Shown: positions 1 to 64,000, counted from the stretch's first letter. The stretch: 64,000 bases of DNA from an uncultured virus (IMG/VR IMGVR_UViG_3300035698_022433) (IMGVR_UViG_3300035698_022433), one strand, 5' to 3'. Notes: generated by a model not told the origin, from the letters alone. Translations and numbers: made by a program.

Positions 1-31
1 AAATAAAGAAAATGTGGTTGAGGCTTAAAAA

Positions 32-1324
32 ATGGATAAAGAAAAAATAGTTTATACGGTAATGTGCGCGGACTTTTTTCATTCCGGGCATTTGAACATC
101 ATAAAAAAGTCAGAAAAATATGGTAAAGTGATGGTTGGTTTATTGACCGATGAAGCAATTGCATCGTATAAGAGAGTGCCAGTTAACACATATGAGGAAA
201 GGTATAAATTAGTAACAAGCATTAAGGATGTGTGGAAGGTAGTTCCGCAACATACATTAGATTACACCGACAATCTTAGAAAATACAAACCTGCAATAGT
301 AACAAATGGCGATGATTGGAGAGAAGGGATTCAAAAAGAAACTCGTAAGCAGGTTATACGAGTTTTGGAAGAATGGGGTGGTGAGCTCATTGAGATACCC
401 TATACCAAGGGTATCTCTTCTTCTTTAATAATTGAAGACTTCCTGAAGCGAGGCGTGACACCGGAACAGCGACGACCACTGCTCCGTCGAATGATTAATG
501 TTAAGTCATTAGTTCGTGTAATAGAGGCACATAACGGCATTTCCGCTTTAGTTGCAGAGAACATACGGGTTAATGGCAAACAATTTGATGCAATTTGGGA
601 AAGCAGCCTGACTGATAGTGCATCGAAAGGAAAGCCCGATATTGAATTGGTTGATTTTACTTCGCGAGTTCAAACTATCAATGAGATTCTCGAGGTAAGT
701 ACTAAACCCCTGATCGTGGATGGTGATACCGGAGGACAACAAGATCACTTTGTTTATATGGTCCGAACATTAGAAAGACTTGGTGTGTCCGCAGTTATTA
801 TTGAAGATAAGCGTTTTCCAAAAGTTAATTCTTTGATGCCTGGGGCAAAACATATACAGGAAGATATTGATATTTTTTGTGAAAAGATAAAGGCTGGAAA
901 AAATGCGCAAATAACAGATGATTTTATGGTTATTGCGAGAGTGGAATCTTTAATAGCCGGAAAATCAGTTAAGGATGCTATCACAAGAGCTATACGGTAT
1001 TATCACGCCGGAGCTGATGCAATAATGATTCATTCAAAGGATAGTAATCCAAGAAAAATATTTGAGTTTTGTGAGGTGTATAAAAATTTTAAAGACCATG
1101 TTCCGTTGATAATTGTTCCAACAACATATAATACAATAAGCGAAAAAGAGATGATGGTGTTTGGTATTGATGTTGTGATTCATGCAAATCACTTGTTAAG
1201 AGCAAGCTACAAATCTATGAAAGAAGTTGCTGAAATAATTTTAAGGACAGGAAAATCATGTTCTGTTGATGATAAATGTTGTTTAATGAAAGAATTATTT
1301 GATATTACGAAGTTGAAGAAATAA
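32..1324 (+). CDS. pepM: Cytidylyltransferase-phosphoenolpyruvate mutase fusion (phosphonate biosynthesis)
   Basis: N-terminal HxGH cytidylyltransferase domain (DFFHSGH). C-terminal ICL/PEPM domain with DGDTG and the PepM signature EDKxxxxxNS (EDKRFPKVNS). Confidence 0.93.
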   Translation: MDKEKIVYTVMCADFFHSGHLNIIKKSEKYGKVMVGLLTDEAIASYKRVPVNTYEERYKLVTSIKDVWKVVPQHTLDYTDNLRKYKPAIVTNGDDWREGIQKETRKQVIRVLEEWGGELIEIPYTKGISSSLIIEDFLKRGVTPEQRRPLLRRMINVKSLVRVIEAHNGISALVAENIRVNGKQFDAIWESSLTDSASKGKPDIELVDFTSRVQTINEILEVSTKPLIVDGDTGGQQDHFVYMVRTLERLGVSAVIIEDKRFPKVNSLMPGAKHIQEDIDIFCEKIKAGKNAQITDDFMVIARVESLIAGKSVKDAITRAIRYYHAGADAIMIHSKDSNPRKIFEFCEVYKNFKDHVPLIIVPTTYNTISEKEMMVFGIDVVIHANHLLRASYKSMKEVAEIILRTGKSCSVDDKCCLMKELFDITKLKK

Positions 1325-1881
1325 TGGCAAAATCTGTTTGTTTTGGTGCTAAGACACTAAATAAGAAGTATGATTTGTATACTACACCGTGTTCAGCAGT
1401 AGAGTTATTGCTAACACATGTTAAACTAAAGAGCGCAATACTTGAGCCGTGTAATGGATTAGGAAATATAAGTGATATTGTAAAAAAGTATTACGATAAT
1501 GTTTATACATTAGATATATCATATGACATGAAGGCAAATAAGTATTGCGACTTTTTAGAATTTAATGAAAAACGATTTAACACAATCATTACAAATCCAC
1601 CATTTTCGGGAAACTACCATTGTGAATTCATTAAACACGCTTTATCACTATTACCACCTGGTGGCTTAGCGATATTTCTTTTAAAACTTGTTTACATTGA
1701 ATCAAAAAAGCGATATCAATTTTTCATTGACAACCCGCCATTAAAAATGTTGGTTCATTCAGAGAGGCTTAACTTTTTTGGTGGAACTGGCATAGCTTAT
1801 GCATGGTACATTTGGAAAAAAGGATATCAAGGAAAGACGGAGATTTATCCGATTATTCAACAAGAAAACTTGAAAAAATAA
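1324..1881 (+). CDS. Amino (N6-adenine/N4-cytosine) DNA methyltransferase, phage-type
   Basis: YTTP, ILEPCNGLG SAM-binding motif, ITNPPF catalytic motif, YAWYIW C-terminus. Confidence 0.8.
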   Translation: MAKSVCFGAKTLNKKYDLYTTPCSAVELLLTHVKLKSAILEPCNGLGNISDIVKKYYDNVYTLDISYDMKANKYCDFLEFNEKRFNTIITNPPFSGNYHCEFIKHALSLLPPGGLAIFLLKLVYIESKKRYQFFIDNPPLKMLVHSERLNFFGGTGIAYAWYIWKKGYQGKTEIYPIIQQENLKK

Positions 1882-1942
1882 AAAGGTTTAAATGTAAAAT
1901 GTTATTAACCATTACCCGGAGGAATAAACGATACAAGAGAGG

Positions 1943-2713
1943 ATGAGTGATAAAAGCCTTGCTCTTAAAGGATTTGATGATATCAATAAAATCCTTGAAA
2001 AGCATTCGATACAGCTTTGGGCAGATTTAGGAACATTGCTTGGTTTTGTTAGAGATGGTGCACTCATTCCCTGGGAAGAAGATATAGATGTTGGGTGTTT
2101 CCAACAAATGGAGGATTTTAGTAATGTTGTACAGCTTGATTTGTTTACTCATGGATGGTTATGTGTCGATAAATATAAAGGGCTTGGTATTCAAGATATC
2201 AAAAAGACAGCAAAAATCGACATTAAATTTTACGAAGAAAATGAAGATTCAGTTAGTGCAAATTTTATTACTTACCGGCATAAGAAAGTAATGGCTTTTG
2301 CTGATTTTTTAGTATGGATTTTTAATTTGTATCCAGCTTATTTCAAATATGAAACAAGTTTACCACCAGAGAAATTACAATTGATTGAAGGCTTTGTTGC
2401 TTTTTTTGTTCCGAATAAGATACGTAAAGCTATTTTAAAAATTGCTTGGTTCTTTCATAATAATGTTGGAATAAATGGTTATATAGTGAAAACACCACAT
2501 GAATATATTTTGCCTTTACAGAAAATAAAAATAAATAAATATCAATTTCTTGTACCAGCAATGAGTATTGGATATGTAGAGAAAATGTATGGTGAAAATT
2601 GGAAAAAACCAATGCAGATTATTGAAGGCACAAATTCTTACCCAGATGGTTCAAGTAGATATTTAACGAAAAGAATTATGGACAAATCACCAGATAGTGT
2701 TGAACATGCTTAG
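1943..2713 (+). CDS. LicD-family phosphotransferase
   Basis: GTLLGFVRDGALIPWEEDIDVG and C-terminal YGENWKKP motifs. Confidence 0.88.
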   Translation: MSDKSLALKGFDDINKILEKHSIQLWADLGTLLGFVRDGALIPWEEDIDVGCFQQMEDFSNVVQLDLFTHGWLCVDKYKGLGIQDIKKTAKIDIKFYEENEDSVSANFITYRHKKVMAFADFLVWIFNLYPAYFKYETSLPPEKLQLIEGFVAFFVPNKIRKAILKIAWFFHNNVGINGYIVKTPHEYILPLQKIKINKYQFLVPAMSIGYVEKMYGENWKKPMQIIEGTNSYPDGSSRYLTKRIMDKSPDSVEHA

Positions 2714-3647
2714 AATAAAAGAAAGTACAAAAAATCATAAAAATCAATTGGAGAGGTGGCTAGGATATGAAGATGGAATTGGAAAGAAAGGAATTGAATT
2801 GTTTGAAAAGAACGGAATCGCATTTGTCGGTGAGGGAGAAACAGGAGATATTGGGATTTCTTGGCATGGCTTTAAGGTCGAGGGAATAAAGCAAAAAGAC
2901 TGTATCTTGATGAAAAATGAACCGCCAATATATTATTCGTTGTTTAATCGAAAAATGAATAATCCGGGGTATAATAAGAAATTTTTATGTGCGATGGCTA
3001 GTCATCGGTTGGAAGGATTTGATCAGTATTATTATAACATTCCGCGATATGAGTTTAATCTTGTTGAAGAACATTTTGGTACACCTAAAGAACGATTGTT
3101 GTGTATGATTTTGCGGAATAAAAATAAATCATATTTGTTCAATAAGTATTCTCCGGGAACACGAAAATACAATACGCAGAGTTTGATTAAGTTCAGACAG
3201 ATGGCAGATAAGGTTTTTTGTCAATACTTTGATTCAAGTGTATACAATTCATATGGTGGTCCGTGGAAATATCCGTGTTATTGCGGAGAAGTTAAAGAGA
3301 ATGGTAAGTGGGAGGTTTTTGCAAAATACAAATTTACTTTTTGTCCAGAGAATTCACGGTTTTATGGATATGTCTGTGAGAAGGCAGTGCAGCCGCAATG
3401 TTGTGGTTCAGTTCCCATTTATTTTGGTGCTTATGATGTTAACGAATATTTGCCAAAGGGAACATTCATCAATTACGCAAATTTTAAGAGTGTTAAATCA
3501 TTATGTGAATATATTACTGGAATGGATGAGAATGAATATAATATCTATTTACGAAATATCAAAAAGTTTGTAACATCGCAGAATGCATTTTCTTCGGTAT
3601 TATTTGCAATGAGATTTTTAAAAGTATTAAATGAGGTGAAAAAATAA
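2706..3647 (+). CDS. Glycosyltransferase family 10 (fucosyltransferase-like)
   Basis: YKFTFCPENS..GYVCEK...CGSVPIYFGA matches the GT10 signature. Start placed at ATG 2706. Confidence 0.82.
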   Translation: MLRIKESTKNHKNQLERWLGYEDGIGKKGIELFEKNGIAFVGEGETGDIGISWHGFKVEGIKQKDCILMKNEPPIYYSLFNRKMNNPGYNKKFLCAMASHRLEGFDQYYYNIPRYEFNLVEEHFGTPKERLLCMILRNKNKSYLFNKYSPGTRKYNTQSLIKFRQMADKVFCQYFDSSVYNSYGGPWKYPCYCGEVKENGKWEVFAKYKFTFCPENSRFYGYVCEKAVQPQCCGSVPIYFGAYDVNEYLPKGTFINYANFKSVKSLCEYITGMDENEYNIYLRNIKKFVTSQNAFSSVLFAMRFLKVLNEVKK

Positions 3648-4294
3648 CATATAGAAAGAAAAGACCTCAAAAAAACGTAGTTGCAGAGTTGTTATTGTCT
3701 TTACCTAGTAAATGGCAATTATGGTTAGTAATTAATCCTTTGTCGATTACAATATTTTATGTTGTAGCACGTGGTTTAGATTTAACTGAATCTTTTGATA
3801 TAATTTCGGAATTTTTCATGTTATATGGCATTTTCTGGTTGGTTGTAATTCCTTTATTAATGGTCTACCATAAGCATAGAAGAAGCATAAATGCCAGAAA
3901 TCGGAAAGGAGATTTATATAATACTGTTTTAAATGAGATTAAAAATTTTGTGCCATTTAGAAAATATAAAACAGAAGAGCCTTATCAAATTGATTTAGCA
4001 CGGCATTTAGAAGAAAGGTTTGGAAATGTGAGAATAGAATTAACACGGAGTTCAACACGGCCAGATATAATAGTAGGAAATGATTTAGCCATCGAAGTAA
4101 AAGGACCTACATGTGACAATGATTTACAAACAATCGCTGACAAATGCATGCGGTATCCACAATATTTTAAAAAGGGATTAATAGTGGCTTTGTTTGACGT
4201 TCATGTTAATAACAAACGATATGATGATTGGTTGTTTGGTATGAAAAAACATTTTCCATATATAAAGGTAGTTAAAAATGAAAATGCAAAATGA
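3644..4294 (+). CDS. Membrane-anchored protein with C-terminal PD-(D/E)XK nuclease-like domain
   Basis: Two hydrophobic helices, then RPDIIV..LAIEVKG. The frame is open back to ATA at 3644, just after a GAGGTGA SD (track start TTG 3689). Confidence 0.55.
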   Translation: MTYRKKRPQKNVVAELLLSLPSKWQLWLVINPLSITIFYVVARGLDLTESFDIISEFFMLYGIFWLVVIPLLMVYHKHRRSINARNRKGDLYNTVLNEIKNFVPFRKYKTEEPYQIDLARHLEERFGNVRIELTRSSTRPDIIVGNDLAIEVKGPTCDNDLQTIADKCMRYPQYFKKGLIVALFDVHVNNKRYDDWLFGMKKHFPYIKVVKNENAK

Positions 4295-6551
4295 GGTGGG
4301 AAAATGAAAAAAGATATTCCGAAAGAGGAACAAACATATTTTGACGTGTTTTATAACATGGTCTTAAAACTACATGCTCTCGGCTACATCAAAAAAGAAG
4401 ATATGAAAGAAGCAAAGGATGAGTTTGATGTTTGTTTAAAAAAAATAGAAAAAGAATGTGATGAGCACAACTATGACAAAGCAAGAGAAATCATGGGAGA
4501 TTATTTAATGCACTTACAATTGAAAAGGTCAATTGGCGGTTTTACTCCAAAATGAGGTGAAAAAATGACAGAAAAATTACATCTTGAAATAAATATGCCA
4601 ATTAAGGCAGTTGAAACGACAGAGGATTATATGCTAGTGATAAAAGATGCGTTAGATGTTTACCATTTTTTTAAGAAAGATGGAACATACGATGGATATG
4701 ATAAATTTTTTGATGGAGTGAAAAGATGAAATTGCCAAAAGATATAGAAGATGGTTTAAGAAAGTTAGCAGAAAAAACAGGTGTAGAGTATAATGAGTTG
4801 GAAAAAGCATTGAAAGATACTTATAATACTGACAAAACAGTTAAAACCATGGGAAATGAAGAATTTAAAATTAGATATTCATTTGCAGTATTAGAGAGGT
4901 GTGTAAAATGAAAACATGGAGTGAAAGAATGAAAAGAGAAATAGCTGAAATATATCCTACTTGGTATGCTTGTCCATTATGCCATGAAAGTCATTCTGAT
5001 TTTGGAACAAGAGCTGAGGTTATTGAACATTTAATTAGCAAACATAATGATGATGATGATGCATATTGGGTAGTGCAAAATGGAGTGAAAAAATGAATGA
5101 AAAAGAATATGAGAAGAAAACTATGGAGCTGGATATTAAACAAAGAGAAATTAATTTGGAACTTCTAAGGATTGAGTTAGAATTTCAAAAATCAGAATAT
5201 GAAAAAATGCGAAAATCGAAAAAGAAGAATGAGAACTAAATTTGATAAGTGATTAAAAATGATAATACCAAATGATATAAAAGAAGCAAATGAAAAATTA
5301 TTGGAAAAGAAGCTGAATCACATAATGTGTAATAGCAAGACTATAGAAGGTATGGAACGCGAAGACTTTAAAATACGATATGCTTGGGCGTTGTTGTTCA
5401 GTAAGGAAACTAATTCATACATAGAGGAATGCGAGAAACAATGAAAAAAGAAGATATAACACCAGAATTTGTGGATGTGAAAAAATGAAAGAAAAAATAA
5501 CTGAACTCAGAATAATTGATCCTGTAGATGTTGGATTTTTATCTCACACATGCAAGAACATAGAAGATAATTGTATAATAAATGACTTGAATTTATATAC
5601 TTGTGAATCATGTAATGAAAAATTACCATTCAATAAATCAATTATGTATAAAGATTTTGTTATTTGTGAAAAATGTGCAACTAAGAAAAAACTAAAGTAT
5701 CAAACAATCAAAATTCACAATTTCTTAGAAGATGGTGATATAGAATGAAAACATGGAAATGTATTGAGGGTGATTGCGGCAGTTGTCATTTAATTGAGGT
5801 TTGCGAGCAAAATGGACCAACTAAAGATTTCACAAGATGGTTATGAAATTAAATATGGTGAGGGAATAAATGTTGTTTAAAAATAGAGAAGAGAGATTTA
5901 AAAAGGCACGTGATAAATCTTGGGAAAAATCAATAGCAAAAAGTTTTGGTTTAACGATAGAACAGACTGTTGATATTGAGGATGAAATCAATCATTTTTT
6001 TAATAAGTCAATGAGAATTGATGGTATGACAACAAACTCGACGTTTATTCAAGGCATTTTTCACTACTTAGAACCAGAAGTACAATATAGGATAGCTGTA
6101 GTATACGAAGTTTTAAAAACTTTTAAAAAAATATAGTAAATGGAATAAAAAATGAAAACATGCTGGATTTGTAAAGAAAAAGCGAAACGAAACAGTAATC
6201 ATTTTATAACACGACAAACAGGAAAAAAAATATTATTGCATAATGATTGTTATTTAGAAATGTTGCCAGAAGAAAGAAAATTGTTATCATACAATATTAG
6301 AAAAGGACCACCAAAAGGATTACGAAGCAATTTAAAGCTTATGGGATTTGCTATAGGAGGTCTTGTTGGCGGACTTGGTTATTCAGCTGGTTATTTTGGT
6401 GGTTCAATGTTAGCAACAAAGCACATCGTTAAGAAAAAAGGAATGACAATGGAAGAATTAGATGATATATGTATTGACAAATATGGTTATCACTATCCTA
6501 TATTGCTGGAAAAAATACAAGATGAAGTAATGAAAATGATAAAGTGATTGC

Positions 6552-7343
6552 ATGAAAGGACATAATTTTGGGAAATGTAGAAAATGCGGTAAAACACATA
6601 AACACCCTAAAGGTTTATTAAAAAAAGGTGAACATCATACAGAAGAGACAAAGGCAAAAATGAAAGAGAGACACATAGATTTTTCTGGTTCTAATAACCC
6701 AAGATATGGAAAGAAACACACAGAACAAACGCGAAAAAAAATATCAGAAACAAGAAAAAAACAAGGATACACACACAGTGATGAATGTATGTGTAATTTT
6801 TGTAAAAGTAAAAAAGGTTTGTTAACTAAAGAAAAAAATCCTTTTTTTGGTAAAACTCACACAAAAGAAGCAAAGCAAAGGATTAGTGAAGCAAATAAAG
6901 GAAAAAAACATTCAAAAGAAACTAAGGAAATATGGTCAAAACAACGAAAAGGATTGCTTGTAGGAGAGAGAAATGGAATGTTTGGTAAATGTCATACAAT
7001 AGAATCAAGGAAGAAAATGTCTCTAAAGTTATCAAAAGAGAAAAACCCAAGCTGGTTGGGTGGAGTAAGTTTTGAACCATACAATTTAAATTTTACTAAA
7101 CAATTGAGAGATGAAATTAAATATAGAGATAATTTTTTATGTGTACTTTGTTTGTTGTTGGAAGAAGAACATAACGAAAAATTTGGATATGGTTTAACTA
7201 CACATCATATAGATTATGATAAGAAAAATTCGGTTAAAAATAATTTGGTGACACTGTGTTGTTCTTGCAACAGTACAGTGAACTTTAGTAGGGAAATATG
7301 GCAAGAATTTTTTGAAGAAAGGATGAGTGATATATATGACTAG
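6552..7343 (+). CDS. Free-standing NUMOD3-repeat HNH homing endonuclease
   Basis: Repeated G.K.HTEE.K.KIS NUMOD3 motifs. C-terminal RDNFLC..C...HHIDYDKKN...NLVTLC..CN. Confidence 0.85.
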   Translation: MKGHNFGKCRKCGKTHKHPKGLLKKGEHHTEETKAKMKERHIDFSGSNNPRYGKKHTEQTRKKISETRKKQGYTHSDECMCNFCKSKKGLLTKEKNPFFGKTHTKEAKQRISEANKGKKHSKETKEIWSKQRKGLLVGERNGMFGKCHTIESRKKMSLKLSKEKNPSWLGGVSFEPYNLNFTKQLRDEIKYRDNFLCVLCLLLEEEHNEKFGYGLTTHHIDYDKKNSVKNNLVTLCCSCNSTVNFSREIWQEFFEERMSDIYD

Positions 7344-8337
7344 AAGCTTAATAACAGGAATAAATGGGCAAGATGGTTCGTATCTTGCAGAACTATTGTT
7401 GAAAAAGAAACATAATGTATTTGGAATAATTCGTAGAGGCAGCACGATAAACACAAGGAGGATAGACCATTTGTTATATCCAAAAGAGAAGATAACACTT
7501 CACTATGGTGACTTAGGAGATGCCAACTCAATAGTACGTCTTCTTTTAAAAATTAAACCAGATGAAGTATACAACATTGGCTCAATGAGTCATGTGCGAG
7601 TTTCCTTTGATATTCCGACATACACGGGAGATATTACAGGACTTGGTGGTTGCAGAATACTTGAAGCAATGAAAAATTTAAGGGAACATAAGTTGTTGGA
7701 TAGCACTGTCAAGTATTATCAGGCATCGAGCTCAGAGATGTACGGTTTATCACCTCCATTGCAAAACGAAAACACGCCTTTCTTACCTGTTAGTCCATAT
7801 GGTTGCTCAAAACTTTTCATGTATCATATGACGCGAACATATAGGTTTGGACATAACATGTTTGCGTGTAACGGAATACTGTTCAACCATGGCGGACCAA
7901 GGAGAGGCGAGACTTTTGTCACAAAAAAAATCATTCGTGCTGCGTGTCGAATAAAACTAGGAAAACAAGACAAACTTATTCTTGGAAATTTATCTGCTAT
8001 GCGAGATTGGGGTTTTGCGGGTGATTACATGGATGCAATTTATAAAATAATGCACCATACAGAACCTGATGATTTTGTTGTTGCAACAAATGAGATTTAT
8101 TCTGTTCAACAATTCTTAGAATTGGTATTTAAAAAACTAAATTTATCAATTGACGATTATGTGGAACAAAGTGATGCGTTTTATAGACCAAATGAGGTAC
8201 CTGCATTACAAGGAGATTCAACAAAGATTCATGATGTTCTTGGATGGTCACCAAAAGTTTCATTTTCGCAACTTATAAATATGATGATAAAATCTGCGAT
8301 GGAGGAAGAAAAAAATGACAAAATTACGACTGCGTAA
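7336..8337 (+). CDS. gmd: GDP-mannose 4,6-dehydratase
   Basis: LITGINGQDGSYLAELLL, YQASSSEMYG, SPYGCSK, GILFNH, GETFVTKKI, RDWG motifs. Confidence 0.95.
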   Translation: MTRSLITGINGQDGSYLAELLLKKKHNVFGIIRRGSTINTRRIDHLLYPKEKITLHYGDLGDANSIVRLLLKIKPDEVYNIGSMSHVRVSFDIPTYTGDITGLGGCRILEAMKNLREHKLLDSTVKYYQASSSEMYGLSPPLQNENTPFLPVSPYGCSKLFMYHMTRTYRFGHNMFACNGILFNHGGPRRGETFVTKKIIRAACRIKLGKQDKLILGNLSAMRDWGFAGDYMDAIYKIMHHTEPDDFVVATNEIYSVQQFLELVFKKLNLSIDDYVEQSDAFYRPNEVPALQGDSTKIHDVLGWSPKVSFSQLINMMIKSAMEEEKNDKITTA

Positions 8338-8740
8338 GGAGGCTGATGCATGAAAAATATTGACGAATTAAGTGATAAAGAAAAATTGAATTTGATACTA
8401 TACAAAGTGTTTAGACGAGAATATATTGGTTCAACGATTAGTCTTATTATGGTATCGTTGCTTACAATTGTTCTTGGCGTTGGTGTGTCGTTGCTATCAA
8501 TTTTTGTTGTTGACTTTTTGCCATCGACCTGGAAAATAGCACTTTTGCTTTCTTGGACTTTTTTTATATCAACTCTTCTATGGATTACCGGGACAGTTTT
8601 GTTTGGTATATCCATAATGATACTTGATAAAAAGAAGAGGAAGCTTCAATTTGCGTTTCAGGCTGAAACACCTTGTTACTTCGATAGCATATTTACCATC
8701 GACGACAGCGACATAAAAGATGTAAAAAGGGCGTGGAAAC

Positions 8741-9157
8741 TTGGAAAAAACTGATAGATTAGTTGTTGATAAACCACAACCTTCTCTTTTTTCTAATTTA
8801 ATACATGAAGATGAAAGGGGAGAAATCTACTTGCTTAAAGGAAATGCATTAAAAGAGCATGAAGAAATAACAATTTTCACTTGTAAACGAAATTTTGCAA
8901 GAGGGGGGTGTATACATGAGTTTTCTAACGAATATTGTATTGTCTTAGAGGGAAAGATAGAATATCATATTGGTAAAGAGACGTATAATATGAAAACTGG
9001 AGAATGTGTGACTATATTAAAAAATACTCCTCATTATTTTGTTGCACAGACTGATTGTTTGGTCATGGAATTTGGTGCAACTCCTGCTGAAAAAAAGTGC
9101 AAACATCCTAAAACAAGGAAGATTGTTGATGCAATTAATGCTGAAAAGATAAAATGA
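8741..9157 (+). CDS. Cupin-domain protein (possible sugar epimerase/isomerase)
   Basis: DERG, RGGCIH...EYCIVLEG, PHYF cupin motifs. Confidence 0.7.
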   Translation: MEKTDRLVVDKPQPSLFSNLIHEDERGEIYLLKGNALKEHEEITIFTCKRNFARGGCIHEFSNEYCIVLEGKIEYHIGKETYNMKTGECVTILKNTPHYFVAQTDCLVMEFGATPAEKKCKHPKTRKIVDAINAEKIK

Positions 9158-9162
9158 GATAA

Positions 9163-9789
9163 TTGGATGAAATGACATTAGATAAAATTTGTTTAAATCT
9201 TGGTTGCGGAAAACGATGTATTCCCGATTACATTAACATTGATAATGCAGAATATGGACATATAAATTTTAAGCAAGATATTGGTGACCTATGGATGTTT
9301 AATGATAATGAAGTTGATACAATTTACTGTTCTCATGCCCTAGAATATTTTGATAGAGAAGAAGCAAAAAAGACATTAGAAGAATGGTATCGGGTGTTAA
9401 AACCTGGTGGTACTTTGAGACTCGCAGTTCCTGATTTTGAAGCAATTGTAAGAGTATATCAAAAATACAATGACATTGAACACCGCGGTATATTGGGTCC
9501 ACTTTTTGGTAGAATGGGAATTGACAAAACAGTAATGGTATCGCATTCACCAGATGAAATAGCACACCCAACAACGATTACTGATTATATTTATCACCGA
9601 ACTGTTTATGACTTCAACTCACTTAAAAAACTTTTAGAATCCGTTGGTTTTAAAAATGTCAAACGATATGATGTTGTTGAATTCTTTAAGACATTACCAA
9701 AAGGATACGACGACCAAAGTTTTGCGTTCATTCCGCATAAAGATCCAACTGGAATATTAATATCACTTAATGTGGAGGCAAAGAAATGA
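9163..9789 (+). CDS. Class I SAM-dependent methyltransferase
   Basis: LNLGCG, YCSHALEY, RVLKPGG.LRLAVPD. Confidence 0.85.
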   Translation: MDEMTLDKICLNLGCGKRCIPDYINIDNAEYGHINFKQDIGDLWMFNDNEVDTIYCSHALEYFDREEAKKTLEEWYRVLKPGGTLRLAVPDFEAIVRVYQKYNDIEHRGILGPLFGRMGIDKTVMVSHSPDEIAHPTTITDYIYHRTVYDFNSLKKLLESVGFKNVKRYDVVEFFKTLPKGYDDQSFAFIPHKDPTGILISLNVEAKK

Positions 9790-10795
9790 TTGAACTTTTT
9801 TATAATATTATCACTGGAATTTTACCATTATTTTTAGTATTGTTTACATTATATGCAGTAACTTATTCAGTAAAAAATAGAGTGAATAAATTGAAATCAT
9901 TTTTATTTCTATTCATGGTTGTTGTAATAATGTATTCTATGATTATTAACATGATGTTACACACATATTTGATAGCAACAATTTGGAAAGACTATGAACT
10001 TGAAACTGGAAAAATTGCTGGGCAAATGGTTGAAACTGTAGCATCTTCGGCTGTTACATTTATATGGAGTATTATTGCAATTGTTATTATATTGTTTATA
10101 TGGAAACATTTTTGTCTACAACAAGTTATACCAGGAAAAGGAAGCATAAAAGAACGATTAAAAAGGTTGATAAAAAATGAAAGAGGTGTATAAGGAGAAA
10201 CAAACACATGGATTGTAAAAATCTTATAGCTTTATTTAAAGAAAGTGAAATAAGGATTAAAGGCATAATGTCCGAGAAAATTGTAGCATATATAATATAT
10301 CTTATGATTCAATATAGAGGAAAAGATTGCTATGAATTACAGTCTACAAATGTAAAAATTAAAAAATTAAGTTACAGAGATTTTTTAATACAATTTGTTT
10401 CAAAACCAAATAAAAAGATTACTTTATATTTAGCAGGTTCATATAAAAATGAAAAAGACGATACTGTTTCTCAAAAGACTATTGATAATCTTGGATATTC
10501 AGAAGAAGGAAGGTATGCAATTCTTATACAAAACAATGTTAAAATAATTGATAAAATTTTATTGAAAAAAATAATATTAGAATAAGGTGATATGAGGTAG
10601 TAGAAATGAAAAAATTTAGAGATAAAGAAGTAATTGGATGGACACTTGTTGCTGAAACAGGAAGAAAAGAATTTGTTGAAACAGTAAATGAATTAATGGA
10701 TAAATATGATTTTGTTGATTGTCAATATTCAACGTGTTATGATACAAACTGTGAATGTATTGAATATTCAGCATTTGTGTTATTAGGTGAAAAAA

Positions 10796-11308
10796 ATGAG
10801 TAGAATAAAAATTGGTTTTATAGGAACGCAGGGTTGCGGAAAAACAACTTCTGCGTATGCATTAGCAACGGATTTGAAAAAGGATGGATATGATGTCTAT
10901 GTTTTGTCAGAAGTTGCTAGAAGCTGTCCATTACCATTAAATGAAGATGCAACAACGGAATCGCAATTGTGGATACTTGGAAAACAAATGACAAGAGAAC
11001 AATCAGCAAAAGGACAAATATTGATTGCAGATAGAACTGTTCTTGATGTATTTTGTTATGGTGTTAGAAAGAACAAAGATTTTTTTGAGACACTTATTCC
11101 ATTTATAAAAAAGTATATGACAACATACAGTGCAGTATTTTTCCTTGAACCAAATGATGAATACTTGGTTGATGATGGCATACGAAGTACAGATAAAACA
11201 TTTAGAGATGAAATTGATGCTTTGATAACAAAATATATTCGTGAACTTGATATTAATGTCATTAAGACAGATGACAGATTCAAATATATGAAGGAGAACG
11301 TATTATGA
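10796..11308 (+). CDS. P-loop nucleotide kinase/ATPase (AAA_28/NadR-like)
   Basis: GTQGCGKTT Walker A, EVAR, DRTVLD, DDGIR. Confidence 0.75.
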   Translation: MSRIKIGFIGTQGCGKTTSAYALATDLKKDGYDVYVLSEVARSCPLPLNEDATTESQLWILGKQMTREQSAKGQILIADRTVLDVFCYGVRKNKDFFETLIPFIKKYMTTYSAVFFLEPNDEYLVDDGIRSTDKTFRDEIDALITKYIRELDINVIKTDDRFKYMKENVL

Positions 11309-12435
11309 AACAAATACCACAGATTGAACCGTTGTTTGGTGAAGAAGAGACTAATGCTGTTACTGAATACATGAAATCTGGTGGTTGGTTGATGGAATAT
11401 GAAAAAACAAGAGAACTTGAAAAAATGATTGCCAACTATGTTGATGCAAAATATTGTGTTATGGTTCCAAATGGTACGTTAGCAATATCAGCAATGTTAT
11501 TAGCATTAGGCATCAAACCAGGCGACGAAGTCATAGTTCCCGACTACACCATGATGGCGACGGCGACGGCAGTATCATTAATAGGTGCAAAACCAGTTCT
11601 TGTTGATATCGAGCCACAAACACTTGCAATTGATTATAATCAATATCACGATAGAAGAATAACAAACACGCCTATGTTCAACACAAGAAAAGGCAAAGAG
11701 ACAAAAGCAGTAATTTTGGTAAGCATCAATGGTAGAGTTACAAAAGACCAACAATCACTTTATAACAATACAATGCATCATGATATTCCTGTTATTGAAG
11801 ATGCGGCACAATCACTTGGTTCATGGTTTGGCGATGAACATGTTGGTACAATGGGAGACATGGGAAGTTTTAGCTTTTCTTCGGCAAAAATTATATCTTC
11901 TGGCGGCGGAGGAGCAGTTGTAACAGACAACAAAGAATATTATGAAAAACTAAAACTCATAAAAGATTTTGGTCGTGAAAAAGCTGGTATTGATAAATGT
12001 ATTTATCCGGGAATCAATTTAAAATTTACTGATTTGCAAGCAGTTGTTCTCATAGAACAGATGAAAAAATTGTCACAACGGATAGAGCGCAAGAAAGAAA
12101 TGTACAAACGGTATAGGGAGACGCTAGAGAACGTTAGAGATATTAAGTTTATTGACACTAATTTGCGATACACTACGCCGTGGTTTGTGGACATCCTCGT
12201 TAAAAGTAGGAAGCAACGGGCAGATTTAATTGACTACCTTAAAACAAAAAGAATTGGAACTCGGCCTTTTTATCCTTCGCTTCACACTCAACTACCATAT
12301 AGTGATGCAACTAGCATGAGATTTGTTGTTTCATCACATGTTTCAAATTGTGGTCTTTGGTTGCCGTCTTCGTTAACATTAACTGATGATGATATTGATT
12401 ATGTTTGTAAAGAAATTAAAGGGGGATTAAAATGA
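11305..12435 (+). CDS. DegT/DnrJ/EryC1/StrS PLP-dependent sugar aminotransferase (perosamine-synthase-like)
   Basis: NGTLA, GDEVIVP, IEDAAQSLG, SFSSAKIISSGGGG, LWLPS. Confidence 0.92.
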   Translation: MKQIPQIEPLFGEEETNAVTEYMKSGGWLMEYEKTRELEKMIANYVDAKYCVMVPNGTLAISAMLLALGIKPGDEVIVPDYTMMATATAVSLIGAKPVLVDIEPQTLAIDYNQYHDRRITNTPMFNTRKGKETKAVILVSINGRVTKDQQSLYNNTMHHDIPVIEDAAQSLGSWFGDEHVGTMGDMGSFSFSSAKIISSGGGGAVVTDNKEYYEKLKLIKDFGREKAGIDKCIYPGINLKFTDLQAVVLIEQMKKLSQRIERKKEMYKRYRETLENVRDIKFIDTNLRYTTPWFVDILVKSRKQRADLIDYLKTKRIGTRPFYPSLHTQLPYSDATSMRFVVSSHVSNCGLWLPSSLTLTDDDIDYVCKEIKGGLK

Positions 12436-13403
12436 GTGAAGAAATACGTGTAAATGAGTTACAGAGATATCATCCAAAAAAATATATAGAATACTACATG
12501 TACAAGCGAGTAGAACCAGAACCAATACCTGGAACGGAGGCAGAAATAGCCGATGGTGTTCAAGTAAGAATGTTAGGTTTGAAACGTGGGATATGAGTAG
12601 ACCAAGTGAAAAGGCATATTCCAGAAAAGCATATTTATGGGTAACATCAACAAAGATTAAATCTAAAGTAGACAAACTTAAAAAAGAAATGTTGGATATC
12701 GAAAAGATATATCAACCCAAGGTTAAAAAATTTAGAGTACAAGTAGAAGAATCAACAAAAAAAGCAAAGGAAGAAACAAACAAATTTATAGAGGAATTGT
12801 AAAATGAGTGATTTAATCGTTCTTACATTGTCAAGAGACCAGGCTGGTAATCTTGGATGGATATTGTTTGAACAACTGAAAAGTTTAAAAAATTTACAAA
12901 GAAATGATAAAGATGAAATGCAACCGATTATTAATGATTTAGAAAATATAAATAATTCTTTACTTGAACAATTAAAGGAGGAAAAATAAAATGGAAAGAG
13001 AAATGAATGCTGATATAATAAAAGAGTTAGATAAACAAGGGATTATAACTGGATTAAATTCAAGTTTGTTTATAGATAGTATTTTTTTATCTGTAACAAA
13101 AAGAAAGCACAATGGATTAGACCCAATACTTATTAGAAGATGTTGGATGGTAGAACAGGAACAAACGAGCGAAGAACAAAAAGAACGTGGAAATGATACA
13201 TTATTGTTTTTTTGTACATACCAATATTTTCAAAACAGACGTGGAAAAACAGTAACTAAGAATAGACAGTTTACATCAGTTCCATTAGAACACGATGCTG
13301 CTTGTAAATTAGTTTTAAAACTTCGCGAACATTGTAATTGTGAAAAAGACATTAATAAATACACAATGCTTATTAAAAAATTAAGTAATTGGGAGCTAAA
13401 AAA

Positions 13404-13838
13404 ATGAAAAAAGGAATTGTATATCCAAATAGGGAACAAGAAGTAGAACAAAGTGTATTTAATGCATTAAAGAAGAAGAAATCATGGATTTGTATAGATG
13501 GCATTTGTAAGGACTGTCAATTTCGTGAAGTTGTTTGCGACCAAGATATGCCTATAAATGACAAAGTAAAAGCAAAGATAGAAAACACTTTTGCAATACA
13601 ACAAGGTTATTATAAAAAAGGAAAAGGGTATGTTGATAATAATGGAAAACTTTTTAGAGTAACAGAGTGGAAAACATCAATGAACCACGAAGAACGAGTA
13701 GAAGTTGTTGAAACAATGTTAGCAGATGGAAAAACTGAAGATGGTATTGTTGAAACAATAAAAGGTTTTAAATGGAAAGATTTTAATGAAAAAATGACAA
13801 GAAGACAAATTCAATTTTTAAAGAACGGGTTAAAATGA
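13404..13838 (+). CDS. Protein with C-terminal segment resembling archaeal primase large subunit (PriL) C-terminal domain
   Basis: NHEERV...GKTEDGIVE....KDFNEKMTRRQI resembles the PriL pattern HxxR...G...EI...PDFxExxTxYQ. Confidence 0.45.
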   Translation: MKKGIVYPNREQEVEQSVFNALKKKKSWICIDGICKDCQFREVVCDQDMPINDKVKAKIENTFAIQQGYYKKGKGYVDNNGKLFRVTEWKTSMNHEERVEVVETMLADGKTEDGIVETIKGFKWKDFNEKMTRRQIQFLKNGLK

Positions 13839-14410
13839 GCTTTAATGAGCTTCCATACGTTTACGCAAATATTCCGAAATCCGGGAAAATGTTAGACATT
13901 GGTTCGAAAATGGATTCAAAACATTATCCGCCATATCATATGATGTTTACATTTCAAACAAAAGGATATGATGTTTCTGTTATTGACAAAAATGATAATT
14001 TACCAGAAAAAGATATTTATAAATGCGATATTGAAGAAGAATCATTACCATTTAAAGATAGGACTTTTGACATTGTTTTGCTTATGCAAGTTATAGAACA
14101 TCTTGGGCGAGATTCAGTTCATGCTTTATTAGAAATAAAAAGAGTTCTTAAGCTTGGTGGTACATTGATTGTTACTACACCAAATTTCTTTGCTCTTAAT
14201 AATATTAAAAGCTTGATTTTTAAGCGCGAACAACAAGATTTTAGTTCATTGATATCGCAACATAAATATAAAAGAAATTATACAGCACATATAAGAGTTT
14301 ATACAAAAAATGAGTTAAAACAATTAATTGAATTTGCTGGACTTAAAGTAGAAAAGATAATTTTTATGCATCGTAGAGATACAATGATGGTGGTTTGTAA
14401 GCATGAATGA
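13835..14410 (+). CDS. Class I SAM-dependent methyltransferase (paralog of 15468-16049)
   Basis: LDIGS, LPFKD.TFD, VIEHL, RVLKLGG.LIVTTPN. Confidence 0.85.
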   Translation: MSFNELPYVYANIPKSGKMLDIGSKMDSKHYPPYHMMFTFQTKGYDVSVIDKNDNLPEKDIYKCDIEEESLPFKDRTFDIVLLMQVIEHLGRDSVHALLEIKRVLKLGGTLIVTTPNFFALNNIKSLIFKREQQDFSSLISQHKYKRNYTAHIRVYTKNELKQLIEFAGLKVEKIIFMHRRDTMMVVCKHE

Positions 14411-14870
14411 AATAGTAAAGTCAATAACAGATAGATATGTTAAATCATTACGATACCTTTTGGATGCAGAAATACTTAGTGATAGAAAAGTGAAAGGTAA
14501 ATTTAAGGTAAATAAATCTGCTCATCTTGTTGGTAAGAAGCTAAATCATTTGGCTATTACTGAAACGCAAATGTGTCTTAACCAATTGTTTCAAGTATAT
14601 GTTTTAAAATTAATAGAAGATGGATATGTAGAAGAATGGGGTCCGATGAAATGGGAAGACTATTGGGGTGAGTTAAGTGGTGAACATTTATTTGTTGTGG
14701 AATCACATATATCATTTAATGAAATAATACTGCCAGATAAAGAATTTTACGGGATTATAACATTACAAGAAGAATACAAAAGCAAGAAAGGGAATTATCA
14801 TTTGATATTTAATTTTAGTCTTGATGATGGTTCTCATACTGGGAGTTTTAGAATAGCATTTGTTCTATGA
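14403..14870 (+). CDS. FcoT-like hotdog-fold thioesterase domain protein
   Basis: H...E...C.NQL..VY and W..M.WEDY pattern recalled for the FcoT family. Length is consistent. Confidence 0.55.
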   Translation: MNEIVKSITDRYVKSLRYLLDAEILSDRKVKGKFKVNKSAHLVGKKLNHLAITETQMCLNQLFQVYVLKLIEDGYVEEWGPMKWEDYWGELSGEHLFVVESHISFNEIILPDKEFYGIITLQEEYKSKKGNYHLIFNFSLDDGSHTGSFRIAFVL

Positions 14871-15467
14871 GGTGGTAAAATCAAAGTAGGGAAAGTAATA
14901 TTTAGAATAAATTATTTGAAAAGGTGAAATAAAAGTGAAAGACGAAAAAGAAAAAATAAGAAAATTTTTTAATATGCAGTATGTAAAAATGAAGCGTGTT
15001 GCTGCAGTTGGTAGTATGATATTATTAGCTATTAACTTAACATTAACGCTTTATCAATATATTGAGCATAGGGATATTCATCCATACATAGGAATTCCAA
15101 TTTTGTTTGTGGCGATTATGCTAGTGATATTATTATGTGCTCATATTTATGTTAAAAAAATGGAGATGTATAGGACTGAGGCACATGCTGAAGTGGTGTT
15201 CAATCCATTCTCAGTGTATGCATTTTCACCGTTTGAAGAAATGATGTATACAAATAGTATTGTGCCAATAATGGAAGCAATGGTTCATTTATTGCCGAAA
15301 GGAAGTGATGAAAGAAAAACATTGGATATTAAATCAAAAAAGTTTAGGCGGTGGTGCGAAATGGGATATATACCAAAGGATGAGTTTCCAGATAAGTTGA
15401 AAGAATATTATATTACTAATATGCAAAGAAGATTGTAAAATGAATAAGTTAAAAATAGGTAGATATC

Positions 15468-16049
15468 ATGAGTGTAAGTGAATTACCATTAGTTTATGAT
15501 TGGATAAATAAGCCAGGAAAGTTATTAGAGATAGGTGGCAAGACAGGTAACAAAAATTATATTCCATACCATATAAGGGAACAATTAATAAAAAAAGGAC
15601 ATGATTATTATGGTATAGATAAGAACGATAACATACCTGAATTAAATGTACAACAATGTGATATTGAAAAAAAGAAGCTACCGTTTGATGATTTTACTTT
15701 TGATTATGTTATATTGATGCACGTACTAGAACATTTAGGTAGGAATCCAGTTTTTGCTTTGGAAGAAATGTTTAGGGTATTGAAGTACAGTGGCTTATTA
15801 ATTGTTACAACACCAAATTTCTTTAACTTAACAAACATGTGGTTGTTGATATCAAAGGGTAAACAACAAGGTTTTGATTCTATTATTGAAGATTATGAAA
15901 AAGAAACTGGTTATACTGGGCATATAAGAGTATATACTAAAAAAGAAGCTATTAAGTTATTGGAACATGTAGGATTTGATTTAATTAAATTCCGTTTTAT
16001 GCATAGAAGAGACACGTTCATGGTTGTAGGTAAGAAAACAATGAGGTAG
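15468..16049 (+). CDS. Class I SAM-dependent methyltransferase (paralog of 13835-14410)
   Basis: Shares ELP.VY, IDKNDN, CDIE, EHLGR, TTPNFF, HIRVYTK and FMHRRDT with 13835-14410. Confidence 0.85.
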   Translation: MSVSELPLVYDWINKPGKLLEIGGKTGNKNYIPYHIREQLIKKGHDYYGIDKNDNIPELNVQQCDIEKKKLPFDDFTFDYVILMHVLEHLGRNPVFALEEMFRVLKYSGLLIVTTPNFFNLTNMWLLISKGKQQGFDSIIEDYEKETGYTGHIRVYTKKEAIKLLEHVGFDLIKFRFMHRRDTFMVVGKKTMR

Positions 16050-16053
16050 CTGG

Positions 16054-16737
16054 ATGGATGACAAAATAAAATATGTAAGTGCATTGAAGACAGTTAAACA
16101 AATATTTGATAATCACGGCATTAGATTTTGGCTAGACTATGGTACATTATTAGGTGCTGTAAGAGAAGGAAAAATGATTGACCATGATTATGATATTGAT
16201 TTAGCTGTGTGGATAAATGATGTTCCTAAGATTGGTAAAACACGCAAGGAATTTAAAAAAGCCGGGTATACCTTGTATGTTAATCCAAACCACGGAAATT
16301 ATCAAATTAGGGAACTTAGTGATGGAACGCCAGTATTGCCTGTAAAAAGGATACATCATTTGTTATGTATCTTATTTAGAGGAAAAAAAGAAGGTTATGT
16401 TACTAGGCTCCGTCTCTATCCTTTTGTTAAAGCATTAGCGTTCTTTAATAGAACAAATAGATTTGACGGTTTTGTTAGTTTTGTATGGAGTGTTGTAGTT
16501 AGATTAAAATTATATAAATATGAATGGATTACATCAACATTAAAAGATATAGGTAGCTTTAAAACAACTGTATTTTACGGTGATACATTTTTAATTCCGG
16601 AAAAACCTGAATCATATTTAGAATTTTTATATGGTGATTGGAAAACTCCAATAAAAGGAGGAGCTAAAGAAGTTGGTCTTAAAAGATTGACTGTAGATGA
16701 TATAAATGAAAGAAAAAAAAATTCTCAAAACATTTAA
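16054..16737 (+). CDS. LicD-family phosphotransferase
   Basis: FWLDYGTLLGAVREG..IDHDYDIDLA, YLEFLYGDWKTP. Confidence 0.88.
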   Translation: MDDKIKYVSALKTVKQIFDNHGIRFWLDYGTLLGAVREGKMIDHDYDIDLAVWINDVPKIGKTRKEFKKAGYTLYVNPNHGNYQIRELSDGTPVLPVKRIHHLLCILFRGKKEGYVTRLRLYPFVKALAFFNRTNRFDGFVSFVWSVVVRLKLYKYEWITSTLKDIGSFKTTVFYGDTFLIPEKPESYLEFLYGDWKTPIKGGAKEVGLKRLTVDDINERKKNSQNI

Positions 16738-17596
16738 TGAATTAAATCAAATGCTTAAAGATAATGGTGTTGAATTTTGGTTACACAGAGCAACATTATT
16801 AAGTGCAGTTAGAGATAAAAAATTTATTGATTACGATATTGATTTGTGTATGTTTAGAAAAGATATGTACAAGATTAATGAATTAGCGCCAGAACTATAT
16901 AAAAAAGGATTTGATGTTAAATTTACACCACGTAGTGTTTTGATAGAAAAAGGAGATTTTGAAAGTGGGCTTGGATTTTACAGTTTAGATGATGATATTA
17001 TTTCATTTCAATCACCGTATCACTATACTGGTTTTATTTCTAGACTGATACGATATGTTTTTTTAGATGGTCTAATGAAAGTTAAATACAAAAATTTGTT
17101 GCATAATGAATCAACAAAAGCAAAGGTACTTTCTAAAGCACATGGTTTTCTACATATGTTGCCGTGTAAAAAGACATTGATTGGTATTTGTTATTGGTTG
17201 CTTAAACGAAGTGGAGCATTTTGTGTAAAGCACACAATTCCAAAAGAATATGTATTACCGTTACGTGATTGTGTATTTTATAATATAACATTTAAAATTC
17301 CAAATGATACCAATAATTATTTATCATTGTTTTATGGTAAAGAATGGAAAACACCAGACCCAAATTTTCCACACAAACCTACATTGAAAGAATATAATGG
17401 GTTTAAAAATACGTGGAGAAAGTTTATAGTTAAATGTCCAATATGTGGTACAGAAGTTGTTATTGATAATCCACATAAAAAGGATGATGATAAAGGATTT
17501 ATGATACCAATTGAAGTAAAGTGTAGTAAATGCGGTAGATACTGGCAAGAAAAAGCATTTGTTGTTGGCATAGTAGCAAAAAAAATAGAGGTATAG
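16706..17596 (+). CDS. LicD-family phosphotransferase with C-terminal zinc ribbon
   Basis: FWL..ATLLSAVRD...DYDIDL, YGKEWKTP, C-terminal CPICG...CSKCG. Confidence 0.82.
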   Translation: MKEKKILKTFNELNQMLKDNGVEFWLHRATLLSAVRDKKFIDYDIDLCMFRKDMYKINELAPELYKKGFDVKFTPRSVLIEKGDFESGLGFYSLDDDIISFQSPYHYTGFISRLIRYVFLDGLMKVKYKNLLHNESTKAKVLSKAHGFLHMLPCKKTLIGICYWLLKRSGAFCVKHTIPKEYVLPLRDCVFYNITFKIPNDTNNYLSLFYGKEWKTPDPNFPHKPTLKEYNGFKNTWRKFIVKCPICGTEVVIDNPHKKDDDKGFMIPIEVKCSKCGRYWQEKAFVVGIVAKKIEV

Positions 17597-17598
17597 AT

Positions 17599-18156
17599 AT
17601 GTGTGAATATTGGAAAGAAGTATGGAACAGAAAAGGAAAGGCAGATACAGATGACTTAAACGAACTTGATGGATACAACACTGTTGTTGCAGACATACAA
17701 TATATTGCTAACAGTATCATTGGTGAATTAGAAATTAAATCAACCGATAGGGTTTTGGAAGTTGGGTGCGGTGCAGGTGCACTTGCACAATATTTAACAT
17801 CATATTGTAAGGAATATATTGGTATTGATTATACTAAATCATTAGTTGATAAACATATAAAGATACTACAGAACTCTGTGTTAGTGGCTGAAGCTAATGA
17901 TATTCCGTTTAAAGATAATTACTTTGATAAGAGTTTTTCATATTCAGTGTTTCATTATTTCCAAGACAAGGAATATGCTAAGAAAGCATTTGATGAAATG
18001 AAGAGAGTCACCATTGGTAACATATATGTAGGTGATCTGCCGCCGTTGTCGCATAGGAAAGAACATTTGTTGTTTTCTGCAAATGATTTTGATGATGGAA
18101 TTATTTCCGGTGGCTTGTACAATCCAATACGATTTAATTTAACGTTTAAAAGGTGA
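17599..18156 (+). CDS. Class I SAM-dependent methyltransferase
   Basis: VLEVGCGAG, IPFKDNYFD, SVFHYF. Confidence 0.85.
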   Translation: MCEYWKEVWNRKGKADTDDLNELDGYNTVVADIQYIANSIIGELEIKSTDRVLEVGCGAGALAQYLTSYCKEYIGIDYTKSLVDKHIKILQNSVLVAEANDIPFKDNYFDKSFSYSVFHYFQDKEYAKKAFDEMKRVTIGNIYVGDLPPLSHRKEHLLFSANDFDDGIISGGLYNPIRFNLTFKR

Positions 18157-18164
18157 TGTTTTAA

Positions 18165-19196
18165 TTGAAAATAGGAATTAACGGGTTCGGTAGGATAGGA
18201 AAAGCAATATTCAGAATAAATCATTTAAAAAAGTATTTTGATGTAGTTGCAATAAATGATATCAATAGGGATAATAAAAATCTTGCATATCAATTGAAAT
18301 ATGATTCAACATATGGAAGGTTGCCTGATACAATAAAAGGTAATACAAAAGGCATTGTTATTAATGATAATGAAATCAAAGTATTTCACGAAAAGGATAT
18401 TTTTAATGTTCCGTGGAATAAACATGCTGTTGACGTTGTTATAGATGCATCTGGTATTCATTCAAATGTTTTAAATGCTCGAATGATTAAGGATGTTGGA
18501 AAATGCATTGTTACGCATTCACCTGATGAAAACTTAGTTGATAGATCAATAATAATGGGTGTAAATGAAAACACATTAACAAACAGTGATTTTCTTATAT
18601 CAAGTAGTATTTGTGATGCAAACGCATTTGCTCCAGTTATTAATGTACTAAATGAGAAATTTGGAGTTAGACACGGATTTCTAACGACGATGCATCCATG
18701 GCTTAATTATCAAAATCTTCTTGATGGACAAGCAATATCATTCGGTTATCCAGGAACGACATACGGGAAGTATGAGCTTGGTAGGGCAAGTACACAATCA
18801 CTTATACCAAAACCAACATCATGCATAACTGCTACATGTATGGTCCTTCCTTTTTTGAAAAATAAATTCTTAAGTATGTCATATCGAATTCCAACAACAA
18901 TTGTTTCGTCGTGTGATATTTCTGTTAAGCTTGATAGTCCAGCAACAAAAGAAATCATTGGTTGGATATTCAAAAAACAACAACAACAACAACAATATAA
19001 AATATTTTGCAATAACAGCGAACCATTAGTATCAATTGATTTTGTGAAATCTGATTATTCTGCAATTGTTGACCACAGATGGACAATGGTTAACGATGAT
19101 AATTATGTAAAGATGGTTTTGTGGTACGACAACGAATGGGGCTATAGTCATAGAGTTGTTGATTTAGTTAGTTATATTGGAGAAAACAAGTTATGA
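18165..19196 (+). CDS. Divergent type I GAPDH/erythrose-4-phosphate dehydrogenase-family protein
   Basis: KIGINGFGRIG, VAIND, LKYDSTYG, WYDNEWGYS. Active-site region is SSICDANA rather than ASCTTN. Confidence 0.85.
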   Translation: MKIGINGFGRIGKAIFRINHLKKYFDVVAINDINRDNKNLAYQLKYDSTYGRLPDTIKGNTKGIVINDNEIKVFHEKDIFNVPWNKHAVDVVIDASGIHSNVLNARMIKDVGKCIVTHSPDENLVDRSIIMGVNENTLTNSDFLISSSICDANAFAPVINVLNEKFGVRHGFLTTMHPWLNYQNLLDGQAISFGYPGTTYGKYELGRASTQSLIPKPTSCITATCMVLPFLKNKFLSMSYRIPTTIVSSCDISVKLDSPATKEIIGWIFKKQQQQQQYKIFCNNSEPLVSIDFVKSDYSAIVDHRWTMVNDDNYVKMVLWYDNEWGYSHRVVDLVSYIGENKL

Positions 19197-19786
19197 ATAA
19201 TTGTAATTCAACTGGAGAATGGATTGGGATTGGCTTAGCTGATGTTGGTCTTACTGTTGGTATAGTTGGTTTAATTATAGTATCGGTATGGGGAATTATT
19301 AGTCGTCCAGAAACAAAAACGTGGGTTATTATTGGAATAGCAGGAACTATAATTGGTATTGCATCATTATTTTTTATAGGAGGGATAAAATGATAGTTAA
19401 ACCAATGTTTGTGGATTTAGAAATTAGAAGCGCAAATGGAATGATAGCAGAATTGTTTATTTTTCCTATTATTTGGATTTATAAAAAACTAAAGGTGGTA
19501 AAATGAAAGAATACATACGATATTGTGATACTTGTGGAGAAAAGATATATCCATATAGCGAAGGAACAGTTACGCTTTATAGAGACATTCGTTTTGGTGT
19601 TGGACACAGGTATAAAGATTTTATGAATAAAGATGAAATGGCTTTAGAGTTACCAGATGATTTTGATGATTTTGGAAAGCGATGGACAAGTGCCGATGAT
19701 AATGAGTTTTCTTTTTGTTGCTTAGACCATTGTTTGCAATTTATATGCGAAGCATATGCTAAAGTACATAGTAAGGAAGTGAAAAC

Positions 19787-20338
19787 ATGAAACAAAAAGT
19801 GATTTTAATCGGTGGCGCTGCTGGAACAGGAAAAACGACTGTTGCAAGAGAAGCAGCGAACAGGTTTAATATACATCATAGAATTGGAACTGGATTCATT
19901 AGAGAAATTGTAAAAACAGAAACAAAGAATAGTTGTTTAGATTCTCACACATATTTGTTAACTACTCGTCAGGCATATAATCACCTTGTCGATCAAACAA
20001 CCGCAATGTTAAAATCAATTAATGCGTGCATAAACAGAGCAGGACAGGAAGGGACATCAGTTATTATTGAAGGCAGTCATATTCTTCCTTGGTTGATAAA
20101 AAATAAGTATGTTACTCATTCACTTATTCTTTATGTTGAAGATGAAAAAATGCATAGAGTGATGCTTGATGGAATTTCGCATAAAGAGAGAATTATTACA
20201 GATGATAATTTCAAGAGAATCCGCGAGATGCAATATTCAATTGTTCATTTAGCAGAAGTTAATGGAGTTCATTTGATAAAAAGTGGAATGGATGAAGAGC
20301 ATATAATTGATGATGTGAAGAGGGTGATATTACGATAG
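19787..20338 (+). CDS. 2-phosphoglycerate-kinase-like P-loop kinase
   Basis: ILIGGAAGTGKTT, IGTGFIRE, EGTSVIIEGSHILP, NFKRIREMQ. Confidence 0.7.
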   Translation: MKQKVILIGGAAGTGKTTVAREAANRFNIHHRIGTGFIREIVKTETKNSCLDSHTYLLTTRQAYNHLVDQTTAMLKSINACINRAGQEGTSVIIEGSHILPWLIKNKYVTHSLILYVEDEKMHRVMLDGISHKERIITDDNFKRIREMQYSIVHLAEVNGVHLIKSGMDEEHIIDDVKRVILR

Positions 20339-21051
20339 ATGTTGTCATTACCGCAGCTGGTAGAGGAACAAGATTGCAACCATACACATTTGAAAAACCG
20401 AAGTGTTTAGTTCCAATACAAGGAAAGACATTGCTTGATATTCAATGTCGTTTTTTTCTTTTAGATTATGTAAAAACACCTGCTAAGAACCTTATTGTTG
20501 TAACAGGATATTTACATAAGAAGATTGAAAAAAGTTTGAAAGTGAAACATGTAAAATACATTGTAAATAAAGATTTTGATACCACAAGCTGTGGCTATTC
20601 AATGGTACAAGGATTAAAAGAAACGAAAAATGATGTTATTTATTTTAATTCTGACTTATTGTTTGACAAGTATTTACCAAAAAAATTAATAGAATCAAAT
20701 CATGATAATTGTGTTTGTATAAAACCAGCAGATGCAAAATTTAAGTTAGGAGAGCGTGGATACATGAAAGATAGTGTTATTGAATACATTGGTATTGGTA
20801 ATGTTTGTCCTTATAATATACGAGTTGTTGGACCAACATTGTTGTCAAAAAAGGGAGTTAAAAATCTGATATCACTATATGAAAAATTAACAAAGGAAGA
20901 AAAAGAGTCAATTCATTGTTTACCGTTATTAGGAAAATTTGCTGAAGAACATGAGTTGTACGGTGTTGAAGTGGATGATAGCGCTGTTATGGAAATAAAT
21001 ACAAATAGAGATTGGAAAATTGCGAGTTTAATGTGGAGTGAGTTTGAATGA
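20335..21051 (+). CDS. NTP transferase (LicC/phosphocholine or phosphonate cytidylyltransferase-like)
   Basis: The frame extends upstream of the track ORF to give (I)DVVITAAGRGTRLQPYT..KPKCL, the nucleotidyltransferase signature. Also VTGY, NSDLLF, EINT. Confidence 0.85.
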   Translation: MDVVITAAGRGTRLQPYTFEKPKCLVPIQGKTLLDIQCRFFLLDYVKTPAKNLIVVTGYLHKKIEKSLKVKHVKYIVNKDFDTTSCGYSMVQGLKETKNDVIYFNSDLLFDKYLPKKLIESNHDNCVCIKPADAKFKLGERGYMKDSVIEYIGIGNVCPYNIRVVGPTLLSKKGVKNLISLYEKLTKEEKESIHCLPLLGKFAEEHELYGVEVDDSAVMEINTNRDWKIASLMWSEFE

Positions 21052-21320
21052 ATGTTGTTGGAGTTATTTTTGGAGCGTGTTTTTTTATGCTGTCTTTTGT
21101 TACATTACTGTTTTTGATTGCTTCGTCGCATGATATTTACGCATTTATGCGGAGTATTTTTTTTCCGATGATAGTTGTTTGTTATCTCGTTATACTTATT
21201 GGATATTCTGTAGCAAAGAGATTTGTAAGAAGTAGTGGTGAGGAATGGTAATATGCCTTTATTGAGAAAAAGATCGAGAAAGTATATGTTGAACCAAGGG
21301 ATGGTTTGTTCAATTACTGA

Positions 21321-21857
21321 TTGCGAGCGAGCAACACGAATAAAGGGAATGTGTCGGAAGCATTATCAACAGAAAAATTATCTGAAATAGAGGAGCAGAA
21401 AATGAAAGAGGAAGAAGAAACATCAATAGGATTTAAGCAATGGGTTACAAAAACAATTATTGTTACTTTAACATTGCTTGCAATTGTTTATCTTATACAA
21501 TTATATTTTGATGTGCAAATACTTGTTGATACATTGATTGCTATCACTATCGTATTAGTTATTGGTTTTACGCATGAGGCATTGCACTATCGAGTGGCCA
21601 CAAAACTTGGTTATACACCGAAATGGTGGAGAACGAAATTAAGAATGGGATTTGAAATAGCACATCATACAAACAGAAAACAATGGACTATTGATAAGAA
21701 GAAAATTGCGACAGCACCATATGTTGTTTTAATTCCGATTACTATTGTTGTGTTATTGTTAGGAATTTACTTTGAAAATCTTGGATTGATAATTGCTGGA
21801 GTAGGAAGTTTATTGTTACATGGTATAAGTTGGCCAACGGAAGGGAAAGAAATATGA
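21321..21857 (+). CDS. Membrane protein with HExxH motif (zincin/DUF3267-like)
   Basis: Transmembrane segments, THEALHY, downstream IATAPY. Confidence 0.5.
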   Translation: MRASNTNKGNVSEALSTEKLSEIEEQKMKEEEETSIGFKQWVTKTIIVTLTLLAIVYLIQLYFDVQILVDTLIAITIVLVIGFTHEALHYRVATKLGYTPKWWRTKLRMGFEIAHHTNRKQWTIDKKKIATAPYVVLIPITIVVLLLGIYFENLGLIIAGVGSLLLHGISWPTEGKEI

Positions 21858-22130
21858 AACATAAGTTTATTTTTTCTTTGTTTGCTGTTGGCATAATGAT
21901 AGTTATAATTTTAATAATAAAATGAGGTGGTATAATACGTGTGATATGCGATTACTGCAATAAACCATTTTCTAGATCACATAGTGCAGTTAATAAATGG
22001 CGGTTCCATTTTTGTACTAAAAAATGTTATATGCAGTATAGAAGAGAAGTTTGGAAACCGAAGAAATATATTAAGAAGGATACAAGTTATCAAAAAAAGT
22101 TAAAATATCTTGCGAACTTGAGGTTAGAAA

Positions 22131-22874
22131 ATGCGGCGAAGTCTTAGTCAATCTGCAATAGGGATTTACAGAAGTTGTCCTTATGCATATAAATTGCATT
22201 ATGTGGATAGAAAACAATCAGTATTTTGGGACCCGAGTATTTTGGATGTTGGTAGCATAGCACATGACGTTCTTGATATTTATTACAAAAATTATTATTT
22301 AATGAGTGGAACACCAAATGACATTCTTGTGAAAACATATAATGTATTAAAAGAGAAGTGGGATATGTCATATTCTGTCGAACAATTTAAAAAAATATAC
22401 GAATGTCTTCAGAATCATGCTACGTGGGAGTCTGGCAATATCACTAATAAGATAGGTGTAAAACCATTAACTGAAATTAAAATTGAATCTGATGGGTTCT
22501 TTGGAATTATAGATTACGTTGATTTGGTAAATAGAAGAGTAATAGACTGGAAGACTGGAAAATGGCCAACTCTATCGTACACATATAGGATGCAAGCACA
22601 TGTTTATAAAAAATTGTTTGAAGGAAAATTTGGTGAAGAGTTAACACATTTTTATTTCTATTTTCTTCACTCCGGCGAGTTTAGGACAGTTAAGTATGAT
22701 ATGCCAAAGCAAAAAGAAGTTGGAGAAGCAGTTGAAACATTAAAGAATAGTATAAATGACAGCTTAATGTCAAATGATTTTCCAAAAAAACCACGAACAA
22801 AAAATGGATGTAAGTACTGCAGTTATAAGCTCTATTGCAAGTTTGGTGATAAAAATGTTCAAGAAGAGAACTAG
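22131..22874 (+). CDS. Cas4/AddB-like PD-(D/E)XK exonuclease with Fe-S cysteines
   Basis: LSQS....CP, G...H, GIIDYVD, IDWKTG, Q...Y, C-terminal CKYCSYKLYC. Confidence 0.88.
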   Translation: MRRSLSQSAIGIYRSCPYAYKLHYVDRKQSVFWDPSILDVGSIAHDVLDIYYKNYYLMSGTPNDILVKTYNVLKEKWDMSYSVEQFKKIYECLQNHATWESGNITNKIGVKPLTEIKIESDGFFGIIDYVDLVNRRVIDWKTGKWPTLSYTYRMQAHVYKKLFEGKFGEELTHFYFYFLHSGEFRTVKYDMPKQKEVGEAVETLKNSINDSLMSNDFPKKPRTKNGCKYCSYKLYCKFGDKNVQEEN

Positions 22875-23081
22875 AATACAAATTGCAAAGAAAGAAATGG
22901 ATGAAATAACCGAGAACATAAAATTGTTGAGAAACATAATAAAAATTCATGAGGGTGCAATATCATTAAATCAGAAATCAATGGGTAATATTGTATCAAG
23001 ACTTGAATGTGTTGAAAAGGAAAGTGAGACGAAAAAGAAGGATAAAAAAAGAGAAATTGAAATAAATGCTATTTATAGTTA

Positions 23082-23115
23082 AAAGTATTAAAAAAGTATA
23101 AAAGTTTATATACTT
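23082..23115 (+). promoter_or_regulatory. Archaeal-type BRE/TATA promoter preceded by AAAGTATTAAA motif
   Basis: aaagtattaaaaaagtataaaagtttatatact, about 30 nt upstream of ATG 23145. Confidence 0.6.
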
Positions 23116-23144
23116 ATAATATATTCATAAATTGAGACGAAAAC

Positions 23145-24089
23145 ATGCAACATTACTACAAAGCAAACAATACTGCGGATTTAGCAAAGAAAAACTTAGA
23201 GAATATTCTTGCAAATGGTATTTACGAGAAACGTCAAGTTGGTAACTGGTGTATGAAAGAAGATAAAGTTGAGGAACTTATTGAAACATATGGTGTTACA
23301 TTTGAGCTTACAAATCCTCAAAATTGCATAACGACACAACATTGCCTTGGTGTTGAAATTGAGACTGAAGATTACATATTGGGATTAAATCCTGGATTTG
23401 TCCATAAATCACCTTGGTCTTTTTACAAACAATGGATAAAAGAAGATGGAAAATATCACTATACATATGGTGAACGTGGTGGAAAACATATTTTTGATGT
23501 TATTGACAAACTTAAGAAAGAACCAACAACACGACAATGTGTAGTTACTCTTTTTGACACTTCTAAAGATTTTAATGAAAAGTTTGTTCCATGCACGACG
23601 CAGTGGGTTTTTTATATTTCACAGGGTAAGCTTCATATGATTACGACAATGAGAAGTCAGGATGCATGTCGTGGATTTTTTTTGGATACGTTTGCATATC
23701 CATTGATACAACAAATAGTTGCACAGCATTTAGATATTCCAATGGGAACATATAAACATATTATTTTCAATTCACATATTTATAAAGATGATATTGATTT
23801 TGCAAAGCGTATTCTTAAAAATATAAACAATGAGAGGCCATTAATAATTGATAAAATAACAAAAGATAATATGGAGACAATGAAATTAGTATCAAATTGG
23901 ATTTTTGATATGCATGATACAGTAAAAGCACAAGAAATTGCACATGCATTACCACAATTTTGGTATGGTTGGAAATGCAACCAAATTATATATGAGTATA
24001 CGAAACACATGCAAAAAGATCCGGTACCTGTTGAATTGACATGTATCGGTCCGGTCATAAATGTATTGCCAGGGAAGAAAACATTATGA
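23145..24089 (+). CDS. Thymidylate-synthase-fold enzyme, likely dCMP hydroxymethylase/methylase
   Basis: YTYGER, TRQ, VPC catalytic Cys, MRSQDACRGFFLD (Asp at the TS Asn177 position), SHIY. Confidence 0.8.
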   Translation: MQHYYKANNTADLAKKNLENILANGIYEKRQVGNWCMKEDKVEELIETYGVTFELTNPQNCITTQHCLGVEIETEDYILGLNPGFVHKSPWSFYKQWIKEDGKYHYTYGERGGKHIFDVIDKLKKEPTTRQCVVTLFDTSKDFNEKFVPCTTQWVFYISQGKLHMITTMRSQDACRGFFLDTFAYPLIQQIVAQHLDIPMGTYKHIIFNSHIYKDDIDFAKRILKNINNERPLIIDKITKDNMETMKLVSNWIFDMHDTVKAQEIAHALPQFWYGWKCNQIIYEYTKHMQKDPVPVELTCIGPVINVLPGKKTL

Positions 24090-25633
24090 AATGGAAGGAA
24101 TTTAAAAAAGATTGTAGATTTCTAGTTCACATCTTACTTGCTAATAACATAACGTTCAAATGGGCAGTATTCAAATTGAGTTTTGATTGTTTACTTTGGG
24201 ACTTGCGTGGTCTCCAAAGTTGTCCATATCATGGTTCTCATGCTCAAAATTTGTGGAATGGTTACTGCAAAAAATGTGGAGAGATACCTGTTCTTCCACC
24301 AATTGAAGCATCATGCATATTTTGTAGTAAGGAAAAGGCAGTTTTACAGAGAGCATCACCAAATTATAATGATAAGGATATCTGGAGTCTTTGTTGGGAA
24401 TGTGACCAGTACATCACTTGGAGTTTCGAACTTTCATGGTGTCGACAAGCAGAAGATATGGGATTGAAAGGTAAAATGGTAAAACCATTTGATAAGTGGC
24501 TCTTTGATAAATATCAAGTTTATCCCAAAGGCGAGTATGTTTCAGCTGTTTTTAGGAAGATAGAAAATGAATGAATTGTCAATTGAAGAGGAAATGTTAG
24601 CTGAAGAAGAAGAAATATTAGTTGAAGAAGAAGTATTTGTTGATTTATACAATAGTGGTTTAACACATGTTGAGTTGCAATCCGTTTTTAATTGTGGAAG
24701 AACAAGAATTAGCGCGTTTACTAAAAGACTTGGGTTGAAAAGAGAAAAACCAAAACCTGATTTTAGTTTTCGTTGTGGGACAGATACAAAAGGTAAGTTT
24801 AAATTGGGTAAAATAAAAGGTACAAAACTAAAAAAGTGTCGTAATCCGGACTGTGATTTTTATTATTACGGTCAAAAAAGAGATAGGTATTGTTGTAAAA
24901 AATGTGCTGTTCATGTAAGTAATTTAAGATATGAAGAATATCGAAGGTATTGGGTTGCTACGCATAAAGAACGCGTGAAAGAATACGAAAGAAAAAGAAG
25001 GTTGAAAAAATTAGAGAGTGTATAGTGTGGTAAAAAAAGAAAGATTGTTTACAAAGAGAGAGTGGATTCATATGGCAATAGTTGTTGTTATAATGATAAT
25101 GTCAATATTTGCTGGTATGTCAGTTTACATGTTTTTTGTATATGGGTATATTTATTTGTTTCCGGATTATGGGTTTCTTACTATTGTTAATATTGGCGGA
25201 ATAGTCATAATGTTTTATGTAACAATGAAGATATATCGTTTCTTTTTGCATCTCTACAGGCAATATAGGGAATTATTTAGATTTGATAGTGCTGTAAAAA
25301 AAAGATTTAATCATGTTGTAAAGACAAAACCTTTCGAAGTAAAGGAAATGAAAATTAAAACACCAGATAAAGATTGGATAAAGGAGAAAAAATCATGAAA
25401 AAAGAAATAATGGAAAAAGCGAAACAATGGCTTGAAAAAGAGTATGGCAAACGATGTGCTGTTATGACGTACGGTTGTCCTGTTTGCGAGATGTGGATGG
25501 CGTTTGATAGATTGTTTGCGGATGTTGATGCCGAATATTCTTGGCCAGATGATGTAAATATTATAGCAGATGATGAGTATCATAAACAAGGGAAAAGATT
25601 ACGGCAAACAACGTTAGATGAATTTGTGAAAAA

Positions 25634-26035
25634 ATGAAAACTATTTATATTGCAGGAACATTTGCCGATGCAGACAAAATTGATAATTTGAAAAAAATCA
25701 TAGAAGAAAAAACCGATTATACTGTTCCATGTGTTTGGTGGAAGAAAAATGCAAAGGAATTTGAACCGGAAGACGTTGGTTCATGGTTTGATTTAGATGA
25801 AGTACATGAATTCTTTCACCGAGATATTGATGCGATTAAAGAGTGCGATATTTTCCTGATTAAATTTTCAATAAAGAAGAAACTCTATGGTGCATTAATA
25901 GAACTTGGATATGCATATGGCATTGGAAAGAAAACGGTCGGAGTTGGACCAAAGGAAAAAAGTTGTATGATATTATCAGTTAATGAATGGTATCATGGAA
26001 TAGATGATTTAATAGATGCGCTAAAGAAGGAGTAG
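25634..26035 (+). CDS. Nucleoside 2-deoxyribosyltransferase/nucleotide N-hydrolase family
   Basis: IYIAG, RDIDAIKECD, GALIELGYAYGIGK. Confidence 0.82.
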   Translation: MKTIYIAGTFADADKIDNLKKIIEEKTDYTVPCVWWKKNAKEFEPEDVGSWFDLDEVHEFFHRDIDAIKECDIFLIKFSIKKKLYGALIELGYAYGIGKKTVGVGPKEKSCMILSVNEWYHGIDDLIDALKKE

Positions 26036-26037
26036 AG

Positions 26038-26313
26038 ATGTTGGTAGGAAAAAAACGTAAAAATGAAGTTAACAGAGGAAAGACATGCAAAGTACATGGT
26101 TGTAGTTTTACTGCACGAACAAAAGGATATTGTACAAATTGTTATACTAAAAATTATCAAAAGAAAATGACCTATGCGGAATCAGGTGTAAATGTAGAGA
26201 GAGAAGAAATTGCAATAAAGGGGATTCTTTCTGATATTAAAAAACAAAGAAAAAATGTTTGTGCAACTCATGGTGGGCATTATGCGGGAATGATAGAATT
26301 TGATGAGGTATAA
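26038..26313 (+). CDS. Small chimeric ORF ending in a PurM N-terminal-like fragment
   Basis: From 26167: MTYAESGVNVEREEIAIKGIL...GGHYAGMIEF, then stop. Confidence 0.55.
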   Translation: MLVGKKRKNEVNRGKTCKVHGCSFTARTKGYCTNCYTKNYQKKMTYAESGVNVEREEIAIKGILSDIKKQRKNVCATHGGHYAGMIEFDEV

Positions 26314-26326
26314 AAGTAGTGGTAAA

Positions 26327-26779
26327 ATGAAATTCCCAGAGAAATATATTAAAAGAGGTCAATACAAACTCCACAGCGGAGAAATGACAGGGGTCTTCTA
26401 TGATGTGAATGCTATGCTAACAAATAGAGAACAACTATTTAAAATAACAGAATTCATTACTGGTCACAAAGTTGGTGATGATAAACTGTATATTGGAAAA
26501 CCGCTTTTTGATACTTATGTAGGAATAGCAACAGGTGGTGCGATAATTGCAGGATATTGCGGAATATTTATGAACAGTAATTGGGCTATGGTAAAGGATG
26601 GAGAACTCAAAGGAGAAGTAGGAAATCGATTTTGTCTTATAGATGATGTAGTTACCACAGAAGGTAGTTTTGTGGATGCTATCGATGTAATAGGAAGAGA
26701 GGCGGAGAAATATCTTGTTGTAGTAGACCGAAGAAAAGGGCAGAAATTTATGGATATTAGTAGTATGTATGAGGTATAA
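26327..26779 (+). CDS. Type I phosphoribosyltransferase (orotate PRTase-like)
   Basis: G.YKLHSG....FYD, GIATGG, PRPP-binding LIDDVVTTEGS, VVDR. Confidence 0.82.
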   Translation: MKFPEKYIKRGQYKLHSGEMTGVFYDVNAMLTNREQLFKITEFITGHKVGDDKLYIGKPLFDTYVGIATGGAIIAGYCGIFMNSNWAMVKDGELKGEVGNRFCLIDDVVTTEGSFVDAIDVIGREAEKYLVVVDRRKGQKFMDISSMYEV

Positions 26780-27874
26780 GAATGACATATTTTTACTGTT
26801 GTAATAAAAGATATTGGATTGAAGCAAATACAATTAATCCACAATGTTCAGTCTGTGGAAAAAAGTTTGAGATTGATGAATAAGGGGCATAAAAATGGAA
26901 AAAGACAAATTTGAAATGAAGGCAGAACATTTAAAGCTACTACAACGATTTACTGTTGGTTGGCAAGATTGTGAATTCGGAGCACCTGAGATAGACCCGA
27001 AAAAACCTTATGGTGATTCTAGTGTTTATCAAGATATGCTTGAAGTACTTGGTTTTGAAACGCTTAAGGATGGCATATACAAATTTAAACTTTTTGGAAA
27101 AGAGTGGTTGTTAAAAGGTGAAGATGAATATAATATATATCTTGAGGGTGCCGATGAAGAAAAGCTGATTGATGAATTAGATAAGCTTCACAAAGAAACT
27201 GAAATAGCATTACAAATATGTTTAGACACACAATCATTTGAAACAGGTAATTATGAAGCAGAGAAATATAGTAGTAGTTGGAAGAAAATAAAGGAGGACT
27301 AAAAATGGAAAGGATAAAATTTCAAGGTGATTTAACATATTCTATTAAAACATTGATAGAAATGAATAGTACATATAAAAATATAATAAAAGAAAAAATG
27401 AGAGAGATTGAACGAATAAAAAAGAGTATTAAAGAGAATGAATCTAGAATAAATTCGGGTTCAATTCCACTTACTTTATAAGAAATATAATGGATGGTGA
27501 AATAAAATGAAAAAAGAAACGAAAAAGAAATTGAAAAAAGTATATAATCCATGGGCTAAGAAAGGAAGGGAAGATGCAGATGGTATGTTTGCTTGTTACA
27601 GTGGTGCTCTTGCAATGGAAAATAATGATAAAAGAAAATATAAATATAATTCAATTAATGATGCAGTTGCAGCAAGTAATAGATTTGTTCATAATATACC
27701 GAGAGATAAATCATCAAATATTACTTCTAACAATCAACAGGGATTTTGTAATAAGTGGAAGGATGATAGGGGAGTAAAATATACTAGTGACAGGCCATCA
27801 TTACAAGTACCAACAGATAAAAAGACAATGAAAAAGAAACTTATTGCGTTAATTGAGAATGATGAGGTATTTTA

Positions 27875-28552
27875 ATGAAAAACAAAAATGAAGAGAAGCA
27901 ACAAGTAATAGATGCAGGGAATATTTTTAGAAAAAAAGCTGTTGTTTCTATTGAGCTGGAAAATATTTATGGTGGTGATGGCCAAATAAGATATGAGAAG
28001 ATGACTAAAAAAGTACTTGAGAGAACAAAAAGTAGAAGCAAGAAAAAAGAACATCTTAATGAACAGATAAATAGAAAAGAAAGTGAAATAAGAACAGAAG
28101 AAATAATAGAACCAATAAAAACATTCGAGGAAAAAAATGGTTTGCCGTATTTTCCAATAGGAAGAAAAACACTTGGTGTTATTAAACAAGCAACTAAAAA
28201 TTATGCTCGAATAAAGCATCCGTTGTTTCCATCAATCTCATTTGGAAATGATTTTATGACAATGATAAATGTTGAACCTGATTATGTAATATTGTCTAAT
28301 AAGAAAAATTGGAAAAATAATAGTAATTATGAGTTAAAAGAATCTGCACAACAAATGAACGCACTAGGAAATCCAATGATAGTTCTTTATTATGATTGTA
28401 TTAGGAATGTTAAAACAAAAATTACTGTAAAATATCCATCAACTTTTGAGAAGCAAATAGTAGCGTTAATAAATATTTTGCCAACAATGCGTATGTTTAA
28501 TAGAAAAGCTACTAGTATGAAAATAAATGGTGTTAAATATGATAAAGAGTGA
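27875..28552 (+). CDS. Putative solitary Cas7/RAMP-like RNA-binding protein
   Basis: Strand AVVSIELE then IYGG, long charged insert, TF...NGLPYFP....LGVIKQA (cf. PYIPGSSLKG), INVEPD, thumb-like segment ending YYDCI, strand-helix C-terminus. The Gly-rich loop is absent. Confidence 0.5.
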   Translation: MKNKNEEKQQVIDAGNIFRKKAVVSIELENIYGGDGQIRYEKMTKKVLERTKSRSKKKEHLNEQINRKESEIRTEEIIEPIKTFEEKNGLPYFPIGRKTLGVIKQATKNYARIKHPLFPSISFGNDFMTMINVEPDYVILSNKKNWKNNSNYELKESAQQMNALGNPMIVLYYDCIRNVKTKITVKYPSTFEKQIVALINILPTMRMFNRKATSMKINGVKYDKE

Positions 28553-28811
28553 AAAAGTGGCCGAAGAATGGTATAATAAAAAATTTGGAATATTATTAGA
28601 AAAAAATGGTTGGCCAGATAGGTGGAGTAAAGATGAATTTAATAAGTTATTAGCAGTGGAAATTAAATACAATAGAGATGATTTAACGGATGAGCAAATG
28701 TTTATAAGAAATTTGTTGATTAAAGAAGGTATTCATTATCAATTAATTCGTGTTTCTAAAGACTATAAGGAGGTTAAGATAATATTCGATAGTAATAAGC
28801 ATAATGTTTAG
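28539..28811 (+). CDS. VRR-NUC-like PD-(D/E)XK nuclease
   Basis: GWPD...LLAVEIK...DLTDEQ......L...G motif order. Confidence 0.7.
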   Translation: MIKSEKVAEEWYNKKFGILLEKNGWPDRWSKDEFNKLLAVEIKYNRDDLTDEQMFIRNLLIKEGIHYQLIRVSKDYKEVKIIFDSNKHNV

Positions 28812-28826
28812 ATTTAATTGTTTATG

Positions 28827-28982
28827 TTCAAGCCATTCAAGATCAGTTTAGACTTCAGGTCACATTAGACCGAGATATATTACTTAAAATTGAAATATAA
28901 TATGCTTACCAGTTCAAATCGAACTATTCCAGATTAGCACAAACCATAACAGTACAGGACAATCCAGAACAATACAAGTTAA
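28827..28982 (+). repeat. Phased pentamer tract (NN-YAR), non-coding, candidate guide/scaffold RNA
   Basis: 28908-28982: accag ttcaa atcga actat tccag attag cacaa accat aacag tacag gacaa tccag aacaa tacaa gttaa. Looser phased runs at 28827-28851 and 28854-28903. Confidence 0.75.
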
Positions 28983-28996
28983 TTGGGGAATATAAT

Positions 28997-29806
28997 ATGA
29001 TAGAAATAATTGGAAAACCAAGAAATTCAGAATGCAATAAAACAAATCTTAGTATAGATAGAGCATTAGAAAGAAAAATCATACACAGAGATTACCTTGG
29101 TCATATGCTTCGTTGGACACATGCTATGAAACATATGCGAGATGGTTATAATATTCTTGATGTTGGGTGTGCTGATGCACCATTAGCTCAGGTATTATAT
29201 ACAAATAGATTCAATAAGTGTAATTACACAGGCGTTGACATTAGAACAACAGAACTTGAAAAGGCTGATAAACGAAAACTTAAAAATAAACCACGTTTAA
29301 TACAAATGGATATCACTAAAGATAAAATGCCAGTTGAAGATGAATGGGCTAATATCGTAACATGTTTTGAGGTTGCCGAACACATTCCAGAAAGTAGTCT
29401 TGATTTTGTTTTGAGTGAATTACAACGTTGTGTCAAACCAGATGGAAAGGTATTGTTGTCAACACCAAACTACGACGGAAAAAATCAAGCAAGCAATCAT
29501 GTTATTGAATATACGGAGAAGCAGCTTCGCAAATATCTTGAAAAATACTTTGTTGTAGAAAAACAATTTGGAACATTCGCATCACAAAAAGACATTAAAC
29601 CAGTTTTGACAGATGAAGAGAAAAAACTTTGGGATAAACTTAGAGAATATTATGATGTCAATATGTTTTCGGTGTTGTTCGCACCCATTTATCCGTTAGC
29701 TAGTAGGAACATACTTTGGGTATTAGAAAAAAAGAGAACCAAAAAAACAAAAGTTATTGCAAATGATACTAAAGTAAAAAATGATAAAAATATGTGGGAG
29801 ATGTAA
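28997..29806 (+). CDS. Class I SAM-dependent methyltransferase (phage-type, HRDY..H..RW)
   Basis: ILDVGCAD, YTGVDI, FEVAEH, LSTPNY. Confidence 0.82.
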   Translation: MIEIIGKPRNSECNKTNLSIDRALERKIIHRDYLGHMLRWTHAMKHMRDGYNILDVGCADAPLAQVLYTNRFNKCNYTGVDIRTTELEKADKRKLKNKPRLIQMDITKDKMPVEDEWANIVTCFEVAEHIPESSLDFVLSELQRCVKPDGKVLLSTPNYDGKNQASNHVIEYTEKQLRKYLEKYFVVEKQFGTFASQKDIKPVLTDEEKKLWDKLREYYDVNMFSVLFAPIYPLASRNILWVLEKKRTKKTKVIANDTKVKNDKNMWEM

Positions 29807-30287
29807 AATGGTTAAAAAAGGAGACACAATTGATGATGTCATCAAATACGTAATATTTCGTGTAAAACATCTAAGGCTTGAAAGACAGAAGGTACCGTTT
29901 ACTGTCGAAAAATTAAAACGCGGAAAAGCAAGTGAAAAATTATCAGCGAGAATATTAGAACTTGAGCACATGAAGAAAGTATTACATGAAGATATCAAAG
30001 AACATGGAAAATATGAATGGAGAAAAGTGCAACATCTCGAGAAAATGAAAATTGATGCATTGAAAAAAGGAGAATGATGCAGTATCTAAAACTCAAGCGA
30101 ATAAAGCGAAAATCAGATATGCCTGACCGAGTTAAGATTCATACTATTGCACATGTGTATTTGAATGGAGATAAATTTAAGATATATGTTGGAAAACATG
30201 AATCATTTTGTCATTCAACAGAAATGTATATGCAGAATGTGATGAATGGAAAATGGTATGTATTGGAAAATGAAAAGAGTGATAAAT

Positions 30288-30914
30288 ATGAACTGGAGTA
30301 ATTTACACAAGGAAATGTACGCGTGCAATAAGTGTACTAGATATCAAACTAGACAAATAAATTCTTGTTTTTTTGGTTTTGGTAATTTAAATGCGAATCT
30401 TCTTTTATGCGGTGAAGGGCCTGGATTTCAAAAACGTGTTTTAGACTGTATGACATTTAGTTCTAATCGAAGCGGCGATTTCTTGTTAGATATTATGGCA
30501 CGTAATAAATTACATTTTGGTAATTCATATTTAACTAATGTTGTAAAATGCCAAAAAAAGGATAATGAAAAACCAAGTGTATCTGAAATCAACATATGTC
30601 ATCATTTTTTGGATGAAGAAGTTAAATTAGTAAAACCTTTACTCATAGTTTGTATTGGCGGAGTTGCATTACAGTATTTCACAAAAACGACAAGTGTATC
30701 ACAATTTATTGGAAAATACACAACACGAAAAGATGGAATTGTTGTAACCGCAATATATCATCCGGCATATATTCTCCGTAAAGGCGGTGAGAAAATGACA
30801 TCGCCATTTTATAAAGACTATGACAAAAGCTTTAAATTCATAATAAAGTTACTAGATTACTTGAAAAAGAAAAAAGTAAACAAAAAATCAAATGTTGAGC
30901 ACTGGTTAGAATGA
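30288..30914 (+). CDS. Uracil-DNA glycosylase family 4/5 (Fe-S)
   Basis: CNKC, GEGPG, SG, YLTNVVKC, P...EI..C, YHPAY. Confidence 0.88.
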   Translation: MNWSNLHKEMYACNKCTRYQTRQINSCFFGFGNLNANLLLCGEGPGFQKRVLDCMTFSSNRSGDFLLDIMARNKLHFGNSYLTNVVKCQKKDNEKPSVSEINICHHFLDEEVKLVKPLLIVCIGGVALQYFTKTTSVSQFIGKYTTRKDGIVVTAIYHPAYILRKGGEKMTSPFYKDYDKSFKFIIKLLDYLKKKKVNKKSNVEHWLE

Positions 30915-31097
30915 TAATAGATATAGTATTGATAATAACAATTGGTATGATTGCTACTGCATTGGTATTTTCACATATAGTGTGTTACCATCATGGAAAA
31001 TATAAAGCATACACACACGCATTAGGAATGTTCGAGGAATTTGGAAATAAATTTAAAGAAATAGTTGAGCACGAGGAAAATGAAAAAAATTAAGAAT

Positions 31098-31247
31098 CAT
31101 CACTACTCATTGGAGGAAGCGGTTGTGATGATAGGGTTGTTCTGTCCCTCTATATCGCCGCTCCTCCCACTTCCAGTCACTACACATGGGAGGGGTCGGT
31201 AGTAGTGATGGGTTTATAGCCCCCAATTTCACCGCCCTCCTATCTCC
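31098..31247 (+). ncRNA. Tandem pair of related GC-rich structured elements (77-nt period)
   Basis: Units begin TCACTAC(t/a)CAT(t/g)GGAGG at 31100 and 31177. Each closes with CCGC(t)CCTCC. Intergenic. Confidence 0.5.
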
Positions 31248-31455
31248 TATAACTGAGGTAAAAAAATGAAAGTAAGACCATTTACAATAGCATTCCTAGC
31301 GGGTTTCATAAATATCGTGCCGTTGATGATAAATATAAAATTTAGCAACTTTTATATTATCCCAGTTAATGTAGGTGCTATGATAGTATGTTGGTTTGTT
31401 GCATATAGGATATATAAAATGGAAGATACATTGGAAAGAATAAAGAAAAAGTACA

Positions 31456-31908
31456 ATGAATTTGGGTAGTAAAATGAAAGAATTCAAATTGAAAGTAAAG
31501 AAATTGAAACCAAATGGAAGAATAGATCTACCAGCAAAAAGAAATGATGCTGGTCATGATGTTTATGCAACAACAAGTGTTGAGCTAAAACCAGGAGAAA
31601 GATATGCGATGCCGCTTGGAATAGCAATGGAATTTCCTGAAGGATATGTTTGTATTGTTACTGATAAATCAGGAATTGCAAACAAATATGGATTACACAG
31701 TATTGGTGCAATTGTAGACAATTGTTATAGAGGAGAAATACATTGTATATTAGTTAATTCTAGTAATGAACAAGTATGCGTTAATAAAGGACAGAAAATT
31801 GCTCAGTTAATTTTTTATCGATGTTTCACTACAAATGAAATAGAATATGTTGATGAATTGTCTGAAACAAGCCGAAATATAGGAAGGTTTGGAAGCACAG
31901 GAATGTGA
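31456..31908 (+). CDS. dut: Trimeric dUTPase
   Basis: DAGHD, DKSG, AIVDNCYRGEI, KIAQL, R..GRFGSTG. Confidence 0.92.
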   Translation: MNLGSKMKEFKLKVKKLKPNGRIDLPAKRNDAGHDVYATTSVELKPGERYAMPLGIAMEFPEGYVCIVTDKSGIANKYGLHSIGAIVDNCYRGEIHCILVNSSNEQVCVNKGQKIAQLIFYRCFTTNEIEYVDELSETSRNIGRFGSTGM

Positions 31909-31912
31909 TAGT

Positions 31913-32341
31913 ATGAGAAGAAAGAAAAATAAAGAAGTAGTAGAAGAAGTTAAGGCAGCAAAACCACGACTAAAAACACAATCAGAACCACAAGCACCAG
32001 AAAGACCATATATTGTGCTTGAACAACCCCACGGCGACATAGAACAATTTTATTTGGAAGCTCTTGCAAAAGCACATGCGATAAAATGTGAAAAAGCGGT
32101 TGACTACAATTCCGGGCGAATAACACGCGAGGATTATTATCTCTATGAGGAAAAGAGCATAATCAATGAAATATGGAAAAAAGTTCTTCGTTTAGTAAGT
32201 CTGCATGATTTAGAGACAGAGCCGTTAAATGAATCAATTGAAGACAATATTTTAGATTTGTTAAATTATTGTGCTGATTTATATTCATATAAGCGATGGA
32301 AAGAGGAAATGTATTATGCCCAAACAGGACACGAAGAGTAA
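31913..32341 (+). CDS. DUF1599/nucleotide-modification-associated domain 1 (all-alpha NTP pyrophosphatase-like)
   Basis: K..DY, K..RL, NESIEDNILDLLNY. Confidence 0.7.
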   Translation: MRRKKNKEVVEEVKAAKPRLKTQSEPQAPERPYIVLEQPHGDIEQFYLEALAKAHAIKCEKAVDYNSGRITREDYYLYEEKSIINEIWKKVLRLVSLHDLETEPLNESIEDNILDLLNYCADLYSYKRWKEEMYYAQTGHEE

Positions 32342-32729
32342 GAAAAAAGAATTGACATTTAGTCAACGCGCAAAGAAGGTTCAATCACAATTTGATGAAA
32401 TTGATAAAAAAGAAGGAAAAAAGCCATTTAATGTAGAGAGGAGAAGAGTTGACGAAGTGGATTCAAATTAGTAAAGAGGAGGAGGAAAATGAATAAAGAA
32501 AAATATGAACCACTTAAGGGAAAAGCACAAAAAGATAAGTTTGGTATATTTTTTGATGGAGAGGCAGTAGAGTCCGCAGTTCGCGGATTACTTGAAAAAA
32601 TAAATAATTCTGGAATTGAAACAGTCCACGGTTTTTTTGACGAGGCTTTTCATGAGTGGTTTCCGGACATAATTAAGGAAGGGTATTGATAATCCCTTCT
32701 TTTTTTTAAATATATAAGGATTGATATAG

Positions 32730-33299
32730 ATGAATGAAAGCATAAAGAAAGTTGCTATATATGTTCGTGTTAGTAAAGAGAAACAAATTTTAGAGAATCA
32801 GCTTGCCAAAATCAGAGAATATATTAAAATTAAAGGATGGGAAGAAGTTAGTGTTTATGAAGATAAAATAACTGGAAAAGCAACATCAAGAAAAGCACTT
32901 GACAAATTAATGCAGGATGCAAGAAAAGGGAAATTTAATCATGTTAGCATTTGGGCTGTTGATAGATTAGGTAGGTCTCCTATACATATGTTTCAAGTCG
33001 TAGAAGAGTGGAAAAAGTTAGGAATTCAATTTAATATAGTAACATTGGGAATAGATACATCAACACCGGTAGGTGAATTTGTTTTTGGTTTGTTGGCGCA
33101 AGTTGCAAAGCTTGAGAGAGATTTTAATATACAACGAACAAATGCTGGTCTTGACAAAATTAGAAATGCAATTGAAAGAGATGGATTCTATATTACGAAG
33201 GAAGGAAAAAGAATAACGTCACTTGGAAGACCAAAAGGCAAGAAAGACAACGTAAGACGAAAAAAGTCTGGTTATCACAGAAGGTGGGCAGAAAAATGA
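32730..33299 (+). CDS. Serine recombinase (resolvase/invertase family)
   Basis: YVRVS catalytic Ser, Q..ENQ, DRLGRS, DTSTPVG, ER..AGL, LGRPKG. Confidence 0.92.
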   Translation: MNESIKKVAIYVRVSKEKQILENQLAKIREYIKIKGWEEVSVYEDKITGKATSRKALDKLMQDARKGKFNHVSIWAVDRLGRSPIHMFQVVEEWKKLGIQFNIVTLGIDTSTPVGEFVFGLLAQVAKLERDFNIQRTNAGLDKIRNAIERDGFYITKEGKRITSLGRPKGKKDNVRRKKSGYHRRWAEK

Positions 33300-33715
33300 G
33301 TAAATATAAGGCCCCCCTGTTTTTGTGTTGTTTTTTCACCATGTTGAAACGCTCAATTTTTCGCTGTAAATATACGAACGTATTTCCGGTATGGTAGAAA
33401 AAATGTATGTAATGGTAGAGCTGAAAAAATGAGAAACTTAGTAGAGAAGAAATTTGAGAGAATTGAAGGGATATTACATCATTTGTCAAGTGCTAAAAAA
33501 AAGGAATATAGAGAAATAGGTACAAACAACATATTAGTGGATTTGGAATATGTAAGGAAATACATAGAAATATTAGAATGCTTTTGTGAAAATTTCTGTG
33601 GTAAGAAAATGGATGAATTATCTGGATTTGATTTAACAGATAAAAAACAGCAAATTACATTTATGATGCTAGGTCATCTTGCTGAGTTTTTTAATGTGAG
33701 AGAAGAAGGGGTACA

Positions 33716-33925
33716 ATAGAAACAGAACAAATAGTCTTAGTTTGGTGTTATCGCGGCTACAGACCAGGTATGGTAAAAGATATTGGAAAAAGAAAAACAT
33801 TAATAGCTTGGGCCGATTCCAAGAAAGAGTGGATTGAAAATGATAGAATCAGAACCCCTGAGAACTTAAAAGACAAGTTATGGATAATAAGAGCACTTAA
33901 AACGGAAAAGGAAATAAATGGTTGA
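33716..33925 (+). CDS. Hypothetical protein, probable ATA start (not in ORF track)
   Basis: 69-codon open frame exactly fills the gap between genes. ATA overlaps the upstream TAG, and GAAGGGG precedes it. Confidence 0.45.
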   Translation: METEQIVLVWCYRGYRPGMVKDIGKRKTLIAWADSKKEWIENDRIRTPENLKDKLWIIRALKTEKEING

Positions 33926-34124
33926 TGTTGAATGTGAATGGTGTGGTAAAACAATAGTTAGGTCACCGCGAAGAGCAAGGATTGTAGCAAAGCATTTTTG
34001 CAATATAGACCACTATAAAAAATACAAACACAAGTATGGATATTACAAACGTGAACAACAAACTAATTCATACCAAAAAATAAAAAAGTTAGCAGAAGAG
34101 TTAAAAAAGAAGAAAGGTAAGTAA

Positions 34125-34538
34125 ATGAATAAATCGGAAATGATACCCGCAATAATATATGCTACAATAATAGTGGCTACAACAGCATTAATAATGTTTA
34201 TATTGTTGTTTCAAAATTCGATTGTTGTAGATGAATTGTCACATACAACAACTTATGAAAACATTACTGTTACAAATGCAAAGATATTGGTAGAAAGCAA
34301 GACTAATATTACAATTGCTGATTGCACAGGTGGTTGCCAACCATGTTCATGGAAAAACGGTAATATCCCTGGAGCAACATGGGTTGAAAATTACGAAACA
34401 TTATACAATTCAACTAATACGTTGTTAATTTATACAAAAGATGGTTTAGGGAGTGAAGAAATTTGCAAGCTGTTAGTTGGTCATGTTTATGGTGATATTT
34501 ATAATTTAGTTGGCGGTTACAATATGTGGGTGAATTGA
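34125..34538 (+). CDS. Membrane-anchored rhodanese-like domain protein
   Basis: N-terminal TM, GNIPGA, IYNLVGGYNMW. Confidence 0.65.
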   Translation: MNKSEMIPAIIYATIIVATTALIMFILLFQNSIVVDELSHTTTYENITVTNAKILVESKTNITIADCTGGCQPCSWKNGNIPGATWVENYETLYNSTNTLLIYTKDGLGSEEICKLLVGHVYGDIYNLVGGYNMWVN

Positions 34539-36760
34539 TGAATGTACCATTAAGCGCAACACCGGTATCCTATGGCGGAGTAGAAAAATTAAAGGTTTGG
34601 TACAACGGAAAACAAACAATAGTTGATACAAAGATTAAACCATACTTTTATTCATATGATGATTTACACATCAATGCAAAAAAATCAACAGTTAATGCAA
34701 TAGCATTATCAACATATCAAAAGAAACGATTTTTCAAATATGAATTCAATACGCGAAGAGAACTATACGAACAAAACAGAAGCGGTATAACATTCGAAGG
34801 TAGTATATCTGAAGGAATACTATACATAATAAGAAACAGAATTGACATTCCTGATGTATTTACAAGATTTCCACACTCTGATGATTTAAAATTCTTATTT
34901 TTCGATGTTGAACAATTCACTAAACCAGATAAAATGTTTCCAACGTATGATGATAGATTAATATCAATTGCGTATTGCACTAATGATAGAAGGATGAAAA
35001 CCATATGTCTTAAAAAAGAAACACAAACAGATAAGGAATTGTTAGAAAAATTCATTGAGGAATACGAAAAGATAAATCCTGATGTTCTTGTAGTTTATAA
35101 CAAAACATATGATATACCAACAGTAATCAATAGATGTATTGCAAATGGTATTCCAACAACGAGCTTCTCAAAGAATAAAACAAAGCCGTTCTTAAGTAGA
35201 AAAAATGTTGCATTCATAGATGGTGTTGTTACATATGATGTATATGATTCAGCACGTGATGACCAAACATTAACCGGTAATGTTGAGAATAGAGGGCTAA
35301 AAGCTGTTTCTGACTACTTTGAGTTTAAGGGTGAACGAGAGCCTCTAGAGGCAAAACACATTTCCGAATATATTGGTACTCAAGAATTAATAGATTATAA
35401 TAGAGATGACGTAAGAAGGCTTCTGTGGTTGTTTGACATATATTGGCCGGGAATTGAATACACCGCAAATGATTTGAAAGTACCACTTAATCTTGCTCTT
35501 GATATGAGCATTACTAAGCTTGGATTGATTGTTATGGGTGATGAGTACAGGAAACGAAATATCATTGCCGATGGTAGAAACTATGATAGGTATCCTGAGA
35601 TTTTTCAACGTAAGAAGAAAGCAGGTGAACCAAATTATCGCGGTGCACTAGTCGATATAGCAAGAACTGGTTTTTTCACACCAATGTATAAAGCTGATTA
35701 TTCAAGTATGTACCCAAAAATTATGTCAGAATTTAATTTATCACCAGATACGACAACATTGTTAATGTTTGAACCATATGGTGACTTCAAGATTATAGAA
35801 GAGGAAAACGCATTTATCTACTATATACCAGACAGTGTGCTAAAAAAGACGATGGTAATACAAGTTTTAAAGAAACCTGGATTTTTTGCTCTGTTAGTTA
35901 AAAAGTTCTTAGATGAAAGGTCTGAAGAAAAAGCATTATTCAAAAAAACTGGTGATAAGGACCATGAAACAAAATCAAATAGTAGTAAAGTAAAAGCTAA
36001 TGGTGGAGTTTACGGTAACCAAGGTTCTGCGAATCATCCATATGGTTTTGCACCAATCGCAGTTGCAACATGTGGTATTGGTAGAGAATGCGCTCAATTA
36101 CTGATAGATATTCTTAATAAATTGTATCCGAATTGTGTTATCGAATGGGATACTGATGGAATTTTCTTTTCCATTGATGCTACAGTATTTGATAAAAATA
36201 TCATAATAAAAGAATTCAATAAACAGTTAGAACAAAAATTTGGAAAAGATTTAAATTTAACAATAGATATCGATGACTATGATGCTGGTTATTTCTACAA
36301 AGCAAAGAATTATCTTTTAAAGAAAGGAGATAAGATAATCTACCATGGTGTGGCAATGAAAGCGCGAAGTAAAGATAACCTCAGTAAGAATTTAATACAA
36401 GAGCTAGCAAAGGCAAAGTTAAATAACAAGCCAACGCTTACCATTATGAAAAAATACAAAAAATTAGATTTTCCATTAAAGGATTTTGCTATGAATGTTA
36501 CCATGGGAATGCCGTTATTCCAATACATAAACAAGAATTCATTAGCTCCTCGCCTTGCTATACGTGCAGAGAAGAAGTTAGGGATGAAAATGCAACCAGG
36601 CAACCAATACTACTATGTTAAAGAGAAAGATGATTACGAACTCCTGGAATTAACATCATTGGAGAAGATAGACAAACAATACTATATGGATGAAGTTATA
36701 CGGATTTTGAAAATGTTTGATACAACACTAATAGTTGATGACATTGATAGGTGGCTGTAA
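34538..36760 (+). CDS. polB: Family B DNA polymerase with 3'-5' exonuclease domain
   Basis: ExoI FFDVE, ExoII YN..YD, ExoIII YNRDD. Polymerase motifs DYSSMYP, K..ANG..YG, DTDG, K.Y. Confidence 0.95.
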   Translation: MNVPLSATPVSYGGVEKLKVWYNGKQTIVDTKIKPYFYSYDDLHINAKKSTVNAIALSTYQKKRFFKYEFNTRRELYEQNRSGITFEGSISEGILYIIRNRIDIPDVFTRFPHSDDLKFLFFDVEQFTKPDKMFPTYDDRLISIAYCTNDRRMKTICLKKETQTDKELLEKFIEEYEKINPDVLVVYNKTYDIPTVINRCIANGIPTTSFSKNKTKPFLSRKNVAFIDGVVTYDVYDSARDDQTLTGNVENRGLKAVSDYFEFKGEREPLEAKHISEYIGTQELIDYNRDDVRRLLWLFDIYWPGIEYTANDLKVPLNLALDMSITKLGLIVMGDEYRKRNIIADGRNYDRYPEIFQRKKKAGEPNYRGALVDIARTGFFTPMYKADYSSMYPKIMSEFNLSPDTTTLLMFEPYGDFKIIEEENAFIYYIPDSVLKKTMVIQVLKKPGFFALLVKKFLDERSEEKALFKKTGDKDHETKSNSSKVKANGGVYGNQGSANHPYGFAPIAVATCGIGRECAQLLIDILNKLYPNCVIEWDTDGIFFSIDATVFDKNIIIKEFNKQLEQKFGKDLNLTIDIDDYDAGYFYKAKNYLLKKGDKIIYHGVAMKARSKDNLSKNLIQELAKAKLNNKPTLTIMKKYKKLDFPLKDFAMNVTMGMPLFQYINKNSLAPRLAIRAEKKLGMKMQPGNQYYYVKEKDDYELLELTSLEKIDKQYYMDEVIRILKMFDTTLIVDDIDRWL

Positions 36761-37062
36761 TGAATTCAATTTTAAGACAGTCAGCAAAAATATATATGGA
36801 CTTATCTAATTGCGAAAAATGGGTATTAGATAGAATTACATTTGTACTTCAAGTACGTGGTTTAAGAACTGTTGTGAGGCATATGATTAGTGTTGTAAGT
36901 TTAGAACAACCATATACTGTTAGCCAAATACATTATGCTTTAAAGAAATTAGAAAAGAAAAATTGGGTTGTAGGAGAAGATGGTGAATATTATTTTGGTG
37001 ATGAGTATCATTTATATTGGTGGTCTCAAAATGGAGTGTTGATAGATGGTTATAATAGATAA
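36760..37062 (+). CDS. Winged-helix-like protein
   Basis: LSNCEKWVL...YTVSQIHYALKKLEKKNWV. Paralog of the next gene. Confidence 0.5.
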   Translation: MNSILRQSAKIYMDLSNCEKWVLDRITFVLQVRGLRTVVRHMISVVSLEQPYTVSQIHYALKKLEKKNWVVGEDGEYYFGDEYHLYWWSQNGVLIDGYNR

Positions 37063-37357
37063 CAATCTTGACCAAATAACACTAGCATGTTTAAATCTAT
37101 CAAAAATAGAAGAGTTTGTTTTAGAAAAAATTATACATGTTTTCAAAGTAAGTGATTTTGAATGTTTTTCAAAAGATTACATTATTGGTGGTATATCAAC
37201 ACGTTACACCGAAAAAGAAGTAAGTTCTGCGCTTAGAAAATTAAAAAAGAAAGGTTTAATTGAAAGAGACAATGGTATGATTCGACTAAGCGATAAGTAT
37301 TATTCACAAACATGGTCACAAACTAATGCATTAAGTGATGTTGACAAATGGTTATAA
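37046..37357 (+). CDS. Winged-helix-like protein
   Basis: LSKIEEFVL...YTEKEVSSALRKLKKKGLI. Confidence 0.55.
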   Translation: MVIIDNNLDQITLACLNLSKIEEFVLEKIIHVFKVSDFECFSKDYIIGGISTRYTEKEVSSALRKLKKKGLIERDNGMIRLSDKYYSQTWSQTNALSDVDKWL

Positions 37358-37375
37358 AGAAGAAGGAGGTGAAAA

Positions 37376-37789
37376 ATGAAACTTAAAAGAAAGGCAAAAC
37401 AACAAGCATACAAACCAATATCACAATCACAATCAGACATAGACCAAGGATTGAAAGCAGCGTTTAGCGGAGCAAAACAACAACCACAGCAACAACAACC
37501 ACGCGGCATGTTCGCACCAAAGCAGCAACAACCACAACAGCAACAACCACAACAACAACAAGGTCAATTTAACATACCCAACTATTGGGGTGCTAAACCA
37601 TTGACTCCCAAACAACCAATAACTCAACCACAGATACAACAACAACCACAACAACCGCAACCACAAGAAGAAGAAGCATATTGGTCTGCAGAAGATTGGG
37701 AAGAATGGGCAATTGCGTTGTATAATCAATTTCCAGATTATAGAGCAATTCTTCCAGATTGGTTTATTGAAGCGATGCAAGAGCAGTAA
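37376..37789 (+). CDS. Gln/Pro-rich low-complexity protein
   Basis: Strong SD (GGAGGTGA), poly-Q/P tracts encoded by CAA/CCA repeats, acidic Trp-rich C-terminus. Confidence 0.7.
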   Translation: MKLKRKAKQQAYKPISQSQSDIDQGLKAAFSGAKQQPQQQQPRGMFAPKQQQPQQQQPQQQQGQFNIPNYWGAKPLTPKQPITQPQIQQQPQQPQPQEEEAYWSAEDWEEWAIALYNQFPDYRAILPDWFIEAMQEQ

Positions 37790-38731
37790 ATGCGGGATTG
37801 GTGAACGAGGAGAAACCTTTTTATACAGCATAATTGTTAATGTATTCTATAAGTTAAATGTTCTAGGAAGGAAAATATATGAAATCCGCGGAATATGGCA
37901 GTATGATAATGCTAATGTTCATCAAAAATATAACCCACGAATACTGCGACAGTATTCAACAAGTTATTCTTCTAACTGATGCATTAGCAAAGAGATTTAA
38001 GTTAGATCCGAGCACTTTATCATACATGACGAAATACCTTATTATACAATATCTTGCATCTTCAAGAATACTAATAATTCAGAAAAGTGGTGCTGCAAGA
38101 AAAGTGAAGCTCGCAGCAGCTGTAAAAAATTATATAAAAGGTGAAGAAAAATGAATTCTGTAGAAATAGTTTGGTATATGGTAATAGTTCTCAACGTTGC
38201 AACCGTTGTTATTTGTTCTTACTTTTTCGGAATTGAGGACATTGGTGTAATAGTAATAATGATAATTGTTCTTTGTTCGATTAATGTTGTTGGAGTAGGA
38301 AATCATTATGATGCTTACAGTAGAGCAATCAAAATGCCAAATGAATATATAGCTATTGTTAAGAATGTTGAAGAAACAGAGGAACATTTAATGGATGCTA
38401 CGTCAATAGGACAGGGATTAGAAGCATTAGAGTATAAGAAAAAGCTGCAACAATGTATAGAAGAGAAGAATACTACTTATGCAGGTATTGTAAGCTATTT
38501 GGAAGACTATTATTCTCCGTACAAAGAACTAGTAAAAGATAGGTTGCCAAAAGGAACATATGGAACTATTGAAGTAAAATAAAACAAATCAGTCGATAGG
38601 TGACGACCTTTGTCTGTGACTCTCGCATAGGGTAAATTTTGTATTACCGTTTAATTATTACTAACCCTGGAGTAAGATGGCTACGATGGAAGTACCACGG
38701 GATAAAGCAGTCCACCCGGCAAGTGATTTGA

Positions 38732-39037
38732 GTGAATAATATGAAAGCAAAAAAACACGACCAAAAATATCAAACGTGGTATGAAAGCATAGCTATTCCT
38801 ATACAAACAGTAAGGAAGTTTGGTAATAGCTACGGCATAACAATACCAAAAAAAACAGTTGACAAATATGACATAGCAGGAAAGAAGGTATTTCCAATTT
38901 TATTAAAGCGACAAAAAAAAATTCTTTATGAGTTAGAAGATGGACATGAGTGGATTGACATGAGCATACGAGAAAAAAGTATATGCAAACAAGCATTAAT
39001 AAATAATGGATATACTGAAAATGAGATAAACTTCTAA
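38732..39037 (+). CDS. AbrB/MazE-like swapped-hairpin DNA-binding protein
   Basis: VRKFGNSYGITIPK motif. Confidence 0.65.
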   Translation: MNNMKAKKHDQKYQTWYESIAIPIQTVRKFGNSYGITIPKKTVDKYDIAGKKVFPILLKRQKKILYELEDGHEWIDMSIREKSICKQALINNGYTENEINF

Positions 39038-39630
39038 CACATCACTACAAAAATGAAAAGACCATTAGAGATATTGTGTCTATGTAGCTCTTTTAGTTGT
39101 TTTATGACATGTTTGTGGTGATTTACTACCATTAAAAAGTAATACGCTTCTCTATAATAATATAGGAAATTAAAATTTCCTTTTATAATATATACAAATA
39201 ATGGGGAGCTTTTGCATTCCCCAATTATTAAAAGAAGGTAAAAACATGTCCCGCAAAATCGACAACATCCAAGCAGCGGTCGAGTCGCGACTACGCCGCA
39301 GCTTCGCTAACAACAAGTTCCTAGTACTGCTCATCATTAAGGTAATCATATTCATGCTCGTCACTACGTTCCTTTCTGGCTTCATCTATTCGACAGATGA
39401 TTTCATAACTACAATGGCCTACATGTTCGCAATCGCTTTCTTTATCTTTATCATACCATTTGAAAGGATATTATTTTTTTCTAATTCAACTTTGATTGTC
39501 AAAAGACAACGAAAAAGCAAAAGAAGACAGAAATAATGAAAAAAGTTAAAGATAGATTGGGGCCAGGGGCATTTCACCACCACATAGTAATATTTATAAT
39601 ACAAAAAAACAATACCTACAACGGAAAGCT

Positions 39631-40005
39631 ATGACAACAAAAGAAGAGATACTTGCGTTATTATCAAAAACACCATTGTCCGCAAAAGAGCTATCACTAC
39701 TTACTGGCTATTCAGAAAGTGGAATAAGAGGCAGGATCAGTAGTCTTCGAAAAAATGATTACACCATAAAATTATCAACCACTACCTCAAAAAAATATGT
39801 ATTGATCATTGGTTCTGACTACTCAAGGTTCATTGATTGGCTTAAAAAAACCAATAGTTACAACATACTATTAAACTATAATGATATCGCAAAAGCCTTG
39901 GATATGTCTCTAGATGATATCAAAGATATAATGTACCGGATGTACAAAGATGGTGTGCTACACCAACACTCAAGCGACATTGTCGTAATACAGCGAAAAC
40001 TATAA
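39631..40005 (+). CDS. Tandem HTH DNA-binding protein
   Basis: LSAKELS..TGYSESGIRGRISSLRK, second HTH YNDIAKALDMS. Confidence 0.7.
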   Translation: MTTKEEILALLSKTPLSAKELSLLTGYSESGIRGRISSLRKNDYTIKLSTTTSKKYVLIIGSDYSRFIDWLKKTNSYNILLNYNDIAKALDMSLDDIKDIMYRMYKDGVLHQHSSDIVVIQRKL

Positions 40006-40105
40006 AAATATCAATCACTTTACTATACCACGATTAGTCTTATATTATTATATAAGACTAATAAGAGGAGCCCACATCGCGGTTCGACTCCGCGACCAAG
40101 AAATA

Positions 40106-40205
40106 GGTTTCCGGCGACAGTCAGTAAAACCATTTCTCCTAGTGAGTTCTCAAAGAACTCTTCAAAAGTAAAGTGTAGACTGGTATGGCAACGTTGCCGG
40201 AAACC
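40106..40205 (+). ncRNA. Putative structured RNA (13-bp closing stem)
   Basis: ggtttccggcgac pairs with gttgccggaaacc. Internal gagttct-caa-agaactc hairpin. Confidence 0.5.
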
Positions 40206-40516
40206 GAATGATAATTAAAAAACTATTTATGCCACTATTTTATACCAATCACCATGCTAGAAGAAATAACTCCGGAGCAAGTCATTCAACTGGCCAATAT
40301 CATGCAAGAGATAATATTCGTCTTTTTATTTGTAATGCTCCTCTATTTCTTCGCCAAAGCCATTCCTGCCTTTTTACAATACAAAACAATCAAAATGGTC
40401 GAAATCAAGGTTACACAAACACCCCCCGAAAATAACAAGAAATTGACTATCCATGAATTATACGAAAGATATACAAGTTGGAGAAATAAACGAAAAGAGA
40501 AAAAGGACTTATTTTA

Positions 40517-41974
40517 ATGAAAAAAGTACTCCTAGTCTACGCCGACAGCTTCAGCGACGGAATATTGCCGATTGGAATTGCAATGCTTACGGCAGCGCTG
40601 CGAGACCATTTCGACCTTAAATTGTTTGATACTACATTCTATCCTGGTAAATTCACCGAAATGCGAAAATGGCGCGAAGCCACCCTCGAATACAAACCCC
40701 TGGTTAAAGAACTTTATAGTCTCAATGACACTAACATATACGAAGATTTTTATGAATCATACCTAAGATTCAATCCCGACATCGTCGCAATATCAGCAAC
40801 ATCATCGGATTATCAATTAGGTCTCAGTTTACTCAAAGGTGTTGAATGTCCGGTAATCTTTGGCGGCATCCACGCGACAATCGCACCAAATGATATAATC
40901 ACTCATTCAAAGGTCACTCACTTATTCCGCGGCGAAGCCGAACACATAATAGTTGATTTATTCAACGATATCATCAATGGTGGCAACTTATCCAAACACC
41001 AAGGCCTATGGTACAAAAAAGGCAACAAAATCTTCAAAAACCCCGGAGTTCCAATAATCGAGGACCTAAACACCCTTCCTTGTCCGGATTGGTCGCTCTT
41101 CGACAAACGCCATTTTCTCAGACCATTCCAAGGTAAAGCTTATCGCCTTGGGACTTTCGAATTATCACGCGGTTGTCCATATAGTTGTACTTATTGTATC
41201 AATCATACTATTCAAAAACTCGTTGGTAAAAAACAACAATATCGCGAAAAGTCACTTGATATTGCGTTTTCTCACATTAAATCATTAGTCAAGCAATATG
41301 ATATCAATTTAATAAAATTCTGGGATGAATGCTTCCTTGGCCACAAAAAGTCATCAATTGAATTCCTCGAACGCTACAACGACGAAATCAACATTCCTTA
41401 CATGATTCAAACCCGGCCTGAAGGAATCACCCCGGAATTCGCCAAAGCCCTCAAAGATACACAATGTGTCAATCTCTCAATTGGCCTCGAATCCGGTTCA
41501 GAATACACAAGAAAACATCATCTCAAACGCTACATGACCGATCAACAAATAATCAATGGATTTCAAAACTGCAAACAACAAGGTCTTCGCACAACAACTT
41601 TCTTAATAATGGGCTTACCAGAGGAAACCCGAGAAGACATCTTTACTGGCATAAAACTTATCAAAAAATGCGAACCAACAGTTTGCGACACTTTCTTCCT
41701 TTTTCCATACAAAGGTACCGAAATTCGTGAATGGTGTATTGAAAATGATTGGCTTGACGCCGCTGAACCGAAAACCTATGAGGATACCCACAATGGATAT
41801 ATTCTTAAAAATCCAAACTTTACACTAGAAGAATTACGCAAACTCCGGAAAACCTTTTCCGTGTATGTCAATAGCGATGAAAAGTACTGGCCAATCATCA
41901 AACAAGCCGAAGACGATGATTTGCTCTATGAATACTTAAATACCATCCATTCTAAACTAATACACGATAAATAG
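40517..41974 (+). CDS. Cobalamin-binding radical SAM protein (class B methyltransferase-like)
   Basis: N-terminal B12-binding domain (PIGIAML, FGGIHAT, RGEAE), SRGCPYSCTYC, GLESGS, MGLPEET. Confidence 0.9.
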   Translation: MKKVLLVYADSFSDGILPIGIAMLTAALRDHFDLKLFDTTFYPGKFTEMRKWREATLEYKPLVKELYSLNDTNIYEDFYESYLRFNPDIVAISATSSDYQLGLSLLKGVECPVIFGGIHATIAPNDIITHSKVTHLFRGEAEHIIVDLFNDIINGGNLSKHQGLWYKKGNKIFKNPGVPIIEDLNTLPCPDWSLFDKRHFLRPFQGKAYRLGTFELSRGCPYSCTYCINHTIQKLVGKKQQYREKSLDIAFSHIKSLVKQYDINLIKFWDECFLGHKKSSIEFLERYNDEINIPYMIQTRPEGITPEFAKALKDTQCVNLSIGLESGSEYTRKHHLKRYMTDQQIINGFQNCKQQGLRTTTFLIMGLPEETREDIFTGIKLIKKCEPTVCDTFFLFPYKGTEIREWCIENDWLDAAEPKTYEDTHNGYILKNPNFTLEELRKLRKTFSVYVNSDEKYWPIIKQAEDDDLLYEYLNTIHSKLIHDK

Positions 41975-42103
41975 GCTCTGTGTAAAAAATTCTAAAAATG
42001 CTTGATTTTATACACAAAATCGTGTCAATAGAAAAGTTTATATAGTACATGTCATATAATAATATAATATAAAAAAATAAAAAACATAAAAGGCGAAAAG
42101 AAT

Positions 42104-42673
42104 ATGAAAAAAAATACGAAAATTTTAGGAATGGGTTCAGCCATAGTGATTGCTGTGTTAATTTTGTTAACAGCATTTACCTCTGCATTTCCTGCTGAAC
42201 AAAGGCTGGTGCCAACTGGTGATATAGATGTTACAGCTAATCCAGTAATTGATAAAGACTGTGAATGTGATATTGTTGTATGTGACTATATTGTACCTGG
42301 TGCTGCTGAGATTCAGAGTAAGCCCTATTATTTTGATCGAGTTTGTGGGCGAGATAATACATCTGGAGAGTATGCAGCAAGATTAGAAGCACTAACAGCT
42401 TACTGTGAAGAGGGTACGACACCTGGAGATTGGTATGGCGGTGAAGGACTTAGTGGATTTGGCTTGCCTATAATCAATGCAATATTGGTTTGTTTTGGTG
42501 CGGCAGTAGCAGGAGCAGGAGTTGGAATAATAGCTACTGCTTTAATAGTAACAAGCGTAGCACTAGGAATGGCTCTTCTTGATGCAATACAAGCGGCGGG
42601 CATAACAGTAGAATGGCTAGTTTTTGCTGTAGCACAGATGTTTGCTGATTGCGTGGAATTTTTCAGCGGATAA
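42104..42673 (+). CDS. Secreted/membrane Cys-containing protein
   Basis: Signal peptide, CEC motif, hydrophobic Gly/Ala-rich C-terminus. Own TATA box at about 42031-42043. Confidence 0.55.
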   Translation: MKKNTKILGMGSAIVIAVLILLTAFTSAFPAEQRLVPTGDIDVTANPVIDKDCECDIVVCDYIVPGAAEIQSKPYYFDRVCGRDNTSGEYAARLEALTAYCEEGTTPGDWYGGEGLSGFGLPIINAILVCFGAAVAGAGVGIIATALIVTSVALGMALLDAIQAAGITVEWLVFAVAQMFADCVEFFSG

Positions 42674-43211
42674 TATGAAAAAAACAATAGTAACAAGCCT
42701 GTTCGTCATTTGTATATTGATGTTTTTGCCACTAACTTCTGTGGCAGAATCATCAACTACATTTGGTGATATGCATGTTTCTAAAACAATCACCATCAAC
42801 ACGCTATCTCAAGCAAGAAGTACAATAAAAGAAAGGATTGATGTATATCATCTTTTAGAAAATCAGAAGATGAGCATTGGTTGTTGGGCATTGTATTTAT
42901 CACTTGTATTTCTTACCATGCTTTTATTTATCCTAACAGGCAAATGGATTCCACTTCCACCATTACCAATCTAGTCAGTGGATTTAAAAGCAAGTAATGC
43001 AATATCAATCTGATGAGATATCCAGTGGTTAAAATGTTCATATGCATAATATTATGTCTATGATTCTATTATTTTTTTATTGCACAGTAGTAGGCTTGTA
43101 TAAAAAATTTCGAAAAATGCCTAACTTAATACATACGTTGTTGACTTTTTACACAACGCCCGATAAATAGATATATTTAAATATCAATCAGCTCTACGTA
43201 GATACGATATT

Positions 43212-43361
43212 ATGCCACAAGGCGATAGAACAGGCCCTCGAGGAAGAGGACCACGAACAGGTCGTGGACTGGGCAACTGCCCACCACAAAACGACAACCG
43301 GAAGGAAGAAACCAACAAAGGCTTCGGAAGAGGCCAAGGACACGGCCGAAGATTTCGTTAA
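43212..43361 (+). CDS. DUF5320-like small Gly/Arg-rich protein (not in ORF track)
   Basis: MPQGDRTGPRGRGPRTGRGLGNC...GFGRGQGHGRRFR. Confidence 0.75.
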   Translation: MPQGDRTGPRGRGPRTGRGLGNCPPQNDNRKEETNKGFGRGQGHGRRFR

Positions 43362-45926
43362 TCCGGTTCTTACACTTTTTTTAATAATCTATGGTTAAAC
43401 GTATTAAAAACATAGAAACTTTTATATACTACACCATACATAGCTTCTAATGGTCTAATGACAATGAAAACATACCCAATACCATTCGCAGAAGAATTTT
43501 CCGAAGCTATACACAAACCAATAGATAAAGAAAAGGCTGCTGACACCATACGATTTACATTCTTTAGTATTTTTGTAATATCAATTATTATGCTTACAAT
43601 CGCTGGATTTTATCATGTTCTAACACTTGATGGTATAAAAGTCACTGTTGGTGCAATGATACTTTCGCTTATCCCAATTACATTACTAAGCAAAGAGGTA
43701 AAGAAAAATGAATGAAGACTTTAATGAATGGAATAGAAAGATGATTAAAAGTTTCAAACACGATGTTACAATATTTGTTATTATGTGTCCTATTGGACTA
43801 TTCATATTAATATGGTGTTTATCTAAAATATTATAAAAAAAGTAGGTTGAAAAGAATGGATTGGAAAAAGAGTGAAGTATTATTCAGATACGTACAACTA
43901 GATTCAAAAGCTAATGAATTTTATCAAAAACATAAAGAGGAAATAGAGGATGCGCTTCATGACTACGAAGAATATAAAAAGAAAACTAAGGGAAAAAAGT
44001 GTTGTGAAACTTGTATACATTACATTACACAACTTGAATATTGGGATAATCCTCGTTGTAAAATTAGTAAGATACCGGATTGCCCGGATAATAATTATCC
44101 AAACTATAAAGCAAAAAAGGTGAAAAAAAATGGTGAACTTACTTGCAGCATCAAAAAAGGTGATAATATGGTAGCACCATGTAATACAACTAATTTATCT
44201 ATAGATGAATGTGATTATTTAGATAATACTAATAGCCAATTAGATTGTCCTCATTATAGAAATGGTAAATGTGTTTTAAAGAAAGGAGATATAGTTGGTG
44301 AAATAAAATGAAATTAATGCCATTAATTAATAAAGAAAAATTAGATAAAATTTGTGTGAACAAAAGAGAGACTTATGATGACCTAGTTTTAAAATTGCTT
44401 AAAGATTATAAAGAAACAAAGGAACAAAAATGAGATACAAACCAAAGCTACTTGAATTCGTAGATTCATCATTCAAGGATACAAAAACAAAACGTTGGGC
44501 TGTTTGCACAGATAGAGATGGTGCAATAGGCCGAATACAATGGTTTGGGAGATGGCGTAAATATGTATACTATCCAAAGCACGGAACATTCTACGACCAT
44601 AAATGTCAAAGAGAAATTGCAGATTTCACAGAATTAGAAACAAAGAAACACAAAGAGGCTTTAAAAAATGAAAAAATGGAAAGTTAAACAAAAGGGTGGT
44701 TTCTTTAAAACACCGACAAGAAGATACAATACTAAAGAAGAAGCAATAGAAGGAATAAAAGAACATCTACCAAAAGGCGGAATATTCAGTCAATCTATTC
44801 ATGCTGAACTTTATGCGCACAAAGGCTTACGTTCCATACACCACGGTTGCTTTATTCGTGATACTAGGTATTATGAGGAAAACGGTAATGATTTAGCAGA
44901 ACCACTTGATGATGTTGTCTTAGTATGCAAACATATTAAAGAACATTGCAACAAAGGAACAAACAACCAAATGTTTCTTATCAGAGCAGAATGGTTACAC
45001 CGACGTAAGTGCAATAGATGCGAAATCAAAAAACAATTCATGAGTGGGTAAAATGGTGCAATCAATTTGGTTAGAGTTTGAAAAAAAGCAACGTACAGAA
45101 GAAAATAAAAAAATTATTATAGAAACTGTCAAAAAATTATACAAAACATATTCCTATGTATCTAATGAATCACTATCACAAAACACTATGAAGTTTCATT
45201 TTTTAGATTGTAACCAAATAAGGTTTTCCGAAAAAGCATTAGAACTAACTCCATTAAACGATTCTAAACCTTGTAATTGTGGTTGTTATTCTACTGATTT
45301 TGAAACAGTGTGTTATTTTCTTGATTTAGAATTTAGATATGGAAAACCATTTGAGAATTGTCCATATGATTATTATTATTTAGGTAGAAATGTTTATATG
45401 CAAATTGGTTTTTATCACGAACGATTAAACATTTTAAGATTAATATTAATAAACATCAAAAAAGAGTTAGACAAACAAGGAATAAAATCCAAACTAGATT
45501 TATCAGATTGCAGTCAAGAAACATTTGTTAGTTACTTTGGTGATAAAAAATGATGGATTATTTTACCAAATCTGATAGAGTAGTATTTTGGCTTGGTCTA
45601 GCATTTGGAATATCAATGATTGCTTTCTTTTCATTCATTCCTTTGATAACAAGGGAAATAGATATTTTACTCGGAGTTGTTCTAATAATTTTATCATTAT
45701 TACATGTATTAGCTATGAAAGAAAAATACAAAAGACGTGGTGGAATATGAACAAAAACCTTAGAAGACCAATCATTAGCCTGATGTTTGCTCTAACTATG
45801 GGTTTAGCGATTAGCGGCGGATTTATAATGAAAGACAATTTTTTGCTTGGTGCACTATCAATATTTTTTGGTTTTATCACATTAGTATGCAAATGGAAAC
45901 TAGAAACAAAATGGGGCCTTTGGTAA

Positions 45927-46421
45927 ATGACCGTATTCGTAATAGCAGACACACACTTCTACCACACCGGTATGCTTAGGTTCAGACGTTTTTCTTATAT
46001 TGAACAAATGAATGATTACATTGTCCGAGCATGGAACAGTGTCGTCCTCCCCGGCGATACTGTTGTCCATCTTGGTGACTTCGCCTATACAAAAGACCAA
46101 CGACGACTTGACTACATCGTCAGCCGCCTCAACGGCACAATCATGCTACTCCGCGGCAACCACGACAGCGCCGACCGCCTTTGCGACGCCGGCATCGCCG
46201 TAGCGACACAATCATTTGTTCCTTACGAAAACCTACTACTTTCTCATAAACCAATTTATCCAAAGAACAAACACCTTGTAAACCTCCACGGTCACCTCCA
46301 CAAGCAACAACTCCGCGGGAAACATATAAATGCTTGCATTGACATTGCGGGATATATACCAATACCAATCCAACAATATATCAATCAAGCAAACCAAATA
46401 CTTCGGAGGAAAAATGTATAA
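45927..46421 (+). CDS. Calcineurin-like metallophosphoesterase
   Basis: ADTHF, LGDF, RGNHD, LSH.P, HGHLH. Confidence 0.9.
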   Translation: MTVFVIADTHFYHTGMLRFRRFSYIEQMNDYIVRAWNSVVLPGDTVVHLGDFAYTKDQRRLDYIVSRLNGTIMLLRGNHDSADRLCDAGIAVATQSFVPYENLLLSHKPIYPKNKHLVNLHGHLHKQQLRGKHINACIDIAGYIPIPIQQYINQANQILRRKNV

Positions 46422-47346
46422 AGTAAAAAGATGCAAAGTGTGCGGTGATGAAATTCATGTTCATTTTCGCGGTAAGCAACGCATTGTAAAAAACACATGC
46501 GAACACCTAAAACAAATACAAGGCAAAAATATAAAAGAATCAAATTACGATAAATACTTTAGGTAGTGAAACAAATGAGAGACATACTTAAAATAGTTGT
46601 TGTAGCGATAATTAGTGTTTTACTTGTTGCGTCTGCATACTATATATTTGTGTTGGGATAAAATGAAAAAGAATGTAACAAAAACAAAAGAATATGAAGT
46701 AGAAGAATATTTTTGCGATCTTTGCGGAAATCCTTTTAGTAAAGGAATCTGTGGTAATTCCATGCATGTTTGCAAAGTTTGTAATAGAGATATTTGTAGC
46801 AACTGTGCAATCATAGATGATTACTTTGCTTGGGCAGATGAAAGAACGGTAGTTTGTAAATCTTGTAATGAGATAACAAAACCATTTAAAGCAAAGTTAG
46901 ACCATGTTGAAGAGATATATGATATCAAAAGAAAACAAATTTGGAAAGAGTTCAAACAAGCGGCTGAAGAAAATTTTAAAAAGTTGAATGTGATAAAATG
47001 ATGACAGTTATTCATATAACAAGATATCAAGCTGAAGGCATACAAAAATTATTAGAACAAAAATTAGCAATGTCGACAGATAAAAGGTTTAAAATAGAAT
47101 TTCATGCAGATGGTGAAGTTGTAGTCTCGTCTGGAAGAATTGGGTTATCAAGCAGGAAGGATTTCTGATTAAATGGACGAAATCGAATCGTGGTGTAAAG
47201 AAATGAAATTAGAAAGTGAATGGTATGATGAAGAATTGTATCATTGCCCAAATTGCGGTTATGGATTTAAGTTAACAAATAACGAAATTAAAGAGATTAA
47301 AACATTACGTAAAGAGATATTAAGTGAAAATTCTTGAGGTATAAAA

Positions 47347-48066
47347 ATGAAAATAGAACATAAATTAAACATTGCATTAACGCTTTTATGTATTGTGCTA
47401 ATATCAATTAATTTCTATCAGGCAAACTTCATCGAACCAATTGAAATCGAAGTTGAAGTAATAAAAGAAGTAATCATTCTTCCAGAACCTGAATATATGG
47501 AACGTGTTGGTTATGACTTTACTGATATAAGAGAACCAACAAATGAAGAATTATTTGTTATGGAAGAAAGTCTTAGTTTGTGTTATAATCCAACATATGA
47601 TGAAGTTGTTTCTTTCATTGAAGAAGATATAACGAATTATAATGAATGGATTGAAGATTGGTATATATGTGCTGACTTTTGCTGGGACGTTATGTTTGGT
47701 GCACGATGTGAAAAGATGCGTTGCGGCTACGTTGTAATTTATCCTGAAGCAGATGAAGAGTATGAGTATGATGATTATTTTGATGCGCCAGACCCACATG
47801 CAATAGTTGTGTTTGATACATCTGACAAAGGTTTAATTTTTGTTGATGCATCTCTTGATGATATATTTACGTATAGTGAGTTTTTAAAAATGGAACATAA
47901 TAATAAATATTACGCTGAAGACGAATGGTATGAAATAGAAATGGATTTTGACCATTATACTATTGATTGGTTCTATTGGTATTACGAAATTGAACTAATG
48001 CAAGCGTGGCAGTTATACAAATCTGAATATCCAGACTTTGAAGTAAACTATGATAAGTACCTTTAA
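47347..48066 (+). CDS. Membrane-anchored transglutaminase/papain-like (Cys-His-Asp) protein
   Basis: N-terminal TM, PTYDEV..FI..D.TN, YICADF, HAIVVF, GLIFVD. Confidence 0.6.
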   Translation: MKIEHKLNIALTLLCIVLISINFYQANFIEPIEIEVEVIKEVIILPEPEYMERVGYDFTDIREPTNEELFVMEESLSLCYNPTYDEVVSFIEEDITNYNEWIEDWYICADFCWDVMFGARCEKMRCGYVVIYPEADEEYEYDDYFDAPDPHAIVVFDTSDKGLIFVDASLDDIFTYSEFLKMEHNNKYYAEDEWYEIEMDFDHYTIDWFYWYYEIELMQAWQLYKSEYPDFEVNYDKYL

Positions 48067-49771
48067 AGAATAAGTGGTAAAAATGGAAAATAAAAAAGGT
48101 AAAATTATACATACAATTAAAGTACTTGGTTCGTTGTTTGTTGGAATTCTTCTCTTATGTTTTTCAGCGTGGTATACACTTTACGTTTTTTATCTTGGTA
48201 TAGATAGTATTTCTATTATTTCTTTTGTTGTTGGATTATTTTTTATTTTTTTAGGAATTTATAGGTTAAAATACAAAAATGGTTATAAATGGTAAAAGGA
48301 TAAAATGGAAGAAAATAAAATCAAAAATCGAGGGAATGAAATGATTAATTGCGAACCATTAAGAGAGAAAGAAAGATATAAGAGTAGTGGCTATGATTAC
48401 GATAAATGTTTTTATGCAAAAGATGTTGCTTCTGCAGTTGCATTCTATAAGAGGTATAAGGATAAATCAGCATTACTTCTTAAAGAAAAACCGAAAGCAT
48501 ATAGTATGTTCAAAAAAAGAATGTTAGAAATAATTGACGGAAAGTATGATTTAATCGAATTTAATGATTGGTTACTTGACTACTGTTTTCAGGACGTGAT
48601 ATAAATGGAAAGTACACCAAAGAAATTTTTAGATTTTATGCGCTGCCATCCTTTTTCATTACTTAGTATTAATCTTCCAATTCTTATTTTATTAAATGAA
48701 TACTTTGCTTTTCGTGGAACTTCGCAAGTTATCTTTATATTCTTTGGAAGTTTTACGTTAATGATATTTGAAGATATACTATTAAGCGTTTTAAAGCCAA
48801 AAACAAAACCAAAGTCCACTGAGGAATTAATAGATGATGCGTGGTTTCAAAATAGAAAAGAAAAACGACGGGGATGATGAAATGAGTGATTGCGAGCCAT
48901 TAAGAGGAAAAAGAGTAGAATGTCCTGAATATCTAGATATGGATGGTTTTGATTTTGCTGCTGTCAAATCTGCCGTTAGAGGATTGATTAAATACCATGA
49001 AGATAAGATAAAAAATATGATTGAACATATTGAAGCAAGAGAGTATTCTGAACGAGATATTAATGAAATGATAAGATGGATACAGGCAGAATATTATGCA
49101 ATACAGAACATTGAAGAGTGGTTTGAGGATGTAATAAATGGGTGATGCTTTTTTTGAAGAAGACAACGGAAAAAAAACCGATTGCAGACACATATGGGAA
49201 CGCGACCCAAAAACTAAACGCGACCACAAACATCACAGGAACATTTGGTTTCGTACTTGCAAGTCGTGCAAACAAGAACAAGTTGGGTTGTCTTGGAATG
49301 GATACCAACAACACGGAATAGATTGGTGGGATAAAGAAGAAGATATTATGCAATACCTATTAAAAAGATTGGAAACACAATAGAATGGACGAAATCGAAG
49401 CGTGGGTAACAATAATCAAATACGGAGTTATCTTTTGTATAGCTGCAGGTATGTGTTACACTGCACTTGAGATAGCGGAGTTGTTTGCATGAAACAATTT
49501 ACAAAACGAATACTCGGCAACATTACCGCAATATCAATAGGCGGTTTAGCAGGTTTTGCTGTAGTTCGTTGGTATCTATCGTCAAACCTTCTTTGGTTAA
49601 TTCTTACAATACCAGCTGTTCTTTTTTCAATACATAATGCATATATGATACACAAGTCAACAAAGAAAATTGCAGAAATAAGAAAAGCATTCAAAGACAA
49701 ACATGGCTTTGACATGTATGACAAAGAGGCAATGGAAAAACATTTAAAGAAATAATTGTTTAAGCAACACA

Positions 49772-50389
49772 ATGAAGGGAATATTGGTGAGTGTTGCGGT
49801 AGCATTTTTTTTAACAATTACTTTTGTATCTTCGGCTAAATTAGAAATAAATCCTGAAATTGTTGAAGTTAATTTGGTTGGTGGAGATTCTGTTCAAGTA
49901 AACATGACCATAAGTTGGTTGAGCGATTATCCTGTTATTTGTGAATTGACAACGCATGTCGAGCCAGATAATGATGGAATAGATATAACATATTCTAAAA
50001 ATAATTTTACAATGATATTTGGTTCGGAAAATAAAGTAGTTATGTATGTAAACACGTCTTTGTTATTGGCGCCTGATATATATAATATAACAACGCACGT
50101 TAATACAAAAGAACAGTCAGAGGAACCAACTAGTTTGAAGGATGATAGTTCTTATACACAATGGGAAAATTTTATACAACCAATAGAACAATCGGAACAG
50201 GAAGACGAATTGTTAGAAGATGAAGAAGAAGATAAATTTAACAACACATTTTATTATAAAACAAAAGTAGTAGATGCTTCGCCACACCAATTTTGGATTT
50301 TAGGAGGCGTATTATTAGTTATCATATTCCTTTGTATGATTATCAAAAGGAAAAGAATGGTTAAAAAACCAGGAAAGAGAGAAAAATGA
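49772..50389 (+). CDS. Exported Ig-like protein with C-terminal membrane anchor
   Basis: Signal peptide, beta-rich core, acidic linker, C-terminal TM plus basic tail. Confidence 0.55.
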   Translation: MKGILVSVAVAFFLTITFVSSAKLEINPEIVEVNLVGGDSVQVNMTISWLSDYPVICELTTHVEPDNDGIDITYSKNNFTMIFGSENKVVMYVNTSLLLAPDIYNITTHVNTKEQSEEPTSLKDDSSYTQWENFIQPIEQSEQEDELLEDEEEDKFNNTFYYKTKVVDASPHQFWILGGVLLVIIFLCMIIKRKRMVKKPGKREK

Positions 50390-51306
50390 AAAGAACAACA
50401 AAAATGAGTATTGTAGCTGCAATATTGATTGCGGCTACTATGCTGGTGAACGCTGCGTTTCTCAATAGTTATGGAACAGTAGAAACAACAGCAACAGTAA
50501 GTCAGTCAATCCTTGTTGACGACAACGACTACGATAGTCCGGTGACAGATAGTTTTGCTGTGACTGGCGGATGTACTGTTTGTAGATCACACTGGATAAG
50601 AAACAGGGCTTGTATTGATGGTACAGTATCCCTTGGTACAGGAGTATCTGGTAGTCCTGGCACTGGTGGATCTAATGGTGTAACAGTAACATATATGGAC
50701 TCTGTTCACCTTGAGAACAAAAACCCATCAGATTGGACAATACTAGATGGAGATAACATAGAAGCAGACGTAACCTTTGGTCTTGTTGGTGAAACATTTG
50801 ATTACACCTTAGAAGCCACAGGTTTAACAGAGAGTGTAGAATATGCTTTGATATACTATGCAGACTACGAAGACAGAGAGAATAACTGGGGCGGAGACAA
50901 TCCTGGTGCAATACTAGGTATATTCATAGCAGGCGAAGATGGAGCAATCTCAGATGGTGGCAGTATAGATATAGATATGGATATGCCTCATGTGGATGAT
51001 TGGAACAATGCACCACCAGCAGATTATACACAGACACCAGATGGATATAACCATAAAACAGGTGCAAAACTTTGGATAGTACCAACAAGTGATTTAACTG
51101 ACGGTAATAAATTACCACTAATAGCATGGAATCCTACGACATATCTCTTTGAAACAGAACTCATCAGATACTTTAACAATGATGTCAATGAGATAACTAT
51201 CCCAGCAGGTGAATTTATAGACTTTGTAATATGCTATGAATTCGCAATAGACATTATACCTGGAACATATACAATAACAACAACAGTCACTCCAGTGACA
51301 TCTTAG
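50386..51306 (+). CDS. Secreted beta-rich acidic protein (TasA/surface-fibre-like)
   Basis: Signal peptide, Thr/Asp-rich, ends PGTYTITTTVTP. Followed by a hairpin and T-run. Confidence 0.45.
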   Translation: MKRTTKMSIVAAILIAATMLVNAAFLNSYGTVETTATVSQSILVDDNDYDSPVTDSFAVTGGCTVCRSHWIRNRACIDGTVSLGTGVSGSPGTGGSNGVTVTYMDSVHLENKNPSDWTILDGDNIEADVTFGLVGETFDYTLEATGLTESVEYALIYYADYEDRENNWGGDNPGAILGIFIAGEDGAISDGGSIDIDMDMPHVDDWNNAPPADYTQTPDGYNHKTGAKLWIVPTSDLTDGNKLPLIAWNPTTYLFETELIRYFNNDVNEITIPAGEFIDFVICYEFAIDIIPGTYTITTTVTPVTS

Positions 51307-51333
51307 GCGAAAACTCGCCTTCTTTTATTTTTT
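51305..51333 (+). terminator. Hairpin plus T-tract terminator
   Basis: aggcga-aaac-tcgcct followed by tcttttattttt. Confidence 0.6.
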
Positions 51334-51351
51334 AATAGTTCTATATTCTTA

Positions 51352-51385
51352 TAAAGTATTAAAATTAAAGAAACATTTAAATACT
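51352..51385 (+). promoter_or_regulatory. Conserved promoter AAAGTATTAAA-N-AGAAACATTTAAATACT
   Basis: Near-identical copy at 54773-54805. Confidence 0.65.
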
Positions 51386-51788
51386 ATAATTTGTATATTA
51401 ATTATATGGTTTAAGGGAAACACTAGAGCAGGTTCAATCCCTGCTCGGGGGTCCGTTTAGTCAAAAAGTAAAACATTTATACTGATAAGCCATTAACGAA
51501 AGAATAAGGTGAAAAAATATGACAGTAGAATATGAGGACTATCATTTAGTCGAAGGAAAAATAAGTTTGAAGGATGGGAAAACATACAGTAGGTATTTCT
51601 TTGCAAAAAGAGATGTCAAAGATGATGAAACACTCGTAGACAAACTACCAGCCGGATATGAAATAGTTCCACCAAAGAGAAAGGGAGGTTTCCCATTTCT
51701 CAAAAAGACAAAGTAGATAGCTTTTGTGCTATCTATCACCATTTTTTAACCATAGAAAAGTTTATAAACCCTTTTTTTCTTACATTAA

Positions 51789-51872
51789 TTAGGCAGTGAA
51801 GCGTAGAGTTACTTCGATTGCTAAGGAAACCGATGGGCTAACGCCTAAATACTCTATGCGTTTATCTCCTAA
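51789..51872 (+). ncRNA. Ro60-associated (Y-RNA-like) RNA, copy 1
   Basis: CAGTG-NN-GCGTAGAGTTACTTCG...ACTCTATGC.TTTATCT with terminal ttagg/cctaa stem. Downstream of a TATA box (about 51760) and upstream of the TROVE gene. Confidence 0.65.
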
Positions 51873-51906
51873 CACGAACTCAATGGTTCATCCCGTTGTT
51901 TTCGCA

Positions 51907-52011
51907 TGGACAGTGTTGTGTAGAGTTACTTCGCACATGAAATGTACGGTGTGGGAGTCACCAATCTCCACTCAAAAATTAAAATGGAATCCTCTGCACA
52001 CTTATCTTCCA
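51907..52011 (+). ncRNA. Ro60-associated (Y-RNA-like) RNA, copy 2
   Basis: CAGTG-NN-GTGTAGAGTTACTTCG...CTCTGCACA.TTATCT with tgga/tcca stem. Pairing is retained despite sequence changes from copy 1. Confidence 0.65.
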
Positions 52012-52295
52012 AACAAAAGAAATCCTACCACCAAGCGGTTGTAGGTGTTCGTGTCTTTTTTGTTTGTTCTGTCTATTAAAAAGGAAGTGTAAGAAATGAA
52101 ACAAAAACCAAAAGTCGTATTCAGTTGTTTTTTTTGTGAAAAAAGAATAGAAGATGCTGAAAAATTAGCACTTGACGAAGAAGGCAATTGTATAACTTCA
52201 CAAAGTAAACAATTAACCGATGAGGATAGTCATTTTATATGCCCAGTATGTTGGACAAAAGTCAAAAAATTTTGTGACATAAAGGAGGAAAAATA

Positions 52296-53879
52296 ATGGC
52301 AAAATTAACATCAAAAACTACAGGCAAAAGAAAAACAACTAACTACATGGGTGAACCAGCATATGAGTTAAATCCAAAAGATAAACTTGTAAACTTATGT
52401 GCGACTTGTATGTTCGGTGAACCTAAGTATTACGGTAAAGTAGATAAACAAATTTTAAAAGCTTGCGACGACATAGCAAAAAAAGATGCCGAGTTTATTC
52501 TCAAATTAGCTGCTTACTGTCGTAACGAGCTTTATCTACGTACTATTTCAACAGTGCTTTTTGTCAAAGCTGCAAACTTAAAGCAACTCAAAGGCACTGG
52601 ACTAATAAAAAAATACGCACCATTCATTCTAAAACGTGCAGACGAAATCAATGAGGCATTAGCCTGCCAACTTAAACTATTCGATAAGCCAATTCCAAAT
52701 TCATTAAAGAAAGCCATAGTAAAAGTATTTCCAAGTTTCGATACGTATCAATTTGGAAAATATAATCGAAAGACCGATGTTTCATTTAAATCAGCAATTA
52801 TGCTCACTCATCCAAAAGAACCTTCTGATATAATTAAAAAAATCCTTGATGATACTCTTGAAACACCATATACATGGGAAACGGAATTATCAGAGAAAGG
52901 GAATAAAGCAGAAGTGTGGGACAAACTAATTGAATTAAGGAAACTCGGTTATTTTGCTGCTATACGAAACATTAATAATATGATAAAAGCTGGAATTACA
53001 AAACACAAAATGATAATAGACTATATCACTAACCCGGTGGCAATTAAAAATTCAAAACTACTTCCAGTTCGATTCTTATCAGCATATGAAGCAATCAATA
53101 GCAAGTCAAGCGGTCTTTTTGAAAGTGATATAGATATTGCTAAAAAATTCAAGAAAGCCGTAAGTGATGCTCTTCAAATGTCAACTAAAACAAACGTTCC
53201 ACAAGTTCCAGGAAAAACAATTGTAATCTGTGATAACTCGGGTAGTGCGCGCGGCGATGCTGGCGGACGTTCAAAGCTAAGCATTAAATCAGCTAGAACA
53301 ATGGCAGACACCGGAAACCTAATGGGGCTGATGACTTGGTACGCATGTGATGATACAATCTTCGGTGTATTCGGCGATCGCTTGACATTAGTACGACCGG
53401 ATAGAGAAAAACCAATTCTTGACAACTTCGCAGCAGTAAATGAAGCAGGTTCAAATGTTGGTGGTTCAACAGAAGAAGGTGTATTCGTAATGCTTGAAAA
53501 AATGATTAAAGACAAAATCAAAGCTGACCGTTTAATCGTTTGCTCTGACCTACAAATCGGAGATGGAAAAAACAGTGAATACGGACTCGGACTATCACGA
53601 CGCAACGGCGACTACGACAGAACTGTTCCTAAGCTACTAAAGACATACAGAGACACAATCAATCCAAACATTAAGTATTACAGTATCTGCTTTAGTGGGT
53701 ATGGTACAGATGTCATAGAAAATGACCGCATACTAATTAATGGCTGGAGCGATCGAATCTTCAAATTCATCAATACGACAGAAACAAGCCAAACAAAATA
53801 TATTGATGAGAGCTACACACTTGATGAGCTCTCATTACAAACGCCCAAAATACAAAAACAAGAGGTGAAAAAACAATGA
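52296..53879 (+). CDS. TROVE-domain Ro60/Rsr ribonucleoprotein with vWA domain
   Basis: TTNYMGEPAY, A.Y.RNELYLR, RADE, FDTYQFGKYN, TWE..LS, A.IRN, LLP.RF, vWA DNSGS and SDLQ. Confidence 0.92.
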   Translation: MAKLTSKTTGKRKTTNYMGEPAYELNPKDKLVNLCATCMFGEPKYYGKVDKQILKACDDIAKKDAEFILKLAAYCRNELYLRTISTVLFVKAANLKQLKGTGLIKKYAPFILKRADEINEALACQLKLFDKPIPNSLKKAIVKVFPSFDTYQFGKYNRKTDVSFKSAIMLTHPKEPSDIIKKILDDTLETPYTWETELSEKGNKAEVWDKLIELRKLGYFAAIRNINNMIKAGITKHKMIIDYITNPVAIKNSKLLPVRFLSAYEAINSKSSGLFESDIDIAKKFKKAVSDALQMSTKTNVPQVPGKTIVICDNSGSARGDAGGRSKLSIKSARTMADTGNLMGLMTWYACDDTIFGVFGDRLTLVRPDREKPILDNFAAVNEAGSNVGGSTEEGVFVMLEKMIKDKIKADRLIVCSDLQIGDGKNSEYGLGLSRRNGDYDRTVPKLLKTYRDTINPNIKYYSICFSGYGTDVIENDRILINGWSDRIFKFINTTETSQTKYIDESYTLDELSLQTPKIQKQEVKKQ

Positions 53880-54119
53880 AAATGGAACATAATATATACC
53901 TTATAGAAGCGACTAAGAGAGCGGAACAGCCATACGATTCATATGATTCTCATGTAGTGATTGCCGACAAACCTGGAGAAGTTAGAAAAATGTGTCCATC
54001 AGCAGACGAAGGAGAAGAAGTGTGGTTGCAATCCGCATATTCTACTATCAAGAAAGTTGGCGAGAGTGACTTGAAGAAACAAGTCATCTTATCATCATTC
54101 AATGCAGGGTGAAAAAACA

Positions 54120-54581
54120 ATGAAAATAGGAGAAGCGTTAACAGAAAAGAAAAGGCTGCAGTCCGACCTAGCAAAGGTCAATGAATTAATTGAAAGTAAC
54201 TTTACTTACAAAGCAGGTACAAGACCTGATTTTGATGTAGCGAAGCTTTTTGCCGAACAAGTAAGACTTGTAAAACAAATTCTTGAATTAAAAATAAAAA
54301 TACAGAAAACAAACGCAGATATAACAGTTCCATTCGGAGGCAGTGACTTTACTCTTCAAGAACTCATCATAACACTAGGTGACCTTCGTTCAGAGATTTC
54401 TGTTTTCAACTCGCTCTATGCAACAAAAGACCGTATGTTCCGTTATTCAGATGATGACGTCGAAACAGTTACACAAATTCCGTTGGACGAAATTCAAAAA
54501 ACAGTTCGAGCTCTCAATGAGAAAAAGACCAAGTTAGACTCGTTGTTGCAACGCACTAACTGGACTGTCGAACTAATTTAG
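54120..54581 (+). CDS. DIP1984-like coiled-coil protein
   Basis: MKIGEAL.....LQ, L...IQKTN, LD..LQRTNWTVELI termini typical of the family. Confidence 0.75.
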   Translation: MKIGEALTEKKRLQSDLAKVNELIESNFTYKAGTRPDFDVAKLFAEQVRLVKQILELKIKIQKTNADITVPFGGSDFTLQELIITLGDLRSEISVFNSLYATKDRMFRYSDDDVETVTQIPLDEIQKTVRALNEKKTKLDSLLQRTNWTVELI

Positions 54582-54582
54582 A

Positions 54583-54760
54583 CTCACACCCTTCGGGGTT
54601 TGGGAATAGGTTGTCATGAAGTAGAAGAGTGTAAAGGATTGTAACCTGTGATGCTTCAAAGCTTACAGATTTTCAACCATCAAAGATTACACTGTTGAGC
54701 GTGTCTCTCAGTTTAAGGCTTATCAGTTCATGTGAACTCTCCGTATTCTGGCAACCTATT
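54583..54760 (+). ncRNA. Structured RNA downstream of the DIP1984-like gene, with 8-nt periodic interior
   Basis: C(UUCG)G hairpin, then 12-bp stem aataggttgtca/tggcaacctatt enclosing 13 phased octamers. Confidence 0.65.
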
Positions 54761-54772
54761 TATTATTCTTTT

Positions 54773-54805
54773 AAAGTATTAAATTATTAGAAACATTTAA
54801 ATACT
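54773..54805 (+). promoter_or_regulatory. Conserved BRE/TATA promoter
   Basis: aaagtattaaattattagaaacatttaaatact. Confidence 0.65.
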
Positions 54806-56877
54806 AAATATTCATATAATATACTAAGGTTCCAATGGTAGAACCAAATGAAGGAAAATAAAATGACAGTACTCGGAAGCGGCGACAAACATTATTTGCC
54901 AAAGGTAATAGAAGACAACGATAAATATTATGATGTATTAGATAAACTTGTAGATGACCTCCTTACAAAAAAAATCCATAATTTATCTATTGGTTTTGAT
55001 TATCAGTACATTGTTTTTAAAGGCAACATCAAAGTAAAGAAACAAAAGATACATGACAGAGATTATCTTTCCATTTCAAATGATGGTGTAAATTTTGATA
55101 TGAACTACAATCAGTTTACAGAAATAATAATACGGAGAACTGGAATCGTTGAGATAGAAACACATGGCGGCGGAATTGTTTTTGATTTTGGAAAGGTGAA
55201 AAAATGAAACAAGAAGATGTATTTAGAATACAAATGGAATTGGCGTTACTAAAAGAAGGTTTCTATGACGATTACATATATGAATATATAGACGTTAAAC
55301 AAAATCATGACAAGTTAGAGAAAGATTTTGAAAGTAATTTATATGAAAGAATTAGTGAAAACAACAGGAGAAGAACTAAATATAAAATAACGATTGAGAT
55401 ACTACGAATTTGGTGGTATATGCAAAAGAGACCAGAATTGTTTGACGAAAAATTAAAATCAAAATTTAATTAATGTGAAAAAATGAAATATAAAATAAAA
55501 ACTTTTATAGAGCAAAACGAACGCATTCCTGTTACAAAGGAATTTATTACAAAAAACAAGTTGCATATGGCAAGAACATCAGAAGCTATCTTGCATAAAA
55601 TAAAAGAACACGATGATGAAATATTCGATTTTTGGGGTAGTGAGTTAATACATTATTTGCCATATCAATTAGCTAAACCACAACTTACTGATGAAGCACA
55701 AAAGAAGTATTATTCAGGTAAAGGAACTTGGAAACAAATTACTGAAGTTGAAGAAGCCGTACAAGACTTCTTAGACTATATGGTTTTTGCATGGGAAAAG
55801 GCAGAGAACATGAGAGGATTATCTGCATCAAGAAGCATTAACAAATTAAGTTGTTGGATGTGGCTTCTTGGCAGAGAAGATGTTATGGAAGTTTTAACTG
55901 ATGATTCTTTATACAATCCATATGGTACGCCGGCATTAGTTAAAGCATGTGAGATGCTAGGAATTAAGGTATCTGATGCTTTTATTAAATTTTCTGGTAT
56001 AAAGGTATGATGATAGAAAATGAATAATGTTCCAATGTTATTGATAGTATTTTTTTTTATACTACTACCAACCGATTTTATTTTTATTTATTTGTATAAG
56101 AGGAGTGGAAGAACAAATCGTGTTGCATCGTTTTTAATTGGTGGTATTATTGGAGTAATATCAATGGCAATATCAATGTTCATAACAGGTGAAATATAAT
56201 GACTGACGATGCAATAACATGGATAATATTCTTTTTGATAATGATACCAGGCAATTTACTTTTTAATTACTGGTATAGGAAAGATGAAAATTCAAGTAAC
56301 ATTGTTTCTATTGCTGTTGGTTTTGTTATAGGAATAATATCAATGTTTGTGTCTATGTACATAGTTGGAGGATTAAAATGATAAAAGAACTTAAAGAAAA
56401 AATAAAAAAGTTAGAAAGTGAAGTTGAACTTGAACATTCAGAGACATTAATTAAAAGAAAAACACTTCAAGAGTTAAAAATGAAGTTAGCCGAAAACACA
56501 AAGTCTGATTTAATTGGCAAGTGTTTTAAGCAATTAGTTAAACAAACAGATAAAACATATGAAGACGATTATTGGAGTTATATAAAAATTTTAGGCCTTA
56601 GGGATGACCGACAAGTTTACATAGATTCATTTTCTGTAAACACCATCAAATATAAGGAACCAAAAACTCAGTTCGTTTTTGTTGTAAATGAAAACTTATA
56701 CATGCAGTTTTTAGGTAAGTTTGGTTACAAAGAAATAACAGAAGAAGAATACAACCAAGCATTAAAGGAAAATTTGGAGAGGGTTGGAATATGCATGAAT
56801 AAAAGTCCTTGCCAAAAATGTGGATTACCAGAAGACATTTGTGTTTGTGAAGAAATAATGAAAGAAGTTGGAATAAA

Positions 56878-57543
56878 ATGAAATACCCAAAAATCAACAC
56901 CCTCTGGAAAAGAGATATGGAAAACAAAGGAAAGATAATTGAAGGTGAATATTCTTGCCCAGAGTTTAAAAACATAAAACTATGGAGAGTGAGCGAAAAA
57001 ATACATGGAACTAACATAAGAATCATATACAAAAAAGGTTCATTATCAAAAGTGTTATTTGCTGGCAAAACAGATAATGCAATAATAGAACCAGAACTTT
57101 TAGAATATCTTGAAGAAACGTTTACATCAGAAAAAATGGAAAAGGCACTTATGTTTAAAGATGAGCTTCCACAAGAAGCAGTTCTTTATGGTGAAGGCTA
57201 CGGTCCGAAAATCCAGAAGGGTGGCGGAAGATATAGAGATGATGCCTCTGTTATTCTCTTTGATATTAAAGTAGATGAATGGTGGCTTGAAAGAGAAGAT
57301 GTAGAAGATATTGCTAAAAAACTCAAAATTGATTTAGTTCCTGATCTTGGATTAATGACCGAAGAAGAAATAGTTTTTTTAGTCAGAAACACAGGATATC
57401 ACCTTAAAGGTTTCAAGTCTGTAATATCAAAAGACAAAACTCTCGATGCAGAAGGAATTGTTGCAAGAAGTTATCCATTGGTATTATTCAGAGATGGCAA
57501 ACCTTTAATGTTCAAACTGAAACAGGAGGATTTTAAAAAATGA
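56878..57543 (+). CDS. ATP-dependent RNA ligase family (Rnl2-like adenylyltransferase)
   Basis: YPKI, motif I EKIHGTN, LYGE, FDI, EGIV, FKLK. Confidence 0.85.
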   Translation: MKYPKINTLWKRDMENKGKIIEGEYSCPEFKNIKLWRVSEKIHGTNIRIIYKKGSLSKVLFAGKTDNAIIEPELLEYLEETFTSEKMEKALMFKDELPQEAVLYGEGYGPKIQKGGGRYRDDASVILFDIKVDEWWLEREDVEDIAKKLKIDLVPDLGLMTEEEIVFLVRNTGYHLKGFKSVISKDKTLDAEGIVARSYPLVLFRDGKPLMFKLKQEDFKK

Positions 57544-57661
57544 GTGATAACGACGTAGGTTTACTTATTTCATTTGGATATTTAGCATTTTGCTATTCAG
57601 TATTAATATACGGAATAATTAAATATGGATGGAAAAATTCTAAAGTAAAAGGAGTTGAAAA

Positions 57662-58828
57662 ATGAAATCGCCATTCGACATAACAAACCCAAAGGAGGTT
57701 ATTGAGTTTGATGAAGTTGACCCCTACAATCCCCAGAATAGATTAGAAGGATTTGTTAATCGTCGTCAAGGACTTCTTTATGGTTCACTTTGGATAACAA
57801 AAGTAAATGGTAAGAAATGTCCACAGGTAATCTATTCAGCTCCAAAGCAACATTATCCATTTGATAAAGATAATGTTAAATGGGAATTCCCGGAATGTGA
57901 TTATGTTGATTTATATGAAAAATTAGATGGAACTTGTATTATATCTTATGTATATAAAGATAAAAAAGGAGATGTATTTCTTACATATAAAACAAGACTT
58001 AGACCATTTCTTGGTTCTGGTAGATTTGGAAACTTCCTTGAACTTTGGAATGAGATATTAGAAAAATATCCACAGATAACAAATTATACTTTTGATGAAT
58101 TTCATAATTGTATATTTGAGTTGTATGGTAAAAGAAATAAAGTGTTAATAAGTTATGAAATACCTTTAGATACAAAATTAATATTTACAATCAATGCATC
58201 CAATGGACAGATATATCCTCCACTTGAATCAGCAGAGCATGATACTGATACAATTCCTGTATTGGAAAATAAAGGTATATTAACAGATTGGCATAAATAT
58301 ACATTAGAGGGACAAAAAGATTTATACAATAAAATTAAAGAAGACTTAGAAGCAGAACTTGATGTGAATGAAGAAACTAAAATACTAAAAGGCAAAGAAG
58401 GATATGTAATGTATTTTATGAAGAATGGATGTGCCGTTCAAATTAAAAACAAACCACCTTCTGTACTCAAATATCACTGGGCTGGAAATGCCATAGCGTA
58501 TGAGTCTCTCTTTACTACTTGTATAAATGCATTCGAGAACTTTGATGACCCGCAATACAACGACATAGTACAACTACTAAACGAAGAATTTGAACTTGAT
58601 TTTATAGAAAAGTCACGAACAAGAATCAACAAAGTTTTAGACAAAGTACGGTTCAACAAGAAACTACAATACGAAGTCGTCAAGCACTACAACAAACTTG
58701 GAGTAGACATCAATGAAGATAAGAGAACTGTAATGCGATACTTTGCCAAACTATATCCAAAAGATCAAGCACAAAGAATTTTTACTCTACTCAATTCATA
58801 TGTAGAAGATAATAAGGTGAAAAAATGA
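57662..58828 (+). CDS. RNA ligase-like nucleotidyltransferase (Rnl1-like)
   Basis: Motif I EKLDGT, KTR, FELYG..N, EGYV, IK.K, helical C-terminal domain. Confidence 0.72.
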   Translation: MKSPFDITNPKEVIEFDEVDPYNPQNRLEGFVNRRQGLLYGSLWITKVNGKKCPQVIYSAPKQHYPFDKDNVKWEFPECDYVDLYEKLDGTCIISYVYKDKKGDVFLTYKTRLRPFLGSGRFGNFLELWNEILEKYPQITNYTFDEFHNCIFELYGKRNKVLISYEIPLDTKLIFTINASNGQIYPPLESAEHDTDTIPVLENKGILTDWHKYTLEGQKDLYNKIKEDLEAELDVNEETKILKGKEGYVMYFMKNGCAVQIKNKPPSVLKYHWAGNAIAYESLFTTCINAFENFDDPQYNDIVQLLNEEFELDFIEKSRTRINKVLDKVRFNKKLQYEVVKHYNKLGVDINEDKRTVMRYFAKLYPKDQAQRIFTLLNSYVEDNKVKK

Positions 58829-59690
58829 ATGATAAACAAAAGAAAATAGTTCTAGATGTATTAAATGATGTTTCTGAGAAAGTAAAAATAGATAATATAT
58901 TCAAAGCTATTTTTATAGTGGAACATATACAAACCGACGAACATAAAGAAAAGGGGATAAGTCCAAGATGAAAAAAGAAGAAAGAAAAGAATGGGAACGC
59001 AACATTGAGAAAGCATTAGAACTATTTTGTGGTGCAAAGGTTATAAGCATTATTCTTTATACAGAAGAAGAGTTGTCTCAAATGACACTTAGAACTAAAG
59101 ATGGTAAGAAAATAGAAATAACTGCCCCTCTTGATTTGGGCATTCCGTTTTGTGTAGTTGGTGATGAATAAAATGCCAATTACTAGAGAAGAGTTTGACA
59201 AAATATCAAAAGAAAAAGCAATATTGTCACCAATGATTCAATTTCTCTATGAACATCCAAATGTTGCATACTCTTTGAATGAATTAATAAATCTGGATAT
59301 GGATGTAGATTTCAATAAATTGAGTTTGTTAATTAAATTGAAATATATAGAGTCGGCAAGAGTTAGAAGTGGTGTATATATAATGCTGAGTGAACTAGGT
59401 AGAAAAAACGTAAAGGTGAAAAAATGACAGAAAAAATAACACGGACTGTATATTACCCTAGGAAAAGACCTGTTCTCACTTGTAAGAAATGTGGAGAAGA
59501 GCTAAAACTAAATTATGCCAGTGACATAATAAGTCTTATAGAAGATGGTAGATTAGAGTGTATGCCAACTATGAAAAATAGTTTTGGTTATATGGTACTA
59601 GGATTGATACACAAGAAAAATAATTGTGGTGGAGTTATGACACTTTCTAAAACAATCAAGATAAAGATGAAATTTGAAGGAGATGTATAG

Positions 59691-60560
59691 ATGAAACAAA
59701 AAATATACTGTTACTTCCACAACGACGACATGGATGGTTGGGCTTCCTCCGCAGTAGTAAAAAAGAAGCATCCAAACGCTGAATTCTACGGTTACAACTA
59801 TGAACCAGATTTACCACTAGTTAAAGGATATGATATTGTCTACATGGTTGACTGTTCATCTTCTGTTAAAGATATGATGTACTTAATGAAAAACAACAAG
59901 AAGTTTATTTGGATTGACCATCACGCTAAAAAAATCAAAGATGTATATGAACAAATGGGTATAGGAATAGAAGGACTCAGAGATACTGGAAGTAAACATT
60001 CAGCTTGTGTTCTTACTTGGCAATATCTGTTTCCAGATGTTACAAACAAATCAGATGGTATTCCAGCATTATTAATGTATGTAGAAGATATGGATATTTG
60101 GAAGTGGGAATTTAAAGACACCGACGGAATCAATATGTCACTTTCCATAGATGCAATGGGTGATAGAGATAAGATAATTAAAATAATAGAAGATTGGGGT
60201 ATACAAGGAAATTGTTTGATTCATGCTGGTAATATATACATCAAAATGAGAAAAAAACAAATCGATTATCTCTTAACAACAATACGGATTAAGAGGTTCC
60301 ATGGCCAAAAAACAGGAGTTGTAAACTCTCCTATCCATCAAAGTTTCATTGGTCACGAGATGCTTGAAAAGAATCCTGATATCAAAGTAGCAATGATTTG
60401 GTATGTAACTGGAAATTTAGTAAAGGTAAGTCTCCGCAGCCGCGGCGACGTCGACGTTGCTGAGCTAGCATCAAAATATGGTGGTGGTGGACACAAACCC
60501 GCTAGTGGATTTACACTTAAGATGAATGATAAGTCAGTTCGTGATATATATTTGGAGTGA
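59691..60560 (+). CDS. DHH/DHHA1 phosphoesterase (NrnA/NrnB-like)
   Basis: H.DDMDG, VD, WIDHH, SLRS, GGGGHKPASG. Confidence 0.92.
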   Translation: MKQKIYCYFHNDDMDGWASSAVVKKKHPNAEFYGYNYEPDLPLVKGYDIVYMVDCSSSVKDMMYLMKNNKKFIWIDHHAKKIKDVYEQMGIGIEGLRDTGSKHSACVLTWQYLFPDVTNKSDGIPALLMYVEDMDIWKWEFKDTDGINMSLSIDAMGDRDKIIKIIEDWGIQGNCLIHAGNIYIKMRKKQIDYLLTTIRIKRFHGQKTGVVNSPIHQSFIGHEMLEKNPDIKVAMIWYVTGNLVKVSLRSRGDVDVAELASKYGGGGHKPASGFTLKMNDKSVRDIYLE

Positions 60561-61669
60561 TAATGCTATTAACACTAATAGGACATATTATTTGCAAGCG
60601 AGACGGAAAAAATTTATTCGAAGATGGTGAAACATATCTTATAGTTGCAATTGCTGAAGTTGTTACTTGGGCAATAATAACACCGTGGTGATAAATATGA
60701 TAGAAAAATGTAATTTCAAAAACAAAGTTGATTCAGAAGATGGACATTCTAAACGTTATGAATGTTCTTTGGGTAGGGTATCAGCAGGGTATCTATGTTC
60801 TGGTGTATATAACATAAAATGTGCTGGAGAAGATAACTGTATTCTATTCCAATTATATAAAAACCAAACGCAGAGTATGATAAAATGAAATTTGAAAATG
60901 TATTTAAAATGAAAGCAACACTTAAGAAAGAAACAACTAAAGAGGGTATTGAAAGAGATGAAGAATTGTTCAACCAAATAAAACATGATGAAGAAATATC
61001 AATTACTAAAAATGAAATAATTGGAAAAGATGAAGATGGTAAATGTTATGTTAAAATTATCACTGGTTGGGAAAGGTTTAATCAAATTTAATAGAGGAAA
61101 AATAAAATGTCAATACATGAAGAAAAAAGTGAATTAGCTGGAAAAGATGTAAAACTCAAAAATGGAACAACACTACAAATAGAAGATTGGTGGGATAGAT
61201 TAGTTCAAAAAAGTTGGATGAAAATGAGTGGTAATCCTGCTTGTTTGTGTTATGCTATGGACGTAGCAACTAAAAATCTTCCTCTTGATGATGAAGTGTT
61301 GTATGGCCACACAAAAGATGGATTAGGTCATTTAGTTCATATTACTGAGGTAGAATAAAATGAAAGTTCAATACGTAGAAAACGATATTAATTCTGGAAT
61401 GTATCTTCTTAGAAATGGTAATCCTGATATAACAAATCTATATAAAGTTTGTTGGACAAATAAAAAAGAATATTGTTTGGTGTCAATGACAGATGGATGG
61501 ATTGATGTCTATAAATCAAAAGCTGATTTAGTAAATCAATTAAATGATGATGACAATGGATATATACCAATTGATATGATTACGTTAATTGACATGTTAA
61601 GATGCAAAGTACGAAATGAACTATCTTAATGGTAGAAAAGTTTAAATACTATTTCTTACTTATATTTAT

Positions 61670-61745
61670 TATATGACAGCAAAAAACCTACTCAGTTTAT
61701 CGAGTTTGCGTTCCTTGCGGAACCTTTTCATTTGCTAGTCATATA
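61670..61745 (+). ncRNA. Small structured RNA leading the tRNA cluster
   Basis: tatatgac-agcaaa pairs with tttgct-a-gtcatata, with two inner hairpins. Lies about 25 nt after the TATA box agaaaagtttaaata. Confidence 0.45.
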
Positions 61746-61756
61746 ACTATTTTTAT

Positions 61757-61882
61757 GCCAACGTACCCAAGTTAGGACGACGGGGCCAGACTTAAGTGTT
61801 TATTTTAAGGGTTATACTCAAATCCTATCGGAGATATCTGGTGTGGGTAGCTGCCTCACAGGTTCAAATCCTGTCGTTGGCA
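61757..61882 (+). tRNA. tRNA-Leu(TAA) with 39-nt intron at canonical 37/38 position (61797-61835)
   Basis: Acceptor gccaacg/cgttggc+a, anticodon stem ccaga/tctgg interrupted after cttaag, long variable arm, T-loop ttcaaat. Confidence 0.85.
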
Positions 61883-61942
61883 TAAGTTTTGAACATTGAT
61901 TGTTATATTAATAAAGAAGGTTTGGAAATTGAAAAATGTAAT

Positions 61943-62023
61943 GCCAACGTAGTCAAGTGGTCTAAGACGACGGGTTTAGGACCCGTGCGTAGGCAATCGT
62001 CGGTTCAAATCCGTCCGTTGGCA
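61943..62023 (+). tRNA. tRNA-Leu(TAG)
   Basis: gccaacg/cgttggc acceptor, acggg-tttagga-cccgt anticodon arm, ttcaaat T-loop, no encoded CCA. Confidence 0.88.
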
Positions 62024-62166
62024 CTATGAAAATAAAACAAACCTAAGATGAGCAACGGGAAGTTGCGTGTCTTAGGAAATGTATATGCGTAGACATAGTG
62101 GAAAAAAGTATTATGCAAGAAAGTTCAATCAACAAAGACGAAAATTGGTTAAAGAAATAAACAAAA

Positions 62167-62252
62167 GCAGGAGTGGCAGAGTGGTCTATCGTCACGGGGT
62201 GCTAACCCGATGAATCATTGAGATTGCGTCCGTTCGAATCGGACCTCCTGCG
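62167..62252 (+). tRNA. tRNA-Ser(GCT)
   Basis: gcaggag/ctcctgc+g acceptor, cggg-gtgctaa-cccg anticodon arm, long variable arm, gtccg-ttcgaat-cggac T arm. Confidence 0.85.
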
Positions 62253-62255
62253 TAG

Positions 62256-62930
62256 GTGAATATCATGCGTCAATGGCGAAGATATAAAAGTACATATCGG
62301 ATAAAGCATCCACAGTATTACATTAAAGGAAAACGCAACCTCACTCGTCAAGAGGAACGCACTCTCTTTGGTGGTACAGTTACTGTTACTGAGAAGATGG
62401 ATGGTGCCAACACTGGTCTATTCAAAAAGAACGACAAGATGTTCCTACAAAAACGCGGCAGCCTCGTCGACGATAGTCATCCACAATTTAAGTTCTTCAA
62501 AAATCAATGGTTTTGGGACAACTACGAAAAGCTCGAACAACTCCCCGACAACGCAGTAACGTATGGTGAATTAATGCGCTGCACTCACACAATCCACTAC
62601 GACAAACTCCCGGATTGGTGGTTGGTCTTTGATATCTACGATTTACAAAAACATCAATATCTTCCTTGGCATGAAGTAGCAAGAATCTGTTACGACATTG
62701 GATTGTCAACTGTACCACACATATTCACTGGTAGTTGTATGGACAGACCGACGATATCAGAAATAATGCCAATTGAATCTATATACGGCAACAGGGCAGA
62801 AGGAATAGTAGTAAAGAATTACAAAAAACAAATGAGAGGAAAAGTAGTTCATCCCGAATTTATAAAAGACCCTAGTTTCGATAAACATTGGTCTAGCAGA
62901 ACTGCAACATTTAATAAATTGGAGAGGTGA
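62256..62930 (+). CDS. RNA ligase family protein
   Basis: Motif I TEKMDGAN, YGE, HTIHY..LP, FDIYD, EGIVVK. Confidence 0.85.
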   Translation: MNIMRQWRRYKSTYRIKHPQYYIKGKRNLTRQEERTLFGGTVTVTEKMDGANTGLFKKNDKMFLQKRGSLVDDSHPQFKFFKNQWFWDNYEKLEQLPDNAVTYGELMRCTHTIHYDKLPDWWLVFDIYDLQKHQYLPWHEVARICYDIGLSTVPHIFTGSCMDRPTISEIMPIESIYGNRAEGIVVKNYKKQMRGKVVHPEFIKDPSFDKHWSSRTATFNKLER

Positions 62931-63011
62931 CCGAGCACGGTTTATGGTGGGCGCCTTGAGAGCGTCAGTGTAGTAAAAGCTACACCAGCGGTTCAAATCC
63001 GCTTCTCTCCG
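62921..63011 (+). tRNA. tRNA-Ser(TGA)
   Basis: ggagagg/tctctcc+g acceptor, ggcgc-cttgaga-gcgtc anticodon arm, gtgtag/ctacac variable arm, agcgg-ttcaaat-ccgct T arm. Confidence 0.88.
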
Positions 63012-63012
63012 T

Positions 63013-63324
63013 ATGAAAAACCAAAACAGAGCAAAGTTCAGAGAATCCGTATTCAAACGGGACAATAACAAATGTGTAGTTTGTTCTGAGAAAGCAGTTG
63101 ATGCGCATCATTTAATTGAAAGACGATTATGGAAAGAACCATCTGAACAAGGCGGATACATAGTAGATAATGGAGTATCACTTTGTTCACAACATCATAT
63201 AGATGCAGAAAAAAATATCATATTACCAAAAACACTGAGAGAATATGCTGGTATAAAGAAGATAGTTTTACCATTAGGTTTTGATGAAACAAAGGAATAT
63301 AATAAATGGGGAAAACTTATTTAA
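63013..63324 (+). CDS. HNH endonuclease
   Basis: FRESVFKRDNNKCVVC...DAHH...NGVSLC..HH. Confidence 0.85.
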   Translation: MKNQNRAKFRESVFKRDNNKCVVCSEKAVDAHHLIERRLWKEPSEQGGYIVDNGVSLCSQHHIDAEKNIILPKTLREYAGIKKIVLPLGFDETKEYNKWGKLI

Positions 63325-63495
63325 GCCCTTTACCATTCTTTTTTATGCTTGGGGGCAACTTGGTTTACCATTGACCTGTATGAAAATATGAACCCACATC
63401 TATCCCAATATCAAAGGGATGTTCTATTCAATTAAGCTATACCATACAGGTCTACTGGTAAAAACATTTAAATATACCATTGTCTTTCGCTATTT

Positions 63496-63806
63496 AGATG
63501 CAGAATAGACTGGGGAGTTTGGTGTTCCCTTTGCACAAATCGCCAATAGTGGGTCGAATCCAAAGGGCAGTGTACGACTCCCTTTTGACTTCAACGTTAA
63601 ACAATGATGATTCGTCCCTCGGAATCTAAGTCGTTGGCTATGTTAAATCGGAAGATTTAATAACCTTCATTATTAGATAAATCGGGCGAGGCACGGAAGT
63701 GAGCAGCCTTAATCTAAACTATAGGTGTTCAAGGGTCTGCGGATTTGAGAATAGTGCTGATTATCAATTGGATAGTACGATATTCACCTGCGGAGTTTCT
63801 GCGTCT
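63496..63806 (+). ncRNA. ffs: Archaeal-type signal recognition particle (7S/SRP) RNA
   Basis: 311 nt. Terminal helix agatgcagaa/ttctgcgtct, Alu-like domain closed by gggagt/actccc, helix 6 gttaaatc-GGAA-gatttaat, helix 8 AGG-cac-GGAA-gtg-AGCAG. TATA box about 25 nt upstream. Confidence 0.85.
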
Positions 63807-63851
63807 TTATAGTAAGGAAAACTTTTAATAAACTAAGTCCTATATCTGTTT

Positions 63852-63977
63852 ATGAAAAAACGAACCGAGTGCGAAGTCTATTCCCGAGTTGTTGGTTATC
63901 TTCGTCCTGTTAATCAATGGAACCGCGGGAAACAACAAGAATTTAAGGATAGAAAGGCTTTTAGAATAAAAAAGTAA
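63852..63977 (+). CDS. Stand-alone NrdD C-terminal glycyl-radical peptide (not in ORF track)
   Basis: MKKRTECEVYSRVVGYLRPVNQWNRGKQQEFKDR. RVVGY is the class III RNR glycyl radical motif. Confidence 0.85.
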   Translation: MKKRTECEVYSRVVGYLRPVNQWNRGKQQEFKDRKAFRIKK

Positions 63978-64000
63978 ATTCCTATGTTTTAAAGTATTAA

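Follow-up and report, generated by a model that had tools for sequence, protein, structure and literature searches.

The described systems that come closest to the locus treated here are Ro60 with its Y RNAs (the Rsr-YrlA pair), TRAP with the trp leader RNA, SmpB with tmRNA, and the type III toxin-antitoxin systems of the ToxIN kind. To our knowledge, few ribonucleoproteins (RNPs) outside the universal ones span both Archaea and Bacteria, and we know of no Y RNA that has been described with a phased heptamer array. The antitoxin RNAs known from type III systems consist of repeats that are much longer, and an endoribonuclease toxin is encoded downstream of them. The definitions of YrlA features given in PMC4201824 include a Ro60-binding motif, GNCGAAN0-1G or GGUCCGA, on the 5' strand, and T and D stem-loops resembling those of tRNA. 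The protein family of the present locus, DIP1984/DUF6847, is met under another name in papers on Acinetobacter baumannii plasmids, where, according to PMC5559437, the gene is named 'septicolysin' and is treated as a putative cytolysin.

The window, i.e., the whole stretch of 64,000 nucleotides from an uncultured virus that was analysed, contains a tightly packed series of ORFs on the + strand. It is made up of a Ro60/TROVE protein gene (52296-53879; PF05731, E 2.6e-36), an ORF of 78 aa (53876-54112), the start of which overlaps the Ro60 stop, and, 8 nt past the latter ORF, a gene of the DIP1984/DUF6847 family (54120-54581, 153 aa; PF20935 and NF038048). Since the N-terminus of the family is invariant, the start of this gene was placed at 54120. 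The 78-aa ORF matched no Pfam or NCBIfam family, was present among the 160 loci fetched for comparison only in the duplicate of the window, and is unrelated (hhalign probability 0.1%) to a family of 66-81-aa ORFs preceding DIP1984 in 15 other archaeal loci. The DIP1984 gene is followed by an ORF-free gap of about 265 nt, the next gene beginning at 54848. An RNA ligase gene lies 2 kb downstream of the DIP1984-RNA module in the window, and one was also seen near locus L109. A phage collection gave no DNA match for 52296-54800 and, by tblastn, no DIP1984 homologue. Viral contigs scanned with the single DIP1984 and Ro60 proteins yielded no relatives, and four DNA runs compared at 80% likeness gave identical fragments and unrelated short pieces, with no natural variants of the window-type RNA.

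The gap holds an RNA of 156 nt (54605-54760, + strand), the closing stem of which begins 24 nt past the stop codon. Between the stop codon and this stem lies a hairpin with a UUCG loop (54588-54599, CCC(UUCG)GGG at 54589-54598), and a hairpin is likewise found between stop codon and closing stem in the archaeal relatives. The closing stem, P1, pairs 54605-54616 with 54749-54760 in 12 bp, one of them G-U. It is continued inwards in the MFE fold by GAA (54618-54620) paired with UUC (54745-54747) and by AGAGU (54626-54630) paired with ACUCU (54736-54740); the corresponding inner helices of the relatives are 71.6-93.3% paired. Hairpin, 12-bp stem and the agagt/actct extension had all been described in an earlier note on this DNA, and our reading of the sequence together with the MFE fold gave the same coordinates for each. 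Inside the stem, a conserved leader motif, UGUGAUGC (54647-54654), stands directly 5' of a phased U-Y-A(-n-n-G) array (54656-54730), which, judged from its triplet positions and from the relatives, has a base period of 7 with insertions. A T-rich tract after the stem (54760-54776), read from the sequence, may mark the end of the transcript. The fold energy of 54575-54790 was only modestly better than that of shuffles (z -2.18), and the evidence for an RNA structure comes from the relatives and not from the window copy.

Relatives of the DIP1984 protein were found by protein search in genomes of the Nanoarchaeota/Woesearchaeota type, and a 13-sequence protein alignment was used for fetching 80 genome loci (L001-L080) and 80 metagenome loci (L081-L160). 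In most of these an ORF-free gap of 150-400 nt follows the DIP1984 gene, and within it a closing stem begins 10-45 nt past the stop codon and spans 140-235 nt. The sequences of the closing stem differ greatly from locus to locus. In 51 RNAs aligned plainly with MAFFT, RNAalifold showed compensatory changes at all 11 pairs of P1 (11 bp), and this stem has many G-U pairs, which are compatible with the + strand only. In 24 long-form RNAs, 42 pairs, comprising P1 with its continuation, an inner helix P2 and a long hairpin P3, were 85.5% paired, as compared to 37-55% when the partner was slid, and none of 500 shuffles reached as high. Compensatory changes were present in 40 of 41 modelled pairs, counted on a model-fitted alignment that leans towards the structure it was fitted to. 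The weakest helix was P2, with 54.8% pairing on the MAFFT alignment and 71.6% on the model-fitted one. The covariance model of this archaeal RNA, R1, matched the + strand just 3' of the gene in all 24 archaeal loci of L001-L080 and in 44/47 archaeal-type loci of L081-L160, i.e., 68/71 in total; it missed L081, which duplicates the window, and two contigs that are truncated. E-values from the covariance models are rough, the calibration having been short.

The loop enclosed by the stem had been read in the earlier note as 13 phased octamers. The counts behind this reading are correct (T at position 2 in 12/13, A at position 5 in 9/13), and the column information at period 8 stood out against 2000 mononucleotide shuffles of the 104 nt (z 4.0, p 0.0005), for a stretch and a phase that were picked post hoc. 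Autocorrelation in the window was about equally strong at lag 7 (z 2.1) and at lag 8 (z 2.45). The highest autocorrelation fell at lag 7 in 48, at lag 8 in two and at lag 6 in one of 51 distinct archaeal-type RNAs, a set to which the window RNA belongs. The window contains ten U-Y-A triplets, at 54656, 54663, 54673, 54680, 54687, 54708, 54713, 54720, 54723 and 54728, with spacings of 7, 10, 7, 7, 21, 5, 7, 3 and 5 nt. Four intervals are thus exactly 7 and one is 21, which makes the array irregular in comparison with the relatives, and since these irregular spacings have a mean of 8.0 over 54656-54728, the octamer phase is explained as what a heptamer array with insertions yields on average. 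The phasing is real, but its unit is the heptamer U-Y-A-n-n-G-n and not an octamer. Nor do the 13 octamers make up one array, as the first three of them fall outside it, in the conserved leader. The closing stem and the period of 8 were what the note had proposed to look for downstream of other DIP1984 genes; the stem recurred there, but with a period of 7 in the archaeal-type RNAs. In 60 model-aligned archaeal RNAs, eight successive heptamers U-Y-A-n-n-G-n have their U and A conserved at 95-100% and their G at 60-98%. This array is the best-conserved part of the archaeal RNA, so that the motif which had been singled out in the window alone is indeed the most conserved feature of the family, and it is unpaired in the consensus folds.

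The relation of the window RNA to this family was judged from several features. No full-length significant score was obtained with R1; the best match was local, at 8.7 bits (E 0.049 in 1.2 kb, filters off), and covered only the leader and the first repeats. The window copy is without the long inner hairpin on which R1 was built. It lies on the strand of the gene, no more than about 50 nt past the stop codon, and has a terminal stem of at least 10 bp, and its leader is followed by the tandem U-Y-A-n-n-G-n array, the leader and the first two units aligning to the family consensus. The closest protein relatives of the window DIP1984, L082 and L083 (47% identity), have a short RNA which R1 matched in full length, albeit weakly, at 26-34 bits, and this RNA is identical to that of the window over a stretch which takes in the last part of the leader and repeats one and two. 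Based on its position, closing stem, leader and array, the window RNA is filed here as a divergent member of the archaeal DIP1984-3' RNA family, and it is the most divergent archaeal member seen.

A second class of RNA was found at the same place in bacteria, where 44 of 65 distinct 3' flanks, from Clostridia, Negativicutes and Actinobacteria, were linked by sequence similarity. These RNAs have invariant blocks, GGUAG on the 5' side, Y-U-A-C-C and a G-rich 3' tail, and three long-range helices with compensatory changes at 14/14 pairs. Their covariance model, R2, matched 54/56 bacterial loci in L023-L080 (both misses truncated) and 30/33 in L081-L160, in total 84/89, as well as a copy on a Streptomyces plasmid, located in an unannotated stretch. 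The A. baumannii plasmid copy was not matched by R2; visual inspection showed a closing stem of 10 bp in it, along with short motifs of a related kind. Four A's spaced 6-7 nt apart, between the core and the Y-U-A-C-C block, are invariant in 30/30 bacterial RNAs, and to judge by their spacing pattern this is the shorter counterpart of the archaeal array. Since R1 and R2 do not cross-match (in the 160 loci, no bacterial locus was matched by R1 and no archaeal one by R2), we only infer that the two classes have an origin in common. A T-arm-like hairpin was found in 15/30 bacterial RNAs and a YrlA-like GNCGAAN0-1G motif in 13/30, and one bacterial copy gave a weak tRNA-Sec-like match (17 bits, E 0.7). 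Rfam 15 returned nothing in the window region, at the gathering threshold or at E up to 10, and nothing 3' of the DIP1984 gene in the loci of 13 relatives; at E up to 10, L057 gave only chance-level tRNA-like rows. Both RNA classes appear to be new, and neither has an Rfam family.

Taken together, R1 and R2 place a structured RNA directly 3' of the DIP1984 gene in 152/160 fetched loci, a count which overstates the number of independent events, since many loci are near-duplicates, e.g., those from gut Sutterellaceae. In five of the eight misses less than 180 nt of 3' sequence is present. Whole genomes showed the same linkage. All five bacterial carrier genomes had the RNA in one copy each, at the DIP1984 locus. 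Among 151 genomes of one bacterial class, the R2 RNA was found in seven and DUF6847 above the cut-off in the same seven, 144 genomes having neither; in each of the seven the RNA abuts the DUF6847 gene on the same strand. Among 151 genomes of one archaeal phylum, DUF6847 was found in four and the R1 RNA in the same four, 26-41 nt downstream of the gene, and a fifth genome contained a weak, shorter orphan RNA with no ORF upstream and no DIP1984 gene. This one-to-one, adjacent co-occurrence, together with the 152 loci, bears out the suggestion that the RNA belongs with the gene and is not a chance hairpin; the RNA family, its structure, its phased motif and its strict linkage to the gene are matters of observation. 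The distribution is sporadic (1.5-5% of the genomes sampled), and protein and RNA are paired in DPANN archaea as well as in Firmicutes, Negativicutes, Actinobacteria and Betaproteobacteria. Carriers that can be cultivated include strains of Streptomyces or Micromonospora, Veillonella and Deinococcus radiodurans, the last of which served as a control genome and matched PF20935. No other neighbour is conserved: the 149 ORFs that flank 30 loci have no family in common, and ORFs lying immediately upstream of DIP1984 genes are lineage-specific. Gene and RNA read as one transcription unit. This layout was pieced together from two bacterial loci, L045 and L061, each of which shows a part of it: in L061 the DIP1984 gene is preceded by a 12/12 promoter match, in L045 the RNA is followed by a strong intrinsic terminator of 19 bp, and a scan of both found nothing terminator-like separating the gene from the RNA.

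The window protein is a clear member of its family, with 80.5 bits (E 1.5e-22; cut-off 27) against Pfam PF20935 and 96.8 bits (cut-off 70) against NCBIfam NF038048. The only solved relative is 3KDQ, of which the function is not known (profile match E 3.7e-13). An AF2 model (pLDDT 82) gave a four-helix bundle with small strands, to which Foldseek found only 3KDQ alike (E 1e-4, TM 0.61), with no nuclease match and no known RNA-binding fold. Few residues, of polar or aromatic character, are invariant in Archaea and Bacteria alike: M1, E5, A6, L7, L57, N65, Q144, N147 and W148. Going by the order of the helices in the model, these residues would be expected close together at one bundle end. With a pI of 5.1-9.3 in the family and of 5.6 in the window, the protein is not particularly basic. 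The family comprises 1273 representatives (clusters at 50% identity) at E <= 0.001, and of the best 150 of these, nearly all are stand-alone proteins of about 150-165 aa. The earlier note knew of no function for the pairing of this protein with an RNA, and we found none in the literature either. Full-text searches, with subscription journals and supplements outside their scope, returned only incidental mentions of DIP1984, DUF6847, PF20935, 3KDQ, NF038048 and IPR047741; the matches listed for 'septicolysin' with RNA-motif terms included no paper containing 'septicolysin', and a term search in a large ncRNA-discovery paper (PMC11109978) gave no relevant passage.

We consider it rather probable that the DIP1984/DUF6847 protein has its dedicated partner in the RNA at 54605-54760, just downstream of its gene, the two genes making up an RNP module in which the array serves as the platform for protein binding. 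A dedicated RNP is the best reading because gene and RNA are strictly paired and form a single transcription unit, and because the phased array is conserved and single-stranded. What we infer from this is that the two bind physically, that the array is the site, and whatever concerns stoichiometry and cellular role. A self-contained module would consist, in order, of a promoter, the small helical protein, the structured RNA and a terminator. Its occurrence is sporadic, in DPANN-type archaea and several bacterial phyla, and gene and RNA always come together. The long stem formed by both RNA ends would hold the RNA together and let it present the mostly single-stranded phased U-Y-A(-n-n-G) array, with eight units in typical archaeal copies, some 9-10 irregular ones in the window, and 5-6 phased Y-A steps in bacteria. 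The protein would bind this array with several protomers per RNA, and in the model each protomer could do so through a conserved polar/aromatic patch (E5, N65, Q144, N147 and W148) at one tip of the bundle. Four observations point the other way: the protein is not basic overall and matches no RNA-binding fold, the window RNA has no full-length R1 match, the R1 and R2 classes do not cross-match, and one orphan RNA copy occurs without the gene.

Part of the same evidence would also suit a cis-acting element in the 3'-UTR of the DIP1984 mRNA, i.e., a terminator, a stabiliser or an autoregulatory site, with no separate stable RNA or particle. The RNA begins so close to the stop codon (9-47 nt) that a separate promoter would not fit in between, a terminator or a T-tract comes after it, and gene and RNA are always on the same strand. 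However, 150-230 nt with at least three covarying helices and a strictly conserved, phased array of 56 nt far exceed what termination or stabilisation needs, and the orphan copy occurs without the gene. We regard this explanation as unlikely, and it overlaps with the dedicated RNP, because autoregulation through binding of the protein would still be an RNP.

A toxin-antitoxin-like or defence module, in which the repeat RNA neutralises the small protein or is processed by it in a type III-like manner, seems decidedly improbable to us. A short-repeat RNA paired with a small protein would fit such a module, and so would the company it keeps in some genomes: DPANN neighbours include ParE, PIN/UPF0175 and nucleotidyltransferase modules, and the family is common on small Acinetobacter plasmids (324/335 plasmid records), which also carry toxin-antitoxin pairs according to a review (PMC5559437). 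The protein itself, however, is a helical bundle with no nuclease match, a PADLOC search with the proteins tested gave, up to E 0.01, nothing beyond a single match at chance level, and in bacteria the module is surrounded by housekeeping operons (his, ilv, aro and nrd). Slightly more doubtful still is an autonomous RNA, be it a tRNA mimic, a self-assembling RNA or a ribozyme, for which DIP1984 is only a helper or is linked for regulation. It could draw on the T-arm-like hairpin in half of the bacterial copies, on the weak tRNA-Sec-like match and on the orphan RNA, but the strict 1:1 adjacent co-occurrence would not be expected of it, and the T-arm-like motif is absent from the window RNA and from all 51 archaeal RNAs.

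Ro60 has to be considered separately, since to the earlier note the RNA appeared co-transcribed with it. In the window, the RNA follows Ro60 on the same strand at a distance of about 725 nt, and co-transcription of Ro60 with the DIP1984 gene and RNA is plausible from the layout, as the ORFs overlap or are 8 nt apart. The link did not hold in the relatives. With the window Ro60 as tblastn query, Ro60 adjoined DIP1984 in one of the 160 loci, which was the window's own duplicate; the sensitivity of this search was adequate, since phage Ro60 proteins and the Ro60 of another archaeon, of 23-31% identity, were detected with the same query. TROVE was found in none of the 149 flanking ORFs of 30 loci and in none of the five archaeal and five bacterial carrier genomes, and in 401 genomes of the archaeal phylum the two carriers of TROVE and the six of DUF6847 did not overlap. 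Thus, Ro60 is a neighbour in the window genome only and not a component of the module. As for the features of a Y RNA, the window RNA has a long terminal stem formed from both ends, and its distance from Ro60, on the same strand, is below 4 kb, which is the case in the window only and fails in the relatives. No Ro60-binding motif occurs in 54590-54780, and neither Rfam nor ARAGORN found tRNA-like features in the window RNA. Better Y-RNA-like candidates are two stretches of about 100-140 nt directly upstream of Ro60 (approximately 51790-52050), which have a motif in common with the gap before the Ro60 gene in another genome; all three stretches fold into terminal-stem structures. R2 matched nothing within 4 kb of two phage Ro60 genes. 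That the RNA is the Y RNA of the neighbouring Ro60, a long terminal stem with a Ro60 site and an effector loop, as its place in the tight ORF series, its stem and the YrlA-like motifs and T-arm-like hairpins of the bacterial class might have suggested, is therefore scarcely credible, given one adjacent Ro60 in 160 loci, no TROVE in ten carrier genomes, a window RNA lacking motif, T-arm and Rfam match, and three better candidates upstream of Ro60 genes.

Returning to the dedicated RNP, a more far-reaching form of it can be put forward tentatively and at rather low confidence: an RNP so far unrecognised in Archaea and Bacteria, in which each 7-nt U-Y-A unit is occupied by one protomer, the whole being a ring or a short filament that the terminal stem closes, with a role in RNA surveillance or repair parallel to that of Ro60-Y RNA. 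Such a role is suggested by the tRNA-like hairpin and YrlA-like motif in many bacterial copies, by the Ro60 operon in the window and by the RNA ligase genes nearby (window and L109). In that case, the protein called 'septicolysin' on Acinetobacter plasmids would bear a wrong label and belong to this particle as a subunit; already the present data suggest that the virulence-factor name used in A. baumannii says nothing of function. The DIP1984 protein is probably the protein half of an RNP, and the partner RNA is the first concrete functional lead for a family of some 1273 clusters that has a crystal structure but no known function. Genes of the family occur on plasmids too, and a plasmid of Streptomyces carries the RNA as well. 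The heptamer array is unusually regular, which makes binding and structure experiments straightforward.

In comparison with the known systems, type III toxin-antitoxin modules of the ToxIN kind resemble the present one in having a repeat RNA genetically paired with a small protein and in being plasmid-borne. They differ in the repeat, which is 7 nt in the DIP1984 RNA and tens of nucleotides in theirs, in the place of the RNA, which is downstream here and upstream there, and in the protein, since DIP1984 is no ToxN/AbiQ-type nuclease (Foldseek gave 3KDQ only) and has no PADLOC match. SmpB-tmRNA likewise is a conserved pair of a small protein gene followed by the gene of its partner RNA, which has tRNA-like elements. 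Unlike tmRNA, the DIP1984 RNA has no acceptor stem, CCA end or tag reading frame, and its module is sporadic and not universal, with a different protein fold. In Ro60-Y RNA (Rsr-YrlA), a protein gene lies beside an RNA of 100-200 nt closed by a terminal stem; bacterial-class DIP1984 RNAs often have the T-arm-like hairpin and a GNCGAAN0-1G-like motif, and in the window the module stands in one gene series with Ro60, with the RNA ligase gene following downstream. The partner here, however, is a 150-aa helical bundle and not the TROVE ring, the carrier genomes are without Ro60, and the window RNA has neither a Ro60 motif nor tRNA-like arms. The array itself can be compared to the trp leader RNA of TRAP, a single-stranded RNA with many motifs of 2-3 nt at fixed spacing, and to the RNAs of other proteins that recognise short motifs at even intervals. 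TRAP RNA has triplets with 2-3-nt spacers, whereas the DIP1984 RNA has a spacing of 7 nt and the pattern U-Y-A...G; the protein folds are unrelated, and the DIP1984 module is known here from sequence, its oligomer being only proposed. The DIP1984 array is, moreover, set inside a stem-closed RNA encoded 3' of the protein's own gene. What the two have in common is a layout of motifs at fixed spacing, and by analogy this would suggest one binding site for each protomer of an oligomer.

Two neighbouring stretches of approximately 100-140 nt each lie just 5' of the Ro60 (TROVE) gene, within window positions 51790-52050, and share both a motif, (A/G)GAGUUACUUCG, and a fold. In each of them the two ends are predicted to pair as a long stem (z of -2.2 and -2.6). 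A matching stretch with the same motif and architecture was found at 4772-4860 of L163, a locus from another DPANN-type genome with Ro60, where it occupies the 120-nt gap from an RNA ligase gene to the Ro60 gene. Judged by sequence and predicted fold, the two window stretches and their L163 counterpart probably represent archaeal Y-RNA-like RNAs that partner with Ro60.

The RNA ligase gene of L163 (PF09414; 3716-4771), immediately 5' of Ro60, belongs to a recurrent arrangement, as genes of this family were repeatedly seen close to the DIP1984 module or to Ro60. In the window such a gene is placed at 56878-57543, 2 kb 3' of the module, and in the archaeal locus L109 at 6009-6656, approximately 550 nt 3' of the DIP1984 stop and beyond the RNA. 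The 5' side of DIP1984 differed among the relatives. An ORF family of 59-81 aa was kept there in 15 archaeal loci (L003, L017, L022, L027, L028, L089, L090, L104, L109, L111, L122, L123, L137, L142, and L153), with the stop 45-100 nt ahead of the DIP1984 start; this family gave no Pfam or NCBIfam match. Kinship with the 78-aa ORF of the window was considered and rejected, since the two were unrelated on comparison. Sutterellaceae and Clostridia carry in this position an uncharacterized 350-440-aa gene, different in each group, and Veillonella carries a GNAT acetyltransferase gene.

Among the plasmid records carrying the DIP1984 family, 324 of 335 originated from Acinetobacter. In A. baumannii plasmid pA1-1 (L165, gene and 3' flank at 2432-3388), approximately 495 nt directly 3' of the DIP1984 gene are free of annotation. 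This stretch gave no match to R2, the covariance model for the bacterial class of the RNA; inspection by eye showed a closing stem of 10 bp in it, along with short related motifs. The gene is named "septicolysin" in older records, as well as in passages of the A. baumannii plasmid literature (PMC5559437), a cytolysin label which looks unfounded for a helical protein of 150 aa. An orphan, shortened archaeal copy of the RNA, which keeps a closing stem and a few heptamers, was located at 1195-1345 of L167, and no DIP1984 ORF was found 5' of it. The cultivable organism Deinococcus radiodurans, one of the control genomes in the genome searches, gave matches for both TROVE and DUF6847.

The end of the window (61943-63804) holds three tRNA genes, one for Leu and two for Ser, together with an SRP RNA of archaeal type (139.8 bits), and the rest is crowded with short ORFs on one strand. 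A hairpin resembling a T-arm (5-bp stem, UUCAAUC loop) is present at 51405-51450; ARAGORN called no tRNA in this interval, and the hairpin may represent a tRNA-like element or fragment. The stretch 53900-54900 is present in salt-lake metagenome runs. The window may be of cellular (DPANN) or of viral origin. Clusters of tRNA genes also surround the Ro60 genes of phages.
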